A stretch of DNA of 63,949 bases, counting the filler, from Craspedostauros australis (Eukaryota): NCBI GenBank assembly GCA_030167865.1. It is 10 parts of 10 records of this genome, joined end to end, with 100 filler letters (N's around TTAATTAATTAA, not from the genome) between each part and the next. Parts side by side here need not be neighbours in the genome. Positions count along the whole stretch, not along the records: positions 62,711 to 63,949 come from JALAGF010003857.1; 9 more parts are not named here. The stretch is one strand, 5' to 3'. Under the pieces are notes generated by a model. That model did no database searches, was not told where the DNA came from, and worked only from the letters and a program-made list of their open reading frames with translations. The position numbers were made by a program, and so were the translations under genes. Below, piece after piece: positions 1 to 63,949 of this stretch (position 1 is its first letter; each line of letters begins with the position of its first letter).

Positions 1-3000
1 AGATCATCTCCTCGTCCGTTGCATTCCAAGGCATCGACGCAGGGCAGTTCTGTATCCCAAGTCTTTGACCTGTCGTCACCAGCGTCAACAAAAGCGGCAT
101 CCAGCAGACCATCGTCCGTCCTCCATGACGCCGTCCTCACCTCCGGCAACGACTTCTACGATGACGGATACAACGAGGTCGAGCTAGACACGGAAGTTCC
201 ACACACTCTGTTTGATGACAGCGGTGCAGTGATGTTCGGTCGTGACAAAGAACTCGAGACGCTGCGCGCTGCCTTTGATCAGATGGTAGTGGCTGGCGAG
301 ACAGTCGGAAGAGACAGAAAAGCTCAGACCAGGTCACGACCCACCACGCCTGATGAGTTGGCAACTACATCTCCATCCGTCGGCAACACCTTGCTGCCAG
401 CTGTGTTCGTGTGGGGTATCAGCGGCACAGGAAAGTCCAAGCTGGTCGATACCTTCTGCGATCAGCTGCGTGATGATCTGACAAAGGAGAACAGGGAGAA
501 GGCGACGCTTGGCGGGCACCGCGACGTGCACATCCTGAAGGGCAAGTTCGAAGAGCATCAACAGGGCGATCCCTTCTCTGCCATCACCCAGGCGCTCTCG
601 AACTGGTGCAAGCAACTGGCTTCTGACAACAAGCCCTCAGGAGCTACAGTGAAAGATCAAACGTCGCCATCGGCATCGCCATCGCAAGTACAGGGAAACA
701 ATCCCAGTCAGATTGGTGCGACGAACAACGAAGAAGGGATCAAGGAGAGAACAACCACAGTCAACCCTCTCCTGCAACAACTTCGAACCAACATCAAGTC
801 CAGCCTCCTCACGTCCCAACAAAGAAGCCTACTCCTCACCTTCGTGCCATCATTGTCCATCTTCTTTGACGATGGTGACAGTGACAACGCTTCCCTCGTC
901 TCTTCGAGCTTGCATCAGATCAACTCTACCTCCAATGCACAATTCAATACGCCGCAGGTTTCATCCACAGACACATCGTGGAATCGATTTCAATACACTT
1001 TCACACAGTTCTTGGGCGCTGTGTCATCGAAGGATTGTCCTGTCGTGATGGTGCTGGATGACTTGCAATGGGCATCCCAAGAATGCATGGAGCTAATGTC
1101 GTCAATTGTACATCGCTCGCACTTTTTGTGGATCGGGACCATCCGACAGGAAGTCAATCCTCATTCACCTGATGAAGTACTGGAATTAGAAGTCGACGTG
1201 CCGTTCCGCAAGCTCCTGGCGGACATCAACTTGAACAACCCTGCCAACAGCAACGCCGACAACAAACATGGAGTCCTCGACAAAGCAACAGCAACGCCCG
1301 CGTACACCGACATCCACCTCAACAACTTCGACAAGCAACAGCTGCGTGATTGGGTATCAGAGCTGTTCCAACAAGACGACGACGTCGCGGACGAGGTGAC
1401 CAACCTGCTTTTCAGACAAACAGATGGTAACATCTTCCACACAGTCCAGCTTCTAGAAGACATGGAGCGAAGCAAGGTCCTGGTGTACAGCCGTATCACC
1501 TTCCAGTGGGAGATGAATACTGCCGCTGGTGCCTCCACTGGTGCCTCTTCCAATATCCAAGGTGACATCAACAGCGGTACCTCCACAACGCAGCTCGGTG
1601 GCTACTCGTACGGTGGATCCAGCAATATCATTCAACTCATCTCCTCGAAGCTGCGGTCTTTGCCTACTCCGTTGCAAAAAGCACTTGTCTTGGCATCGTA
1701 CATCCGATCCTCGTTCGAATTGGAGCTGTTGCAGGTCGTGTGGGACTATGAACAACGTCACAGCCCTACCAATGACGACATCCTCGGTGGAAATGGCAGC
1801 ACCAACGATAGCCGCCGCCGCAGCAGCAGCAACAACAGCGACAACAACACCAGTCACAACAACGATCCAAAGAAACCACTTGTAGAATGGCTGGAGCAGG
1901 CCGTCCTTGAAGGTCTGCTCGCCAACTCCATCGGAGGCACAAGTTACCGTTTCAGCCACGATCGAATCCAGCAGGCTTCACGCGAGCTGGTTCCATTCGG
2001 GGAGGTGCGCACGATGCTTCGGCTGCGCATTGGGCAATGTCTGTGGAATATCTGCACAGCCAGCACAGACATCACAAACGAGCAAAGTCACCATCTTCCG
2101 AACAAGACATCCGATGGCAAGGCAGTGGGTGGCGACAGCGGCCTGCTCTTCATCGCGGCTGACCATCTCAATTGCACCCCGAGCAAGGATCATCTATTAT
2201 CGGCACAACGAAACCTCGTGGTCGGCGAGCACGCTCTGCACATGTCGGCAATGGCACCCGCCGCGATGTACCTCCAACTGGCGAACACATCGCTTCGGAA
2301 GTTGCGGGGCGACCCGTGGCAGAACGACTACGATCTGACCTTGCGGCTGCTCCGTGCTCGATGTGACGTTGAGCTCGCGCTGAACCGATATGACCTTGGC
2401 TACTCCTTGAGCGATGAGCTACTGGAGCATGCACGGTCGCTGGATGACAAGCTCCCGACATACGCAGCAGTGGCGAATGCTCTCGGAAAGCAGAACGACC
2501 CCAAAAGGAGCTTGGAGCTGAATCAACGCTGCGCGTCGTTGTGTGGGGCACACCCCAAGCGCGCCTACGCCTTCCACATTGCACTGGGGTTGGTATCTGC
2601 ACGAGTCTACTTTCGACGCACGAGTGATGAAGACTTCTTTCGGCAGAATCCCGTGACCACGTCCCCACGGGTAATTCTATCGATGGTGTTTTTGCGGCAA
2701 GCCACTATTCGTGGATTCGAATGCAACGATGCGACAGCATGGATCCTTGCAACGGTGAAGATGGTCCATATCACAAGACAGCACGGAATTTGCGAAGAGA
2801 CTTCCACTGCTCTCACCTGCTTTGCTTTGCTCCATCAAGTTCTCGGTGACACCGAAAATGCACGAAGGTACACAGAGCTGGCAAAAGAAGTCCTTCGCAG
2901 GATAGGTGGAGACAAAAAGAGGGAAGGCTGGACGCACTATATCGCCACAACGCACGTCGACGCTTACTTCAAGCCATCCCAGGAGGTGGCACAAGCATTT

Positions 3001-3833
3001 CACTTTGCTCATGAGGCAGCCATGAGGGTAGGAGACTTCGAGCTTGGTTTTTTATCCTGGCATGGTTTCTTGGTGAATGCATTCTTTGGAGGATATCCAC
3101 TTGACGCGCTGGCTTCAGCTGCAGCCTCATTGTTGGAACAAATGAAGCGATACAAAATTGCCGCGCACAGAGGTATGATCGTTGAAGTTAGCAAAGCGTA
3201 CGGATACATGAGCGGCACCCTTCCTCTGGATTGGGAGGAGCTGATGGATCTCGACAAATGTGACGACTTGGAACCATATGCTCGCATTGCCACATATTGG
3301 ACAAGACTCCACGCTATGGTATTCTTTGGCAAGTATGAATGCGCAGAAAGAGTCTACACTTTGTGGAAAAAGTACGGCATGGATCAGCCCAGCTATGATT
3401 TGGCAACAGCAACACCAGTACTGAGTGGTATGCTGGCTTCGAACCGATACAGACAAACGAAAAAGACAAGATACCTCAGGATACTTTCACAGAACAAGCG
3501 AAAGCTCAAACACATTTGCAAAACCAAAGGCAACAGCGCATATCATCGGTACTTGATTCTTCGGGCAGAGACGAAATCAATCAGGGTGGGAACGGCTGAC
3601 CACCATGCTGTTGCATCATGCTACGATGAGGCCATCGCCCGGGCCGACGCTGAGAACAACCTTCAGGAGGCAGGGTATGCGTGTGAACTTGCGGGCAACC
3701 ACTTTCTGGGAGTAGGCAGCGACTCCCAAGAGAATCACGACGCATATATTCGTCAATACTTCACGAAGGCGTTGGGCTTCTACGAGTCCTGTTGCGCGAC
3801 AGCCAAGTGCACAGATGTCCGTGCAAGGCATGC
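1..3833 (+). CDS. STAND-class P-loop NTPase (AAA_16 / COG3899-like) with C-terminal TPR-like helical region; partial at both ends
   Basis: Frame open from base 1 to the spacer at 3834 (first ATG at 232). Motifs: FGRDKE, Walker A GISGTGKS (415-438), GKFEE, Walker B VVMVLDDLQWA (from 1042), GNIFH (1426), YRFSHDRIQQA (~1945-1977), then helical repeats ending ALGFYESCCATAK. Confidence 0.85.
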
Positions 3834-3933
3834 NNNNNNNNNNNNNNNNNNNNNNNNNNNNNNNNNNNNNNNNNNNNTTAATTAATTAANNNNNNNNNNN
3901 NNNNNNNNNNNNNNNNNNNNNNNNNNNNNNNNN
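3834..3933. other. Artificial contig spacer (N44-TTAATTAATTAA-N44)
   Basis: Exactly 100 bp with a six-frame stop linker; identical at all nine junctions. Confidence 0.98.
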
Positions 3934-4718
3934 CCTGTCTCACCGTGTCATTGGGATTCACGATCTCACAATTCGATGCGAAGCCTCTGTTCGCCACAAT
4001 TTCCATCCGATAATTCTGCCACCAACAACGATGGTCGATGGGCCTGCTCCATGATTCCTCACATCAAAGAAGAGAAGGCACGCCAATTCATGTGGAGATG
4101 AATCAACAGCCGCCATGTCTGCCCATGGTAGACAGATCATCACTATGTTCCTTCTTCTGTGACTGATTCACATCGTTACGCTGATGTCTCCGAGTCTTCC
4201 ATGATTGCAGTCCTCACAAAATCCAACATCTCCTCTTAGCACACCAACAACAATACAAACATTGCCACAGACAGCATACTATACTCCACTCTCTGCACTT
4301 CTGCTTACTCTCCACGAAACCCACTCACCATGACTCCCAGCACCAGCAGCACTGCCAGCTCCACCAGCACCAGCGCACGCTTCGTGAGCTTCGCGGAGAG
4401 TCAGAACGTAGTCATCGACATCGAATCCAGAAGTTCGTACACTGACGACGAGAAGCAACAGCTCTGGTTTTCCAAACGCGAATTGGCCAAGCTGCAGAAG
4501 AAAGACAATCGTCTGCTGTGCCGAGTCGCCCGTGACGAGACCACACATGCCACCATGGCGAAGGCAAGAGCAATCGGTGCCTCCGAATTGCGCACGCCCG
4601 ATCCAGCGGGCAATGGGCCATTGCCGACAGATACTGCAAGCACAATCACTACTATTGCTGCCGCCGACGACTGCCTGAGAGGATTGGAATCTCGATCTCC
4701 GGCAGCCGCGCTGCAACG
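3934..4718 (+). repeat. 785-bp segment present three times (3934-4718 +, 9896-10680 +, 30640-31424 -)
   Basis: Both + copies start cctgtctcaccgtgtc at contig starts and first differ at 4719 (C) vs 10681 (T). The - copy ends at the spacer exactly at the last shared base. Confidence 0.93.
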
Positions 4719-5103
4719 CAAGGTGGTCATGGTGCAAGTCATCCAGACCGTTCTGGATGTGCAGCGTCAGCAATGGATCTCAGGCATTCACGACGATGTG
4801 TCCGTAGCGCGTGCAAGTCGCGATCTCTCCCGCAGCTGCAGACGCCAAGCACGCAATCGGGCCAAGGCAGATGAAGCAGGTATTCCGGAAGTTGTCGCGA
4901 TGAACAAGGCAAAGAAACGACGAGCGATGGAGAAGAAGTTGAAAGCGCAAGCGGCGAAGAGCGCGGCGGAGGCAGCAGCATTGCAGAAGCAGTCGGCGAA
5001 GCCACTTACGAGTGCGTTCACATCATCCAAGATCCGCAAGATGCTCAGCAAGGCGCTGCGGCGGCAACGGATCTTCACGCAGCATGCAGTCGATCGATCG
5101 TAA
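4330..5103 (+). CDS. Uncharacterised diatom-type protein (VSF...LWFS...CLRGLE...VLDVQ motif family), 257 aa, copy A
   Basis: Intact ATG-TAA ORF with motifs RFVSFAES, LWFSKREL, DDCLRGLE, VLDVQRQQW, ARNRAKADE. The indel versus copy B preserves the frame. Confidence 0.8.
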   Translation: MTPSTSSTASSTSTSARFVSFAESQNVVIDIESRSSYTDDEKQQLWFSKRELAKLQKKDNRLLCRVARDETTHATMAKARAIGASELRTPDPAGNGPLPTDTASTITTIAAADDCLRGLESRSPAAALQRKVVMVQVIQTVLDVQRQQWISGIHDDVSVARASRDLSRSCRRQARNRAKADEAGIPEVVAMNKAKKRRAMEKKLKAQAAKSAAEAAALQKQSAKPLTSAFTSSKIRKMLSKALRRQRIFTQHAVDRS

Positions 5104-5261
5104 TCCTGCTTTCGATAGAAACGAAGTGTAAAGTCTACGGTAACTGAATGCTGGTATGCATACCTCTAATTCTTTGGACTTCACATCGCAGACACTGCTA
5201 CTCTGTTTCTATTCTGTTGTTGGCACAGGACGAGGAGTTCGATTCAGTCCTTACTTTAGAG

Positions 5262-7430
5262 TCACGTCCGTTGGCAGAACGTCAGCCCATCATCATCCGG
5301 TAAGGATATCCAAAGCCCGACGGCCGTCCAAGCAGCAATCGAGATGATGCTGAGAAGGTAGCTCGGAAGGTACACCTTCGCGACCACTGCCGCCGTGTCG
5401 GCGAGCTTGTCGTTCGATTTGAGAATGACGACGACGATCAGCGCCCCCGGTAGGCAGGAGTTGAGGATCAGGACGAGCTTCACCAGATGCGGCACGCCGG
5501 ACAGCAGGCTCGTGCCGCAGTCCAGGGCGATGGTGATGCCGACGACGATGAGTGGTGTGATGACCAACCGGCTGATGTTGAACCACAGGTGCAGCTTTCT
5601 CCATTCGGGGGACGGCCTGGATTGCATGACCTTCTTTGCGCTCTGGAGCAGGTGGTGAGAGTTCGCCGTGATCGATTGCCGCAACCTGACCAACGACGAC
5701 CGTCTCCGTCTTCTCTGGATCAGTTGCCCCTGCGGACCGAAGTTGGGGTCTGTCATGGCTGGGTTTTCGTTGTTCGTGTGCAGTTCTGCGCCATCGTCGT
5801 CGTTATTGGATCTGTCGTCTTCGCGCAGTGCATCCGGCGACACAGCTGGCGGTGGCGAGATGCTGGCAGCAACCACGAGGGTGGAGAGGACGGGCGAGAC
5901 TGATCCCATAGACTCAACTGCCGACCCCAAGAATCGCAGCGGCCCACCCGAATCGAACAGCGCCTTCTGCAACGGCGGGATGCACGCAGTGATGAAGCCA
6001 GCCATCATGGCAAGGAAGCCAGGCGACGACACTGTTTGGATCAGCGCTCGGTACATGTTGCGACAGACTTCGCATCTTGCTGTTGATTCTGCCGGCGTGG
6101 CGGGGCTGGGCGTTGTTGGTGGCAATCGTGTTGACCCGTGGTGTACAATTACGATCCTTGCTGCATCGTGCTGAGATGGAGCTGTTGGCTTAGATACAAA
6201 TTCATTGGTGCCACTCATACTGTTCTCTTCTTTGATCATTCGACCAGTCTCTCCTCTTGAATCGCTGGCATCGTTTGTGCCTTGTTGATCTTTCACCTCC
6301 AATTCAGCATGCACCTTGCCGTTGCCCAGATTGCTATCCGCAGATTCACGTTCTGAGTCTGCCGAAAGCGGCGATGCGGCGTTCCTGGAACCAGCCATGC
6401 TTGTTGCATCAAGTTGGTCCACCTGCTGCTCTCCCGACTGTTCGAGATCGGAAGACGGCGTACCATCGGTCAGCGACGCTTCGTGGTGGGATCCATGGGA
6501 ACCTTGATTGAATGTCGAATCATGAGGCGTATCCTGATGCTGACTGCTGTCTTGATCCTCGCTCAAGTTGAGCGAATCATCGGGCCATCGTTGGGATGAT
6601 GCATCGTCTTTCGGAGTTGCGGCAGCGATGAGCTGCGGCTGTCCCATCGACCAGAACAGGAAGCTCCATACAAAGAAGTAGAGGAATACCATCGTGTTTG
6701 CCGTTGAAGCGCATATCTCCTCGTAATCAACATCCTCCGACGCACTGCCATCCATCACGCCGTCGCTGCTGCTGCCATCGCCGTGATCTCCAAAGTACCC
6801 TTCGGCCACGACGGAGTATTCGCAAAGGCTGGGGAAGATCAGGATGGGCAATGCTACGATGTTTGGGAATGTCGCAGATATGCGGAGCGCATTGAAGTCT
6901 CTGGCGTTGGTGATTGGCACAATCCACTTCCCAATCACGGTGGCGACCGTGTAGCTGATGCCGATGACGGCAACACCTCCGACCAGCACAAACCAGTACT
7001 CGCCGAGGCTGTCGTAAGTGACGGAGATAGCGATTGTAGAATAGACCAAGGATAGGGTGAAGACGTTGAACGACAACCTTGCAACTATGCCGACGGTGGA
7101 CCTTGGCAGCAGGGGCAACGATTTGGGATCTGCGTGGGAAATGAGCGTGTCGTAAGGCGTCGGGACAGTACTTATGTGATATACCAGCAATTCAGAGAGA
7201 TCGGGCCAAATTTGATTGCGTTGCGCAGCGTGAGAAGGATGATATGAGAGGATAAAGCAGGCTTGGCGTGTCATTCTGCATGAGGATGTAGCATAGCGTT
7301 GGGGCCAGTACGACTATGGTGAGTGTGGTAACTTACAATGCACTGCAAGGTAACCCGCCGATCCAATGAGGTATACCTTTGCCACCGATTGTGCCGATGC
7401 AATAATCACTGATACGAACGCGTTCGTCAT
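5262..7430 (-). CDS. Auxin efflux carrier / PIN-LIKES-family (Mem_trans) transporter, 2 exons (7430-7337, 7129-5262), 653 aa
   Basis: Exon 1 reads MTNAFVSVIIASAQSVAKVYLIGSAGYLAVH. Donor GTAAGT at 7336, acceptor CAG at 7132-7130, phases match (VH-Y-PKSLPLLP). Two hydrophobic helix bundles flank a long acidic loop; motifs TFPNIVALP, IPPLQKALF, GPLRFLGSA, LPGALIV. Confidence 0.82.
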
Positions 7431-8339
7431 GGCTTCGATGCATGTAGAGTATTACAGATACGAATATGAGTGCTCACAGTATCTCGCAAGTCAAGGTCTG
7501 CGTCTCCTTTGCTGGTATCCTTTGCGTGCGCCTTGCGACCCTCTGTGCAGAGCAAAGGGAGCTGCTTCTGGGTGTCGTTTGTGAGTCTCAATCCTCGTCC
7601 CACATACGCAATTCCATGTGCTGGGAAATGTGTGAGCAGAGTCTCTCTTGTCGTGTGCACTGCGTGATGTTCTCCGCACTAACAGGGCACCCTCGCTGAT
7701 TGCAAACGAGCAGTTGAAGGGTCCGCGATGGGGCTCACAACGCCTTCGCAATGAACAAACGAGAAGCCAGACCTTTGCGTTGTGCGTGTGAGGGGGGTAA
7801 GCGGAATACTCGTACTCGTACTTGTGCGCGCACGCGTGGAGGTGGATGAACGGACATACAATTCCGAATCCTCGGGACGAGCTGTGTTAGGAATTCATGG
7901 ATGATGCGAGCCTTGTCGCAATGCTGATGCGGTCGTCCCTGACTGCTCGACGAGAGTGGCGTATGGGACAACTGCTCATCGCAAGGAGGAAGATGAATGA
8001 TGGCTTTCCGGATTTGGTGGCGAGACTGAAGTCTGTCCCCCTTCCACGATTGCTGTCTTCATGATGCCACTTCGATCAGACCATGATGTGGAGGGAGCGC
8101 CACAAAAAAGTAGAGAAACAGCAGTACGAGGATGACGTACACACTCGTAAGTGTAGTCGTATGGTGCGCTTCTTGGGAAGCTGAGTCACCGCCCACTGCC
8201 ATCAACACTCGACGCCATCGTGGATGTCCATGGTGATGGGTGCGTGTGTCCACGCTCGCGGTTCGTTTTTGTGTGGTTCCCATCGTCGCATTTTTGTTCG
8301 GTTGGCGGATGGAAAATGTGGTGAGTTTCACGCGTTTTT

Positions 8340-8357
8340 GTGACGTGGTTACGTCAC
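8340..8357. promoter_or_regulatory. Inverted pair of TGACGT (bZIP-type) motifs: GTGACGT-GGTT-ACGTCAC
   Basis: Perfect 7-bp inverted repeat with 4-bp spacer in intergenic DNA. Function is inferred only. Confidence 0.35.
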
Positions 8358-9534
8358 GAAAGTGATCATCTTGGTCGACTCACGCCATCCCAAGTCACGA
8401 GAAAGTCCGATAACCAAGTACCATTGACGATCATGGTCGGTAGAGGTAATATGATGGAATGATTTTAGTCCGTTTATATTTCATGTGTCCGACGCATCTC
8501 GATCCTGTCGAAACGGTTGAAAGGTCTGCTGCGGTAACAAAAGCTCATTCCGCCCTTGACTTATTCGCGTGATCAAAACCAACGACGAAACTTGTGATGA
8601 CTTCGCGTGGTTCAGTTGGCAGTAAACATTTGATCCTTGGTTTGGTTCGTTCATGGGAGAAGCAGGATTAGAACGGTGATGGAGGAAGCGACGTTCTCTG
8701 TGTGCGTGTGTTTGTGTGCGTGTGTTTGCGTTTGGATAACATCCCGCGAGTACAGAGGCTGGTATTGGGGGCAGCATGCCACGTGTTGCGATAATGTGAT
8801 TGTTGAGATGTTTGCATGCAGGTTCGACCTGCGCCTCCCTTCGGGAAAGGGCATGGGTCTGAGTACAACTATGCTGGCCACGAGCGCACAGACGGAAACA
8901 TTGAAGCATCACGAAAACTGAGTCTAATTGAACATTGGGTGGAGTACTCGTAGAGTAGAGTACATAATCTGCACTTTGGTGTGGCCGTTGCCAATACTCA
9001 ACGACAGCCGGGATCACGCTGTCTCCTGCGTCACCCCAACAGAGAACTAGACGCGCGTGAATAACTGCCACTGTGCAGTAGAATGTGAGTATGGTGTGGT
9101 AGAGCATTTGTCGATCCCCCGTTGCGCGGCTCATTTGCGCTATCGCGTACTTATCTTCCCTGCAAGCGATCCTATGCGGACGAACCAATGAGAGTGATCT
9201 CACCAGAGTGCGAATCAACACACAGGAGGGTGGGCGCAGAGGTCTCGGATGAACCTACTCGTAGATGGTCTGTGCACCCTCTGGAGTTGCTCGTATGGGA
9301 CGAGGAGATTCGGAGAGCGGATGGGTCAATGCTGGTTCCGATGAAGATTCGGCTTGACCAACTGGTTCGCGGGTTCAAAGGCTCGCCTTGTAATGAAAGG
9401 GATACACTCAGGCATGAAAACAAGGTCAAAAGTACTCTCCAGAACAAGAGCAAGAACAAGAGCAAGATCGAGAGGTTATTTACATACAGCAACACAAAAA
9501 TGAGTCCGAAGTGGTGCGATGCCATGAACATTCA

Positions 9535-9579
9535 TGGACAACCACGTGGACAACCACGTGGACAACCACGTGGACAACC
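9535..9579 (+). repeat. 12-bp tandem repeat (TGGACAACCACG) x3.7
   Basis: Read directly; a 10-bp ATGTTTGGCG x3 repeat follows at ~9657-9687. Confidence 0.9.
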
Positions 9580-9795
9580 CATGTGCATTCAACAAATTGT
9601 AAGCGATGGTCAACGCGGTCAGCGATTGCCTAGTGCCTCAAAGAGCCGGACCCAAATGTTTGGCGATGTTTGGCGATGTTTGGCGATGATTGGCTACAGA
9701 TTTTGGACCCATTTTTCCCAAACTCAGACTTAAAGTTATAGACACTCAATCGAATATCTCTTTGCATCTACCTAAACTTAAGACTCAGGGCTATC

Positions 9796-9895
9796 NNNNN
9801 NNNNNNNNNNNNNNNNNNNNNNNNNNNNNNNNNNNNNNNTTAATTAATTAANNNNNNNNNNNNNNNNNNNNNNNNNNNNNNNNNNNNNNNNNNNN
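9796..9895. other. Artificial contig spacer
   Basis: N44-TTAATTAATTAA-N44. Confidence 0.98.
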
Positions 9896-10291
9896 CCTGT
9901 CTCACCGTGTCATTGGGATTCACGATCTCACAATTCGATGCGAAGCCTCTGTTCGCCACAATTTCCATCCGATAATTCTGCCACCAACAACGATGGTCGA
10001 TGGGCCTGCTCCATGATTCCTCACATCAAAGAAGAGAAGGCACGCCAATTCATGTGGAGATGAATCAACAGCCGCCATGTCTGCCCATGGTAGACAGATC
10101 ATCACTATGTTCCTTCTTCTGTGACTGATTCACATCGTTACGCTGATGTCTCCGAGTCTTCCATGATTGCAGTCCTCACAAAATCCAACATCTCCTCTTA
10201 GCACACCAACAACAATACAAACATTGCCACAGACAGCATACTATACTCCACTCTCTGCACTTCTGCTTACTCTCCACGAAACCCACTCACC

Positions 10292-11056
10292 ATGACTCCC
10301 AGCACCAGCAGCACTGCCAGCTCCACCAGCACCAGCGCACGCTTCGTGAGCTTCGCGGAGAGTCAGAACGTAGTCATCGACATCGAATCCAGAAGTTCGT
10401 ACACTGACGACGAGAAGCAACAGCTCTGGTTTTCCAAACGCGAATTGGCCAAGCTGCAGAAGAAAGACAATCGTCTGCTGTGCCGAGTCGCCCGTGACGA
10501 GACCACACATGCCACCATGGCGAAGGCAAGAGCAATCGGTGCCTCCGAATTGCGCACGCCCGATCCAGCGGGCAATGGGCCATTGCCGACAGATACTGCA
10601 AGCACAATCACTACTATTGCTGCCGCCGACGACTGCCTGAGAGGATTGGAATCTCGATCTCCGGCAGCCGCGCTGCAACGTAAGATGGTCATGGTGCATG
10701 TCATCCAGACCGTTCTGGATGTGCAGCGTCAGCAATGGATCTCAGGCATTCATGACGATGTGTCTGTAGCGCGTGCAAGTCGCGATCTCTCCCGCAGCTG
10801 CAGACGTCAAGCACGCAATCGGGCCAAGGCAGATGAAGCAGGTATTCCGGAAGTTGTCGCAATGAACAAGGCAAAGAAACGACGAGCGATGGAGAAGAAG
10901 TTGAAAGCGCAAGCGGCAAAGAGCGCGGCAGCATTGCAGAAGCAGACAACGAAGCCACTTACGAGTGCATTCACGTCATCCAAGATCCGCAAGATGCTCA
11001 GCAAGGCGCTGCGACGGCAACGGATCTTCACGCAGCATGCAGTCGATCGATCGTAA
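10292..11056 (+). CDS. Uncharacterised CxRGLE-motif protein, 254 aa, copy B
   Basis: Identical to copy A up to 10680, then SNPs (KVVMVQ vs KMVMVH; QSAK vs QTTK) and a 9-bp in-frame deletion. The 3' flank differs. Confidence 0.8.
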   Translation: MTPSTSSTASSTSTSARFVSFAESQNVVIDIESRSSYTDDEKQQLWFSKRELAKLQKKDNRLLCRVARDETTHATMAKARAIGASELRTPDPAGNGPLPTDTASTITTIAAADDCLRGLESRSPAAALQRKMVMVHVIQTVLDVQRQQWISGIHDDVSVARASRDLSRSCRRQARNRAKADEAGIPEVVAMNKAKKRRAMEKKLKAQAAKSAAALQKQTTKPLTSAFTSSKIRKMLSKALRRQRIFTQHAVDRS

Positions 11057-12008
11057 TCCTACTAATAGAATAGAAACGAAATGTAAATTCTGCAGACGCT
11101 GAAGATGCCAATTTTTGGAAAGACTGTAACGTCGAATCCGTTGCGTCACACAGAGCTTGGGGATCTTTAGGTCCAAAACAGAAGCAAGACGAAGCAAGTC
11201 CACTCCGGTAGAAAATCGAGATGTGTTTGCACTTTGACCAGTACGACTACATGACATGTGAACAACAATTGTTCCCGAATCTATGACTGATATGTGTCGT
11301 ATAAGACATGAGGCGCGCACATCTTTGTAAACACCACGTCTTGGGAATGTCGCATTTCTGACCAAACTTCTGTCCGCGCGCAAAGTTCAATTTCGCCTCG
11401 AAAACGAAATTGTTCTTCGTGACAACTGGTGGATCCGTTTGTGCCCAAGGATTGTTCGCCTCTTCAACACCTTCTCGTGTTTGTGCGACAGCTCCGCGCG
11501 ATAGCCTTGGTCATTCGTCCTCAACCGCCCCAGAAGCTGCCGATCGTTCCACCCGCCATGCTCGAGGCCGACCACTTTGGAGGTTGCCATAAATTGATTG
11601 TGCCAATCCATTATCGTGCGATACAACAACTTGATCACGTGAGTGGCGAACAAGGGAATCGGTCGGCTTGGATATCATCATGTTGCATGGGGATGCCGAT
11701 GGCGCGTCTTTCGCTTGATGCTGACCAGTGGTTGGTGTGCTGTCGAGAGTGGTGGCGTTTGGATCTTTGATCTGATTATGTGCATGATATCATATCTTTC
11801 TCCGTGTGTCGTCATCTCATGTGACATCCCTGCGCTTCGACCCTGCGACGCTTGGTCGGCGATCGTCGCAACGATGACTCCATCTCTCACACGCCGCCGT
11901 TGCCTCGACGATCTGGATCAACGTCCATGTGCCATACGTACCATACGTACCATACATACTCGTATAGCAGGCGCCAACAGAACAATCCATCAAGCATCCC
12001 GATTCATC

Positions 12009-14537
12009 ATGAGATTTCAAGTCGCTGCCGCCTTCCTTTCCGCCACGCAGTTTGGGCACAGCGATGCTCGTCGTTCCGATGGCTCCACCCCGACCGCCGC
12101 AATGATGATGGCCTCTTCGTCCACCACCGCTGCTGCACCAGCATCTCCTCGATTGATGGGACGCCGCAAGAACAGGCACGACAAAGGAATGGTGGCATTC
12201 CACGAAGACAGCCGCTCCAAGACTGTCGAGACCAAGACGACCACGCGCGAGACTCCCCGCACCTCCTTTGTGAAGGACTTGCAAGCGTGCGATCCAACGC
12301 TGTCCGTCGTCCCGCAGCAATCGAAAATGGCGGATATCGGCCGATTGGCGAATCCTGCCTGCGCCTCGGGCCAGCTCTGCGCCGCGTACCAGCACGATGA
12401 CACCGCAGGCGTCTGCGTGGAAGAGGCCGCCGTCCGACGCGCCACGCGCAGTTTGCAATTGGATCCCCCTCTCTTGCAGCCGATCACTCCGGAAGAGGCG
12501 GTGTTCCAAGAGCATTGTCTCAACGGCGGACTGGATCACAAAGACTGCGACTGTCCAACGGATCCCAACTTTGACTTCTTTGCGCAAGATGTCTACTTCA
12601 CGTGCGTTGGACCATGCGCTCAGTCCCAATCCTTCGGCTTCTACCACGCTATACTCACCATCCCCGGCTCGGATGAAGAGATTCTCGTTACGCAGAGCAG
12701 CGTGAGCGTTCTCAACAACTGCACCGTCTCGCAATACGCTTTTTACCAGGCGTGCATCGCCGGACGAGATGCACCGGGTTTCACCGACTGCAGGTGCGGA
12801 GACACAGACATCGACGTGGAAACCACTGACGTGACCATTTCCTGCAAGAACCCTGCCACTCCTTGCGACACCGAGTACACCTACTTTTATGGCAACGGCG
12901 GCCCTTATGCCACCAGTGTACTACGCGATGGGCGTTGCACTTTCCCACAAAGTGAGCGCTGTGATCAGGACAACTGCGAATGCATCATCGACAATTACTT
13001 TTATGCCAATGGTAAGTCCGCCGGAATGTGCAGTTGGAATGAACCAGATGGGATGAGACAAAGCGGGGTTGCATGCAACCCGTACTGCTCGAATGGTTCA
13101 TTGGACATTGATTTCGCCCTCTCACCTCATCCCGCGACTCCATTCTCTGCACTGTTTACACTGCACCCTTCCCTGGTGAATGTCGTCTTCTCTTCAAATT
13201 CGTTTCGTCTCGTCTTGCTATCTCGTGTTGGTATTTCTGGTGGCGGCAATGCGTACGATGATCTCAACTCCCACTGCCTGAAAACCGTATGACACACGAA
13301 TACACCACACTTCAAAGGTTACATGCTGTGTAGCTACTACTCCGGAGGGCTAGCGGTCAATTTCACACTGGAGGGGGGACGGTTCATCTCCGCCACCTTC
13401 CTCAACATCCCCGATGTCGCAGCCGTCCAAACACTGGACCAGTTCTGCGAGCCGGACAGCGACTGCGACTGCACCAACATCGATACCTTGACTGGTACCG
13501 GAGTTGGCACTTGCGACAGAGATTGTGGAGATTACAAGTTCACCGCGACCAACGGGAACATCACGGACCGGACCTTCAACGGTTGCTACTACACCGAGCT
13601 CGGCGAGTTCTGTGTTTCGTACGGCCTTGATAGCTACGACTGCCCAACGCTGAACGGGGTGGCGTGCTCCTGCGGGGCCATCGAGTGCGGGCTGCTCGAC
13701 GACGCTCCAGCCTACTTGGTGGAATTCAGCTTTGACTGCGGCAACGGACTTGCCGGATCTTCCTGCGATGCCTCCTTCGGCCAGAAGTTTACCACGTGCG
13801 CGAAGGTCGAAGTCGAAGACTCGTGCGTCGCAACTTTTCCAAATGACTTGCCGGAATGCGATTGTTCTCAGCTGCAGACATCGAACACCACCGGCGTGGA
13901 AGAATTCGTGACTCCGTACAATGGCCAGATCGTGTGCACGGACTTGTGCGGAACGACGACCACCACCACCTTCCCAGGTGACAAGACGTTCTCCAGCCAA
14001 AAGTGTGGCATTGCCGTCTCACCCACTGGTGGCGCTGAAATTTGCGTGAGCCTGCCAACCCCGCTGGATGACACCTGCCCAGTGTCCGCCGACGGTGTCA
14101 CGTGCTCCGTTTGCAACACGGGATCGGCCTGCTTCGATGACAATGCCGGCTTCGATGTGCAATGCACCACCCCAACGAGCGGGATGATCTCTCTGGATAC
14201 CTGCGTCCTCGATGTCTGCCTCACCCCTGACACGCTGGTGCCCTCCGCCAAGCCATCAACCCAACCATCAAACTCGCCATCGAACTCGCCTTCGATGTCA
14301 CCGTCCAATGCTCCATCCAACTCGCCCTCCAACTCCCCCTCTAACTCACCGTCGATGAGTCCAACACCCTTGCCAACATCCATTCCATCAAGCCAACCCA
14401 GCAAGTCTGTTGCCCCAACCATGCCGAACACCGAGGTTCCAACGGCAACCCCGACCAGTGGAAGCAACATGCCAATTGTATTCACGGGAGCCTTGCTTGT
14501 GATCGGTGGTGCTACTCTGGGATTGCTCTTCGATTAA
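12009..14537 (+). CDS. Secreted Cys-rich cell-surface protein with RXL pro-peptide site, PS-rich stalk and probable GPI signal; 2 exons (12009-13011, 13318-14537), 740 aa
   Basis: Signal-like start MRFQVAAAFLSATQFGHSDA; RSLQ at 12447-12458; donor GTAAGT at 13012 and acceptor AG at 13316-13317 join the two ORF-track frames in phase (YAN-G-YMLC); repeated CxC modules; PSxx repeats; terminal SGS + hydrophobic IVFTGALLVIGGATLGLLFD. Confidence 0.78.
14241..14460 (+). repeat. Coding 12-bp-period repeat (PSNS/PSMS/PT stalk)
   Basis: PSAKPSTQPSNSPSNSPSMSPSNAPSNSPSNSPSNSPSMSPT. Confidence 0.85.
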
Positions 14538-14952
14538 GAAATGTGAAATGACGTGAGGTGCCCGCGATAACGATACAATTCGTTGTGAGAAGCCATTGAA
14601 CGGAGCACAGTCTCGGAACGTTTTTCGAGCAAGGTGGGATGGAGGTGATCGGCAAGACCTTGATCGAGAATGGTCTCAAGACTGGGGCGAAAACAGTCGA
14701 TCATGCTCATTGGATCATGTCCATCCCACCTCAGGGCTGACTTGGCAGGCAATCAGGGAAGTGGGAGAGATAGCCTATCACAAGATTTAGGGAATGTAGT
14801 ACAAAACTATTTGGAGAGGTGCCGTCAGTGCGTTGCGTCGTTTTGCGAAGAGGACAACGAGCATCAGGAAAACAAGAAAATGGCTAGTGGCAACAATACA
14901 AAAATACTTATTCTTTGATTCGCTCTAAGTGGTCAGTAAGGAAAGCCAGCAA

Positions 14953-15025
14953 GCCTAATTAGCTCAGTCGGTAGAGCGCACGACTCTTAATCGTGTGGTC
15001 GAGGGTTCGATCCCCTCATTGGGTG
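14953..15025 (+). tRNA. trnK: tRNA-Lys(CUU)
   Basis: 73-nt cloverleaf: acceptor GCCTAAT/ATTGGGT, D arm GCTCAGTCGGTAGAGC, anticodon arm CACGA-CTCTTAA-TCGTG, T arm GAGGG-TTCGATC-CCCTC; T6 run follows. Confidence 0.96.
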
Positions 15026-15026
15026 C

Positions 15027-15032
15027 TTTTTT
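15027..15032 (+). terminator. Pol III oligo-T terminator
   Basis: TTTTTT directly after the tRNA. Confidence 0.75.
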
Positions 15033-15332
15033 GGAGAATTTGATGATGGGCGAATTCAGAAAAGCAACAAGACGCGTTTTGTTTTGCGCATCCATCACGT
15101 CGGTCGCGCCGGTTGGATCTCTGCTGCTTGTCTCCTTTTGGTGTGCCGAACATTCGACACTGTGACGCAAACGTATCTGAAGGTGAGCAGCAACATACAT
15201 GATGTAGGACTCCATGATTGACGGCCTGTGGCACACAAGCGCATGACATTGTAGCACGATGGCGTTTGTTGGGAATTGAGAAGTATAACATCACGACCGC
15301 TTTTCTCGTTTGCGCTGCTCTGTTCTGCTCAC

Positions 15333-15395
15333 CACATCGCATCACATCGCATTGCATCACATTGCATCACATTGCATCATATTGCATCACATCGC
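15333..15395 (+). repeat. Degenerate (CACAT/TGCAT) 5/10-bp tandem repeat
   Basis: cacatcgcatcacatcgcattgcatcacattgcatcacattgcatcatattgcatcacatcgc, upstream of the small plastid gene. A related (TGCAT)n run lies at ~19737-19770. Confidence 0.8.
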
Positions 15396-15463
15396 GTCGC
15401 CTCAGAGATCTGTTTCTATCGTCTGCCAATTTACGTTATCTTCCGAATCACACAGAATTGAGC

Positions 15464-15940
15464 ATGAAGACGATGGCGATGGCGACAAGGATAACAATGG
15501 CGATCTCAGCGGTGATCTGTGCAGCGCTGATAGCCACAATGCCGATGGCGGCGTCTTTCTCTCTGCAGCAGCCTCACAGCATCGGGAGGTCCCCAAGGCT
15601 TGCACCACCGCAAACATCGTCACAACCAGACGCAATGCGCAATCACGGTGCATCGATGGCGAAAGCATCCATGCTGTCAATGAGCCCAGTCGATATGGCA
15701 GAGATTTTGGATACGGAAACGCTCGCAAACTTGCTGTCGCATGCATCACGAAGCGGGGCAGAGGATCCTTCGTCCTTCCTGCTGTTGGCAGCAGAAGCGG
15801 GCGATCACGTGAAAGGGACCATCAATTGGAGCAATCCTGCAGAGGCCGCGGTGGGCGCACTCACGTTGGCGTACATCGGTTTCTCCATCTGGGCTGGTCT
15901 GAAGTACGTCCTCAAAGATGGGTGGAGACCGAAGCTATGA
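15464..15940 (+). CDS. Small plastid-targeted single-TM protein, 158 aa
   Basis: Signal peptide ending MAA-SF, S/R/P-rich transit peptide ending LSM, then a short mature part with one hydrophobic helix (AAVGALTLAYIGFSIWAGLKYVL) and basic tail DGWRPKL. Confidence 0.75.
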   Translation: MKTMAMATRITMAISAVICAALIATMPMAASFSLQQPHSIGRSPRLAPPQTSSQPDAMRNHGASMAKASMLSMSPVDMAEILDTETLANLLSHASRSGAEDPSSFLLLAAEAGDHVKGTINWSNPAEAAVGALTLAYIGFSIWAGLKYVLKDGWRPKL

Positions 15941-16332
15941 GAACAAGGATCGGATACGTGGAACTGCGGAGGGTTGTTGACGCATCACGCGATTGCATTC
16001 ATCAATGCTGCTGTGTATCATAGATATACAGCATTCCACCTTGGTCCCGTTGTATGTAGAATAGACTCTAGGGAACAGAACTCGCTCTGCTTCACAACCA
16101 TTTGCGCCATGCAGCGGAAACTGCTGAGATCAAAATTCCCCGGACGCTTTTGACGTCACAGAATAGAACAAGCAACGAAGAGGACATGGGATTGTATTTG
16201 TACATGTTAAAGACCAAGGCAATCATCAGCAAAGAGGCCACTGATGACATGGTCGAGAACAAAACAAAGCAATGACAACAAAATGCGCGTGTCGACATTC
16301 TGTTCTGGTCAACATCAAATTCTCCAAAAAGG

Positions 16333-16405
16333 CACCCAATGAGGGGATCGAACCCTCGACCACACGATTAAGAGTCGTGCGCTCTACCGACTGAGCTAAT
16401 TAGGC
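16333..16405 (-). tRNA. trnK: tRNA-Lys(CUU), identical second copy
   Basis: Exact reverse complement of 14953-15025; T5 run follows on the - strand (aaaaa at 16326-16330). Confidence 0.96.
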
Positions 16406-16880
16406 TTACTAGCTTTTGTTGCTGCATGCCACCAACGAGCCAAACATGACAATGTTTGTTTTGACAGTTTCCATTCGATTTCTCTTCCTCATCAGCCATG
16501 ATTGTTCCTCCTCCACCTCGCAAATGGCATCGCCAGAGACAATGAACGACAACACGTTCAGCATTCCTTCAGCGCATACTCGTACTCTTCATTTGTTCGC
16601 ATTAACAATTCTCCGCTCAATCCTAAACACTCTCCACCAACCAACAACTTCGAAGTCGGCAAGGACACCGTTGCGTAGATTCTCCAAAGTCCTAAAGTAC
16701 TGTGTTAATGATCGTGCGCTGGGCTGCTGCTGCTACATGCGCAATACCATGCTGCTGTCATCGAGCTTCATCAAAAGTCCTCAAATGAAATCCACACAAG
16801 ACCAACCAAGGAATAGACAACACGATTTGTCTGTCTGTCTCTCTGTCTGATTTGATCCTAAAAATATAGAATTTTCGCCC

Positions 16881-18617
16881 TTATCGCTGGGCCGGCGATG
16901 TCAATCCAGAGACTCCGGTGTTCTTGGCGGTTCCCTTGGTCGTGATGTACGGTCCCCAGCTGCTGACGACGTCGACATCCTCTTCCTTCTTGAGCAGATC
17001 GGCGGCGAAGGCCTTGGCGGACTTCTCACGTCGCACCTCCTTCATGCGGATCATCTTGTTGCGCACGATCTTGCGCCAGAAGCTGCCATCCTCGTTTGGC
17101 TGCACGACGGTGACGGCGCCGCTCTCATCATCGATGAGGACGACGGCCTGCTCCGTGGGCTCGGCCTCGACGCAGTCGCCACCCTCCATGCCGACCTCGT
17201 CGGAAATGTCGCACTCGGCCTCGTTGACGGACTCGATGACGGCAATGCGCTTGCCGACGAGCTCATCCGCGCCGACGACGAGTCCGAGCGGTGCCAACGT
17301 GGATCGGTCGTACTCGATGAGCATGCCGTTGAGCATACCGAGGACGCGTCCGCACGACATGTACCACCACTTGACGGTGTCCTTGGTGATCTCCTCGTCG
17401 AGCACGAAGGATTCCTCGTACTGGATGAGGCCCTCGTCGGGTGCGTGGAGTTCGTCACCGGCGCTGGGGGCGTAGACCTTGAAGAATTCCTCGCCGGCGC
17501 GCGCGATGTCCTCGTGGGCGTAGACGCCGGACTCGTGGTTGGAGTCGCTGTAGGTGATGGTGGCGTCGACGCGGATCTCTCCGTTCTTCTGGTGATCGAC
17601 GGTGCAGATCTCGAAGCCGTCCTTGTTGCCGCGGATGAGGCGCGATTGCTGGCGGCCGTCGCGCGATGTTCCGCCGCGCATGACGGAGGTCTGGACGAAG
17701 GTGCAGGCTCCGCGGTTGGGGTAGGGTCCCTCCTTGGGGTCGATGGTGGGGAAGGTGATGGAGTCCTGGTAGTCCTGTCCGAGATGGAAGTGTCCTGAGA
17801 ACCATGCCTTGATGCATCGGTTCTCGCGCACGATCTCGATGAACTTGCGGCACTTGATGTCGTCGGAGTGGTTGAGCCAGCAGCATCCGTTGACGACGTG
17901 GTTCTCCTGCAGGACGCGCAGTCCGGATCCGTTTGGCGGCGCGTGCGTGAAGACGAAGATCTTCCATCCTTCCTCGGCCGGGTGGGCCTTGACGGTCTCC
18001 TCGAACCAGGCCATCTGCTCGTCGTCGATGGTGACCTCGTGGGAGGTGTATCTGGCCGAGCGGAAGACGGTGGAGGACATGCCGACGAGGATGGTCTTTT
18101 CGGCGACGTGGCGGATGAAGTTTGGCGTTGGCTTGTTGTGCACGCGCAGGAACATCTCCAGGTTTGCCTCATCGGTGGAGAACTCGTCGATGCCCTCGAG
18201 ATCGTGGTTGCCGCCGACGACCTCGTAAGGCACGCCGAAGCTGCCCAGGAACTCGGCGGCCAGCTCGTGGCATTCCGTGGTTCCGGCGAAGAGCTCCGTG
18301 GTCTCCTCGGGGCGCACGGACTTGGATTCTCCGAGGTCGCCGAGCGAGACGAGGGCCACGTTGCCGTGCTTGCCCTTGGCCTCATCGAGGATTGGCACCC
18401 ACTGGGATTGGCCGGTCTCGTAGTCCTCCATCTTGCGCGGGTCCATGTGCAGGTCACCGACGCATCCCACGAGGAACTCGTCGGCCGACATGAAGAGGGG
18501 TCCGTTGCTGGTGCTGGTGCGAACGGAGGAAGGGGCGTTGAGCTGGAATGCCACGGCGGAGCCGGACATCAGGGCGCTCATCAAGGCCGCGGTGGTTGCT
18601 GTGGCAGTGAACTTCAT
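16881..18617 (-). CDS. Plastid-targeted calcineurin-like metallophosphoesterase, 578 aa
   Basis: Bipartite presequence MKFTATATTAALMSALMSGSAVA-FQ. All five metallophosphoesterase motifs are present: GDLH, GDLG, GNHD, HAPP, GHFH. Strong C/G third-position bias. Confidence 0.9.
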   Translation of the reverse strand: MKFTATATTAALMSALMSGSAVAFQLNAPSSVRTSTSNGPLFMSADEFLVGCVGDLHMDPRKMEDYETGQSQWVPILDEAKGKHGNVALVSLGDLGESKSVRPEETTELFAGTTECHELAAEFLGSFGVPYEVVGGNHDLEGIDEFSTDEANLEMFLRVHNKPTPNFIRHVAEKTILVGMSSTVFRSARYTSHEVTIDDEQMAWFEETVKAHPAEEGWKIFVFTHAPPNGSGLRVLQENHVVNGCCWLNHSDDIKCRKFIEIVRENRCIKAWFSGHFHLGQDYQDSITFPTIDPKEGPYPNRGACTFVQTSVMRGGTSRDGRQQSRLIRGNKDGFEICTVDHQKNGEIRVDATITYSDSNHESGVYAHEDIARAGEEFFKVYAPSAGDELHAPDEGLIQYEESFVLDEEITKDTVKWWYMSCGRVLGMLNGMLIEYDRSTLAPLGLVVGADELVGKRIAVIESVNEAECDISDEVGMEGGDCVEAEPTEQAVVLIDDESGAVTVVQPNEDGSFWRKIVRNKMIRMKEVRREKSAKAFAADLLKKEEDVDVVSSWGPYITTKGTAKNTGVSGLTSPAQR

Positions 18618-19777
18618 CGTTAACAGTATAGTGTAGTATAGCGTAGTAGAACGGGACGGGACGGAGTGCTTCGACAAGGACGCAAACAAGCAGGAAGGGT
18701 TGAGAATCTGGGGGATGGTGCAGATTCTTCCGGTGGAAATTTGTGTCGTTTGCAATTGGCTTTGTTCGTTGTTCGTCCCAACCAGTTGCATTGCGTTGCG
18801 TTGCGTCGCGTCGGGATGAGGGAGGTGTCAAACCATTTGACGCGCACAATTGACGACGACGAGCACCGCAGAATTCTGCAACGTACTCCACAACAGGATA
18901 CGATGTTGACGAAAGATCGTGCCCCATGTGCGAAAACGAAGGCTTTTTTGGGACATCGTAGTCGTGTGCTGACGATTGCCTCATTCGTTGCGTACGTTCG
19001 CGAAGATCCCCACAACGCAGCGATCTGATTGGGCCAGGGCGTGTCTGTCACGAAATCGTCAGCTGCCACATGCGTGGGACTGTTTTGTCAAACCGCACTT
19101 TCGCGAATGCGTTCGTTCTAGTCGTGGATTTTAACCATGACTGCGAGGCAGATCTGGTCAAGGTGGTCCGTTTCTATCATTTTGCTGAAATCATTGAGTA
19201 TCCGAACATGCGTCTGTTACAAGCACGTGCATGTCGCAGCTGGCGCATTTGTGATAAAATGACTTTTTCTGCAGTCGCCACACAGGAAGAAAGACACGCA
19301 GAACGACACCAAACGCGCAAAGTGCGCGAAAACAAGACCAAACATCATGAGAAGGGCTGTGATAGGACATGACCATGGCCCAAAAGGCCGTGTTGTATCA
19401 CAGCGAAGTCCAAGGATCGTTGGCGCCAACCTTGTTCCATGAGAAACATGGATGATTGACACTCTTTGTTGCATGGGTAGAGAGAGTAGAGAGAGCAGGA
19501 GAGTGGATGGAGGTTCCAACCATTGTTCATGCATACAGACAGACATACAATTATACAACAATACGCGCAGAGCAACAGAAGCAAGACAACACGTAAAGTG
19601 GAGAATCGATAGAAGGAAGGGCAGAAACAAGAAGAGAAACAAGAAAAGCAGGAGAGGCGAAGGCAGGATCTCGCCCTGACAAGGCGAATGCGAGTCGACG
19701 TTGGCGCCTGCTGAAGGTCATTGTCGCGGTCCACTCAATTGCATTGCATTGCATTGCATTGAATTGCATCAGACAAG

Positions 19778-22700
19778 ATGAACACATCCCGACCAACGAC
19801 GCGCAAGAAGAAGAAGAAGAAGACGACGCGCAAACGCAGAGACGAAGACAGCGACAGCGACAATGAGGACGACTTGCGACGGCACGATGACTTCGACGAG
19901 GACGAGCACAGCGACCGGCTGCTGCCGCTGTCGTCGCAACGCTCGGCCAAGAGCAGGGCGTCCTCCACGGCATCGTCGACGCGCACGCCCAACGGCACGG
20001 TCATTCGCAAGAAGAAAAAGAAGAAGAAGAAGAAGAAAAAGAAGAAGCGCGGCAAGCTGACGCCCGAAGCGCTGACGGCCGTGCCTGCCAATCCCAAGCT
20101 TTATGACGTCGACGAAGAGGAGGAGTCGTATCCCTGGGAGTTGGATGACAACGGCAATGCCGACAATGCAGACAACAATGCCAATGCCAACGACAATGAC
20201 AACAACAAGCTGACCTACGATGACACGGACGAGGAGGACAATCCCTTCCGATCCAAATCGCCCGACGATGACACCACGGACGACGATTCCCTCGATCCAG
20301 AGCACCAGAGACCCAACCCGCGGCAACGACAGAAGCAGCGCAGCCAGCCGGTCCAAGCGCAGCAGCGACCGCAACGCACGAGGGGCGTGCCGCCTCCGCC
20401 GCCCATGTCCTCGCCGCAAGCAACGCCCACCGATGATGGACTGCGCGACCCGCATGCCGATGGGCCCGTCCGCAAACGTCCCGCGCGCAAAAAGAAGAAG
20501 AAGAAGAAATCGACCTCCGTCACGCTAGAGGATATGTTCATGAACACGCCCGACGATGCGGACGACGCCGATCGCATGGACCATGCACCCGCTGCGATGA
20601 CCCAGCGCGCAAGACAGATATCCATCCGCCAGGAGGATTATCCGCACAATCGCAAGGTCAACCCCATCACGGCGGCCTTCAAGGCGCCCTTCCAAAAGAG
20701 CCTCTCAAGGCAGCTGCAGGAGCAGAAGCAATCGCATTTCGCGGAGATCGACAAGGAGAAGATGTTCAAGCACAAGGAATCGCCCGTGGCGGGGCGCAAG
20801 ACGGCGCGCAAGGCGGCGCAGCTGGTGGACTCGCCGGATCAGCCCATCGGACGCGGTCTGCCGCATTCCGCCCTCGACCAGTTCAGAAGCCTCAACGCCA
20901 GATCCAGCGACGAGGAGGGCGGGCCCATCGCGGCAAAGTCCAAGCACAACCCCATGATGACGACGGGACACTCGCAGCGTCTCAGCACCATCGAGATTAT
21001 CGCCAGCATGGAACGATCCAGCGGCAACGTCGCCACCGACAACCAGGCGCTAGAATCGCCAAGACGCACGTCCAGCAGGGTTGGCAAATTCGGATTCGCG
21101 GCACCCAAACTAGCGGGCGTCACCAAGACGGGCAAGGCGCTCACGCATCTATTCACGCGCACGCTCGGGGGGAATCAACCATCGTCCCGCAATATCGTGC
21201 CGGACGATGACGACGACGACGAGATGATTGACTTTGAAGCGGAGGTCGCCAAGGCCGAGGCACGGTTGGCCGCCAAATCGCCCAAACCGGCACCGCCGCC
21301 GACAGTTCGAATGCGTCCGCGGCCTGGCTCCAAAAGTGAAGACGCAGCACCGCGACGCAAGAAGACGTCCTCCATCATGATCAAATTGCCAATTATGCAG
21401 CAGGAGCGCGATCAGCTCAAGAAGGAAAACACCTCCTTGCGCAAGCGATTGGATTGGGCCCTGCAGGAGGTCGAGGCCATCACGCAGAAGACGACGGAGC
21501 TCGCGCAGTCACAGTCGCAGCTAGAGAAGATCCAGGCCGATCTCAAGCGCGCCGAGGATGCCGAGCAGAATCTGCAATCCAGGGTCGACGAGCTAGAGGA
21601 GTCCGTCATGGAGAAGGACATGCACATCTACTCCCTGGAGGAATCGCTCGATCAAGCCGGTTTGATGGGCACGCGCGGCACGTCGGCGCAACATATCATG
21701 CAGGCCCAGCGGCAGTCGCACGAGCTCGAGCTCATCGACGAGATGACCAGCGATCTCAAGAACGCGCAGGATGAGTTCGATGGCTTGTTCGTCAACGACG
21801 AAGACGACGAGGATCTGCACGAGCTGAGCCAGGACCTCAACGACACCATGGAACGGCGGTCCAGCCACCACTCGCTGCGCGATGAAGAAGGTTTGGGCGA
21901 CCACTCGGGACATTCCTTCTTCGGCGGCGAAAGTCAGGAGAAGGAATGGCTCCAGGACACGGCTGCGCAATCTCTCATGGGCAAGAAGTCCGCCGGCAAC
22001 CGATTCCGAAATGGCGGCGCGCTGTCTGCCAGCCGCCACAGACGCAGCAGTTCGTCCAACGACCCTCTCGGTCAGTCCTCACATCATGCAGGCCGCGCCA
22101 ACCCGCACCTCGCGGTCGAACACCACAAACGCAAGGTCTTCCAGCAGCTGCGCAAAACGCGCGTGGCCGAATCGGAAGATGCCAAGCAAAAAGATGACAC
22201 CATCAAGCAGCTGCAGGATAAGATCAAGGATATGGAACGCACGCACGGGCGTCCCATGCAGGAGCTCGTGGAGGAAAACAAAGTGCTGCGACAAGAAATT
22301 GCAGATCTCAAAACGACGGGCACGGTGCGCATTCGACGACAGCAGCAACAGCAGCCGCCAGGTTCCGAATCCAACAGGACGCGACGCAAGAAGAAGAAAA
22401 AGAAAAAGAAGAAAACGAAACAATCCAAGAAGCCCAAGCACAGTGAATTCGACGACGATGATGATGATGACGACGACTATCGCTTCCGCTTCAATTTGGA
22501 TGATACCGACAGCGAGGAGGAGAACGAGGAGAGTTCTTACGAATACGAAACGGAGTCCGAGATCAGCGAATCCTTCGCTGTCGACGACGGCGAGGATTTC
22601 CATGCCTCGGATCCTGCTGCTGCCAATGGCGAAGAGTACGAAATTGGCGCGGGCGGTATCGAGCAGGCGCAGGCCATGCTCAAGAGCTTCCGCATCAAGG

Positions 22701-24151
22701 ACTGGAAGAAGTCAGCCAAATCTGTCGACGGCGCCTTGGCCATTAGCGAAGATGAGCCGCTGGATGTGGACTACGAAGAAAAGGACGACGAGAACGACGA
22801 GATCGATGAAGCCGCAGTCGAGGCGCTGCACAAGCAGTTGAAGGAGTACGGCATGAGCCCCACGCTGGAAGTCTCACCAGACTTTGCCGATGCCATCAGC
22901 ATCATGTCCTTCACGGATGAGTCCTACCTGCACGATTTGCGCAATCAGATCCACAACAACGAGGCGACGCATCGGGAGCTCAAGTTGGAAGAGGCCATCG
23001 AGATGTTCCAACGCGTGTGCATCGAGAAGAATATCCCCGAGAGCGAAGAGCTGTTGCTGATGATCTACGAACAGCTTCTGAAGGAGTCGGAAGAGGACCG
23101 CAAGCAGAGTCTCCTGAAGATGGCAGATCAGCTGACCAAGGCGGAGAGCATGGCAGAGATCAAGCGCAAGCAGGAGAGCGGCGACACGGACAGCAGCAAC
23201 GTGGACATGATCAAGGTGCTGGCGATGCTGCGGGACGACGACGAAATCCTCGAGACCTTGGACGTGGACGCGTTGGAGGCGCAGGCCAACAAGGCCAACA
23301 GGGAGGGTGACGGAGTTGCAGTGGAGCTCGTGCGGGCAACAGAACGTCTCCAACGGAACGAGGTTGAGCTCACCGAACTGCGGCGCCAGCTGAACCTGAT
23401 GGAGAACGACGCGGACGCCGTGGACCACCTGCGAACCGAGTTACAGACGCACCTTGACGGCCAGGCTGTAACCGTGGATAACTTGAAGGAGGAGCTCGCC
23501 GTCACGCTGGAGAAGCTGAACAAGAAGGATGAAACCATCGCCTACATGCAGCAGCAGATCGAGAAGCTCACCGAAGAGGGTGGCGGAGCCGATGCTAAAC
23601 GCGTGCGACGCTTGGAACGCGACATTGAGAAGCTCAAGAAGGCCAACGAGGAGCTCGAGAAGGATCTGTCGGTAGCACGGCTGGAAGTGGAGGAGCTGCG
23701 GGCCGGCACGCAGGAGCGATCGTACTTCGGACGCAAGGCGTTTGGCGGCAAGCCGAACACGACCGCGCATTCCATCAATTCCAACACGACGCCCACCACC
23801 ATGGCGGCCACGCTGACCCCCATCAGCAGCCGCGAGAAGCTGGCGGCGATGGCCTTCGAGCCTGTGGATCAAGCATCCGCCGTGGAGGCTGCCGAGAAGG
23901 CCGCGGCCGCCGCCGGTGCGCTCAGCGCTCCCGGTGGAAAGGGCAACGGGTGGTGGAACAACATGAAGACGCCCAAGCCCGGCGTCAGCGGCAACGTCCC
24001 ACCCAAACGCAGGATCGGGCGTTTCGGATTCGGCGGTCCCAAGTCGATGCTGCCGCCAACCCTCAGCGATTCGATGGAGGACGAAAGCCGCCACAGCAAC
24101 AATCAGCAGAAAGGGAAGCTTCCGACGCTCGATATGTCGCGGCATACATGA
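19778..24151 (+). CDS. Large low-complexity / coiled-coil protein with poly-Lys and poly-Asp/Glu tracts, 1457 aa
   Basis: 4.4-kb uninterrupted ORF with coding-like codon usage; heptad-rich segments (e.g. ERDQLKKENTSLRKRLD, LERDIEKLKKANEELEKDL); four K6-K13 runs; no signal peptide or TM seen. Confidence 0.85.
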   Translation: MNTSRPTTRKKKKKKTTRKRRDEDSDSDNEDDLRRHDDFDEDEHSDRLLPLSSQRSAKSRASSTASSTRTPNGTVIRKKKKKKKKKKKKKRGKLTPEALTAVPANPKLYDVDEEEESYPWELDDNGNADNADNNANANDNDNNKLTYDDTDEEDNPFRSKSPDDDTTDDDSLDPEHQRPNPRQRQKQRSQPVQAQQRPQRTRGVPPPPPMSSPQATPTDDGLRDPHADGPVRKRPARKKKKKKKSTSVTLEDMFMNTPDDADDADRMDHAPAAMTQRARQISIRQEDYPHNRKVNPITAAFKAPFQKSLSRQLQEQKQSHFAEIDKEKMFKHKESPVAGRKTARKAAQLVDSPDQPIGRGLPHSALDQFRSLNARSSDEEGGPIAAKSKHNPMMTTGHSQRLSTIEIIASMERSSGNVATDNQALESPRRTSSRVGKFGFAAPKLAGVTKTGKALTHLFTRTLGGNQPSSRNIVPDDDDDDEMIDFEAEVAKAEARLAAKSPKPAPPPTVRMRPRPGSKSEDAAPRRKKTSSIMIKLPIMQQERDQLKKENTSLRKRLDWALQEVEAITQKTTELAQSQSQLEKIQADLKRAEDAEQNLQSRVDELEESVMEKDMHIYSLEESLDQAGLMGTRGTSAQHIMQAQRQSHELELIDEMTSDLKNAQDEFDGLFVNDEDDEDLHELSQDLNDTMERRSSHHSLRDEEGLGDHSGHSFFGGESQEKEWLQDTAAQSLMGKKSAGNRFRNGGALSASRHRRSSSSNDPLGQSSHHAGRANPHLAVEHHKRKVFQQLRKTRVAESEDAKQKDDTIKQLQDKIKDMERTHGRPMQELVEENKVLRQEIADLKTTGTVRIRRQQQQQPPGSESNRTRRKKKKKKKKKTKQSKKPKHSEFDDDDDDDDDYRFRFNLDDTDSEEENEESSYEYETESEISESFAVDDGEDFHASDPAAANGEEYEIGAGGIEQAQAMLKSFRIKDWKKSAKSVDGALAISEDEPLDVDYEEKDDENDEIDEAAVEALHKQLKEYGMSPTLEVSPDFADAISIMSFTDESYLHDLRNQIHNNEATHRELKLEEAIEMFQRVCIEKNIPESEELLLMIYEQLLKESEEDRKQSLLKMADQLTKAESMAEIKRKQESGDTDSSNVDMIKVLAMLRDDDEILETLDVDALEAQANKANREGDGVAVELVRATERLQRNEVELTELRRQLNLMENDADAVDHLRTELQTHLDGQAVTVDNLKEELAVTLEKLNKKDETIAYMQQQIEKLTEEGGGADAKRVRRLERDIEKLKKANEELEKDLSVARLEVEELRAGTQERSYFGRKAFGGKPNTTAHSINSNTTPTTMAATLTPISSREKLAAMAFEPVDQASAVEAAEKAAAAAGALSAPGGKGNGWWNNMKTPKPGVSGNVPPKRRIGRFGFGGPKSMLPPTLSDSMEDESRHSNNQQKGKLPTLDMSRHT

Positions 24152-24981
24152 TCCTTCATAGATTCTCGGTGTCCAGGAGAGCCAGGGAAAGAGAGAGGCA
24201 TAGACGCATTGCAAATGTATAGTGCCGGCATTCCGTTGTTACACCATACCACAGCATCCGAGCTACCATTCGATGGCTCCCTCTCTGGAGATAGACTTGC
24301 ATTTCGATAGCAAAATACCCGACCGGCACACTTACCAGCGAGGGGGTTGCATCTTCGCACAAGACATGCGCCGACTCGTGCATTTGTCAGAGTGAGCTTG
24401 CGGGTGAGGATGAGATCCACGTTTGTGGTGATGGATGTACAGCAGGGGTGTCAAAATCAACTCCAGCGCCCTCTGGCCTTGTCGAAGTTCGTGCGTGCCG
24501 ATGCTCGATTTTGCGCACGCTGCTTCCTGTTTCTTGGTTGGCAAACCGGCATGGTGTTTTGTGTTGTGGCGAATAGCTTGTTTCTACTTTGATGATGTTC
24601 AGATTTATTGACCCCGTGCCCGGAACTTCTGTATAACGTGTACCGCATTCTGTTCATAATATTTTTGGGCGGCTACGACGCCGAGACATGGTATGCAGTT
24701 TTGGAGTCACATTGTTGAATTTGGAATCGTGGTCGCCGCTCGCACACTACTATCACGGAAATGTTGATCGCTCTTGCGGCCATGATTCGCCAGAGTTCAC
24801 GCCACCATGAAATTCAGGCGGGTGCGATGGATGTCGCTGATGCCAATGCGTCCAATGCGCACCCATCATCTCCTCTCCTCTCTTCTCACAAAAACAGCAA
24901 CAGCAATAACGACAACAGCAATAACAACAACGACACACGCATCAGACGAATACGTACATACTTTGGCGGCCGTACTCACTC

Positions 24982-26052
24982 ATGAATCCTCACAGTACAG
25001 CGACCACAATGGCGCCCACCCAAAGACAAAGCCCGCGACGAAACAAGGACTTCGCTCAACAGCTGCAAGAGCAACAACGTCGAATGCAGCGGCGCAGCAC
25101 CCTGCGGCAGTCGCAGTTGATGCGTGCCCGGTCCTACAAACGCCTCGGCCTGGACCTCAGGCAATCATTCCGACGCCCCAACGCAATGGCATGCTCATAC
25201 AATCGACGCAGCTCAATGATCAATGATGGATACTCAAGGCTAGTGCAGCGATCCGCGAGAGCGGCGCAGTTGTTCTCCTCCATTGTCGTTCTTCTAATGG
25301 TCGCCATGGCGGGCCGAAACGTGCACACAGCAATCATGAAACGCAAGGTCGTGATCCCAGACTCAATGTTCATCCCCGGTGGAGGAGGTTCCGCCCTGTT
25401 CCACAGGTTCGGCCAGCTCAAGAGCATCCCCCGAGAGCGGCTGCTGAGCCAAACCAACGTGTGCAACTCGGCTGGTTGCATCGCCCTCGTCGCCGTCCTG
25501 CTCGATTGGAGCGAAGATCAGCTCCTCGATGTCGCCGAAACCTTCCAACAAAAGTACTCCGACGGAACGTATCACCGACAAGAGTTCACACCTCGCGTCA
25601 TCGATACGCTCCTGCAGCACATTCCATCCGAACCGCAGCAAGCCCCAGAATGGTTGTCCAACATTCGCGTCCTCACAACGACATCGAACACATTGCAAGA
25701 GGCCGACAACGAGCCGCTCTCTCTGCTGCAGATTGCCTCATCGCTTTTGACGATGCGAACTGTCATCACCACGCCGTCCAACAAGGAAGAGCTGCGCGAG
25801 GTCATGGTGCAGTCCGCATGGATCCCAGTCGCCCTCGCGCCGTCCTTCCACCACAATGGCCACAACGATGGCTTCTTCTCCGCATTCGATCATCCCGAGT
25901 GCTCGCACCGCGTCGCGCCAAACAACAACCTGAGCATGCTCCTGCATGTTCTCAACACAGGCATGAGCAAGTCGAAGCAAAAGGAGTTCATTGCGATGGG
26001 AAAAGAATTCGGCATCGACGCATCAATCGTGACCACGTCCCGGGAGCAATGA
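24982..26052 (+). CDS. Patatin-like phospholipase domain protein with N-terminal membrane anchor, 356 aa
   Basis: TM LFSSIVVLLMVAMAG; Gly loop IPGGGGS (~25372-25392); nucleophile elbow CNSAGC (25462-25479); SAWIP; DGFF (25867-25878). The start could instead be the ATG at 25009. Confidence 0.68.
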   Translation: MNPHSTATTMAPTQRQSPRRNKDFAQQLQEQQRRMQRRSTLRQSQLMRARSYKRLGLDLRQSFRRPNAMACSYNRRSSMINDGYSRLVQRSARAAQLFSSIVVLLMVAMAGRNVHTAIMKRKVVIPDSMFIPGGGGSALFHRFGQLKSIPRERLLSQTNVCNSAGCIALVAVLLDWSEDQLLDVAETFQQKYSDGTYHRQEFTPRVIDTLLQHIPSEPQQAPEWLSNIRVLTTTSNTLQEADNEPLSLLQIASSLLTMRTVITTPSNKEELREVMVQSAWIPVALAPSFHHNGHNDGFFSAFDHPECSHRVAPNNNLSMLLHVLNTGMSKSKQKEFIAMGKEFGIDASIVTTSREQ

Positions 26053-27435
26053 TTCGGTGGGCCAATCACTGGATGTGACGCTTGTTGGGGTAACGTTGGG
26101 GGATCATTTTTGCACGTACTAATGGCGAGTACAGAGAAGTACAGTAATACAATTGCTACATGAATATAATACATAATAGCATGTACCATGGGTTGTACGC
26201 TGTCAAAGCAAGGCAACAAAAAGCAAACGCTCTACGCCACGAACACTTACGCAATTCCATGGAGACAAATGGAACTGCAAACGTAGATGGGGTCAAGTGA
26301 GACCAAGGGGAAGGCGGTTCGGAGGCATAGCTGGCACAGCCCACAATACTAACTTGGGTCTGTTGCCAATGAGTGGCTTGCATCCAATGCACTGACACCG
26401 AGATTTCTTTCCAGGTGTCCCGAGGAGATGCGTTGCTTGCTGATCCGGTGCTTAGCCTCTGCTCCAGATCAGCAGAGCGTGATGTCGTGTGCAGAAGCGA
26501 AGCAACAGCAGCGATCCAAGCCGCAGCTCAGTCTGATTTTCCGGGCCACGCAGCATTCCCTCCGAACACAATACGACCTATCCATACATAGCTCGTACAC
26601 CGCAATCACTCTCCAAAGGAATGGTACGATTTAAGTAGAAGCAGAAGAGGTCGCGGCACGCTATTTTCTTGCGATCCTATTTCTCCCAAACCGGGCGACC
26701 TTGAAGCAACGGTGAGAACGGAGAAGGTATTCAACTCTGAGTTGGGGAGGGGCCTTTCCTATCCATCATTGCCACATCTCTGGTTCACTTCAGGCTTCCC
26801 TCGTCGGACGTATTACTTCTCCCATGCAAACATGGAAGCGCATCATGGTCATGGGGGTCCACACCAAAACCAAGCCGCCCAAGCCTAAAGCAATCGTCAA
26901 AAGCGCACACCCAATCAGCGCTCTCCTTCAAAATGCTTGCAGCTGGTAGAATACTGATCTAGCGCGCGCCAGGTGTCTGATCTGATGGATGCAATGCAGA
27001 GTGACCGGACGAGATGGGTATTGGCCAATCATCGATGTTCGCTGATCCATGATGATTTCTGTTTGTCACGTCCTCGCCATGGTGGGGCCGAAGTCAACCG
27101 TCGCAATAATGGAATGGCGCAACAGCAACGATGACAGCACCTTCACAGGTATGGAGGCTGTCGTGATCAGTGGAACGTTGGAATCTCTATCTCTGGTCTT
27201 TGTTTGGTACAATATTATATTATATAATCGATCACGAGTAGAATGAATGCAAAACTGGATGGAGGTTCCCGGGTTTGACATAGCGAATGTTCGATTTGTG
27301 CAATCGTATAATAGTATGGTAGCGCGTGGTTGTCGTTGCCGCTGTGGTGGGCTACTCGGACCTTCGAGAATGGTTTGTAGGGACGGTATCTGGGCAAATG
27401 GTGCGCTCGTGCTCCACCATGCGGAGAAGGCGACG

Positions 27436-28899
27436 CTACCATACATCACAGGAATCCAGGGCCTTCGAGGGAGCTGCGCTCTTCGGAGATTCATCGGTGT
27501 ACGAGAGGGATTGAGTCGATCCATCCGACAATTCCTCATCTGTCGTTTCCAACGTGACTTTATCGTCGAACTCGTTCGCCAGTGTTGGGAAAAACGTGTC
27601 ATTGGGTGATGGTTTGCGTCGTGGGTGCCACCACTGCCGACGCTGCTGTCGTTTCTGCTGCGTGCCAGAATCGGAACGTCGTTGTTCCGGCTCGTGGTCT
27701 TGTTGCTGTCGTTGTTCCCACTGAAGCTCCTGCTCTCTCTGTCGTTGCCGCTGCAGCCTCTGCTGCTGCCGTTGTTGCTGCTGCTCCCATCTCCATCCTC
27801 CCCGCGCGTACGCCTTGACGCCATTGCGGACATCTGATGTAGATTCACCCCAATGCCGTGCCCCACACCACTGCTGCCTCCCGCGTTCCGGTCGACCCAT
27901 TGCAGCAGCTCCCCCTGGAATCGAATCTGGTCTTTGAATGCCTCTGCCGTCATGCGTTTGGTTGTTCTCATGGCCGTCATGGTTCTGATGGTTGGCATGG
28001 TTAGCATGGTTGGCATCCCCATAATTGCCTTCGCTGTTGTCGTGGCCAGTGTCATCGTTATATCCATGTGGCATCTGCGCAGTCGAGCCAACGCCCACAG
28101 ACTTCCTGCGGATGGGCACGAAGAGGTTCGAATCGCTGATGTGACGCACCATCGTCTTCTGACCGCGGACGATTGCCCATGTGCCCAAAGGGACATCGCG
28201 AATTTTGGCCGGGGTGAGATTGCTGAGACTTGCAGTCTTCCTGGCATTCACCATGGCATCGTGCCTTCCTTGAAACTGAGCAAGTGACGCAATGGGATGC
28301 TGCTGCCGTCCACCAACGGAATCCCATCGACAAGGCCGCGATGATGTTTGTGTGCCGCACGAGCGCAGCGGCCACAACCCAAGATTGGCAAGGTAGTCTC
28401 TTCGTTGCTGCCGTCGTCTTTGACACCGTTCTCTTTTTGCCTCCTGCAATTGCCCAGTTTGTGATTGGCGAAACGAAGGAGCACGGCCAGTGGCAGATGA
28501 CGACGAGGACGATGAAGATGACACTGCCAACTCAGGCGCAGTCGAGGATGCAGCGGAACTGGATGCAGCTCGATCCGCAGATTCCTCATCCAAGCGACAG
28601 AGAAGGCTGTCCGACGGAAGCTTTGCGCGGTCCTGAATCACTACTATCGATGCAGACCTTGCATTCTCTCCTTGACTTGTCTGTTCAGCAGACTCTAATC
28701 GAGTGATGGTGTCATCAGCCTCTTGCTGCTGTTCGTGTTGCTGTTGCTGTTGCTGATCATGCTGATCATGCTGATCATGCTGTTCATGCTGTTCATGCTG
28801 TTCATCATGTTGTTGATCGTGATCAAGCATGAGACTGCGGATATGCGCTCGCCATGATGGCAGCGATGGTGAAGATGGTGCTGCTCCCGTTGATTGCAT
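27436..28899 (-). CDS. Low-complexity Q/H/S-rich hypothetical protein, 487 aa
   Basis: Long ATG ORF with in-frame 9-bp repeats (HEQ/HDQ, HAN) and short motifs IQDRAK, CRWDS, VPIRRKS. The 3' end may be spliced (GTATGG just before the stop). Confidence 0.55.
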   Translation of the reverse strand: MQSTGAAPSSPSLPSWRAHIRSLMLDHDQQHDEQHEQHEQHDQHDQHDQQQQQQHEQQQEADDTITRLESAEQTSQGENARSASIVVIQDRAKLPSDSLLCRLDEESADRAASSSAASSTAPELAVSSSSSSSSSATGRAPSFRQSQTGQLQEAKRERCQRRRQQRRDYLANLGLWPLRSCGTQTSSRPCRWDSVGGRQQHPIASLAQFQGRHDAMVNARKTASLSNLTPAKIRDVPLGTWAIVRGQKTMVRHISDSNLFVPIRRKSVGVGSTAQMPHGYNDDTGHDNSEGNYGDANHANHANHQNHDGHENNQTHDGRGIQRPDSIPGGAAAMGRPERGRQQWCGARHWGESTSDVRNGVKAYARGGWRWEQQQQRQQQRLQRQRQREQELQWEQRQQQDHEPEQRRSDSGTQQKRQQRRQWWHPRRKPSPNDTFFPTLANEFDDKVTLETTDEELSDGSTQSLSYTDESPKSAAPSKALDSCDVW

Positions 28900-30539
28900 A
28901 ACGGTAACATATGGTGTAGTGCTATACGATACAGTACGAGTTGGTAGAATATTGCAGATAATTGCACAGTATTGCAGATCTCAGTTGCCTTGTGTTATGC
29001 GGTATGGTGTGTGAAGTGCGAGCACCTGTATTGTATTGTGCAAAGCTCGTGTGTGTCTTCTAATCGTGTGTTTGTGCTTGCGTTCAAGTCGTATTGTGTG
29101 ACTCTTCCTTCTTTCTCCGTGTGGAAACTCGTGCTCCATCACGGGTGCTCTGGCCAGCATTCATTCTATTCGTGGTAGTAATCTGACCGTGGTTGTGGCC
29201 GGAGGTCAGTTCCTTGGGTTCTGCACTTCTGCTGCAGCCTTCCACATCCCAGCACTTTCTTCGCTCGCTCTTGTCGCAGTCAACGCCGAATGTGCGAATT
29301 GGGAGGATGAACTCACGCGCACACACCACTTCGTCTGCGCACCACTTTGGGTGACATCATGAACACCTTTTGTGATCGTGATGAGGTGTTTTTGTCACTT
29401 TCGACGGCCCCAATGTTTTGTACGTGGTCCCCACCCGCAGCGATGGGATGCAAAAGGACTCCTTCCTTTGTTGGCCCTGACGTGAGTGACTGCGGCTTTG
29501 TTCTCCTTGAGCCGCATGAACGACATTACAGGTTGCAGCCCTGTGTGTCAACTATGACGCCCTGCGAAACATCCAAGAAACAGAACCGAAACCAACACCG
29601 AACAGGACCGTCGTTCCGATCGCGTCCGCAGCACTCTCGCGCCCAGAACCCTTTCTTGACGAACGATTGATGCGGTCGAGCTGATTGGTGGGGCGCGAAC
29701 CTTGCAATCTGGCCACACACCACCCAAGTCCCACAGTTCGAATTATCATCGTGCGTTTGCATCGAATGACAACTCCATAAACAAGAAATCATGAAGAAGG
29801 TCATGAAAAATGATACAATGTCCTTCAATCTGGCCACAAAGTCGACACCGTCGCAGCGCGACACCTTGATGTCGCTTCTTCGTACAGGCTTCATGCGACT
29901 TCATGGTCGTGGACCGCGTCGATGTCTCCAATCTTGCATCGCATCTCTCTCGATGTATCACGAAAGCCGCAGCGATACTCATGGCATCGGAGAGAAGCGA
30001 CAACCGACAGGTATCTTGGACTGACCTTGTGTCAAAGTGTGCGATACAACTGTTACAGTAGTACCGGAGAGTGCCACAGAGACACTTGGGCACAAGAACG
30101 GGAGCAAGACCAACAGATCAGCATTCGCCAAACCACCAAAGGAACGAAAGTCACCGGCCTGCGAGGTTGGCGTCGCTGCGCGGTCAGCCATGTCCTCGAG
30201 ATCGTGTGGTGCGACTATGCTACGAGCTCCAGATCGCAGTTGATGCACTCACGATAACACTAGTTGTGGAGTTTTGGCCCCTTGTTGCCACTGGTTTGCT
30301 TGCTTTTGGGAGAATCGGCGATTGGGTATTTAGAGCTATTGTGTGTTTGCTCTCGCTGATCCGTCTTCTACGTCACAGGGAACGTATTCCACGTCATGAA
30401 AAACGAGTCACAACAGAGGAAGAGACATCGTGTGACTCTTCCTCCGCAAGACAACATGATGACTGCGTGCGGCAACAACAGAATGTGCCAGGCCAGGACA
30501 GCCAACAACACTCCACGTTGACCAGTCTCACAATGGAAA

Positions 30540-30639
30540 NNNNNNNNNNNNNNNNNNNNNNNNNNNNNNNNNNNNNNNNNNNNTTAATTAATTAANNNNN
30601 NNNNNNNNNNNNNNNNNNNNNNNNNNNNNNNNNNNNNNN
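30540..30639. other. Artificial contig spacer
   Basis: N44-TTAATTAATTAA-N44. Confidence 0.98.
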
Positions 30640-31028
30640 CGTTGCAGCGCGGCTGCCGGAGATCGAGATTCCAATCCTCTCAGGCAGTCGTCGGCGGCAG
30701 CAATAGTAGTGATTGTGCTTGCAGTATCTGTCGGCAATGGCCCATTGCCCGCTGGATCGGGCGTGCGCAATTCGGAGGCACCGATTGCTCTTGCCTTCGC
30801 CATGGTGGCATGTGTGGTCTCGTCACGGGCGACTCGGCACAGCAGACGATTGTCTTTCTTCTGCAGCTTGGCCAATTCGCGTTTGGAAAACCAGAGCTGT
30901 TGCTTCTCGTCGTCAGTGTACGAACTTCTGGATTCGATGTCGATGACTACGTTCTGACTCTCCGCGAAGCTCACGAAGCGTGCGCTGGTGCTGGTGGAGC
31001 TGGCAGTGCTGCTGGTGCTGGGAGTCAT
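30640..31028 (-). CDS. CxRGLE-motif protein, 5' part (third copy, cut by the spacer)
   Basis: Identical to the first ~129 codons of copies A and B. Confidence 0.75.
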
Positions 31029-31868
31029 GGTGAGTGGGTTTCGTGGAGAGTAAGCAGAAGTGCAGAGAGTGGAGTATAGTATGCTGTCTGTGGCAATGTT
31101 TGTATTGTTGTTGGTGTGCTAAGAGGAGATGTTGGATTTTGTGAGGACTGCAATCATGGAAGACTCGGAGACATCAGCGTAACGATGTGAATCAGTCACA
31201 GAAGAAGGAACATAGTGATGATCTGTCTACCATGGGCAGACATGGCGGCTGTTGATTCATCTCCACATGAATTGGCGTGCCTTCTCTTCTTTGATGTGAG
31301 GAATCATGGAGCAGGCCCATCGACCATCGTTGTTGGTGGCAGAATTATCGGATGGAAATTGTGGCGAACAGAGGCTTCGCATCGAATTGTGAGATCGTGA
31401 ATCCCAATGACACGGTGAGACAGGTACACCGGCCCACGAGATCATGGCGAAAGTATTGGTGTTGATACTTCGAGACAAAGATGTCAAGGAAGAGGAGCAA
31501 ACATGCGCACTTTTGGAACGAACGTCGCCCAACTTCAATGCGGGATGGATGGGGAGACTGTGTGGAGATAGGTGCGAAGAGCGTCCTTTCGTGGATACTG
31601 ACATCGTCAAGGCGGATCTTATCGCAGTTATTGTCTACGATGATCCTATACGATCTATCCAAATCAGGACCCACCTTTTCTACCTCACTTCTTGATCTGT
31701 CTGAGATCTTTCCTTGTTCAGATCCTGTTTAAGATTGACGGGGTAGCGAAACAGCAAAGCAAGCCAGAGGTTGCAGACAGACAAGCAGAGAAACGAATGG
31801 GCTGCGATCTTTCATAGTTCGTGGGACGAGACAGGCACAGGATGCGTTGGTATTGCACTTCCGCCGCG

Positions 31869-31894
31869 CTCTCTCTCTCTCTCTCTCTCTCTCT
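31869..31894 (+). repeat. (CT)n microsatellite
   Basis: Read directly. Confidence 0.9.
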
Positions 31895-32401
31895 GGGCTT
31901 CCGGATACTCGCGCGCTTCATGCTTCTGGTCACCTTTGTGTCGGGTAGAAGATCGACTTCAGATTACGAGTAGCCTGTCGTTTCTCTCGACTCGTGCACT
32001 GCAAGTGGAGGGCAAGGGCACTCCAGACAGAACGCGGGATACAGAATGCTGCATCTCTCTCTCTCCATCTCAACTCGTTGTCATCAATCCATGAGCGTTT
32101 CACCTCTCAACTATAGCTCTGCCACGCACTTGTGCACCAAAGTTCAACAGGCTCAACGTCACTCTCATACAGACAACGTTGCTACAACAACGAGCCAGGT
32201 TCTGCACGTCTCTCGGCTGCGCGAATGTCTGCAGGAGTCGCTTTGCGTTCTTCCCCCCAAACACGATGGAGAATTCTGAGAATCGGAAATACTAGACTAG
32301 GCTAGGCTACAGTAGTAGGACCATTGTGAAAATTTGATTGTGAAGTTGATTTTATGCAGTTAGCGGATAGAGCTGAATGGAGAACGCGTGGATCAGGTGA
32401 T

Positions 32402-32649
32402 CTACTGTCTTCGGCTGTGGGTGCGGCCCTGCGCGCCAACTGGTGGCCGCCTGGTTGTCTGGCCAACCTGCTTCGATCGTGTTGGTGAGAGGGATCTGCC
32501 ACCGCCAATCCTCTTCGTGATGGCTTCCGCTTGCAACCTCGCCTCCTTCTCTTTCTTCGCGAGGGAGCGTCGTCGTTTTCTCTCGGCGTCCATCTCTGCG
32601 GCTTCCGGGATACAGGCGGCGTCCTGCTTGCCAACCTTCCTCGCTGTCT
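32402..32649 (-). CDS. 3' end of a diverged paralog of the CxRGLE-motif protein (5' part lost in the spacer)
   Basis: Frame open from the contig edge: TARKVGKQDAACIPEAAEMDAERKRRRSLAKKEK aligns with QARNRAKADEAGIPEVVAMNKAKKRRAMEKKLK of copies A/B. Confidence 0.6.
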
Positions 32650-32749
32650 NNNNNNNNNNNNNNNNNNNNNNNNNNNNNNNNNNNNNNNNNNNNTTAATTA
32701 ATTAANNNNNNNNNNNNNNNNNNNNNNNNNNNNNNNNNNNNNNNNNNNN
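32650..32749. other. Artificial contig spacer
   Basis: N44-TTAATTAATTAA-N44. Confidence 0.98.
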
Positions 32750-34476
32750 TTTATTTCCTTTCTTCTGTTGACGTCAGCGTGGACAACCCACTGCATACTG
32801 TAGTCGTGACGCCACCCCCGGCAGCCGCCACGTCTGTGCTGGATGCCATTGCTATGTTCTAGTGCAAATCATTAGCTGTTCTTCGTGTCAACACAAGCAA
32901 TGGGTCCGCCATTCGAAGTCTCGCGTTAGATGGCGGAGACGGCGAGCTTCACATCTGATTGGAAGGTGCCATCTTGCTTTGCATCAACGGCAACATCGCT
33001 CGCATTCAGGAAGGATTCCATAACGACAGGGGTCCGTCAAGGAACGCCAACTGGCATAGTCACTTGTTTTTGGAATGTGTACGTTGGTCATGGTAGATGT
33101 TTGTACCAGCAGGCCATCTCTCGCAGGCGTACACCACAGTGGATCCAGCACATGCACATGTAGTAGTACACTCAGGATTGCAATTTTCTAGTAAAGCTAG
33201 TTGTTTTGGCAAGGTACCTCGTCGTTGCGGGATCCAAAGTGACACTGCGTTGTTACAATCAGTATGCTATGGCATGATTCCTATGGGCGCAACAGCGATG
33301 ATGCGTGAGACAAGACCATCAGTAGTGGCATGTTATCACGGTCCCCATTCTGTAATCATGGATTCACGCGTCTGCGCCACATGCCCCTCTTTGGCGACGA
33401 GACACGCAGAGTCTCCATCGCGTCATCACAATCTCACTCGTATTTCCATGTGATGGTGTCACATTGCATTCGCGCATACAAGTATGATGGCGATGATGAC
33501 ACTCGACATGCGAGGCAGACGTCATTCCTCGACTTGATGTGGTCGCACCTCTCTCCGGCATTGACGTCACTTGACATTGCACAGATGACGATATGCCGTC
33601 GCTCTGGGATGTCAGTCGCCCAGGGCTCTGCCACATCGACTGACTTCCCTGCATGGTTGGGAACTGCTGTGATTTTGGTGTGATTGTGGGGAGCGGCCAC
33701 CACACTCATGTCATGTGTGACACCCACGTGCTCTGACATCACCAATGTGACACGATGTCAATGAACTACATCAACGGCCGTGTCACCCCCATCCGCATGC
33801 ATGTCATGAACGTCATCTGACGTAGGTCGTGCGCGGACGCAGCACCAGCAACGGAGGTATTCGCGACGTCATCACTCTTCATCAGATAGCGCTGTAACGC
33901 ACGGCCATTGGCTGTTAAGTTGTGGCCACATCTGGTGGATCCAAACATAACAAGTTGAAGCATTCGCGCGAACCGCACAGGTGCTGTGGCACCGATGTAT
34001 GGGAATGCGACTACTTCTTCGATACTGTCCTGCATGCACCTGTACATCCCAGGTATTCCATGTATTTGCATTCCCTGCTGTTGGTGTCGCACAATCCTTC
34101 TCTACCCCACAACAGTGCGGATGTCGGCACGCATACACCACCAAACAGGCGAATCCGGATGAGGAGGAGTGACGTTGTCTGTCGACGACTGTTCATGTGT
34201 GGCGCTGTCTGATTCTGACACACGTTCGATGCATGGCGCGTGTTGTTAGGACGCTTTCTCACCTTGGATGACTGGCAGGCCGATGCACCATTCTGCACGA
34301 TGATGTTGCTCTGCGTCAGTGCACATGCACATCGACACATCCTGCACTACTTCCACAATAACCACGAAAATACCCCTTCTCGAAGCGCGTGCGCCACAAA
34401 TGTTCGTGTCTCATTGTTTGCACCAACAATGTACAGGCGTTGTGCATACACTGCCCGTGCACACACATTGACTTGG

Positions 34477-34558
34477 CATTCCCTGCACATGCACATTCCC
34501 TGCACATGCACATTCCCTGCACATGCACATTCCCTGCACATTCACATTCCCTGCACAT
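34477..34558 (+). repeat. 17-bp minisatellite (CACATTCCCTGCACATG) x~5
   Basis: Head-to-tail units with one G>T variant and no spacers. Confidence 0.92.
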
Positions 34559-35300
34559 CATGAACATGTGATGCCACGAAGTCCGCATGGCGTATGTATG
34601 TCGCATGTGAATCTGTACGGTGTCGCATACGACATATCACCAACACACCATCCCCCCCTCGTGCTTGGTTTGCACGGGTTAAAATAGCAATAGCAACGAT
34701 TGGGCACCCTCCCTCAAGGCATTAGAGACGCACAGACGCGCATGGAATCGTGCTGTCCAAGCGGAAGGTGCAGTTGTGACGGTTTCGGTCAACAATTTGC
34801 TTGTCAACTGTAGGTGGTGGGTGTTGGAAAGGAATGGAGGAGCGAGAATAGAGGGCAAATGAAGTCCGGTTGTGTCCGGCTTTGCCTTCCAGTGTCGGAC
34901 TTTGGCAGGTCAAAAGGGGAAGTGAAACTGCCAACGTCAGCNCGGTTAAACGTAGTGTGACCACGAACGTAGATGAGACGATTGAGAATGTGTTTTGAGT
35001 TGATTTGGTGGTTGTAAAGCTTGAGTTTTGTAAGATTGTTGTGGTTGAAGGTTGGAGAGGAAAACGAGATGGGCTGGTCATCACACTGCTCTGCTGTTGG
35101 TTGTCGCTGTTCATGGTCTTGTACATTTGAAAAATTGCTCCACAATCCCCAGGCGATGAAACCACGATGCTTCATCGCTCTTGGCAGGTTTGAGAGCTGA
35201 TTCTCCAATTGTTGGGGTGAAGGTGCGAGTGTTCCATGTCTTAGTCTTGTTCCAATTTTGCAGGATAGTCTTGCTTTTGATCCAAGACCGGCACATCCTG

Positions 35301-35400
35301 NNNNNNNNNNNNNNNNNNNNNNNNNNNNNNNNNNNNNNNNNNNNTTAATTAATTAANNNNNNNNNNNNNNNNNNNNNNNNNNNNNNNNNNNNNNNNNNNN
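35301..35400. other. Artificial contig spacer
   Basis: N44-TTAATTAATTAA-N44. Confidence 0.98.
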
Positions 35401-35402
35401 TG

Positions 35403-37070
35403 TACCATCAGAATCCGCATTCCGTGAGCGGCACAACGTCCGTCACCTTGTCCACCCTGCACACGTCCTGCAGCGAGCCCATCTACCCGCCGTATTCAGT
35501 TCGACTGGGAACGTGCCGTGACGATCCTAATCATATCGTGACATCGTCCATTGCCTCGCAGCAGCACGCGGGCACATACTTCGTCTTCGAAGACGCCATG
35601 AGCGCCAAATGGCCTGGGTCGCTTCTCACCGGCTGCGACACCAATGCCAGCGACGATGCTGGCGACGATACTGACGATGAATCCGAATGCTGTGATGGCG
35701 GCGCCACGTTCTTGCGCCTCCGCTTGAGCGGGGCGGAGGCATCCGGGTTTCTCTCGCTGGATCCGGCTGATGTCGATGGCATCTCACCATGTCTTGGCCA
35801 AGATGCAATTCGCACAGGTCAGCAGCATGCGGTTCGATTCGTTCCATGTGATGACGATGGCGTGGATCTATCTTTCTCCAATCTTGGGGTGGGGATAGCT
35901 TGCGCGACTTCGTACGACACCATGCATGTCGCGGATGGCGACGAGATCTGCTTGGGATCCTGGGACGATGAACGCAATCGGCTTGACCTTCATCAGAAGA
36001 TGCCAACTGATCTTCCTCTGTACTTCGTCCCAGCTTCCGGTGGTTCCAATGTGCAAGTGCGCGTTGCGAACATCCATACAAGCTGCAGCCACCCTCTCGA
36101 TGTCGGCTTTGCACAGCCCATGGTTGACCCATGCACAGCGACCGTGGAACAGCCCGTTGTTGAAGAAGACCCAAGTAAATACGACGGACCTCGCCTGTCG
36201 TTCTTGGACGGCGTGAGCAGATCATGGACCAACGCTGCATTGGAGGTTGGAGTCAACGCGTCAATCTACGACGTTTCATTCGCAGGCTGTGGATGCGAGT
36301 GCCATCGCGATGACACGATCATGCCTTCAGATATGCCAACTGTGGTTCCCGCACAGCCGTCCCAGGTTCCATCACGTTCTCTGTCCGGTGGTCCGTCCAT
36401 GATTCCGTCCAATGACCCTTCTGTGGTTCCGTCCAGCCGTCCGTCCGAAGCCCCAACTCGTGGCCCATCCCGGCTCCCGTCGCAAGCTCCGACTCAGGCT
36501 CCTTCTCGAACTCCGTCATACCATCCATCTCGTACGCCATCGCAGGCACCCTCCCGGGCTCCGTCGCAAGTCCCGACTTGGGATCCTTCCCAGGCTCCGT
36601 CGCGAAATCCATCACAGGATCCATCACAGGAGCCCTCGCAAAGCCCATCCAGCCCTCCATCTCGTGCACCATCTCGCGAACCATCGCAGGATCCATCGTC
36701 CCCGCCGTCATTCACCCTGACTGAGGCTCGAGCAACAGAACAGCCCGGGTCGCTTCAACCCTCAACGAGCAATTGCTCATCTGGTTGCGACATGTGGGTG
36801 CTGGACAATTGCATCGTTCGTGACGATTTTCTCGAGGCTGGCCTTCCGTGCAACGTCACTGCTCAATTCACTCCGATCGTCGGCAGTGATGGCGGTGACG
36901 CCCTGGAAGATCTTGATTTTGGCATTCGTCACCGAAAGCTCTTTCACCAACTGAAGACTTCTGTGTTCTTGGACGATGATGCAGTGCACGGCATGAATAT
37001 CCAAGAGAAGGCTCAGTACCACGTTGTAATGGCGACCATGTACACAGATCTTTTGAATCTCATTGGATGA
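35403..37070 (+). CDS. Extracellular-type protein with two HTSCSxP motifs and a long PS/PT mucin-like stalk; 5' partial
   Basis: Frame open from the contig start; LHTSCSEPI and IHTSCSHPL; ~30 PSxx tetrapeptides (~36321-36710); short Cys-containing C-terminal region with RHRKL. Confidence 0.75.
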   Translation, partial: YHQNPHSVSGTTSVTLSTLHTSCSEPIYPPYSVRLGTCRDDPNHIVTSSIASQQHAGTYFVFEDAMSAKWPGSLLTGCDTNASDDAGDDTDDESECCDGGATFLRLRLSGAEASGFLSLDPADVDGISPCLGQDAIRTGQQHAVRFVPCDDDGVDLSFSNLGVGIACATSYDTMHVADGDEICLGSWDDERNRLDLHQKMPTDLPLYFVPASGGSNVQVRVANIHTSCSHPLDVGFAQPMVDPCTATVEQPVVEEDPSKYDGPRLSFLDGVSRSWTNAALEVGVNASIYDVSFAGCGCECHRDDTIMPSDMPTVVPAQPSQVPSRSLSGGPSMIPSNDPSVVPSSRPSEAPTRGPSRLPSQAPTQAPSRTPSYHPSRTPSQAPSRAPSQVPTWDPSQAPSRNPSQDPSQEPSQSPSSPPSRAPSREPSQDPSSPPSFTLTEARATEQPGSLQPSTSNCSSGCDMWVLDNCIVRDDFLEAGLPCNVTAQFTPIVGSDGGDALEDLDFGIRHRKLFHQLKTSVFLDDDAVHGMNIQEKAQYHVVMATMYTDLLNLIG

Positions 37071-37359
37071 AGGAAGTGCAGGGGGACACCAACCTAGCGA
37101 TACATACCCGTTGGCTCATTGATGGATCGATAGATACATGCATATTGTTCGAGTAGTACAGGAATATCTCCTGTATGTGTCCTCGTTTGCGCGTGTACTT
37201 GTGCTTGTCGGCTGGCAGCTGCTTCGTCTCGCCTGCTGAGCAGCATACTGGCAGTCTGATGTCGAACAGACATATCTGCTGTAGTGTTCGTATACACCTG
37301 AATAGAAGGCCCTCTGCAATGCAGCGGCCGCACGTGCCATAGGCGTGCCGCACATCACC

Positions 37360-38460
37360 TCACGAATTCATCGAAATGCAGCACTGCTTCCATTCCTTGA
37401 CCATCGTCGCAATGAAATTGGCAACGTCGTCCGGAGCAGGACACAGATTCGCCGCGCGCGCTTGCACCCGCTGTCTCATGGTCTGCGCCTGCTCTTCGAA
37501 TCGATCCCCATCCGACAGACTGACGTAGTGGTACCGCCGTCCCGCAGCAATGGCGAGGCTTCCGTAGAATTCAGGGATCGCGTAGGCCTTGGGAAAGAAT
37601 TCCAACACGCTGGCACAGCTCCCACCCAACAACGGCAGACCCGTCAGCTGGGCACCATGCGGGCTCAGCAGGATATCCGTCTGTTGCAAAGTTCGGATCT
37701 GTTCCTCAAAGGACTTGCCTTCAAAGTACGCGACCGTCGCATTCCATTCCTCCGCATGGATCAGGGACCGGCCTTTGGATCTGCGCCGATTCAGGACCGT
37801 GACACGTGGATTGTCGCAGTCCGTGTTCGGCGTCGACCGCAAATTGGGAAGGAGCCGATCGGCATGCTGCAGCACGTACCCGCCCGTCACGTTGATGGAG
37901 ACGATGGTGCGCGCGCCGCGCAATTGATTGCGAACGGGCATGTGCGATAGGAATCCGGCGAGGAACGCGTTCTGTCGCAGGCGTTGCTGCAAGTTGGGCG
38001 GCATGAGAATCGCAGCGCGGATGGACTCATCGTCGCGGAATTGCTGCAGGTACGACCAGCAACCGTACAGCTGCTGCATGGCGTGTGCAAAGTGGTTGGA
38101 GTTCGGTCTCGCAATGAACGCGCATGCGACGGCCGTGGCATCGTCGCTGCGTTCTTCGATCTGCACGTGCTGCGCGAGATTGAACTCATCGAGGATGCTG
38201 CTGCGATCCAGCTGTTGCATGTCGTTGATCTCCACATGCGTCGTGTGGCAGCTAACCCGCGACCGTGGCTCTTGCTTTGGAGGCGGTTCGTTGGCTTGCA
38301 GCGTCGCGTCGTGCGTCTCAACGATGGTCGTTGATTCCACCGCCGCAGAGGCGACGCCGCCAACCAAGCGCCGGTTGCAACGCAGGGACCATGCGACGAT
38401 CCCAATCAGCAGGAGGATGGATCCAGCGAATCGACGATGGCGTCCGTGGGAAGATGCCAT
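37360..38460 (-). CDS. Glycosyltransferase family 61 (DUF563-type), type II membrane protein, 366 aa
   Basis: Basic N-tail plus TM (FAGSILLLIGIVAWSL); NHFAH; VTVLNRR; signature FEEQIRTLQQTDILLSPHGAQLT; VLEFFP. Confidence 0.88.
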   Translation of the reverse strand: MASSHGRHRRFAGSILLLIGIVAWSLRCNRRLVGGVASAAVESTTIVETHDATLQANEPPPKQEPRSRVSCHTTHVEINDMQQLDRSSILDEFNLAQHVQIEERSDDATAVACAFIARPNSNHFAHAMQQLYGCWSYLQQFRDDESIRAAILMPPNLQQRLRQNAFLAGFLSHMPVRNQLRGARTIVSINVTGGYVLQHADRLLPNLRSTPNTDCDNPRVTVLNRRRSKGRSLIHAEEWNATVAYFEGKSFEEQIRTLQQTDILLSPHGAQLTGLPLLGGSCASVLEFFPKAYAIPEFYGSLAIAAGRRYHYVSLSDGDRFEEQAQTMRQRVQARAANLCPAPDDVANFIATMVKEWKQCCISMNS

Positions 38461-39048
38461 TCATGCGCGTTCGATGGTCTCAGAGCAACTCCCTGATAAC
38501 TCTGCTCTCTCTGGAGCTGTGTTGCGAATATGCTAATATGCTAATATGCGAGTATGCTATTATGCGAGTATGATCCTTGTTGGTATGCAGTTGTTCCATG
38601 AACTTCCGGAGTGAAGTCGGTGCTGTGCCAATGTCACCAGCATGGATGGTTGTGTCCATGGCCGATGCCAGTTGTGACTCTCTGCTTTGCGCATGGAGTT
38701 GCGTCCCCTTCGCCTATTTCGTGTGTGAGGAAGAAAGATCTGGGACTGGACCTTTCTCGTGATTGACTCAGACACGCGCTTTTCAAAGAAGTGACACGCG
38801 AGTTGAGATTCAATGAGGGACAGACTAGTACCGAACACGGTATCAACCCGATGGGAGAAATTCCTGTTTTGGCGCGAAATCTTCCGACTTGATTGACCAC
38901 CAAACCTTTTTCTCCTCCTTTCTCTCCTCCATTCACGAATCCATCATGACTCAAACCTGACCGACCTGACTCACACCCCACCTGGGAACTATATGCTCTT
39001 CAGATCCTCCTTACTAAAACTTATCTCGATTCCTTCATTGCTGATGAC

Positions 39049-39148
39049 NNNNNNNNNNNNNNNNNNNNNNNNNNNNNNNNNNNNNNNNNNNNTTAATTAA
39101 TTAANNNNNNNNNNNNNNNNNNNNNNNNNNNNNNNNNNNNNNNNNNNN
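39049..39148. other. Artificial contig spacer
   Basis: N44-TTAATTAATTAA-N44. Confidence 0.98.
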
Positions 39149-39521
39149 TGTTGTTGTAATTGATTGTGTTAGAGTGGTGATTAACGAAATGAAATTATTG
39201 TATGCAGGGGGAACTGAAAAAAGGTTTTGGAAGGTGGATTGGATGGCTCGATACACGTTTGTGTCACCCGATTTCCAATGCTATGTCTGTGTGTGCTTGT
39301 TGTGTGTTTGGTTTGGCCATGTTGGTCCGCCAGTCCTATCCTGCGGAGATAGTTCGAAGTAGCGGTGGTGATGTTGGGGGTGTTTGTGTGGCGACGATGG
39401 TGGTGAGTAAAAAGGACATCATTCGCCAGCGGGATTGGAATACACTCTCGTGTGTATTGGTTGGTACTGTCACGGCATGGTGTGCCATGATGTGCCATGA
39501 TGTGTCATGCACCTGCGCCGC

Positions 39522-40832
39522 TTACTTCGTTGGTCGGACCTCCCAGTCGAACTGTATGCTCTCCAGCAACCGGATGCGATGCTGGGACATGGCCGATTGG
39601 CGTCCTTGGAAGAAGAGCTTGTACTGTCGTCGTTGGCACTTGACCCACGTGGCGAGCTTCTTGTCGGTGAAGGTGGAGGGCACGTGGCAGGTGTTGTGCT
39701 GCTGCTTGTACTCCACCAGGGCCGAGTACTTCTCGCACCAGTTGGCTTCGTGCGAGTCCCAGACGAATTCGACGTCGTTGAGGAGCTGCAAGCGCTCGGG
39801 CGTCATGGAGGACGACTGCGAGCTTTGCAGCATCTTGTACTGCCGGCGCTGGCGCTTGACCCAGCGTGCCAGCTGCGGGTTCTTGGGGTACGTGTGGGGG
39901 ACGGCGGAATGGCCGTTCTCGGCGAAAAAGAGTTTGAGCTCCTTGTACCGCGCCGCCCACTTCTCCTCATGGAATGGCTTGAGGTGGGTCATTGTGGTGT
40001 CGACCTTTTTGGTGCTGCCGTTCGCTTTGCTCGTGTCATTGTCGCTGCAGCCGCTGCCGTTGGGGGTGCCGTGGACGCTCTCATCGTTGTGGCTGTCCGC
40101 GCTCGTCTTGGATGACGTGGATAATGAGGAGGAGGAGGAGGATGACGAAGATGTGACCTGCGCGGGGATGGCGGCGGCTGCACGTGTGGAGGACAGTGAT
40201 GATGAGAACACATGTGTCGGTGCCGCCAATGGAGATCCAACGTACGGGGCAGTTCCCATGGATGATGATGCCGATGCGGTCGAAACGATGGTTGCCGATG
40301 ATGACGGGACCTGGTCGGAAACGGACAAGCTCGAGACGCTGTTGTGATGGTCCTCGGTGTGGCCGAACATCATCTGGGGGTGGTACGTCTGCATCAGGAG
40401 GTGATACGAGTTGGCATCGGCGGCAGGCACAACTGCGTTAGAGTCGGGTGAGATCCAATCCAGCGAGCTGGTGCTGCCGTTCATGGCTGCCAGGACGCTG
40501 GGGTCTGCCGCCGACAGAGCGTGGTCAAAGTCGAAGATCTTTGACATGGTGGCAGGTGAGTCGACTGGGAATGGATCGGCACTGGTTGAGTCCATCTCGT
40601 ATGGGTTGTGGCGCTCGGGGATGTGATGCTGATCCACAAGCACCGTCGTCGGCGTGACGAGCGTCGACGACGGCAGTCCTCCCGTGAGCGTGGGAGTCGA
40701 TGGCAGGGACATGGGTGAGAATGCTTCCATGAAGCTGCCTCGAATGGTTGTTCTTGTGCAGTATGGTGACAACGCCAAGGTTGCGATGGCGTTGTCGGTG
40801 TTGCTCTTTTTGCTGGAGACTTCCGTGCACAT
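39522..40832 (-). CDS. Helicase-associated (HA) domain protein, two C-terminal HA repeats, 436 aa (allele A)
   Basis: WAARYKEL...GHSAVP...LARWVKRQRRQY...ERLQLLNDVEFVW and WCEKYSAL...TCHVP...LATWVKCQRRQY...RIRLLESIQFDW; S/T-rich disordered N-terminus. ATG chosen at MCTEVSS. Confidence 0.88.
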   Translation of the reverse strand: MCTEVSSKKSNTDNAIATLALSPYCTRTTIRGSFMEAFSPMSLPSTPTLTGGLPSSTLVTPTTVLVDQHHIPERHNPYEMDSTSADPFPVDSPATMSKIFDFDHALSAADPSVLAAMNGSTSSLDWISPDSNAVVPAADANSYHLLMQTYHPQMMFGHTEDHHNSVSSLSVSDQVPSSSATIVSTASASSSMGTAPYVGSPLAAPTHVFSSSLSSTRAAAAIPAQVTSSSSSSSSSLSTSSKTSADSHNDESVHGTPNGSGCSDNDTSKANGSTKKVDTTMTHLKPFHEEKWAARYKELKLFFAENGHSAVPHTYPKNPQLARWVKRQRRQYKMLQSSQSSSMTPERLQLLNDVEFVWDSHEANWCEKYSALVEYKQQHNTCHVPSTFTDKKLATWVKCQRRQYKLFFQGRQSAMSQHRIRLLESIQFDWEVRPTK

Positions 40833-42027
40833 ATTGATTGATGCTGGTGTTGGTGTTGTTGGTGTTGTTGGTGTTGTTGGTGCTGACAATGGCGATGCCG
40901 TGTGATTTCTTCTGTGATTGTATTTGTTCTGTGGTGTTGTTCTTCTTCTTCTTCTTCGCTGCTTGTTCACGTTGGTGTGCTGCCCAGATTCGAATGGGGA
41001 TTGGCGATGGTGATGATTATTGTGATTGATGATTGATGATTGATGGCGACGGCTGTGGTTTGCAAGGGTAATATAATACGTGCGTTTTTGATTTTTGTGA
41101 TCGTTCAAGTTGTGAGGATTTGTGAGTTGTGGGCAAGATGGAATTGATGGATGTGATGGTGTGTGTTGTTGTCTCTCGCTTGTGTGGCTGTTGCTTCCGC
41201 GGTCGCTCTTTGTGGTGGTGATGGGTGATCACTGGAATGATGTGATGCGCTGCACTGGTGGTTGTGTGGTTGTGTGGTTGTGTGGTTGTGTGGTTGTGTG
41301 GATGTGTTGTTTCCACTGCGATCCTTGTCATCGGTGTTGTTTCTGTCAATTGTGCTTGATTCTGTCAAGTGTTGCTTTCTTCCAAGTACAATTGTACGAG
41401 GACCTAGTACTGCCACGAAAGAGTGGAGCAGTAGTTGCGCGCATTCGTGTGCACTCGTACGGTTTCGATTATCGCTCTGTCGTTGCTTTTCTTCGCTTTC
41501 TCCGTTTCCTTCTTCTGCCCTGGACGACAGCATCGAATGTCGTGATGGGAACCGGCAATGATTGTGACGCCATTGTGTGATTGCGTGTCGGGCGTGATGT
41601 CGTGCGAGCTGCTTGCCTGAGTCTGTTTCGTTTGTTCTTCTCCGAAGCCGCGGCGCAATTCTGCACGGAATTGACATTCGTGATGTGGAGCAAGCTGACA
41701 CTTGGCGCTGCCTTCGCAGAACGGCTAATCGGGTTTATGAGAACCTCTTTGGGCTTAATGACCCTCTCGGATTGGCCTAGAGACCATCAGCGAATGACGT
41801 ATGACACGTACGTAAGTTCAATAGGACTAAAGAAATAGACCCATTCCGAGCGATTCTTCGTGATTGCGCAAGGATGACGCCGCACGCCAATCGTGACATG
41901 ACACGCGATTTCTTCCAAATACCAAATAACCTCACACAAAATCGCGTCGCCCGTACAAAAGCCAAATAACGGAACATCACACCTCCTCAGTCCGCGTGTA
42001 GCCGGAGACGCAACAACGGAGAGATGG

Positions 42028-42051
42028 AGATAGATAGATAGATAGATAGAT
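42028..42051 (+). repeat. (GATA)n microsatellite (also ~53023-53046)
   Basis: Read directly. Confidence 0.9.
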
Positions 42052-44316
42052 CATGGGATGAAGATACCTACGAGCGCAGATGGGATCTCAGCATTGCGCA
42101 TCGGAGGATTTTCTATGAGATGAGACCAAGACGTGCAGAACATGTCCGCATGATGTCTCAAGCTGCAGTCTTAAAGTATAGCAGAGCAGAGTAGGTAGAG
42201 TAGAATGAAACGGTCGTATGAAGTGCCGCTGTGCTATCATGCTCCTGCCCCCTCAGTGCCGAACCGAGTTGTTGGGAGACGAAGCTGGTGAACTGACATG
42301 CAAGCCGATGGAACGCCTCCCAACAGGACCCGCACAAGAATAGTATGGAGAGTCTCACGAGGAGGTGGTCGTTGGCTGGCTTCATGCAAGCCCCATCTTG
42401 GAGACGTGCAGCGAGCGAGAGGAGAACAATGGGAAGAAGCGATGACTGGAGGAAAGAGAGAGCACAACAGAGGTATGAAGATCCATGGAGAGAGAGATTG
42501 GGAGACAGAATGCTGGTACGAATGTACTATTACACCACGCCTGCCATCCTACCGCTGCACTCCATACTCGCACAGCCATCGACGAGAACAACAGAAACAA
42601 GATCCCATCAAAGAGGCGACGAGGAAGGAGAAAAGAAGGAAGAAGGAAGAAGACGAAGAAACAAATGCCAACGGTTGGAGTATTGGGATGGCACCACCAT
42701 CCAGGGTGGCCTGTCTTGGTCAGGAGATCGCTGCTGGTGCATCTGGTTTATCAAGTGTGACAAGAGTTCTACAGGACTCCAGTCATCCATCATCGTGGAG
42801 TGATCTTGGTTCCAGTGCGGTTCTGCACCCCAAGAACCAAAGTGTTAACCTGCTCTTGGCCCTTGGCTCGCTGTTCATGTCCCCCCTCGTGCTCCATTTC
42901 TGGCCGCGGGACGCATCATCGCCCACGCACATCCCTGTCGAGGCGAGAGGGAACATCGCTTCCCGGTCCCTGGCCAACCTCAACCTCTGCTCATTATCTG
43001 CTCCACATCAGGGTTCTGGTTTGACATGTTGGAGGAATGATGTCAGCTCGAAGATTCAAGATACAGCGCACAACTCGTCCGTGGCGAGGTCCCAAGCGCG
43101 CTCCACCATCGCTGGTCCGTGTCTCCAGCGAGGCGCAGAACCGAACCGTGAGAAGGCAAGCGCGGCATTCCAGTGGCCAATGCGATGCTGTTTCCCATGC
43201 GACAATGACTTGCGCCAACAGCTACCGTATCCGCTTTGGCTGCGAACATGACGTCTGCGGCGTTTGTCCCTTTCTGCGTGTCCAAAGTACGAGTGGTGCA
43301 GGTCGACGTGACCGTGGTCCTCCAGAGGAGGCGGTAGAGGTTAGTACAGCGAGGCATTGGTACGTACGGCACCATGGGCATGTGGGTGTCGGTTGCACAA
43401 CACACGGAGCAGATACGGTAAAGGAATTGTGTGGTATCTGTACCTGGACTTCACGAGTAGACTGCTCTTGGCGCCGATCCAATCGTTGCCGCCGCCAAGA
43501 GAGGCAACAAGAAGCATTGTGCGTCAGGTATGCATGATAGTGCCACGTTCTCACAAGCACAATCCCACACCACAACTGCCTTGCTTTGGCAGTTTTGGAA
43601 ACTCAGTTTCTTCAGGCGAACGGTCACACTGGGGAACCATACAACCAGCGGTGCAAGTACGAGTACTTGACGTAGGCGCACCAGTATGTATGGACTGATT
43701 CATGAGAATGGCAGCTCGCGCGGGCAGAAAGGGAGACACATCATCACAGTGCTTACGACAAGTGAGGCCAATGCTCTGATGTGTCATGCGTGCGTGTGCA
43801 AAACGCTGCCGTGGATGTCCCGAACCCACAATGCACTCAGGCATGTGGTACCCCACAACCGGAACACCGACAATGTTGATGGAATCCCTACCAATTTGCT
43901 CGGAGGCAGCGGACAATGGCTCGGGAGCCACGTCAAATCGCATCGAGAACATGGAGATTGGGAAGTTCACTCTGTGCCGCATCACAAGGGAGGCTGATGA
44001 TGGAACAAAGATGAGGAAGGTCGTTGTACCGGCTCATGGCAACGGGGCATCACCTTTGTTTATCCGGACGAGTACTGGTAACACTCAATTTTATCATGAC
44101 ACCATGCAACGGTGGATTAATGGCCTACGTCATTACTCGTGGTACCTCCAGCACCGCTCTGGACGCGCATGTGATGACAATCTTGTACCACCTCCAAGCT
44201 ACTGCCTTGCGTGGGGCGGTGCCATCTATGTGTGGCGTGGTGCGGCGCGAGTATGCATCGTCGTCACTACCCTCTTCGCCAATTCTGTCGTGCCGCCACA
44301 ATCTGCCACATCAGCT

Positions 44317-47300
44317 TCATCGGATGCGACGTCTGCCTCTGGATGTGTCAGACAGACAAAGGGCCATGATGAAGCAACCGGCGCCGAGCAGAAGCGACCC
44401 GGCAGCCATGGTGCCCCAGAAGTAACGCCGCACGAATGCGTCGTCGCTTCCGTTCTCGTTGCTGTTGGTGCCGCTCTTGCTTGTGTTTCTCCGTTCCGCC
44501 GACACCCCGTCACTTGCATCGGAGATACCACGTTTGCCCGATTCGGCGGGCATTGGGAGGTTACGATCAGCATCAGTCGTGATTGTAGCGGCATCAGCAT
44601 CATCACGACTGCGACCATCACCGTTATCGGATTCGGCGTTGTTGGCAGACACGTTGGCAACCGTTGATGACATCGCCTGTGCTCTGTCTGCAATGGAAGA
44701 TGCACCAATTCCACTCTTTCCGCTGGATTTCGTGTCTGCAGCGCCTGCTCCTGTGTTATCTCTCTTTTCTGCAGTCTCTGTGCTGCTCTGGGTTGTTGCT
44801 GTTGCATCGTTGGCGTTGTGTCCGTCGCCTGGCGCTGCGCTCAATTCGGTCAGTGTTGATGGCCGCTTCTCAATGATCTTGGGAGGTTGGATGGAAGATC
44901 CGTCTCCTCTGTTTCCGCCGCCTGGTGTGAATGGGGTGCCTGCAATGCTGCTCATCGCGTCAAAGCCTCTCTTGCCGATGCCCATGGTCGATTGGGAGGC
45001 CCCGTCGTTCCAGTCTTTCTCGCTCTTACCTTCCAAAATAGCGGAATCGAAGAAATTCTCCACCTCCTGGCACGTCAGTCCTTCTCGGCTGATCACTCGC
45101 AGCGCTCCAGTGTCGTATCTCGCAGCATCCTGCTCACGATCGGATTCGTTCATGTGGAATGGAGTGGCGTTGGCTCCGGGCGAGAACATGATCTCAACTC
45201 GGAACCGTCTCTGCAAAGGGATGGTGGTTGTGTGGTTGTTGGATCGAAGTTGGAGCAAGACCAAAGATTTGGTTTGGGATGAGTGTGCCATGTTATAAGT
45301 ATACGTACATATCAGATGTACGAGTTGGGAGCATGGCAGCAAGAAGCACAGGGGGGAACACTTGCAATTCACGTCAGACGAGAGTACTCGGAGACGACAG
45401 CCCCATACAATGTGGCAAACCGCAATGGTGCCATACGATCAAGCCAATGCATCTGAAACTGTGATTGCGGTTGCAGCTGCAAGTTCGACGTTGTTCCAGC
45501 CAACTTACCATATCATCCATCGAACGGCTGGTATCTTCAAACAACCGAAACACAATCTGCGTCAAGTAGCACAGTTCGCGAGTGTTGTTGATGATATCCG
45601 CTCCTTCGTCGGACACGGGCGAACGGATGTCTTCCTCGCCAGCAAATCGCAAGACATTGATCATCGTGTGGAGATGAGATTCGGACGTGAAGTACAGACG
45701 CGTTCGGATGCGTCTCCCCATGGTGTTGATGGGAAGATCCGCCGAGTAATCCATGTTGATCATGTACCGCATGTCAGTCTTGTTGTCGATGCGTGCGATG
45801 TTGAGATCGTACTTGATCTTCTCCAGCAGGGAGCTGCAAATCTTGACCCCCACGCTTCTCTTCTCGTTGATACTGCTTCCGTACTCCTGTGGCACCACGC
45901 AATCCGCCATTGATTTGGCCAACTCGTACAGCTTCTCCAGCGTGTGCGTGAGTCCCAAGTGAGGGTTGTGCAGCACACTACTCGTACAGCGTCACACATA
46001 TAGTATTGTATGTATTGGTGGAAGTTGGCGGGAGAAGTTTGGAGGACACAAGAAGTTGAGTACAATGAAAATGTGACGCACGCTCTCATGGCAGCCATTG
46101 TACGCATGCATGGCACATATTGAGACTCCCCGTTGACATGCAACCATGAACATGACAATGATAGAATCAACAGCAACAGCCGCAGTCACAGCCGCACACA
46201 CACACACACAAGTGCTGCTGGTGTGGCACTTACTCGAAGCGAACGTTGTCATGGACGTCAGGGATACGCGACAGATCAAAGATGTCTTCGTCGGTATCGT
46301 AGAGTCGCTTGTAGATGAACTTCCATCGTTCCGTCAGCTCGAGCAACGTCTCGCCCTTGTACAGCTTCACGCCGCTCAGTGCCACATCGTGCTCGCCATC
46401 GCCTTTCAGTCCCTCGCCGCCTTCGATGCGACGTTCGTCACCGCTGCCCATGAGCCCCAACATCTCCTCCAGCTCCGCGATGAGAAACCCCATCGTCTTG
46501 TAGATCTCCATGAGCGTCGCGCGTGGATTTCCAACTTCGGCGAGGGCATCGCGCATGGAGGTGAGCATGGCGGGGCCGACCAACTGCTCACGATCCTCTT
46601 CCGTTGTCTCGCGGTAGTCGACGTTGCGTTGCAGGTTCTTCGTGATCTTCTCCTTGCATTCGTCCAGCTCCTGCTTGACATCCTTGACGCCGGATGGGTC
46701 CAGCATGTGCATGCTCCCCTTCTCCTTGTGCACCAACGACACCAAGATAGGCGGGATCTCTCCCTCCAGCTCCAACAACCCCTTCGCGAAGGCTGCGGCA
46801 GTCTTCATCACGCGTCCTTCGTCGCTGGTCTTGATCTTCAGATCGTGACGGAAGGTGGAATGCAAGCGCAAGATACCGCCTCCGGCAATGTCGGGGTACA
46901 TGTCGTGTCGGAAACGCTGTCCCAGATGGATGGCCTGCTTCTCACCGAGCTTGGTCAAGTTGCCTCCCCACTTGAGCACCAGCTGGACTTCCGTGGCAGA
47001 GACAGCCCCGGTGGATGCATCCTCCTTCCATTCGCGCGGCTTGATCTGCAATTTGCGATTCAACCCGGTGATCTTCCAACGCTCCAGCACGTCCTTCATG
47101 TGACGCAGCTGATAGACGACCTTGCGGTTGGCCTTCGTGTTGGTGGTGGAGACGGATTCTTCGTCAAGCTCCTGCTCCGTCTTGTTGCGCAGGATGGTGC
47201 GGACGGTGTGCAAGAACTCGTGCATGGGGACCTTGTCCTTGATCTTGAGGTCCTTGCGTGGATTCTCGGCATGGTCGTGGAAGTACTTGAGGATCAACGG

Positions 47301-49399
47301 TTCGGTCATGTTGACCTTGAGCTTTTGCTTGGGCGTGCGGTCGCCATGGCGGATGACGGCAATGACGCAGCGCAACTCTTCCTGGTGTTCGTTGGGTCCG
47401 CACGGCAGGGTTTGGTTGGCCTTCAACTTGGACGTTTCGGAATCTGCGACGGAGGCCTCGGCGGATGGGCAGATGGATGCTGGTTCGGACGTGAGCTGAT
47501 CGGGGATGTCGCGCACAGGGATCGCACCTTCCTCAAGGGTGGTGGCCGCATTGGTGGAAGGTGTGATGGAATGGTCGGATTGCGACATGGCCTCACCATG
47601 GGATGAACCCACCGCCGCTTCGGCGTTGTCAGCATCCTTGCTAGCGGATGTGTCACCTTGCAGCATGTTGGCAAGCCGTGACAGAGTCGTGGTGGCGTGC
47701 TTGTGAAAGGCGCCGAGCTGGTCATCGTCATTGATGTTGGCACTGAGGGTGACCAATGGATCGACGGTCGAGAATCCCTTGAGGTTGTCCGGTTTGACAG
47801 CAGCCAGGATATGTTCCGTCATGATCTGAGCGCAATCCTCATAGTACTTTCTGCATGAATGCATGAGTGCGTGTGTGCGTGTGGGTGGCCGAGCACGTGG
47901 TCACGTGATGAAGAGAGTGGAGTGGAGTAGAAAAGATGAGTACATGAATGCACGAGAGGAGATGGGGCAGAGAGCGAGACGAGGGCGTGATTCTATCCGA
48001 GATCTGCCCATTCGCTGACTTCCATGTTTCACATCTGCTCGTATCCACCAGACACAGGCACAGACACAGACACAGACACGCAATAAGCAACTCCAGCAGG
48101 AACGTACCTGCTGTTCTTGACGAAAGACCACCCGTTGACGTCGCAACAGTAGGACACGACCGAATGGTCTTCCTGCACGCGCAGCAGATCGAAGCCGCAC
48201 ACGAACTGCTTGAACCCCAGCACGATGCGGCGCGCAATCTCCTTCTCGCGCAACGTGAGGATGACGGGGAACCGCACCTCCTTGCCATCGGAATTGCGCT
48301 GCACCTTGCCGTCGACGGTGGGAGATTTGCGCGCCTCGGCGTGTCCGTATTCGGGACCGACGGTGTACATCTTGACGTCCGTGCCTTGCGTTTCAACGAA
48401 CTCCTCGTAGATGTAGCTGCCGTCGCGCCGCACCTCGTTGACGTCGGCGTAGAATTCGGAAGAGCGGTTGCCGATCTTGCGGAAGAGTTTCTTGCAGCCG
48501 CCGCCTGCCGATGTGGGATAGTAGATGGCGATGTTGTGATCATCGGCGTCGACGGGCTTCTCCACGAAGGGCTTGTGCAGAACGATGCCGTTGATTTCAA
48601 TGTGATCGTCGTACTCCGTGACGCAGGGATCCCTGCCACCGTTGCCATCGCCGGTGCCCGTGGAGACGTAATCATCGCGACTGAGGTAGACATGGCGCGG
48701 CACGTCGATGCCCAAGGCCTCGAGGAGATCGTAGGCCTTGCGACGATCCTTGAGCGACTCCTGCATCTCCAGATCGTTGAGGTTGAACGGCTTGCGCAGA
48801 TCGACGTAGGCCTGCGCCTTCTGCAGCGGGTATCCCTTGGAGAAGAAGGCGATGAGGACGTCGCACGTCGGCCATTCCTCGATGGATCGGTTGAGGATGA
48901 TGTCATCAGAGAAAAAAACGACGTGGAACAGGGTTTCGTCGAGGCGGCTGAGGATCTCGGCCATGGGCTTCGATCGCGCCTTCTTGTCCAACGCGCAGAT
49001 GCCCAAGCGGATGCGATCGGGACTTCCGTCTGGCTCGGCCGCAGCGATGTACGGCATGGGTTTGGCGTTGGACTTCTTCTTCATGTGCTGCGGCTTCTTG
49101 AGGATGGGCGTCGGAGAGATGGGCGTGCTGCTCTTGCTGTTGCCCACGCTGCTGGCCGTGCTGTTGCTGTTGCTCTTGGAATGGGATGGGGCAGCAGCGA
49201 AAACGGACTGCTGCTGCTGTTGTTGCTGCTGTTGCTTCTGTTGCTTGGGTGGAGAGGATTGCAGCGTCACACTGGTCGCGGTGGAGGTCTCGGCTTGCTT
49301 CTTCTCTCCGCCATTGTCGTCGTTTTTGCCAATGTTGCCGCCGACCACTGCGGTGACGGCACAAGGGATGCCTTCGGACGGCGTGGAGGGAGTCGTCAT
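44317..49399 (-). CDS. VIP1: Inositol hexakisphosphate / diphosphoinositol-pentakisphosphate kinase (PPIP5K/VIP1), 4 exons (49399-48108, 47850-46234, 45977-45509, 45210-44317), 1423 aa
   Basis: ATP-grasp kinase motifs ([48 protein letters not shown]); His-phosphatase motifs ([31 protein letters not shown]). Three GT-AG introns (257, 256, 298 nt) join in phase: NSR|KYYED, VRFD|VLHN, DDM|RRFRVE. Confidence 0.95.
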
Positions 49400-49847
49400 C
49401 GTGCAACGATGTCCCTGAAACCGACGACTCTACTCTACTCTACTATATTTGTAAGCCGCACGAGTAGGAAGTCAGGCACACATGCAGAAGTATGATACTC
49501 TATGATGCAATAGTTGTCGGTGAATCTCTGTGATGAATGAAGCAGAAAGTGTTCGGCATGGTGTGTGGCAGAATGTGGAACGAGAGGTGAAAACCTGGCG
49601 AAAACGACGAATGAGCGGCGCCGACTACGCCCCACGTCATGGTCAATGCGTTTGTCGCGAACACGACTCAAGCGACCAAAGTTCGCGTTTTGTTTGAGGG
49701 ATGACTCATTTGACTACTTTGAATCTTCCACTCTTCGCTTTCGTGACATCGCAGACCATCGCCACCAAATGACAGCCAAAACAACACGAGACAACCGTGG
49801 TAACGACAAGAACACCAGCAATGGTGACAACGACAGACAGATGATCC

Positions 49848-49908
49848 CAATCACAATCACAATCACAATCACAACCACAACCACAACCACAACCACAACC
49901 ACAATCAT
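49848..49908 (+). repeat. Compound hexamer microsatellite (ACAATC)n(ACAACC)n (also ~60843-60903)
   Basis: Read directly. Confidence 0.9.
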
Positions 49909-50044
49909 AGACACAACGCAAACCCTCTCTGACAAGGCAAGCGACTGCCATTCAAACGCTGACGCTCTCAACCTCATCGTGTGATCACTGATCGACGCAG
50001 AGCTTCATCTTGTGGTTGGTTCTTCATCCAAACAGGGAGAAGAG

Positions 50045-50144
50045 NNNNNNNNNNNNNNNNNNNNNNNNNNNNNNNNNNNNNNNNNNNNTTAATTAATTAA
50101 NNNNNNNNNNNNNNNNNNNNNNNNNNNNNNNNNNNNNNNNNNNN
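50045..50144. other. Artificial contig spacer
   Basis: N44-TTAATTAATTAA-N44. Confidence 0.98.
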
Positions 50145-50517
50145 TGTTGTTGTAATTGATTGTGTTAGAGTGGTGATTAACGAAATGAAATTATTGTATG
50201 CAGGGGGAACTGAAAAAAGGTTTTGGAAGGTGGATTGGATGGCTCGATACACGTTTGTGTCACCCGATTTCCAATGCTATGTCTGTGTGTGCTTGTTGTG
50301 TGTTTGGTTTGGCCATGTTGGTCCGCCAGTCCTATCCTGCGGAGATAGTTCGAAGTAGCGGTGGTGATGTTGGGGGTGTTTGTGTGGCGACGATGGTGGT
50401 GAGTAAAAAGGACATCATTCGCCAGCGGGATTGGAATACACTCTCGTGTGTATTGGTTGGTACTGTCACGGCATGGTGTGCCATGATGTGCCATGATGTG
50501 TCATGCACCTGCGCCGC

Positions 50518-51828
50518 TTACTTCGTTGGTCGGACCTCCCAGTCGAACTGTATGCTCTCCAGCAACCGGATGCGATGCTGGGACATGGCCGATTGGCGTC
50601 CTTGGAAGAAGAGCTTGTACTGTCGTCGTTGGCACTTGACCCACGTGGCGAGCTTCTTGTCGGTGAAGGTGGAGGGCACGTGGCAGGTGTTGTGCTGCTG
50701 CTTGTACTCCACCAGGGCCGAGTACTTCTCGCACCAGTTGGCTTCGTGCGAGTCCCAGACGAATTCGACGTCGTTGAGGAGCTGCAAGCGCTCGGGCGTC
50801 ATGGAGGACGACTGCGAGCTTTGCAGCATCTTGTACTGCCGGCGCTGGCGCTTGACCCAGCGTGCCAGCTGCGGGTTCTTGGGGTACGTGTGGGGGACGG
50901 CGGAATGGCCGTTCTCGGCGAAAAAGAGTTTGAGCTCCTTGTACCGCGCCGCCCACTTCTCCTCATGGAATGGCTTGAGGTGGGTCATTGTGGTGTCGAC
51001 CTTTTTGGTGCTGCCGTTCGCTTTGCTCGTGTCATTGTCGCTGCAGCCGCTGCCGTTGGGGGTGCCGTGGACGCTCTCATCGTTGTGGCTGTCCGCGCTC
51101 GTCTTGGATGACGTGGATAATGAGGAGGAGGAGGAGGATGACGAAGATGTGACCTGCGCGGGGATGGCGGCGGCTGCACGTGTGGAGGACAGTGATGATG
51201 AGAACACATGTGTCGGTGCCGCCAATGGAGATCCAACGTACGGGGCAGTTCCCATGGATGATGATGCCGATGCGGTCGAAACGATGGTTGCCGATGATGA
51301 CGGGACCTGGTCGGAAACGGACAAGCTCGAGACGCTGTTGTGATGGTCCTCGGTGTGGCCGAACATCATCTGGGGGTGGTACGTCTGCATCAGGAGGTGA
51401 TACGAGTTGGCATCGGCGGCAGGCACAACTGCGTTAGAGTCGGGTGAGATCCAATCCAGCGAGCTGGTGCTGCCGTTCATGGCTGCCAGGACGCTGGGGT
51501 CTGCCGCCGACAGAGCGTGGTCAAAGTCGAAGATCTTTGACATGGTGGCAGGTGAGTCGACTGGGAATGGATCGGCACCGGTTGTGTCCATCTCGTATGG
51601 GTTGTGGCGCTCGGGGATGTGATGTTGATCCACAAGCACCGTCGTTGGCGTGACGAGCGTCGACGACGGCATTCCTCCCGTGAGCGTGGGAGTCGATGGC
51701 AGGGACATGGGTGAGAATGTTTCCATGAAGCTGCCTCGAACGGTTGTTCTTGTGCAGTATGGTGACAGCGCCAAGGTTGCGATGGCGTTGTCGGTGTTGC
51801 TCTTTTTGCTGGAGACTTCCGTGCACAT
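50518..51828 (-). CDS. HA domain protein, 436 aa (allele B)
   Basis: Same as 39522-40832 with 5 amino-acid changes in the N-terminal part. Confidence 0.88.
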   Translation of the reverse strand: MCTEVSSKKSNTDNAIATLALSPYCTRTTVRGSFMETFSPMSLPSTPTLTGGMPSSTLVTPTTVLVDQHHIPERHNPYEMDTTGADPFPVDSPATMSKIFDFDHALSAADPSVLAAMNGSTSSLDWISPDSNAVVPAADANSYHLLMQTYHPQMMFGHTEDHHNSVSSLSVSDQVPSSSATIVSTASASSSMGTAPYVGSPLAAPTHVFSSSLSSTRAAAAIPAQVTSSSSSSSSSLSTSSKTSADSHNDESVHGTPNGSGCSDNDTSKANGSTKKVDTTMTHLKPFHEEKWAARYKELKLFFAENGHSAVPHTYPKNPQLARWVKRQRRQYKMLQSSQSSSMTPERLQLLNDVEFVWDSHEANWCEKYSALVEYKQQHNTCHVPSTFTDKKLATWVKCQRRQYKLFFQGRQSAMSQHRIRLLESIQFDWEVRPTK

Positions 51829-54800
51829 ATTGATTGATGCTGGTGCTGGTGTTGTTGGTGCTGTTGGTGCTGTTGGTGCTGACAATGGCGATGCCGTGTG
51901 TCGTGTGTGTCTTGTGTGGTGCGTGGGCGTGTGATTTCTTCTGTGATTGTATTTGTTCTGTGTTGTTGTTGTTCTTCTTCTTCTTCGCTGCTTGTTCACT
52001 TTGATGTGTTGCCCAGATTCGAATGGGGATTGGCGATGGTGATGATTATTGTGATTGGTGATTGATGATTGATGGCGATGGCTGTGATTTGCAAGTGAAA
52101 TACATGCGTTTTTGATTTTTGTGATCGTTCAAGTTGTGAGGATTTGTGAGTTGTGGGCAAGATGGAATTGATGGAATTGATGGTGTGTGTTGTTGTCTCT
52201 CGCTTGTGTGGCTGTTGCTTCCGCGGTCGCTCTTTGTGGTGGTGGTGATGGGTGATCACCGGAATGATGTGATGCTCTGCACTGGTGGTTGTGTGGATGT
52301 GTTGTTTCCACTGCGATCCTTGTCATCGGTGTTGTTTCTGTCAATTGTGCTTGATTCTGTCAAGTGTTGCTTTCTTCCAAGTACAATTGTACGAGGACCT
52401 AGTACTGCCACGAAAGAGTGGAGCAGTAGTTGCGCGCATTCGTGTGCACTCGTACGGTTTCGATTATCGCTCTGTCGTTGCTTTTCTTCGCTTTCTCCGT
52501 TTCCTTCTTCTGCCCTGGACGACAGCATCGAATGTCGTGATGGGAACCGGCAATGATTGTGACGCCATTGTGTGATTGCGTGTCGGGCGTGATGTCGTGC
52601 GAGCTGCTTGCCTGAGTCTGTTTCGTTTGTTCTTCTCCGAAGCCGCGGCGCAATTCTGCACGGAATTGACATTCGTGATGTGGAGCAAGCTGACACTTGG
52701 CGCTGCCTTCGCAGAACGGCTAATCGGGTTTATGAGAACCTCTTTGGGCTTAATGACCCTCTCGGATTGGCCTAGAGACCATCAGCGAATGACGTATGAC
52801 ACGTACGTAAGTTCAATAGGACTAAAGAAATAGACCCATTCCGAGCGATTCTTCGTGATTGCGCAAGGATGACGCCGCACGCCAATCGTGACATGACACG
52901 CGATTTCTTCCAAATACCAAATAACCTCACACAAAATCGCGTCGCCCGTACAAAAGCCAAATAACGGAACATCACACCTCCTCAGTCCGCGTGTAGCCGG
53001 AGACGCAACAACGGAGAGATGGAGATAGATAGATAGATAGATAGATCATGGGATGAAGATACCTACGAGCGCAGATGGGATCTCAGCATTGCGCATCGGA
53101 GGATTTTCTATGAGATGAGACCAAGACGTGCAGAACATGTCCGCATGATGTCTCAAGCTGCAGTCTTAAAGTATAGCAGAGCAGAGTAGGTAGAGTAGAA
53201 TGAAACGGTCGTATGAAGTGCCGCTGTGCTATCATGCTCCTGCCCCCTCAGTGCCGAACCGAGTTGTTGGGAGACGAAGCTGGTGAACTGACATGCAAGC
53301 CGATGGAACGCCTCCCAACAGGACCCGCACAAGAATAGTATGGAGAGTCTCACGAGGAGGTGGTCGTTGGCTGGCTTCATGCAAGCCCCATCTTGGAGAC
53401 GTGCAGCGAGCGAGAGGAGAACAATGGGAAGAAGCGATGACTGGAGGAAAGAGAGAGCACAACAGAGGTATGAAGATCCATGGAGAGAGAGATTGGGAGA
53501 CAGAATGCTGGTACGAATGTACTATTACACCACGCCTGCCATCCTACCGCTGCACTCCATACTCGCACAGCCATCGACGAGAACAACAGAAACAAGATCC
53601 CATCAAAGAGGCGACGAGGAAGGAGAAAAGAAGGAAGAAGGAAGAAGACGAAGAAACAAATGCCAACGGTTGGAGTATTGGGATGGCACCACCATCCAGG
53701 GTGGCCTGTCTTGGTCAGGAGATCGCTGCTGGTGCATCTGGTTTATCAAGTGTGACAAGAGTTCTACAGGACTCCAGTCATCCATCATCGTGGAGTGATC
53801 TTGGTTCCAGTGCGGTTCTGCACCCCAAGAACCAAAGTGTTAACCTGCTCTTGGCCCTTGGCTCGCTGTTCATGTCCCCCCTCGTGCTCCATTTCTGGCC
53901 GCGGGACGCATCATCGCCCACGCACATCCCTGTCGAGGCGAGAGGGAACATCGCTTCCCGGTCCCTGGCCAACCTCAACCTCTGCTCATTATCTGCTCCA
54001 CATCAGGGTTCTGGTTTGACATGTTGGAGGAATGATGTCAGCTCGAAGATTCAAGATACAGCGCACAACTCGTCCGTGGCGAGGTCCCAAGCGCGCTCCA
54101 CCATCGCTGGTCCGTGTCTCCAGCGAGGCGCAGAACCGAACCGTGAGAAGGCAAGCGCGGCATTCCAGTGGCCAATGCGATGCTGTTTCCCATGCGACAA
54201 TGACTTGCGCCAACAGCTACCGTATCCGCTTTGGCTGCGAACATGACGTCTGCGGCGTTTGTCCCTTTCTGCGTGTCCAAAGTACGAGTGGTGCAGGTCG
54301 ACGTGACCGTGGTCCTCCAGAGGAGGCGGTAGAGGTTAGTACAGCGAGGCATTGGTACGTACGGCACCATGGGCATGTGGGTGTCGGTTGCACAACACAC
54401 GGAGCAGATACGGTAAAGGAATTGTGTGGTATCTGTACCTGGACTTCACGAGTAGACTGCTCTTGGCGCCGATCCAATCGTTGCCGCCGCCAAGAGAGGC
54501 AACAAGAAGCATTGTGCGTCAGGTATGCATGATAGTGCCACGTTCTCACAAGCACAATCCCACACCACAACTGCCTTGCTTTGGCAGTTTTGGAAACTCA
54601 GTTTCTTCAGGCGAACGGTCACACTGGGGAACCATACAACCAGCGGTGCAAGTACGAGTACTTGACGTAGGCGCACCAGTATGTATGGACTGATTCATGA
54701 GAATGGCAGCTCGCGCGGGCAGAAAGGGAGACACATCATCACAGTGCTTACGACAAGTGAGGCCAATGCTCTGATGTGTCATGCGTGCGTGTGCAAAACG

Positions 54801-55311
54801 CTGCCGTGGATGTCCCGAACCCACAATGCACTCAGGCATGTGGTACCCCACAACCGGAACACCGACAATGTTGATGGAATCCCTACCAATTTGCTCGGAG
54901 GCAGCGGACAATGGCTCGGGAGCCACGTCAAATCGCATCGAGAACATGGAGATTGGGAAGTTCACTCTGTGCCGCATCACAAGGGAGGCTGATGATGGAA
55001 CAAAGATGAGGAAGGTCGTTGTACCGGCTCATGGCAACGGGGCATCACCTTTGTTTATCCGGACGAGTACTGGTAACACTCAATTTTATCATGACACCAT
55101 GCAACGGTGGATTAATGGCCTACGTCATTACTCGTGGTACCTCCAGCACCGCTCTGGACGCGCATGTGATGACAATCTTGTACCACCTCCAAGCTACTGC
55201 CTTGCGTGGGGCGGTGCCATCTATGTGTGGCGTGGTGCGGCGCGAGTATGCATCGTCGTCACTACCCTCTTCGCCAATTCTGTCGTGCCGCCACAATCTG
55301 CCACATCAGCT

Positions 55312-58300
55312 TCATCGGATGCGACGTCTGCCTCTGGATGTGTCAGACAGACAAAGGGCCATGATGAAGCAACCGGCGCCGAGCAGAAGCGACCCGGCAG
55401 CCATGGTGCCCCAGAAGTAACGCCGCACGAATGCGTCGTCGCTTCCGTTCTCGTTGCTGTTGGTGCCGCTCTTGCTTGTGTTTCTCCGTTCCGCCGACAC
55501 CCCGTCACTTGCATCGGAGATACCACGTTTGCCCGATTCGGCGGGCATTGGGAGGTTACGATCAGCATCAGTCGTGATTGTAGCGGCATCAGCATCATCA
55601 CGACTGCGACCATCACCGTTATCGGATTCGGCGTTGTTGGCAGACACGTTGGCAACCGTTGATGACATCGCCTGTGCTCTGTCTGCAATGGAAGATGCAC
55701 CAATTCCACTCTTTCCGCTGGATTTCGTGTCTGCAGCGCCTGCTCCTGTGTTATCTCTCTTTTCTGCAGTCTCTGTGCTGCTCTGGGTTGTTGCTGTTGC
55801 ATCGTTGGCGTTGTGTCCGTCGCCTGGCGCTGCGCTCAATTCGGTCAGTGTTGATGGCCGCTTCTCAATGATCTTGGGAGGTTGGATGGAAGATCCGTCT
55901 CCTCTGTTTCCGCCGCCTGGTGTGAATGGGGTGCCTGCAATGCTGCTCATCGCGTCAAAGCCTCTCTTGCCGATGCCCATGGTCGATTGGGAGGCCCCGT
56001 CGTTCCAGTCTTTCTCGCTCTTACCTTCCAAAATAGCGGAATCGAAGAAATTCTCCACCTCCTGGCACGTCAGTCCTTCTCGGCTGATCACTCGCAGCGC
56101 TCCAGTGTCGTATCTCGCAGCATCCTGCTCACGATCGGATTCGTTCATGTGGAATGGAGTGGCGTTGGCTCCGGGCGAGAACATGATCTCAACTCGGAAC
56201 CGTCTCTGCAAAGGGATGGTGGTTGTGTGGTTGTTGGATCGAAGTTGGAGCAAGACCAAAGATTTGGTTTGGGATGAGTGTGCCATGTTATAAGTATACG
56301 TACATATCAGATGTACGAGTTGGGAGCATGGCAGCAAGAAGCACAGGGGGGAACACTTGCAATTCACGTCAGACGAGAGTACTCGGAGACGACAGCCCCA
56401 TACAATGTGGCAAACCGCAATGGTGCCATACGATCAAGCCAATGCATCTGAAACTGTGATTGCGGTTGCAGCTGCAAGTTCGACGTTGTTCCAGCCAACT
56501 TACCATATCATCCATCGAACGGCTGGTATCTTCAAACAACCGAAACACAATCTGCGTCAAGTAGCACAGTTCGCGAGTGTTGTTGATGATATCCGCTCCT
56601 TCGTCGGACACGGGCGAACGGATGTCTTCCTCGCCAGCAAATCGCAAGACATTGATCATCGTGTGGAGATGAGATTCGGACGTGAAGTACAGACGCGTTC
56701 GGATGCGTCTCCCCATGGTGTTGATGGGAAGATCCGCCGAGTAATCCATGTTGATCATGTACCGCATGTCAGTCTTGTTGTCGATGCGTGCGATGTTGAG
56801 ATCGTACTTGATCTTCTCCAGCAGGGAGCTGCAAATCTTGACCCCCACGCTTCTCTTCTCGTTGATACTGCTTCCGTACTCCTGTGGCACCACGCAATCC
56901 GCCATTGATTTGGCCAACTCGTACAGCTTCTCCAGCGTGTGCGTGAGTCCCAAGTGAGGGTTGTGCAGCACACTACTCGTACAGCGTCACACATATAGTA
57001 TTGTATGTATTGGTGGAAGTTGGCGGGAGAAGTTTGGAGGACACAAGAAGTTGAGTACAATGAAAATGTGACGCACGCTCTCATGGCAGCCATTGTACGC
57101 ATGCATGGCACATATTGAGACTCCCCGTTGACATGCAACCATGAACATGACAATGATAGAATCAACAGCAACAGCCGCAGTCACAGCCGCACACACACAC
57201 ACACAAGTGCTGCTGGTGTGGCACTTACTCGAAGCGAACGTTGTCATGGACGTCAGGGATACGCGACAGATCAAAGATGTCTTCGTCGGTATCGTAGAGT
57301 CGCTTGTAGATGAACTTCCATCGTTCCGTCAGCTCGAGCAACGTCTCGCCCTTGTACAGCTTCACGCCGCTCAGTGCCACATCGTGCTCGCCATCGCCTT
57401 TCAGTCCCTCGCCGCCTTCGATGCGACGTTCGTCACCGCTGCCCATGAGCCCCAACATCTCCTCCAGCTCCGCGATGAGAAACCCCATCGTCTTGTAGAT
57501 CTCCATGAGCGTCGCGCGTGGATTTCCAACTTCGGCGAGGGCATCGCGCATGGAGGTGAGCATGGCGGGGCCGACCAACTGCTCACGATCCTCTTCCGTT
57601 GTCTCGCGGTAGTCGACGTTGCGTTGCAGGTTCTTCGTGATCTTCTCCTTGCATTCGTCCAGCTCCTGCTTGACATCCTTGACGCCGGATGGGTCCAGCA
57701 TGTGCATGCTCCCCTTCTCCTTGTGCACCAACGACACCAAGATAGGCGGGATCTCTCCCTCCAGCTCCAACAACCCCTTCGCGAAGGCTGCGGCAGTCTT
57801 CATCACGCGTCCTTCGTCGCTGGTCTTGATCTTCAGATCGTGACGGAAGGTGGAATGCAAGCGCAAGATACCGCCTCCGGCAATGTCGGGGTACATGTCG
57901 TGTCGGAAACGCTGTCCCAGATGGATGGCCTGCTTCTCACCGAGCTTGGTCAAGTTGCCTCCCCACTTGAGCACCAGCTGGACTTCCGTGGCAGAGACAG
58001 CCCCGGTGGATGCATCCTCCTTCCATTCGCGCGGCTTGATCTGCAATTTGCGATTCAACCCGGTGATCTTCCAACGCTCCAGCACGTCCTTCATGTGACG
58101 CAGCTGATAGACGACCTTGCGGTTGGCCTTCGTGTTGGTGGTGGAGACGGATTCTTCGTCAAGCTCCTGCTCCGTCTTGTTGCGCAGGATGGTGCGGACG
58201 GTGTGCAAGAACTCGTGCATGGGGACCTTGTCCTTGATCTTGAGGTCCTTGCGTGGATTCTCGGCATGGTCGTGGAAGTACTTGAGGATCAACGGTTCGG

Positions 58301-60394
58301 TCATGTTGACCTTGAGCTTTTGCTTGGGCGTGCGGTCGCCATGGCGGATGACGGCAATGACGCAGCGCAACTCTTCCTGGTGTTCGTTGGGTCCGCACGG
58401 CAGGGTTTGGTTGGCCTTCAACTTGGACGTTTCGGAATCTGCGACGGAGGCCTCGGCGGATGGGCAGATGGATGCTGGTTCGGACGTGAGCTGATCGGGG
58501 ATGTCGCGCACAGGGATCGCACCTTCCTCAAGGGTGGTGGCCGCATTGGTGGAAGGTGTGATGGAATGGTCGGATTGCGACATGGCCTCACCATGGGATG
58601 AACCCACCGCCGCTTCGGCGTTGTCAGCATCCTTGCTAGCGGATGTGTCACCTTGCAGCATGTTGGCAAGCCGTGACAGAGTCGTGGTGGCGTGCTTGTG
58701 AAAGGCGCCGAGCTGGTCATCGTCATTGATGTTGGCACTGAGGGTGACCAATGGATCGACGGTCGAGAATCCCTTGAGGTTGTCCGGTTTGACAGCAGCC
58801 AGGATATGTTCCGTCATGATCTGAGCGCAATCCTCATAGTACTTTCTGCATGAATGCATGAGTGCGTGTGTGCGTGTGGGTGGCCGAGCACGTGGTCACG
58901 TGATGAAGAGAGTGGAGTGGAGTAGAAAAGATGAGTACATGAATGCACGAGAGGAGATGGGGCAGAGAGCGAGACGAGGGCGTGATTCTATCCGAGATCT
59001 GCCCATTCGCTGACTTCCATGTTTCACATCTGCTCGTATCCACCAGACACAGGCACAGACACAGACACAGACACGCAATAAGCAACTCCAGCAGGAACGT
59101 ACCTGCTGTTCTTGACGAAAGACCACCCGTTGACGTCGCAACAGTAGGACACGACCGAATGGTCTTCCTGCACGCGCAGCAGATCGAAGCCGCACACGAA
59201 CTGCTTGAACCCCAGCACGATGCGGCGCGCAATCTCCTTCTCGCGCAACGTGAGGATGACGGGGAACCGCACCTCCTTGCCATCGGAATTGCGCTGCACC
59301 TTGCCGTCGACGGTGGGAGATTTGCGCGCCTCGGCGTGTCCGTATTCGGGACCGACGGTGTACATCTTGACGTCCGTGCCTTGCGTTTCAACGAACTCCT
59401 CGTAGATGTAGCTGCCGTCGCGCCGCACCTCGTTGACGTCGGCGTAGAATTCGGAAGAGCGGTTGCCGATCTTGCGGAAGAGTTTCTTGCAGCCGCCGCC
59501 TGCCGATGTGGGATAGTAGATGGCGATGTTGTGATCATCGGCGTCGACGGGCTTCTCCACGAAGGGCTTGTGCAGAACGATGCCGTTGATTTCAATGTGA
59601 TCGTCGTACTCCGTGACGCAGGGATCCCTGCCACCGTTGCCATCGCCGGTGCCCGTGGAGACGTAATCATCGCGACTGAGGTAGACATGGCGCGGCACGT
59701 CGATGCCCAAGGCCTCGAGGAGATCGTAGGCCTTGCGACGATCCTTGAGCGACTCCTGCATCTCCAGATCGTTGAGGTTGAACGGCTTGCGCAGATCGAC
59801 GTAGGCCTGCGCCTTCTGCAGCGGGTATCCCTTGGAGAAGAAGGCGATGAGGACGTCGCACGTCGGCCATTCCTCGATGGATCGGTTGAGGATGATGTCA
59901 TCAGAGAAAAAAACGACGTGGAACAGGGTTTCGTCGAGGCGGCTGAGGATCTCGGCCATGGGCTTCGATCGCGCCTTCTTGTCCAACGCGCAGATGCCCA
60001 AGCGGATGCGATCGGGACTTCCGTCTGGCTCGGCCGCAGCGATGTACGGCATGGGTTTGGCGTTGGACTTCTTCTTCATGTGCTGCGGCTTCTTGAGGAT
60101 GGGCGTCGGAGAGATGGGCGTGCTGCTCTTGCTGTTGCCCACGCTGCTGGCCGTGCTGTTGCTGTTGCTCTTGGAATGGGATGGGGCAGCAGCGAAAACG
60201 GACTGCTGCTGCTGTTGTTGCTGCTGTTGCTTCTGTTGCTTGGGTGGAGAGGATTGCAGCGTCACACTGGTCGCGGTGGAGGTCTCGGCTTGCTTCTTCT
60301 CTCCGCCATTGTCGTCGTTTTTGCCAATGTTGCCGCCGACCACTGCGGTGACGGCACAAGGGATGCCTTCGGACGGCGTGGAGGGAGTCGTCAT
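55312..60394 (-). CDS. VIP1: PPIP5K/VIP1, second copy (exons 60394-59103, 58845-57229, 56972-56504, 56205-55312)
   Basis: ORF-track translations identical to the first copy at offset 10995. Confidence 0.93.
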
Positions 60395-61039
60395 CGTGCA
60401 ACGATGTCCCTGAAACCGACGACTCTACTCTACTCTACTATATTTGTAAGCCGCACGAGTAGGAAGTCAGGCACACATGCAGAAGTATGATACTCTATGA
60501 TGCAATAGTTGTCGGTGAATCTCTGTGATGAATGAAGCAGAAAGTGTTCGGCATGGTGTGTGGCAGAATGTGGAACGAGAGGTGAAAACCTGGCGAAAAC
60601 GACGAATGAGCGGCGCCGACTACGCCCCACGTCATGGTCAATGCGTTTGTCGCGAACACGACTCAAGCGACCAAAGTTCGCGTTTTGTTTGAGGGATGAC
60701 TCATTTGACTACTTTGAATCTTCCACTCTTCGCTTTCGTGACATCGCAGACCATCGCCACCAAATGACAGCCAAAACAACACGAGACAACCGTGGTAACG
60801 ACAAGAACACCAGCAATGGTGACAACGACAGACAGATGATCCCAATCACAATCACAATCACAATCACAACCACAACCACAACCACAACCACAACCACAAT
60901 CATAGACACAACGCAAACCCTCTCTGACAAGGCAAGCGACTGCCATTCAAACGCTGACGCTCTCAACCTCATCGTGTGATCACTGATCGACGCAGAGCTT
61001 CATCTTGTGGTTGGTTCTTCATCCAAACAGGGAGAAGAG

Positions 61040-61139
61040 NNNNNNNNNNNNNNNNNNNNNNNNNNNNNNNNNNNNNNNNNNNNTTAATTAATTAANNNNN
61101 NNNNNNNNNNNNNNNNNNNNNNNNNNNNNNNNNNNNNNN
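61040..61139. other. Artificial contig spacer
   Basis: N44-TTAATTAATTAA-N44. Confidence 0.98.
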
Positions 61140-62610
61140 ACCTTGCGCATAGCTGCGGCACGCGGGATGACAGGCCTTGCCATCTGAAATGCGGAGCTCG
61201 GGCATGCCCAGAGCAATCCGGCCGCGGCGGCAGAAATGATGTGTATTCTCATGCTGACGGGTGCTTGTTGATTGTGTTGTTGATGTGTGTGATTGTGAAT
61301 GTGTGTGGTTGACGGATTGGTTTGGTTCGATCTGGCCGAGACGTGCTGTGACGTGACGGTGATCGAGTTTCAGAGTTTGCGCACTGGATGATTGTTGTGA
61401 TGGCATGTCAACTTTTGCCGTTTGGATTTTCGCACAACGTCCCAAGAGAAACAAATGAAGCGACCGCAGCTGCCGAGATCATGGCGATGGTGGGTGCGGC
61501 TGCTGCCGTTGCCGTTTTCGTCGTTGGTGTCATTGGCGTTGTTTCTTCTGCCCTTGTGCGTAATCGCGCTGATGACGGTGGCAATGGTTGCTGTGGTGTT
61601 GTTGTTGTTTTCTGTCGTTCTCGATTGTGTGCCAGTCCCCCTGTGATGGCGCAGGCTCCCTCGATCTTCTTCTCCTTTTCCTTGTGAATTTGTCAGATGG
61701 GTGATACCGCGTGCAAGAGCTCTCAACGAGCGAGTCGATCCAAGATTTGTGGAGCAGTGATGCCTGTCAAGATCACTTTATGCACATCCAAACCAAGAAT
61801 ATATTAATCATCCTCATATTATTCTCATTAGAAATTGCTACATACAATTTTGAACAAGGTTGTGCTTTAAGTTTTATGGACGCATCAATGTGCTGCTGTT
61901 TGTACCGCTTCTATGCTTCGGAAATAGACGTTGCAACGAACGAACGGGAAGAGAAGACTCTGACTCCAGAGCGTGAATGGACACCAGACGATAAATTTGG
62001 GGAACACCGCAGAACCTTCGAAGAAAAAATGCGGAATACCGTGGCGTTGGACCCAATGGAACCCACGCACATTGAAGCGTCCATATATTTAGAACACGGC
62101 CTCATTCAAATATATGACCCGCCTGAGCGAAAATAGTACACCTTTCTCGGGAAGTCCTCTCAGATTTCCCTATAAATTTAATATGATGTTCCTCTATATG
62201 AGAAAGTGACGGATTGACTTTCCTAGAATTGCTACACTTTATATTTTATAAGTTATGAGGGCTTGAGTTGAGAAATTCCCCACAGTAGCCCGTGCTTTAG
62301 GTTTTTAGCTTTCGATCGGACATGGATGCGACTCGTCATTGTCTTCAAGTTGGACGTCGGCGAGCGGCGAAAATGTCCTTTTTTCCTCTCTGAGACGGAC
62401 TCACAGCAAGGCACTCGAAGCTGAACTCAGACGTGTCTACAGTCGTGCGAACGGATCAACATTTCGGCTGTTTTTGGCCCCAATTGATTGCACGCAGTTT
62501 CTCGCAGTGGACTTGGAACAGGTGTGGAGGAGAAAAACTGCATCAGAATGCGATGGTACGTACGTGCACTGCGCTGTACGTACGACATTAGGATGGGATG
62601 AAGGTGCAGA

Positions 62611-62710
62611 NNNNNNNNNNNNNNNNNNNNNNNNNNNNNNNNNNNNNNNNNNNNTTAATTAATTAANNNNNNNNNNNNNNNNNNNNNNNNNNNNNNNNNN
62701 NNNNNNNNNN
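62611..62710. other. Artificial contig spacer
   Basis: N44-TTAATTAATTAA-N44. Confidence 0.98.
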
Positions 62711-63949
62711 AGCGTTTGCACGGGCTGTGCTAGGAGCATCAATCGGCACACCGCCGCGCACCAGTGTCACTTCGCAGACAGCGGATTCACTCACAACGGC
62801 ATCTCCTACCAACCATGCCACACCCGATACCACAAGCTGTGCTGCCGAGCCGGACCTCCCTTCCGCACGCGCCTCCGCAATCATAAGGGCCTGATGTTGC
62901 CACCCAACCTCAGCATACTGGGTCTCTTTGTCTGTGAGGCATGCACGGTCCGAGTGCACCTCCAGCGGGAGCTGGTCTCCAGCCCCACAGACTATCACCT
63001 CCTCCGCTTGGAACGTATGCGCATCATTGACATGGCACACAACTGGGCGGCGGGCACGCTCACCACCTACAGCAGCAAGATTCAGGTGTTGCGCAAGTTC
63101 GGTCTACAGTACGGCATTCCGACTATGCAACCGCCCGACATCCAATCGCCGCCCTGCTCCGACACGATTCCGATCATGTGGGCGCAGGAGCACTACGCCA
63201 CGCAGGCGCCCTCTCGTAAGAACACGCTCGACGCCCAGACCATCAAGTTCAGTACCGTGCGTGGGCTACGCAGCGCGGCATCGGCCTTCGGCATGTGGAA
63301 TATGTGCATCGCGCATCCCGAACGCGCTATGCTCGACGCCAAACAACGACCCATCACCGTTGACACATGCCTCCCGACGGACCATCTCGGGTATTCGATG
63401 CTGACACAGGGCATGCGCACACGGCTCGGTGAAGACTCGCGGCCCTCAGCTGCCTTGCTTTCTCGTCATGTCCACTTTATGGACCGAAGCTTCCTCCACC
63501 AATACCAACATGCAGTCACGCCACAACAGCGGCGGACAGCAGCAATGGCGGGCGTCATCAACCTCATGGGCTGGCTGGGATGGCTACGGGCTGCGGAAAC
63601 CTTTGGTATTTCGTGGTCGGATGTCACCATTCTCGACCCACGCGACGCCAGCAACAACGACCTCCCACCGAACACAGGTGCAGTACTGCTACGCCTGGCC
63701 ATGCAGACGAAGTCCGATCGCAGTCGGCAAGCCGACGTCGTCATCGCCTTCCGCACCTCGTCAGGTCTCAGTCTCGGCGACTGGATGCTTCGCGCGCGAA
63801 CGGAGCGAGATCACCACGTCCCAACGGACCTCGTGGCTCACCATCCCTCGGGACAGCCATGGACATCGCAGTTCTACCGCACGACGTTCGTGTATCCATC
63901 CCTGCTGGAGCAACAACAACGCGGCGACACCTTTCTACGGTCGGCCATC
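62711..63949 (+). mobile_element. Tyrosine recombinase ORF with N-terminal PHD-like Zn finger (fragment of a DIRS/Ngaro- or Crypton-like element); partial at both ends
   Basis: My translation from 62711 gives 413 codons with no stop: SVCTGC...HQCH...QPCHTRYHKLCC...FVCEAC...LERMRIID...WAAGTLTTY...STVRGLRSA...GMRTRLG...GWLRAAETF (R at 63587)...QTKSD (K at 63710)...GQPWTSQFYR. Confidence 0.8.

Follow-up and report, generated by a model that had tools for sequence, protein, structure and literature searches.

In retrotransposons of the DIRS order it is poorly known how the downstream, overlapping open reading frame (ORF) of the tyrosine recombinase (YR) is expressed and how insertion is guided. 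The window analysed here, a stretch of 63,949 nt from the diatom Craspedostauros australis (GCA_030167865.1) made of 10 joined parts, ends with a contig that bears on both questions. A preliminary description of this contig had proposed an intact tyrosine recombinase of a young mobile element, fused to a PHD-like zinc finger that could read histone H3 and steer integration by chromatin state. Is the frame such a recombinase, to which kind of element does it belong, how is it expressed, and what may its finger do? The family is suited to exact tests, as a predicted splice donor and acceptors are conserved across dozens of elements and the zinc finger of the integrase is separable.

The recombinase frame and its copies

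Translation of the contig C3857 (JALAGF010003857.1, 1,239 nt) gave, as described previously, one stop-free frame on the + strand that takes up the entire contig and encodes 413 residues. The finger ligands (C3, C6, C19, C36, H41, C44, C75, and C78) and the motifs LRxxE (here LRAAE, with R293 at 63587-63589) and TKS (K334 at 63710-63712) were found at the places claimed for them (Table 1). The ORF does not begin with the finger, as had been supposed: it is cut at both ends, and in sibling copies it continues for 18 codons on the 5′ side, up to a predicted splice acceptor, and for 76 codons on the 3′ side, up to its stop. The term intact therefore applies to these 413 codons; beyond the contig ends this copy is not readable. 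The preliminary description had overlooked the overlap with Pol, in which the first two cysteines of the finger are encoded, as well as the absent start codon and the splice signals.

Table 1. Features of the contig and of the adjoining linker, in coordinates of the window.
Feature	Position	Strand	Remarks
Artificial linker	62611..62710		N44-12nt-N44; the sequence 5′ of the linker is not a neighbour of the element
Finger-YR ORF, residues 1-413	62711..63949	+	Inner piece of the YR ORF
Pol ORF tail, last six codons and TAG stop (62731-62733)	62713..62733	+	Overlaps YR; YR frame = Pol frame +1
C4HC3 zinc finger, likely PHD-like fold	62717..62944	+	C-x2-C-x12-C-x16-C-x4-H-x2-C-x28-F-x-C-x2-C; hairpin insert between Cys3 and Cys4
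Two conserved helices, residues 76-84 and 92-111	62936..63043	+	Directly after the finger; near-invariant Arg/Glu
Helical region at the position of the YR core-binding domain, residues ~114-240	63050..63430	+	Assigned by position and by whole-chain Foldseek matches to XerH/Cre
YR catalytic domain, N-terminal part, residues 243-413	63437..63949	+	Arg I and Lys inside; HxxR, second His, and Tyr past the contig end

The ORF is a tyrosine recombinase by its fold and catalytic residues, in agreement with the first proposal. A full sibling YR was modelled (pLDDT 90) and its best fold matches were XerA (Z 15.0, rmsd 3.0, 166 aligned) and Cre (Z 13.9), with 22 chains at Z>=8 and Foldseek matches to XerH/Cre at E 1e-4. 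Pfam and PDB sequence searches detected no YR or PHD match above threshold, so the recombinase was missed by sequence searches alone and found by structure comparison. Among 121 aligned proteins the catalytic residues R293 (120), K334 (121), H428 (87), R431 (117), H457 (118), and Y473 (117) were kept. The HxxR and Tyr motifs, which had been expected past the contig end, were both found in sibling copies: in the 13 loci of the own genome HxxR was intact in 11, with Gln in 2, and the Tyr motif was present in 10, the other 3 being cut by contig ends.

The search of the own genome detected 27 matches, of which 23, on 20 contigs, constitute the family of the element (E<=3e-29), some of these contigs being pieces or haplotigs of one copy; the remaining 4 belong to a distant second family (22% identity). 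At the DNA level the contig shares 68-95% identity with the other assembled copies, except one (L017, identical over the first 513 nt), and the element could thus be called young only in part. More widely, the family comprises 875 representatives at E<=0.001 and, when grouped at 50% identity, 569 clusters (E<=1e-10). Relatives that were looked up carry only the names “hypothetical protein” or “integrase”; this is a large family, yet invisible to Pfam and nearly all unnamed, and hence missed by annotation pipelines. Compared with sibling copies, dN/dS was 0.07-0.19 in the finger (usable in 4 of 5 pairs) and 0.04-0.10 in the rest; together with the 23 genome matches and the 875 representatives, these values show that the ORF is more than a chance frame.

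Fold and possible role of the zinc finger

The finger is an old, family-wide feature and not a one-off fusion. Counting at each column only those of 260 homologues that span it, the ligands were conserved in 87% (C1, n=61), 87% (C2, n=92), 94% (C3, n=118), 97% (C4, n=147), 96% (His, n=156), 97% (C6, n=159), 97% (C7, n=196), and 98% (C8, n=197). This count is unbiased, while the invariance seen in alignment A4, which was chosen by the ligand pattern, is circular; one other set was selected on the last Cys pair, and 23 of the 80 metagenome loci, which fell outside the strict C4HC3 pattern, were dropped.

The finger modelled alone (pLDDT 94) found its best matches among 48,161 chains in the Pygo PHD (Z 4.2, rmsd 1.9 Å, 51 residues), followed by BPTF, Pygo2, Rco1, and CHD4, a Z of ~4 being within the range reachable by unrelated models. 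The PHD fingers of Pygo, BPTF, Rco1, CHD4, and NSD match it with an rmsd of 1.9-2.2 Å over ~51 residues and share its C4HC3 ligand order, its Tyr-His pair, and its aromatic residue two positions ahead of Cys7, but differ in that the finger described here has a 16-residue insert between Cys3 and Cys4, a basic surface and non-conserved reader residues, and scores below the Pfam thresholds. Both the four-residue Cys4-His spacing and the aromatic residue ahead of Cys7 fit a PHD. In the wide fold search, ranks 1-17 were PHD-bearing chains, some of whose identities we presume. Foldseek gave nothing for the finger at E<=0.001, and an Atlas search with the finger alone gave no usable match. The commonest Pfam match was PHD_NSD (14 of 47, below threshold); the best PHD-family E value was 0.0027, and those of PF00628 were 0.022-0.24. 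As the Cys3-Cys4 spacing is mostly 16-17 residues instead of the short spacing of canonical PHD fingers, and as the Pfam PHD scores are below threshold, the finger is termed PHD-like. Despite the low scores, the uniform list of matches and the ligand order make a cross-brace PHD-like fold likely, as first suggested.

On the first proposal, the finger would recognise H3K4me0/me3 or another mark on histone tails and thereby direct integration by the YR, in the way of chromovirus chromodomains. Among its nearest structures are the H3-binding PHD fingers of Pygo, BPTF, CHD4, and ATXR5, the finger is under purifying selection, the element also carries a DNMT-like domain, and one solo unit lies inside another repeat while some copies are nested with other elements, all of which would suit a chromatin reader. 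PHD fingers that read H3K4me3 have a cage Trp before the aromatic-His pair and a Met or aromatic residue before Cys3, and those that read H3K4me0 have an acidic residue just before Cys1 and after Cys3. In the family, the six commonest residues at the cage position (before Tyr-His), which account for 40 of 47 fingers, are all non-aromatic; an acidic residue within the six positions before Cys1 was found in 6 of 47, while Lys or Arg occupies position -4 in 41 of 47; and in most fingers Cys3 is followed by a residue other than Asp. In addition, the 16-residue insert takes the place of the short Cys3-Cys4 knuckle, the mean net charge of +5.1 disfavours binding of a basic tail, and the insertion sites (see below) already show a DNA preference (AAnC) that requires no chromatin reader. 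A complex prediction of the finger with the host H3 tail (30 residues, alignment not used) scored 0.00 and has no bearing either way. Histone-guided integration is thus unlikely and, judged from these residues, the finger probably does not read histones by the usual rules.

Considering the non-conserved reader residues, the charge, and several invariant Arg residues, a role in contacting DNA or other subunits is favoured over H3 reading; tentatively, the finger may be a basic structural N-terminal module that makes such contacts in the synapse. If it binds DNA, the PHD fold would have been reused for recombination; if it read chromatin, it would be the YR counterpart of chromovirus targeting. 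A bolder reading is that of a widespread, undescribed YR lineage in which one Gag half is spliced either to a dead DNMT-RT-RNase H or to the PHD-YR, with the finger and the dead DNMT acting as non-canonical readers of chromatin or methylated DNA that choose the insertion sites, which would make this the first chromatin-reading YR integrase; we regard it as somewhat more doubtful still than histone reading.

The Cys/His cluster might instead be a RING variant or another treble-clef finger (for instance, E2-binding), as hinted by weak profile matches to RLIM (E 0.35) and Midline-1 (E 0.057) and by scattered weak Pfam matches to C1 and RING families. Among the best 50 rows of the wide fold search, however, 31 had PHD in the title and none RING, and in a second fold comparison the single RING row reached Z 2.3 vs 4.3 for the Pygo PHD; the prevalence of PHD_NSD among the Pfam matches and the spacing rules given above also argue for the PHD-like fold, so that a RING-type finger is quite improbable. 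In the second family (L038, which is contig C3648, and also L034-L036) a related N-terminal Cys cluster has Cys in place of the His; it is weakly related to the finger (hhalign probability 47, E 2e-4).

Expression of the recombinase

No conserved start codon was found ahead of the finger in the own or the metagenome loci. About 20 codons before the finger there is a conserved, predicted phase-1 splice acceptor, and in 12 of 12 own loci printed a branch-like word and a pyrimidine tract precede a YAG situated two bases before a conserved Trp codon of the YR frame. The acceptor was evaluated in 80 metagenome loci and one own copy, 54 of which (of 81) could be anchored, leaving 43 distinct elements after removal of near-duplicates. 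AG occurred exactly at the acceptor in 29 of the 43, as YAG in 27 of them; when an in-frame shift of up to 6 nt is allowed, 37 had it, and 6 had no in-frame AG near the site. Within the 38 nt upstream of the acceptor 13 AG were counted, vs 26, 74, 72, 68, and 52 in five control zones.

A matching donor is predicted in gag, where the phase-1 sequence AG|GT stands at one aligned mid-gag position in 14 of the 16 gag ORFs, or in 10 of the 12 distinct ones, vs ~0.04 expected from codon use, the other two of the 16 having no GT; one of the original 17 ORFs (L105) was dropped as not gag. Since the elements are related, p-values for these splice signals overstate their independence. In the first ~900 nt aligned no conserved donor was found, and the candidates within the A repeat were discarded because their phase was wrong. 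Donor and acceptor phases matched in the three own copies checked (L026, L027, and L030): in L026 and L027 the predicted first exon contributes 1,456 nt of coding sequence and is followed by an intron of ~4.2 kb, while L030 has the same phase but a stop inside the predicted exon.

These signals strongly suggest that the phase-1 donor, after ~485 codons of gag, would be joined to the YR acceptor across the ~4.2-kb intron, which would yield a Gag(N)-finger-YR protein of ~990 aa. This donor is probably used a second time, with a phase-1 acceptor at the Pol start, where a YAG in this phase was found in 16 of 16 loci at variable positions, a count that has no control; Pol would then probably be a spliced Gag fusion as well, and alternative splicing would replace frameshifting. 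In L111, L118, L141/L143, L154, and L114 a GTAAG directly follows the candidate Pol acceptor, so that a donor is recreated, as in recursive splicing, and could route to the YR acceptor.

Alternatively, the YR could be produced by a +1 frameshift from Pol or from a non-AUG start, the splice-like signals being by-products of overlapping frames. In 12 of 12 own loci printed the YR overlaps the Pol tail in the +1 frame, and Pol and YR are fused in frame in P0128 and P0074 as well as in L017 (contig C5791), where a 25-nt deletion in the Pol tail produced a single frame and left the acceptor in place; such fusions fit either frameshifting or simple mutation. In fungal Ngaro elements the YR is in frame or frameshifted, according to the text available of one account (PMC3783388). 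Codon use at the acceptor argues for splicing instead. Arg in the Pol frame is encoded there by AGR in 25 of 27 cases, vs 83 of 550 elsewhere in the same ORFs, and Ser by AGC in 4 of 4, although AG is required by neither protein frame, which counts against a by-product of the overlap; besides, gag has a conserved donor in this phase, and past the acceptor the Pol tail remains conserved as far as its own stop. Production of the YR by splicing to Gag is therefore likely, and frameshifting improbable. A 17-nt pattern of the gag-YR exon junction matched the genome once; as the flanks are unrelated to the element, this match was discarded as chance and not taken as a spliced DNA copy. The gag-Pol junction pattern had no matches in the genome (control, 1), and a search of weak power detected no long Gag-YR fusion protein in the database. 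The model as a whole, a split-repeat YR element with a spliced Gag-finger-YR protein whose finger would contact DNA or subunits, is fairly probable, with less assurance than its splicing component.

Anatomy of the element, its insertion sites, and its relatives

The contig represents part of a single copy of a multi-copy YR retrotransposon with split direct repeats. The length of the element, ~8.9 kb, was pieced together from overlapping contigs, none of which spans it whole. The features looked for in such an element, namely an RT ORF, RNase H, gag, and split repeats, were detected among the 20 contigs of the family, in support of the proposed DIRS-order retrotransposon. On the longer contigs Gag (~765 aa), Pol (~1,140 codons), and YR are all on one strand, and the layout is A1(~550 nt)-gag-pol-YR-B1(184 nt)-A2-spacer(~31 nt)-B2; the B1-A2 junction after the YR is present in L018 and L024 and the A2-spacer-B2-flank in L041, L042, and L052, and solo A-B units were found at L045, L049, and L054. 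No long inverted repeats were detected in 11 related loci, and the ends are direct repeats, unlike those of DIRS1-like elements.

Gag was assigned by its position, a Cauli_VI match (2.3e-6), and Cys/His clusters. Gag ORFs (e.g., L026:102-2456) contain a conserved N-terminal C-C-C-H cluster and a C-terminal C-x2-C…H…C knuckle, and some also have an RNase H1 hybrid-binding domain (Cauli_VI); the N-terminal cluster and this domain would be carried into spliced fusions. In Pol, the RT was identified by profile (Pfam RVT_1, 5e-7; Ty3 RT, 7e-6) and the RNase H by conserved acidic motifs only. The active-site motif of the RT is HCDD (e.g., L026:2447-5881) and in relatives FVDD, HVDD, MVDD, or HIDD, not YxDD. 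Homology to C5 cytosine methyltransferases was detected in the N-terminal ~300 residues of Pol (HhaI, E 1.8e-5), with PF00145 in 6 of 17 Pol N-termini (best 1.9e-7) and in none of the own-genome rows alone; a word search with this region gave no homologue. Inspection of the 17 aligned sequences by eye showed no catalytic Pro-Cys motif, and CpG is not depleted in the element (o/e ~1.0). After the RNase H there is a conserved domain of ~180 aa with W-x-PPP and xIPR motifs, which had no Pfam or PDB match and may resemble the inactive, Dam-like MT of DIRS elements; a Dam-like domain at this place would set PAT-like elements apart from Ngaro. In the second family (L038, L034-L036) gag and pol form one frame split by single stops, and the Pol start is DNMT-like by eye.

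At the end of the 15 distinct 5′ flanks there is an AAnC-like word (A at -4 in 14, A at -3 in 12, and C at -1 in 13) that resembles the 3′ end of the element itself, AGCC, while 13 distinct 3′ flanks had no clear consensus. A short shared core (AAnC/AGCC) would fit use by a tyrosine recombinase. By analogy with known YR elements, the cDNA would be circularised via the split repeats and the YR would recombine the B-A junction, ending in AGCC, with AAnC-like targets. An empty-site allele, sought for two solo units, was not found, and these units do not fix a target duplication. That the locus is a domesticated host gene or a Crypton-like DNA transposon, a YR without RT, can be practically dismissed in view of the 20 contigs, the gag, the split repeats, the RT-bearing Pol ORF that lies upstream of and overlaps the YR, and the dispersed insertions evidenced by distinct flanks on both sides.

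The published systems compared here are cited from the portions of their texts that were available. The A1…B1-A2-B2 layout is that of PAT and Ngaro elements (PMC4157794, PMC6681497), and solo AB units are known in the Ngaros of Cafeteria (PMC8547959). The element is a variant of this PAT/Ngaro type: it shares with PAT-like elements (TOC3-form) and Ngaro the presence of Gag, RT-RH, and YR on one strand, the repeats downstream of the YR, and the HxxR and Tyr motifs. In the portions available of these three accounts there is no PHD-fold finger on the YR, DNMT-like domain in Pol, or conserved donor and acceptor. Ngaro and PAT-like families also occur in Ectocarpus (PMC12477816, PMC3145265), and further general background is found in PMC3212892, PMC6338049, and PMC3266345.

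Individual features have counterparts elsewhere. The ALOG-type DIRS elements of Ectocarpus encode a YR with an N-terminal FCS-type Zn ribbon and an inactive adenine methylase (PMC3537659) and are similar in being YR elements of a stramenopile with an N-terminal zinc module on the YR; they differ in that the finger described here is an eight-ligand C4HC3 finger without ALOG (PF04852, 0 of 101 members at E<=0.1). Among Pfam-rich eukaryotic clusters of the Atlas, one of ALOG-YR proteins came closest in its features (score 0.92, 156 features), a match to be taken as a lead only. SymbioDIRS-Dnmt3 belongs, like this family, to the DIRS order and has A-coding-B-A-B repeats, a C5-DNMT in Pol, and a separate YR ORF, but its key DNMT residues are conserved (PMC5890265), whereas here the domain matches HhaI-type enzymes and lacks Pro-Cys, with no CpG deficit. 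An inactive MT has been described in DIRS elements (PMC4738411). EpiLTRs are LTR elements with chromodomains and dual methyltransferases with conserved catalytic motifs (bioRxiv 10.64898/2026.05.21.726589); they likewise stack methyltransferase domains with a chromatin-type domain, but here the domains look degenerate and the Dam-like one is putative, and the available EpiLTR text contains neither “diatom” nor a PHD finger. PHD fingers are present in other mobile elements, such as the Ginger1 transposase (PMC2836005) and a Gypsy of Chlamydomonas (PMC9940879). A full-text literature search found no paper that describes a PHD-fold finger on the YR of a DIRS-order element, the anatomy of diatom PAT/Ngaro elements, or Gag-YR splicing, although Repbase, reviews, and supplements may hold such elements. 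Within this scope, the PHD-like finger on the integrase, the degenerate DNMT-like domain, and the probable alternative splicing are new for a split-repeat YR family.

Some additional observations were made on single copies. The loci L018, L026, L032, and L039-L043 form a subfamily with 100% identical repeats and different flanks, which suggests recent activity. In L027, from ~8200, the 3′ repeat is broken by another insertion with an ORF on the opposite strand that is Copia RT-like by eye. The metagenome contigs L100, L115, L143, and L111 have identical ends of 111-127 nt and were assembled as circles, which may reflect repeat collapse or circular intermediates. Elsewhere in the window, 39149-50044 and 50145-61039 are near-identical contigs (100% over 8,755 nt), that is, duplicated haplotigs, which carry a PPIP5K/VIP1 gene and a gene with a helicase-associated domain.
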